Shown: one piece after another, positions 1-7,622 of the stretch
Position numbering within the stretch: position 1 is the stretch's first letter
How the letters are laid out: every line of letters starts with the position of its first letter
Origin: Naegleria gruberi
Lineage: Eukaryota
Strand: one strand, 5' to 3'
NCBI GenBank assembly: GCA_000004985.1
Contig: GG739124.1
DNA: 7,622 bases
Position numbers and translations under genes: made by a program
The notes under the pieces: generated by a model
The model's input: the letters and a program-made list of their open reading frames with translations, nothing else
Database searches by the model: none
Told to the model about the DNA's origin: nothing

Positions 1-336
1 ATAACACTCTAAAAATAAAAGTGAAATTTCTTTGTCCAAGTTGAGTCTTCAAATATTGTAGTTAAATCATAACTTGTTGAAACTCTGAAAATTGAGAATT
101 AGGTAGATTATATCCATATTCATATATTGAAAAAGTCAAAATCTAAAAAATATAACAATAGTCAAAAATCCAATACAACGACACTGGTAAAAATTCTTGA
201 GAAAACGTCTCCGGCCAGCGTCCGTGATTCAACAATTAAAAAAAAATGATCAAACAACAACATGATACTATCTCATCCTTTGATCACTCTATAGAGATCC
301 AACAACAAAAAAACAACACAACTTTTACTTTTAAAT

Positions 337-465
337 ATGACTAAATCAGCAAATAAATTAATAGATTTCGTTACTTATACCAATGATTGCTTTACGTCAA
401 AAAGCAAGCCAAAGGTAGAGAAGATCTTTGACTCAATCGAGAAGAAGGTTGCCAAGAAAAGAAAG
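337..465 (+). CDS. Exon 1 of a hypothetical protein with a Lys-rich, nuclear-localisation-signal-like N-terminus (MTKSANKLIDFVTYTNDCFTSKSKPKVEKIFDSIEKKVAKKRK). It ends at a phase-0 GTAAGT donor.
   Basis: ATG at 337 lies in an A-rich context (ttaaatATGa). There are 43 codons open to 465, immediately followed by GTAAGT at 466. The frame is the same as the long open frame of exon 2. Codon usage is nematode-like. Confidence 0.6.
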
Positions 466-531
466 GTAAGTTTTTTATTTATTATTATTATATATGTATT
501 ATAATTGAATTGAATTAAATAATACAATTAG
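466..531 (+). other. Intron 1 of the same gene. It is 66 nt, in phase 0, very AT-rich, and runs GTAAGT…aattAG.
   Basis: Starts with the consensus donor gtaagt and ends with AG at 530-531. It contains in-frame stops (for example gta tta TAA), so it cannot be read through. Its length is a multiple of 3, yet the downstream frame is only open if it is removed or skipped. The acceptor (caattag) is not the nematode TTTCAG consensus. Confidence 0.55.
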
Positions 532-1081
532 AGCACTACCACCAAGAAAACAAGCAAGAACACACTCATCAACATTCCAAAGAAAGCAACCAAGCCTACA
601 CCTTGTCAATTTGGTGGTGTTGATTGGAGATCTGTTATTGCCACTTATGATCAAGATATATTGGAACTCTACTATCAAAACAGAAGACTAAAAGAATTTA
701 CAATGGAGGCTGCAAACATTTTGCACACAAGATTGCAACCAAATTTCAGCAAGTTCGGAACGTGGAATTTTCTAGGATCTTGTACAAAGGAATTATTGAA
801 CAAACTGTTCTCTCATCAAGATTGTTTGACTTGGGACGCTCCTTTTACATCAAAAGAAAACGGACAAGTTATCAAGAAGACTCAAACCTTCTTCTATTTT
901 TGTGGATCTATGCCAGATTTATTAACAGGAGAGTTTGAATGGGAATTTAAGCAACATCCAATTACGGAAGATTTCAATTTTAAACAGATCGAATCTTTTT
1001 ATAATGAGCTAGTAATTATCATCAAACCAGATAATCGAGTCTTCTGTCATTACTCTCAAGTAACACAAAGCTTTTGTCCAA
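532..1081 (+). CDS. Exon 2 of the same hypothetical protein, truncated by the gap. Reads STTTKKTSKNTLINIPKKATKPTPCQFGGVDWRSVIATYDQDILELYYQNRRLKEF…KPDNRVFCHYSQVTQSFCP. No domain recognised.
   Basis: Open frame of 183 codons from 532 to the gap edge, in the same frame as ORF-track ORF 661... Strongly nematode-like codon preference (aag, aga, gga, cca, caa, ttc, atc). The opposite strand is interrupted by stops outside the gap. Confidence 0.72.
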
Positions 1082-4000
1082 NNNNNNNNNNNNNNNNNNN
1101 NNNNNNNNNNNNNNNNNNNNNNNNNNNNNNNNNNNNNNNNNNNNNNNNNNNNNNNNNNNNNNNNNNNNNNNNNNNNNNNNNNNNNNNNNNNNNNNNNNNN
1201 NNNNNNNNNNNNNNNNNNNNNNNNNNNNNNNNNNNNNNNNNNNNNNNNNNNNNNNNNNNNNNNNNNNNNNNNNNNNNNNNNNNNNNNNNNNNNNNNNNNN
1301 NNNNNNNNNNNNNNNNNNNNNNNNNNNNNNNNNNNNNNNNNNNNNNNNNNNNNNNNNNNNNNNNNNNNNNNNNNNNNNNNNNNNNNNNNNNNNNNNNNNN
1401 NNNNNNNNNNNNNNNNNNNNNNNNNNNNNNNNNNNNNNNNNNNNNNNNNNNNNNNNNNNNNNNNNNNNNNNNNNNNNNNNNNNNNNNNNNNNNNNNNNNN
1501 NNNNNNNNNNNNNNNNNNNNNNNNNNNNNNNNNNNNNNNNNNNNNNNNNNNNNNNNNNNNNNNNNNNNNNNNNNNNNNNNNNNNNNNNNNNNNNNNNNNN
1601 NNNNNNNNNNNNNNNNNNNNNNNNNNNNNNNNNNNNNNNNNNNNNNNNNNNNNNNNNNNNNNNNNNNNNNNNNNNNNNNNNNNNNNNNNNNNNNNNNNNN
1701 NNNNNNNNNNNNNNNNNNNNNNNNNNNNNNNNNNNNNNNNNNNNNNNNNNNNNNNNNNNNNNNNNNNNNNNNNNNNNNNNNNNNNNNNNNNNNNNNNNNN
1801 NNNNNNNNNNNNNNNNNNNNNNNNNNNNNNNNNNNNNNNNNNNNNNNNNNNNNNNNNNNNNNNNNNNNNNNNNNNNNNNNNNNNNNNNNNNNNNNNNNNN
1901 NNNNNNNNNNNNNNNNNNNNNNNNNNNNNNNNNNNNNNNNNNNNNNNNNNNNNNNNNNNNNNNNNNNNNNNNNNNNNNNNNNNNNNNNNNNNNNNNNNNN
2001 NNNNNNNNNNNNNNNNNNNNNNNNNNNNNNNNNNNNNNNNNNNNNNNNNNNNNNNNNNNNNNNNNNNNNNNNNNNNNNNNNNNNNNNNNNNNNNNNNNNN
2101 NNNNNNNNNNNNNNNNNNNNNNNNNNNNNNNNNNNNNNNNNNNNNNNNNNNNNNNNNNNNNNNNNNNNNNNNNNNNNNNNNNNNNNNNNNNNNNNNNNNN
2201 NNNNNNNNNNNNNNNNNNNNNNNNNNNNNNNNNNNNNNNNNNNNNNNNNNNNNNNNNNNNNNNNNNNNNNNNNNNNNNNNNNNNNNNNNNNNNNNNNNNN
2301 NNNNNNNNNNNNNNNNNNNNNNNNNNNNNNNNNNNNNNNNNNNNNNNNNNNNNNNNNNNNNNNNNNNNNNNNNNNNNNNNNNNNNNNNNNNNNNNNNNNN
2401 NNNNNNNNNNNNNNNNNNNNNNNNNNNNNNNNNNNNNNNNNNNNNNNNNNNNNNNNNNNNNNNNNNNNNNNNNNNNNNNNNNNNNNNNNNNNNNNNNNNN
2501 NNNNNNNNNNNNNNNNNNNNNNNNNNNNNNNNNNNNNNNNNNNNNNNNNNNNNNNNNNNNNNNNNNNNNNNNNNNNNNNNNNNNNNNNNNNNNNNNNNNN
2601 NNNNNNNNNNNNNNNNNNNNNNNNNNNNNNNNNNNNNNNNNNNNNNNNNNNNNNNNNNNNNNNNNNNNNNNNNNNNNNNNNNNNNNNNNNNNNNNNNNNN
2701 NNNNNNNNNNNNNNNNNNNNNNNNNNNNNNNNNNNNNNNNNNNNNNNNNNNNNNNNNNNNNNNNNNNNNNNNNNNNNNNNNNNNNNNNNNNNNNNNNNNN
2801 NNNNNNNNNNNNNNNNNNNNNNNNNNNNNNNNNNNNNNNNNNNNNNNNNNNNNNNNNNNNNNNNNNNNNNNNNNNNNNNNNNNNNNNNNNNNNNNNNNNN
2901 NNNNNNNNNNNNNNNNNNNNNNNNNNNNNNNNNNNNNNNNNNNNNNNNNNNNNNNNNNNNNNNNNNNNNNNNNNNNNNNNNNNNNNNNNNNNNNNNNNNN
3001 NNNNNNNNNNNNNNNNNNNNNNNNNNNNNNNNNNNNNNNNNNNNNNNNNNNNNNNNNNNNNNNNNNNNNNNNNNNNNNNNNNNNNNNNNNNNNNNNNNNN
3101 NNNNNNNNNNNNNNNNNNNNNNNNNNNNNNNNNNNNNNNNNNNNNNNNNNNNNNNNNNNNNNNNNNNNNNNNNNNNNNNNNNNNNNNNNNNNNNNNNNNN
3201 NNNNNNNNNNNNNNNNNNNNNNNNNNNNNNNNNNNNNNNNNNNNNNNNNNNNNNNNNNNNNNNNNNNNNNNNNNNNNNNNNNNNNNNNNNNNNNNNNNNN
3301 NNNNNNNNNNNNNNNNNNNNNNNNNNNNNNNNNNNNNNNNNNNNNNNNNNNNNNNNNNNNNNNNNNNNNNNNNNNNNNNNNNNNNNNNNNNNNNNNNNNN
3401 NNNNNNNNNNNNNNNNNNNNNNNNNNNNNNNNNNNNNNNNNNNNNNNNNNNNNNNNNNNNNNNNNNNNNNNNNNNNNNNNNNNNNNNNNNNNNNNNNNNN
3501 NNNNNNNNNNNNNNNNNNNNNNNNNNNNNNNNNNNNNNNNNNNNNNNNNNNNNNNNNNNNNNNNNNNNNNNNNNNNNNNNNNNNNNNNNNNNNNNNNNNN
3601 NNNNNNNNNNNNNNNNNNNNNNNNNNNNNNNNNNNNNNNNNNNNNNNNNNNNNNNNNNNNNNNNNNNNNNNNNNNNNNNNNNNNNNNNNNNNNNNNNNNN
3701 NNNNNNNNNNNNNNNNNNNNNNNNNNNNNNNNNNNNNNNNNNNNNNNNNNNNNNNNNNNNNNNNNNNNNNNNNNNNNNNNNNNNNNNNNNNNNNNNNNNN
3801 NNNNNNNNNNNNNNNNNNNNNNNNNNNNNNNNNNNNNNNNNNNNNNNNNNNNNNNNNNNNNNNNNNNNNNNNNNNNNNNNNNNNNNNNNNNNNNNNNNNN
3901 NNNNNNNNNNNNNNNNNNNNNNNNNNNNNNNNNNNNNNNNNNNNNNNNNNNNNNNNNNNNNNNNNNNNNNNNNNNNNNNNNNNNNNNNNNNNNNNNNNNN

Positions 4001-6335
4001 NNNNNNNNNNNNNNNNNNNNNNNNNNNNNNNNNNNNNNNNNNNNNNNNNNNNNNNNNNNNNNNNNNNNNNNNNNNNNNNNNNNNNNNNNNNNNNNNNNNN
4101 NNNNNNNNNNNNNNNNNNNNNNNNNNNNNNNNNNNNNNNNNNNNNNNNNNNNNNNNNNNNNNNNNNNNNNNNNNNNNNNNNNNNNNNNNNNNNNNNNNNN
4201 NNNNNNNNNNNNNNNNNNNNNNNNNNNNNNNNNNNNNNNNNNNNNNNNNNNNNNNNNNNNNNNNNNNNNNNNNNNNNNNNNNNNNNNNNNNNNNNNNNNN
4301 NNNNNNNNNNNNNNNNNNNNNNNNNNNNNNNNNNNNNNNNNNNNNNNNNNNNNNNNNNNNNNNNNNNNNNNNNNNNNNNNNNNNNNNNNNNNNNNNNNNN
4401 NNNNNNNNNNNNNNNNNNNNNNNNNNNNNNNNNNNNNNNNNNNNNNNNNNNNNNNNNNNNNNNNNNNNNNNNNNNNNNNNNNNNNNNNNNNNNNNNNNNN
4501 NNNNNNNNNNNNNNNNNNNNNNNNNNNNNNNNNNNNNNNNNNNNNNNNNNNNNNNNNNNNNNNNNNNNNNNNNNNNNNNNNNNNNNNNNNNNNNNNNNNN
4601 NNNNNNNNNNNNNNNNNNNNNNNNNNNNNNNNNNNNNNNNNNNNNNNNNNNNNNNNNNNNNNNNNNNNNNNNNNNNNNNNNNNNNNNNNNNNNNNNNNNN
4701 NNNNNNNNNNNNNNNNNNNNNNNNNNNNNNNNNNNNNNNNNNNNNNNNNNNNNNNNNNNNNNNNNNNNNNNNNNNNNNNNNNNNNNNNNNNNNNNNNNNN
4801 NNNNNNNNNNNNNNNNNNNNNNNNNNNNNNNNNNNNNNNNNNNNNNNNNNNNNNNNNNNNNNNNNNNNNNNNNNNNNNNNNNNNNNNNNNNNNNNNNNNN
4901 NNNNNNNNNNNNNNNNNNNNNNNNNNNNNNNNNNNNNNNNNNNNNNNNNNNNNNNNNNNNNNNNNNNNNNNNNNNNNNNNNNNNNNNNNNNNNNNNNNNN
5001 NNNNNNNNNNNNNNNNNNNNNNNNNNNNNNNNNNNNNNNNNNNNNNNNNNNNNNNNNNNNNNNNNNNNNNNNNNNNNNNNNNNNNNNNNNNNNNNNNNNN
5101 NNNNNNNNNNNNNNNNNNNNNNNNNNNNNNNNNNNNNNNNNNNNNNNNNNNNNNNNNNNNNNNNNNNNNNNNNNNNNNNNNNNNNNNNNNNNNNNNNNNN
5201 NNNNNNNNNNNNNNNNNNNNNNNNNNNNNNNNNNNNNNNNNNNNNNNNNNNNNNNNNNNNNNNNNNNNNNNNNNNNNNNNNNNNNNNNNNNNNNNNNNNN
5301 NNNNNNNNNNNNNNNNNNNNNNNNNNNNNNNNNNNNNNNNNNNNNNNNNNNNNNNNNNNNNNNNNNNNNNNNNNNNNNNNNNNNNNNNNNNNNNNNNNNN
5401 NNNNNNNNNNNNNNNNNNNNNNNNNNNNNNNNNNNNNNNNNNNNNNNNNNNNNNNNNNNNNNNNNNNNNNNNNNNNNNNNNNNNNNNNNNNNNNNNNNNN
5501 NNNNNNNNNNNNNNNNNNNNNNNNNNNNNNNNNNNNNNNNNNNNNNNNNNNNNNNNNNNNNNNNNNNNNNNNNNNNNNNNNNNNNNNNNNNNNNNNNNNN
5601 NNNNNNNNNNNNNNNNNNNNNNNNNNNNNNNNNNNNNNNNNNNNNNNNNNNNNNNNNNNNNNNNNNNNNNNNNNNNNNNNNNNNNNNNNNNNNNNNNNNN
5701 NNNNNNNNNNNNNNNNNNNNNNNNNNNNNNNNNNNNNNNNNNNNNNNNNNNNNNNNNNNNNNNNNNNNNNNNNNNNNNNNNNNNNNNNNNNNNNNNNNNN
5801 NNNNNNNNNNNNNNNNNNNNNNNNNNNNNNNNNNNNNNNNNNNNNNNNNNNNNNNNNNNNNNNNNNNNNNNNNNNNNNNNNNNNNNNNNNNNNNNNNNNN
5901 NNNNNNNNNNNNNNNNNNNNNNNNNNNNNNNNNNNNNNNNNNNNNNNNNNNNNNNNNNNNNNNNNNNNNNNNNNNNNNNNNNNNNNNNNNNNNNNNNNNN
6001 NNNNNNNNNNNNNNNNNNNNNNNNNNNNNNNNNNNNNNNNNNNNNNNNNNNNNNNNNNNNNNNNNNNNNNNNNNNNNNNNNNNNNNNNNNNNNNNNNNNN
6101 NNNNNNNNNNNNNNNNNNNNNNNNNNNNNNNNNNNNNNNNNNNNNNNNNNNNNNNNNNNNNNNNNNNNNNNNNNNNNNNNNNNNNNNNNNNNNNNNNNNN
6201 NNNNNNNNNNNNNNNNNNNNNNNNNNNNNNNNNNNNNNNNNNNNNNNNNNNNNNNNNNNNNNNNNNNNNNNNNNNNNNNNNNNNNNNNNNNNNNNNNNNN
6301 NNNNNNNNNNNNNNNNNNNNNNNNNNNNNNNNNNN
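1082..6335. other. Assembly or scaffold gap of 5,254 N. Sequence content, and even the true size, are unknown.
   Basis: Uninterrupted n characters from 1082 to 6335. Base 1081 is a and base 6336 is g. Seen directly. Confidence 0.99.
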
Positions 6336-6337
6336 GT

Positions 6338-6782
6338 AATTCAACAAGATCCCTTCCAAACAATCATGGAAGAGATGCTGTTCCAAGAAAATCTATGGGA
6401 GGAGAAGCCAAGTCAAATCCAAAACTCAACACTGCTACATTCAATCGTGCTTTAGATCGTTTCTTGGAATCAAAGGAAGGTACCGCACTCAAATCTATCC
6501 AATTGACAAATTGACAAAATTCGGTAGAGCTAGTGGCTTAGATAAATACAAGATTGACAGAAACTTGTTAACTACAAGCTAAAAGGTCACGTTTCCAATG
6601 CAGGACATTCAGGTGTTACAGTTGTTGCTGGTTTCGATATAGCTCAACAAACTAATGGATTAGCCTCCCTCGGTTTGCCAAAGAAGTTGGTCTATAAATT
6701 TCCATACACAGGAAAGGAATTGAAGCATTTGCTTGAAAAAGAATCCATTAGAAATTACCAAGGAAGAAGCAAGAGACATTGA
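6338..6782 (+). pseudogene. Coding-like region whose open frame hops from frame 2 to frame 1 to frame 0. It is a candidate frameshifted pseudogene, or a gene corrupted by gap-edge indels. Product not recognised.
   Basis: Frame 2 runs 6338..6514 (NSTRSLPNNHGRDAVPRKSMGGEAKSNPKLNTATFNRALDRFLESKEGTALKSIQLTN*). Frame 1 continues …LTKFGRASGLDKYKIDRNLLTTS* to about 6582. Frame 0 runs about 6558..6782 (QKLVNYKLKGHVSNAGHSGVTVVAGFDIAQQTNGLASLGLPKKLVYKFPYTGKELKHLLEKESIRNYQGRSKRH*). All three use preferred nematode codons. The minus strand is full of stops here. An 8-bp tandem duplication lies exactly at the first frame switch. Confidence 0.3.
6503..6518 (+). repeat. Perfect 8-bp tandem duplication, ttgacaaa ttgacaaa.
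   Basis: Sequence aaTTGACAAATTGACAAAat at 6501..6520. Deleting one copy fuses the frame-2 and frame-1 ORFs into one continuous reading frame. Confidence 0.85.
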
Positions 6783-6851
6783 CACTGCTGTCCTGTACAG
6801 TCTGCCAATAGACCTTAAAATGAGCGCGAAAATTCATCGTAATCAAAAAAA

Positions 6852-7622
6852 ATGGCAAAACCTCTAGTCAACCATTCACTGAGTGTTTTTCTCCATTCCT
6901 CATCACATTCGATTAATTCGATGAATTGGAAGTGTAGGCGGAATAATTTTAATTTATTATTATTAATTATAATATTCATGATGGAAATAATATATTGTGG
7001 AGTGGTAGAATCATCATCTTCCGAAATGTTGGGACAATGGAAATGTAAATCATCGAGTGCTTCCTTGATTGCAAAGTTAGGATCAAAATATGAAATATTT
7101 AAAAATCCAAAGATGCCATCTGTAGAATGTGAAAGGGTCATTCTGCCCGATAACACAGTTCCTCTTCCTGTGGAAGAGTTTTGGCATGTGGAGGATTATC
7201 CAACCATTGCCTTCCCTGAAATTAGTGATTTGAGTTTATTGGATGTTTGTCAATCGTTTAAAATTGTGGAAGAGAGAAATAATTTGACATGCATTGATTT
7301 GTGTGAAAATTATGCATATAATCGAAGTGAGATATTTGATTTTATTAATTATTGTAAATATTGTAGTAATGCAAAAGGATACAAATCATTTAATGAGAGA
7401 ATTGAAAATAATAATTGTAAAAATTCAAATGCTACAATACGATCCATGTTGGAGGATTTTCCGAGAGATGCTAGATTTTGTGGACATAGTAACTTTGGAG
7501 TGCCATTCATTTCACCATATCTAGATTATTCATACTTGTGCTATTGTGTGAATTCTAACATGTTTGGTATGGGGTGTAAAAAGAGAGCTCTTACCGAATT
7601 TATTATAGATTTCACTGCATAC
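6852..7622 (+). CDS. Hypothetical cysteine-rich protein, 3'-partial, that continues beyond the window. It has an N-terminal hydrophobic signal-anchor-like segment, about 12 Cys and NxS/T sequons, so it is a putative type-II membrane or secreted glycoprotein.
   Basis: ATG at 6852 in an aaaaaaaATGg context, just after an in-frame TAA at 6840. At least 257 codons are stop-free to the window end, which is highly improbable by chance in AT-rich DNA. The minus strand at 7520..7622 has stops in all frames. A hydrophobic stretch FNLLLLIIIFMMEIIYCGVV is encoded by about 6948..7007. Cys-containing motifs include TCIDLCENY, YCKYCSN, FCGH and LCYCVN. Sequons NNLT, NRS and NAT are present. This ORF is absent from the ORF track only because it has no stop inside the window. 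Confidence 0.55.
   Translation, partial: MAKPLVNHSLSVFLHSSSHSINSMNWKCRRNNFNLLLLIIIFMMEIIYCGVVESSSSEMLGQWKCKSSSASLIAKLGSKYEIFKNPKMPSVECERVILPDNTVPLPVEEFWHVEDYPTIAFPEISDLSLLDVCQSFKIVEERNNLTCIDLCENYAYNRSEIFDFINYCKYCSNAKGYKSFNERIENNNCKNSNATIRSMLEDFPRDARFCGHSNFGVPFISPYLDYSYLCYCVNSNMFGMGCKKRALTEFIIDFTAY

What the first reader, a model, noticed from the sequence alone, without database searches (positions are those of the whole stretch)
6852..7622. Unannotated ORF of at least 257 codons: a cysteine-rich, putatively type-II membrane or secreted glycoprotein
This is the longest convincing coding frame in the real sequence and it is missing from the ORF track because it lacks an in-window stop. The architecture is a 32-aa polar N-terminus with KCRR, then a roughly 20-aa hydrophobic segment (FNLLLLIIIFMMEIIYCGVV), a Ser-rich linker (ESSSS), and a domain with about 12 Cys (TCIDLCENY, YCKYCSN, NCKN, FCGH, LCYCVN, GCKK) and several N-x-S/T sequons. 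That suggests a disulphide-rich extracellular or luminal domain. I cannot place it in a named family by eye. It may belong to one of the many nematode-specific Cys-rich families.
Basis: partly seen in the sequence, partly recalled or inferred. Interest (0 to 1): 0.5.

Follow-up and report, generated by a model that had tools for sequence, protein, structure and literature searches.

The report
Ectodomain exon of Naegleria GPCR-like receptor
The open reading frame is real, but it comes from the amoeba Naegleria gruberi rather than a nematode, and it encodes only the signal sequence and disulphide-rich outer domain of a Naegleria-only family of seven-helix, GPCR-shaped membrane receptors whose function is unknown.

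Summary
Window 6852-7622 (+) is an uninterrupted 257-codon frame.

The product is 99% identical (254/257) to residues 1-256 of Naegleria gruberi 'predicted protein' NAEGRDRAFT_63548 (XP_002681181, 453 aa). So the organism is a heterolobosean amoeba, not a nematode, and the gene is already in the databases without a function.

The protein continues beyond the window into five more membrane helices. Spliced relatives have seven, followed by an EFDxxEF tail. A conserved intron after helix 5 is read through in several gene models, giving a 'VS(F)' signature. The 453-aa N. gruberi model shows that signature and is probably truncated.

The exhaustive search found 23 relatives. Every one that carries a source name is from Naegleria.

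Verdict: this is the N-terminal part of an orphan, genus-restricted, GPCR-fold receptor. It is not a type-II or secreted protein. G-protein coupling is inferred, not shown.

The parts
6852..7622 (+). Open reading frame of 257 codons with no stop in the window. It is the 5' part of the first coding exon of an allele or copy of Naegleria gruberi NAEGRDRAFT_63548.
   Evidence: Translation. ORF statistics. 254/257 identical to P0001 residues 1-256. P0001 identified by name.
6852..6947 (+). Polar N-terminal extension, aa 1-32, including KCRR. This is either a long n-region of the signal sequence or 5' leader, if translation really starts at Met24 (nt 6921-6923).
   Evidence: Sequence. The N. fowleri relative P0024 has a similar extension (S-x-S-x-F ... 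K-F-K-C) in the alignment. Met1 has A at -3 and G at +4, while Met24 has T at -3 (read). pLDDT is below 50.
6948..7007 (+). Hydrophobic segment FNLLLLIIIFMMEIIYCGVV (aa 33-52). It is the h-region of a signal peptide or, less likely, an uncleaved signal anchor.
   Evidence: It is the only segment in the 257 aa with Kyte-Doolittle above 1.5. It aligns with the N-terminal hydrophobic segments of the paralogues. It is modelled as helix 29-50.
7008..7022 (+). ESSSS linker (aa 53-57) carrying candidate signal-peptidase sites (VES|S, SSS|S).
   Evidence: The -3/-1 rule scan finds sites after residues 54, 56 and 57. The model has pLDDT below 50 for residues 49-59, consistent with a flexible linker.
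7023..7583 (+). Cysteine-rich extracellular (luminal) domain, aa 58-244. It has 12 conserved Cys at positions 65, 93, 133, 147, 151, 168, 171, 189, 210, 230, 232 and 242, and three N-glycosylation sequons (N144, N157, N193).
7341..7364 (+). Family signature motif F-I-N-Y-C-K-Y-C (aa 164-171). The family consensus is D-W-I-N-Y-C-Q-Y-C.
   Evidence: N166, C168, Y170 and C171 are invariant, I165 is 92% and Y167 is 88% conserved.
7584..7622 (+). Start of the helix that becomes transmembrane helix 1 (aa 245-257, RALTEFIIDFTAY). The window ends here.
   Evidence: Helix 245-256 in the model of the window ORF. P0001 continues with TGIISFSALSLFILFSSLIPKL, a KD-predicted membrane segment at 257-275. The equivalent helix 277-315 is TM1 in the P0024 model.

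Best explanation
The ORF is the 5' part of a Naegleria gruberi gene, an allele or haplotype copy of NAEGRDRAFT_63548.

The window encodes three things: an ER signal sequence, a domain of about 190 aa stabilised by up to six disulphides, and the first turns of transmembrane helix 1. The rest of the protein lies beyond the window end and is a GPCR-fold helical bundle. Five helices are in the annotated 453-aa model. Two more, plus an EFDxxEF tail, are most likely encoded in a second exon after an unspliced intron.

Shown here:
- the frame is coding
- the identity with P0001
- the conservation of the 12 Cys and the signature motif
- the multi-pass continuation
- the conserved intron in three relatives
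- the GPCR-like predicted fold of a full-length relative
- the restriction of all named members to Naegleria

Inferred:
- the signal peptide is cleaved, so the Cys-rich domain faces outwards
- that domain binds an extracellular ligand, with differences between paralogues providing specificity
- ligand binding is passed through the 7TM bundle to cytoplasmic partners through the conserved loops (W..W.R.V...T after TM3, KK-I/V-S-D-I/V-N after TM5) and the tail, most likely to heterotrimeric G proteins
For: Coding and identity:
- The frame is far longer than chance allows.
- An exhaustive phmmer search of 1.84e9 representative proteins gave 23 relatives at E<=1e-3. The best was P0001 at E 2.9e-169 and 99% identity over residues 1-257 (254/257).
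- P0001 is XP_002681181.1, N. gruberi.

Architecture:
- P0001 has a signal segment plus 5 membrane segments. The spliced relatives P0024 and P0023 have a signal segment plus 7 in the KD count. P0031, P0037 and P0038 carry the TM6, TM7 and EFD-like tail region by reading of their sequences.
- K+R counts in the loops and tail are 12 on the inside against 2 on the outside, which fits an N-out topology.

Intron:
- In the N. fowleri-like contig L001 the exon ends ...ACTTCG|GTAAGT and resumes after ...CTCAG|TTTGGA, encoding TM6 and TM7.
- Two tandem genes on the environmental contig L002 have introns at the same position, followed by TM6, TM7 and (M/V)EFDKEEF.
- Unspliced gene calls read 'VS..' at this point (P0003 against P0024).
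- P0001 ends '...STK|VSFHFLHFYDFYCMLN'. The N. gruberi intron inside this very window (466 GTAAGTTTT) also reads 'VSF' when translated through.

Fold:
- The AlphaFold model of P0024 has pLDDT 74.8, rising to about 70-95 in the TM region.
- All Foldseek top hits are GPCRs.

Ectodomain: Cys and motif conservation.

Taxonomy: every named member is from Naegleria, with at least 7 loci in N. gruberi and at least 4 each in N. fowleri and N. lovaniensis.

Context: N. fowleri has several G-alpha subunits, some needing an exchange factor, yet only one recognisable cAR-like GPCR candidate. Other orphan 7TM proteins were mentioned only as 'data not shown' (PMC9283941).
Against: - The DNA downstream of the window, and the reference locus, could not be obtained. 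TM6-7 for this particular gene is therefore inferred from paralogues and from the read-through signature.
- There is no sequence-level link to any GPCR family. No Pfam 7tm, Frizzled or Dicty_CAR hit appeared even at E<=10. The best PDB profile hits are non-significant (GPR156 E 1.3, heliorhodopsin E 0.6). The conserved TM positions show no DRY, NPxxY or CWxP motif.
- The fold evidence rests on predicted models built from only 20-25 sequences, and on a paralogue that is about 30-39% identical to the target.
- A 7TM GPCR fold does not prove G-protein coupling.
- No expression, localisation or ligand data were available.
- Signal-peptide cleavage was judged by eye and simple rules only.
Confidence: 0.6

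Rival explanations
1. Same architecture (Cys-rich ectodomain plus a GPCR-fold 7TM bundle), but not a G-protein-coupled signalling receptor. It could instead be an adhesion or recognition molecule for prey or substrate, a cargo or trafficking receptor, or a transporter-like protein that merely shares the 7-helix fold.
For: No class-defining GPCR motif or Pfam match was found. Many 7TM-fold proteins do not couple to G proteins (general knowledge). In Naegleria, much G-protein regulation is attributed to 7TM-RGS proteins (PMC9283941).
Confidence: 0.22
2. The annotated 453-aa product is correct. This particular gene encodes a Cys-rich ectodomain followed by only five membrane helices. That would make it a truncated paralogue or a decaying gene copy, with its C-terminus outside the cell.
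For: The database model P0001 ends after helix 5. Downstream DNA could not be inspected.
Against: The last 16 residues begin with 'VSF', which is the translation of the Naegleria 5' splice site GTAAGTTT seen in this window. They start exactly where three relatives have an intron. Other JGI models (P0036 'KTK|VSFNT', P0014 'NSP|VSFHL') end in the same way, while spliced N. gruberi paralogues go on to TM6-7.
Confidence: 0.1
3. One reading: a single-pass type-II membrane glycoprotein or a secreted Cys-rich glycoprotein, possibly from a nematode-specific family.
For: Within the window there is only one hydrophobic segment, followed by a Cys-rich, sequon-bearing domain.
Against: The 99%-identical full-length protein has five more membrane segments. 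The window simply ends at the start of TM1. Among the 23 relatives, every one with a source name is from Naegleria and none is from a nematode.
Confidence: 0.03
4. The frame is the continuation of the upstream Pesticin/lysozyme-like gene. The two would be joined by a frameshift, or a sequencing error, in the A8 run at 6845-6852, making the hydrophobic segment internal.
For: The upstream lysozyme-like frame ends at 6865-6867 and overlaps ATG 6852. The region shows other apparent frame shifts at A-runs.
Against: The reference protein starts at the same Met. No family member has a lysozyme-like N-terminus, and most begin directly with a signal peptide. The Pesticin match itself is partial (profile positions 29-101 of 156) and frame-broken, which is typical of a pseudogene.
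Confidence: 0.02

Closest known systems
Naegleria gruberi NAEGRDRAFT_63548 (XP_002681181.1 / EFC48437.1 / UniProt D2V400), 'predicted protein', and its uncharacterised paralogues in N. gruberi, N. fowleri (e.g. FDP41_006849) and N. lovaniensis
   Same: 254/257 residues are identical, with the same start Met. The relatives share the 12-Cys scaffold, the (W/F)INYCxYC motif and the multi-pass C-terminal domain.
   Different: There are three differences, all in the first 73 residues: H8P, one Leu fewer in the h-region, and A73G. This suggests an allelic or haplotype copy on a mini-scaffold. Here the gene is cut by the end of the sequence. None of these proteins has a described function or a Pfam family.
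Class A and class C G-protein-coupled receptors (e.g. GPR6 8tyw, S1P1 7vie, CB2 6pt0, GABA-B2 9jr0, GPR156 8yjp)
   Different: Sequence identity is only 7-13%. There is no Pfam 7tm_1/2/3 match. No DRY, NPxxY or CWxP appears among the conserved TM positions; the family has its own motifs instead (IPKL, W..W.R.V...T, KKxSDIN, EFDxxEF). Coupling is untested.
Frizzled/Smoothened (class F): an N-terminal 10-Cys CRD fused to a 7TM domain
   Same: The overall design is the same: signal peptide, then a disulphide-rich extracellular domain of about 120-200 aa, then a 7TM domain.
Fungal Pth11-like receptors (an 8-Cys CFEM domain fused to a 7TM domain)
   Same: Both are lineage-restricted, expanded families of 7TM proteins with an N-terminal Cys-rich extracellular domain, and both are thought to sense the environment. 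This comparison rests on my own knowledge.
   Different: No CFEM (PF05730) or Pth11 hit was found. The Cys count and motif differ, and so does the taxon.

Membership tests
Naegleria Cys-rich-ectodomain 7TM family (unnamed; NAEGRDRAFT_63548-like) | Significant sequence similarity to family members over the ectodomain | tested here: met
   phmmer E 2.9e-169 (P0001), 2.2e-30 (P0002), 9.8e-29 (P0003), with 23 hits at E<=1e-3.
Naegleria Cys-rich-ectodomain 7TM family (unnamed; NAEGRDRAFT_63548-like) | The 12-Cys scaffold with (W/F)INYCxYC, FP, CG, GxP and CYC motifs | tested here: met
   All 12 Cys and all the motifs are present in the window ORF. Ten Cys are invariant in the alignment.
Naegleria Cys-rich-ectodomain 7TM family (unnamed; NAEGRDRAFT_63548-like) | A multi-pass (7TM) domain with KKxSDIN and EFDxxEF motifs after the ectodomain | tested here: inconclusive
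   The window ends at the start of TM1. The 99%-identical P0001 has TM1-5 and LKKISDVS. TM6-7 is inferred from the 'VSF' read-through and from the conserved intron in relatives. The downstream DNA was unobtainable.
GPCR superfamily (fold level) | Seven transmembrane helices with an extracellular N-terminus and a cytoplasmic C-terminus | tested here: met
   Met for full-length relatives only: a signal segment plus 7 KD segments in P0024 and P0023, 7 long helices plus helix 8 in the model, and a positive-inside count of 12 against 2.
GPCR superfamily (fold level) | Structural superposition on solved GPCRs | tested here: met
GPCR superfamily (fold level) | Sequence membership of a recognised class (Pfam 7tm_1/2/3, Frizzled, Dicty_CAR; DRY/NPxxY/CWxP) | tested here: not met
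   No such Pfam hit at E<=10 in six full-length members or at E<=0.1 in ten members. Conserved positions lack these motifs. The PDB profile search was non-significant.
GPCR superfamily (fold level) | Ligand-dependent activation of heterotrimeric G proteins | not testable with these tools
   This needs biochemical or cell assays.
Frizzled/Smoothened (class F) | Fz cysteine-rich domain (PF01392, 10 Cys, helical fold) | tested here: not met
Fungal Pth11-like CFEM-7TM receptors | CFEM 8-Cys domain (PF05730) | tested here: not met
   No Pfam hit.
   P0001 has five further hydrophobic segments after residue 256.
   All named homologues are from Naegleria spp.. No nematode protein appeared among the hits from 1.84e9 representatives.

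The most novel reading that the evidence does not exclude
These proteins could form a previously undescribed, Heterolobosea-restricted class of true G-protein-coupled receptors. Their ligand-binding module would be a new six-disulphide fold. They would supply the 'missing' exchange factors for the conventional, slow-exchanging G-alpha subunits of Naegleria, including the pathogen N. fowleri, and would therefore be candidate chemosensory receptors and drug targets.
Probability: 0.3. Interest if true: 0.65.

Novelty: new variant of a known kind. Interest (0 to 1): 0.4.

Why it matters
Naegleria has a large G-protein toolkit. In N. fowleri, however, only one recognisable GPCR candidate has been reported, alongside 28 7TM-RGS proteins (PMC9283941). 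A multi-gene family unique to the genus, combining a GPCR-shaped membrane domain with an outer domain of no known fold, would give concrete candidates for how these amoebae sense prey, hosts or their surroundings. In the brain-eating species it would also give surface proteins with no human counterpart.

On the practical side, several database gene models of this family, including the one matching this window, appear to be truncated at an unspliced intron. The window itself seems to be a gap-ridden alternative-haplotype mini-scaffold.

For the genome scan, the result is mostly a correction: the ORF is real, the organism was wrong, the topology was wrong, and the gene is already catalogued as 'predicted protein'.

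Tried and rejected
- Word-indexed protein searches with the 257-aa ORF and with the stitched upstream lysozyme-like translation returned nothing, even though a 99%-identical protein exists. Only the exhaustive HMMER search found it. The profile search through the index recovered just 3 members.
- Pfam, NCBIfam and PDB sequence searches of the ORF, of ten plus six relatives, and of the family profile gave only noise: DUF7896 E 0.2, RPAP2 E 0.016, GPR156 E 1.3.
- The AlphaFold-database Foldseek library was not available.
- Attempts to get the downstream DNA failed. The exact-product look-up of P0001 was not on record. Neither was the 55-aa read-through ORF of the left-hand gene. A metagenome scan with P0001 found no relative, and the family alignment was too divergent for pattern design.
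- Literature searches for the locus tags and accessions, and for Naegleria Cys-rich or orphan GPCRs, found no description of the family.
- No tRNA or Rfam element is in the window.
- Rejected ideas: a chance ORF; nematode origin; a type-II or secreted protein; and the apparent frame shifts in the upstream lysozyme-like region being introns. One 50-nt GT..AG candidate restores the frame but has poor splice signals, and the shift near 6745 lies in an A-run with no GT..AG (read).

Full report
**The window.** Only 2368 of the 7622 bases are real sequence. Positions 1082-6335 are a run of 5254 N. The real parts are about 33% G+C and eukaryotic in style. The left segment holds a gene start with a 66-nt GTAAGT...AG intron.

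**Checking the observation.** Window 6852-7622 (+) translates into 257 codons without a stop and runs off the end. The frame is open for 260 codons, while the other five frames of the stretch contain 6-34 stops. With the local composition the chance of such a run is about 9e-10, and none of 5000 Markov-chain simulations reached 257 codons; the maximum was 220.

- a polar N-terminus of 32 residues containing KCRR
- one hydrophobic segment at residues 33-52
- ESSSS
- 12 Cys downstream (14 in all)
- the quoted Cys motifs
- three sequons in the Cys-rich part

The ORF is absent from the mechanical ORF list only because it lacks an in-window stop.

**What it is.**

Curated libraries gave nothing. 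Pfam, NCBIfam and PDB sequence searches returned only noise. The word-indexed protein search also found nothing.

The exhaustive HMMER search of 1.84 billion cluster representatives found 23 relatives at E<=1e-3. The best, P0001, is 453 aa and 254/257 identical to the ORF from the same first Met. It is XP_002681181.1 / EFC48437.1 / D2V400_NAEGR, 'predicted protein NAEGRDRAFT_63548' of Naegleria gruberi.

Every other relative that carries a source name is from N. gruberi, N. fowleri or N. lovaniensis. The unnamed ones come from ENA, JGI or Logan environmental or read-set assemblies. So the sequence is from a heterolobosean amoeba, not a nematode, and the gene is already catalogued, though with no function.

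The three differences from P0001 all lie in the first 73 residues: H8P, one Leu in the hydrophobic run, and A73G. The N. gruberi assembly is known from the same look-ups to contain small scaffolds that duplicate genes of large ones. One example is a 7683-nt contig against a 290,827-nt contig, whose products fall in the same 90%-identity protein cluster. I therefore infer that this 7.6-kb window is such an alternative-haplotype mini-scaffold. That would explain why the gene is cut off and unannotated here.

**The whole protein.**

P0001 continues past the window for 196 residues containing five further hydrophobic helices. Relatives with spliced gene models have more. P0024 and P0023 show a signal segment plus seven helices in the KD count. 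P0031, P0037 and P0038 carry the region for helices 6 and 7 and an EFD-like tail by reading of their sequences. In most of them the tail is a conserved (I/M)EFDxxEF..FY.C.

The difference between models is an intron:
- In the N. fowleri-like contig L001, the exon ends ...ACTTCG|GTAAGT and resumes after ...CTCAG|TTTGGA, encoding helices 6 and 7.
- Two tandem family genes on the environmental contig L002 have short introns at the same place, followed by helices 6 and 7 and (M/V)EFDKEEF.
- ORF-style or unspliced gene calls read into this intron. They end in 'VS...', because GTAAGT translates as Val-Ser (P0003 against P0024).
- P0001 ends '...STK|VSFHFLHFYDFYCMLN'. The N. gruberi models P0036 and P0014 end the same way. 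The N. gruberi intron inside this window (466 GTAAGTTTT) also reads 'VSF' when translated through.

I therefore infer that the 453-aa model is truncated and that the real product has seven helices. I could not confirm this, because the downstream DNA was not retrievable.

**Fold.**

An AlphaFold2 model of the full-length relative P0024, built from a 20-sequence alignment, has mean pLDDT 74.8. Block means over the membrane region are about 70-95. The model shows seven long helices and a helix-8-like segment.

- Foldseek against the PDB returns GPCRs as all top hits (E 4e-4, target-normalised TM-score 0.55-0.60).
- Loop charges fit an N-out, C-in topology: K+R is 12 on the inside and 2 on the outside.

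At the sequence level there is no link to any GPCR class. No Pfam hit appears even at E<=10. PDB profile hits are non-significant. The conserved TM positions show no DRY, NPxxY or CWxP motif. The family's conserved positions are instead IPKL after TM1, W..W.R.V...T after TM3, KK-x-SDIN after TM5, and the EFDxxEF tail.

**The part encoded in the window.**

In the 25-sequence alignment, all 12 Cys after the hydrophobic segment are conserved. Ten are invariant, and C151 and C189 are about 80% conserved. The two Cys in or before the signal segment are not conserved. N166, C168, Y170 and C171 of the (W/F)INYCxYC motif are invariant, as are P204, C210-G211, G216, P218 and C230-x-C232. The three sequons are each shared by 6-10 relatives.

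The AlphaFold model of the 257-aa ORF has pLDDT 74.3 overall and 85-96 over about residues 130-240. It is a mixed alpha/beta domain. Its last helix (245-256) is the beginning of TM1, so the window stops exactly at the membrane.

**Signal peptide or anchor.** Most paralogues start with a short, classical signal peptide, for example MGHALVLWMMVIQLSIFVCVESS in P0007. The target and P0024 instead carry an extension of about 30 residues before the h-region. Met24 (nt 6921) would give a textbook n-h-c arrangement, but Met1 has the better context (A at -3, G at +4; read). Candidate cleavage sites follow VES|S and SSS|S. Either way the Cys-rich domain is extracytoplasmic. I favour cleavage, but no dedicated predictor was available.

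**How it most likely works (inference).** After ER targeting and disulphide formation, the roughly 190-aa ectodomain sits on the outer face, directly above the helical bundle. Paralogues keep the Cys scaffold but diverge elsewhere. They are also amplified, partly in tandem: the two genes on L002 are adjacent, and FDP41_003040 and FDP41_003042 have near-consecutive locus tags on the same contig. This is the pattern expected of ligand-recognition modules. Signal transfer would go through the GPCR-like bundle to the conserved cytoplasmic loops and tail.

Published work on N. fowleri reports G-alpha subunits that need an exchange factor but only one recognisable cAR-like GPCR. Other orphan 7TM proteins were left as 'data not shown' (PMC9283941). 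No paper in the searchable library mentions this family. G-protein coupling is plausible but unproven. A non-signalling role for the same architecture is the main rival.

**Comparison with known systems.** The design (signal peptide, Cys-rich ectodomain, 7TM) parallels Frizzled/Smoothened and, from my own knowledge, the fungal CFEM-Pth11 receptors. The defining domains of both were tested and are absent. The membrane domain qualifies as GPCR-fold but belongs to no recognised class.

**Verdict.** The ORF is real and the anatomical description is accurate. It is the truncated 5' end of an already catalogued but uncharacterised Naegleria gene. That gene encodes a genus-restricted receptor with a GPCR fold and an ectodomain of unknown fold. 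It is not a type-II or secreted protein and not a nematode protein. I rate it a new variant of a known kind, of moderate interest.

Noticed in passing
window 6338-6867 (+): A Pesticin/phage-lysozyme-like coding remnant. It matches PF16754 at E 5.7e-10, covering profile positions 29-101 of 156. It is spread over three reading frames, with shifts near 6480-6530, about 6585 and about 6745, the last of these in an A-run. The C-terminal third of the domain is missing. Its last frame stops at 6865-6867, 16 nt inside the target ORF. It is either a pseudogene (a lysozyme-type gene of bacterial toxin or phage ancestry in an amoeba) or the product of homopolymer errors in a poor mini-scaffold.
   Followed up: partly
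window 337-1081 (+): The start of another gene. Exon 1 is 337-465, a 66-nt intron runs 466-531 (GTAAGTTTT...TTAG), and exon 2 runs from 532 into the N gap. The roughly 226 aa product has no Pfam match. Translating through its splice donor gives 'VSF', the same signature seen at the ends of truncated family gene models.
   Followed up: partly
window 1082-6335: A single run of 5254 N makes up 69% of the window. Any gene content between the two real segments is unknown.
   Followed up: no
P0001, P0036 and P0014 (N. gruberi database proteins); P0003, P0007 and P0011 (ORF calls): Several database models of this family end a few residues after '...SD(I/V)N..T(S/K)', in 'VS(F)...' or 'VC(F)...'. These endings are intron read-through. 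The N. gruberi RefSeq and JGI models NAEGRDRAFT_63548, 73520 and 71816 are probably truncated and lack TM6-7.
   Followed up: partly
L002 3232-6536 (ENA ERZ27315067 k141_310275): Two family genes (P0007 and P0011) lie head-to-tail within 6.5 kb on an environmental contig. In N. fowleri, FDP41_003040 and FDP41_003042 have near-consecutive locus tags on the same contig. The family seems to grow by tandem duplication.
   Followed up: partly
window 6815-7156 (-): A 113-codon antisense ORF (GTG start) overlaps the 5' end of the target gene. Given the conserved sense-strand coding it is most likely an artefact of the sense frame.
   Followed up: no
(method note): The word-indexed homology search missed a 99%-identical database protein that the exhaustive HMMER search found at once. 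'No hit' from the indexed search is not evidence of absence for eukaryotic queries like this one.
   Followed up: yes
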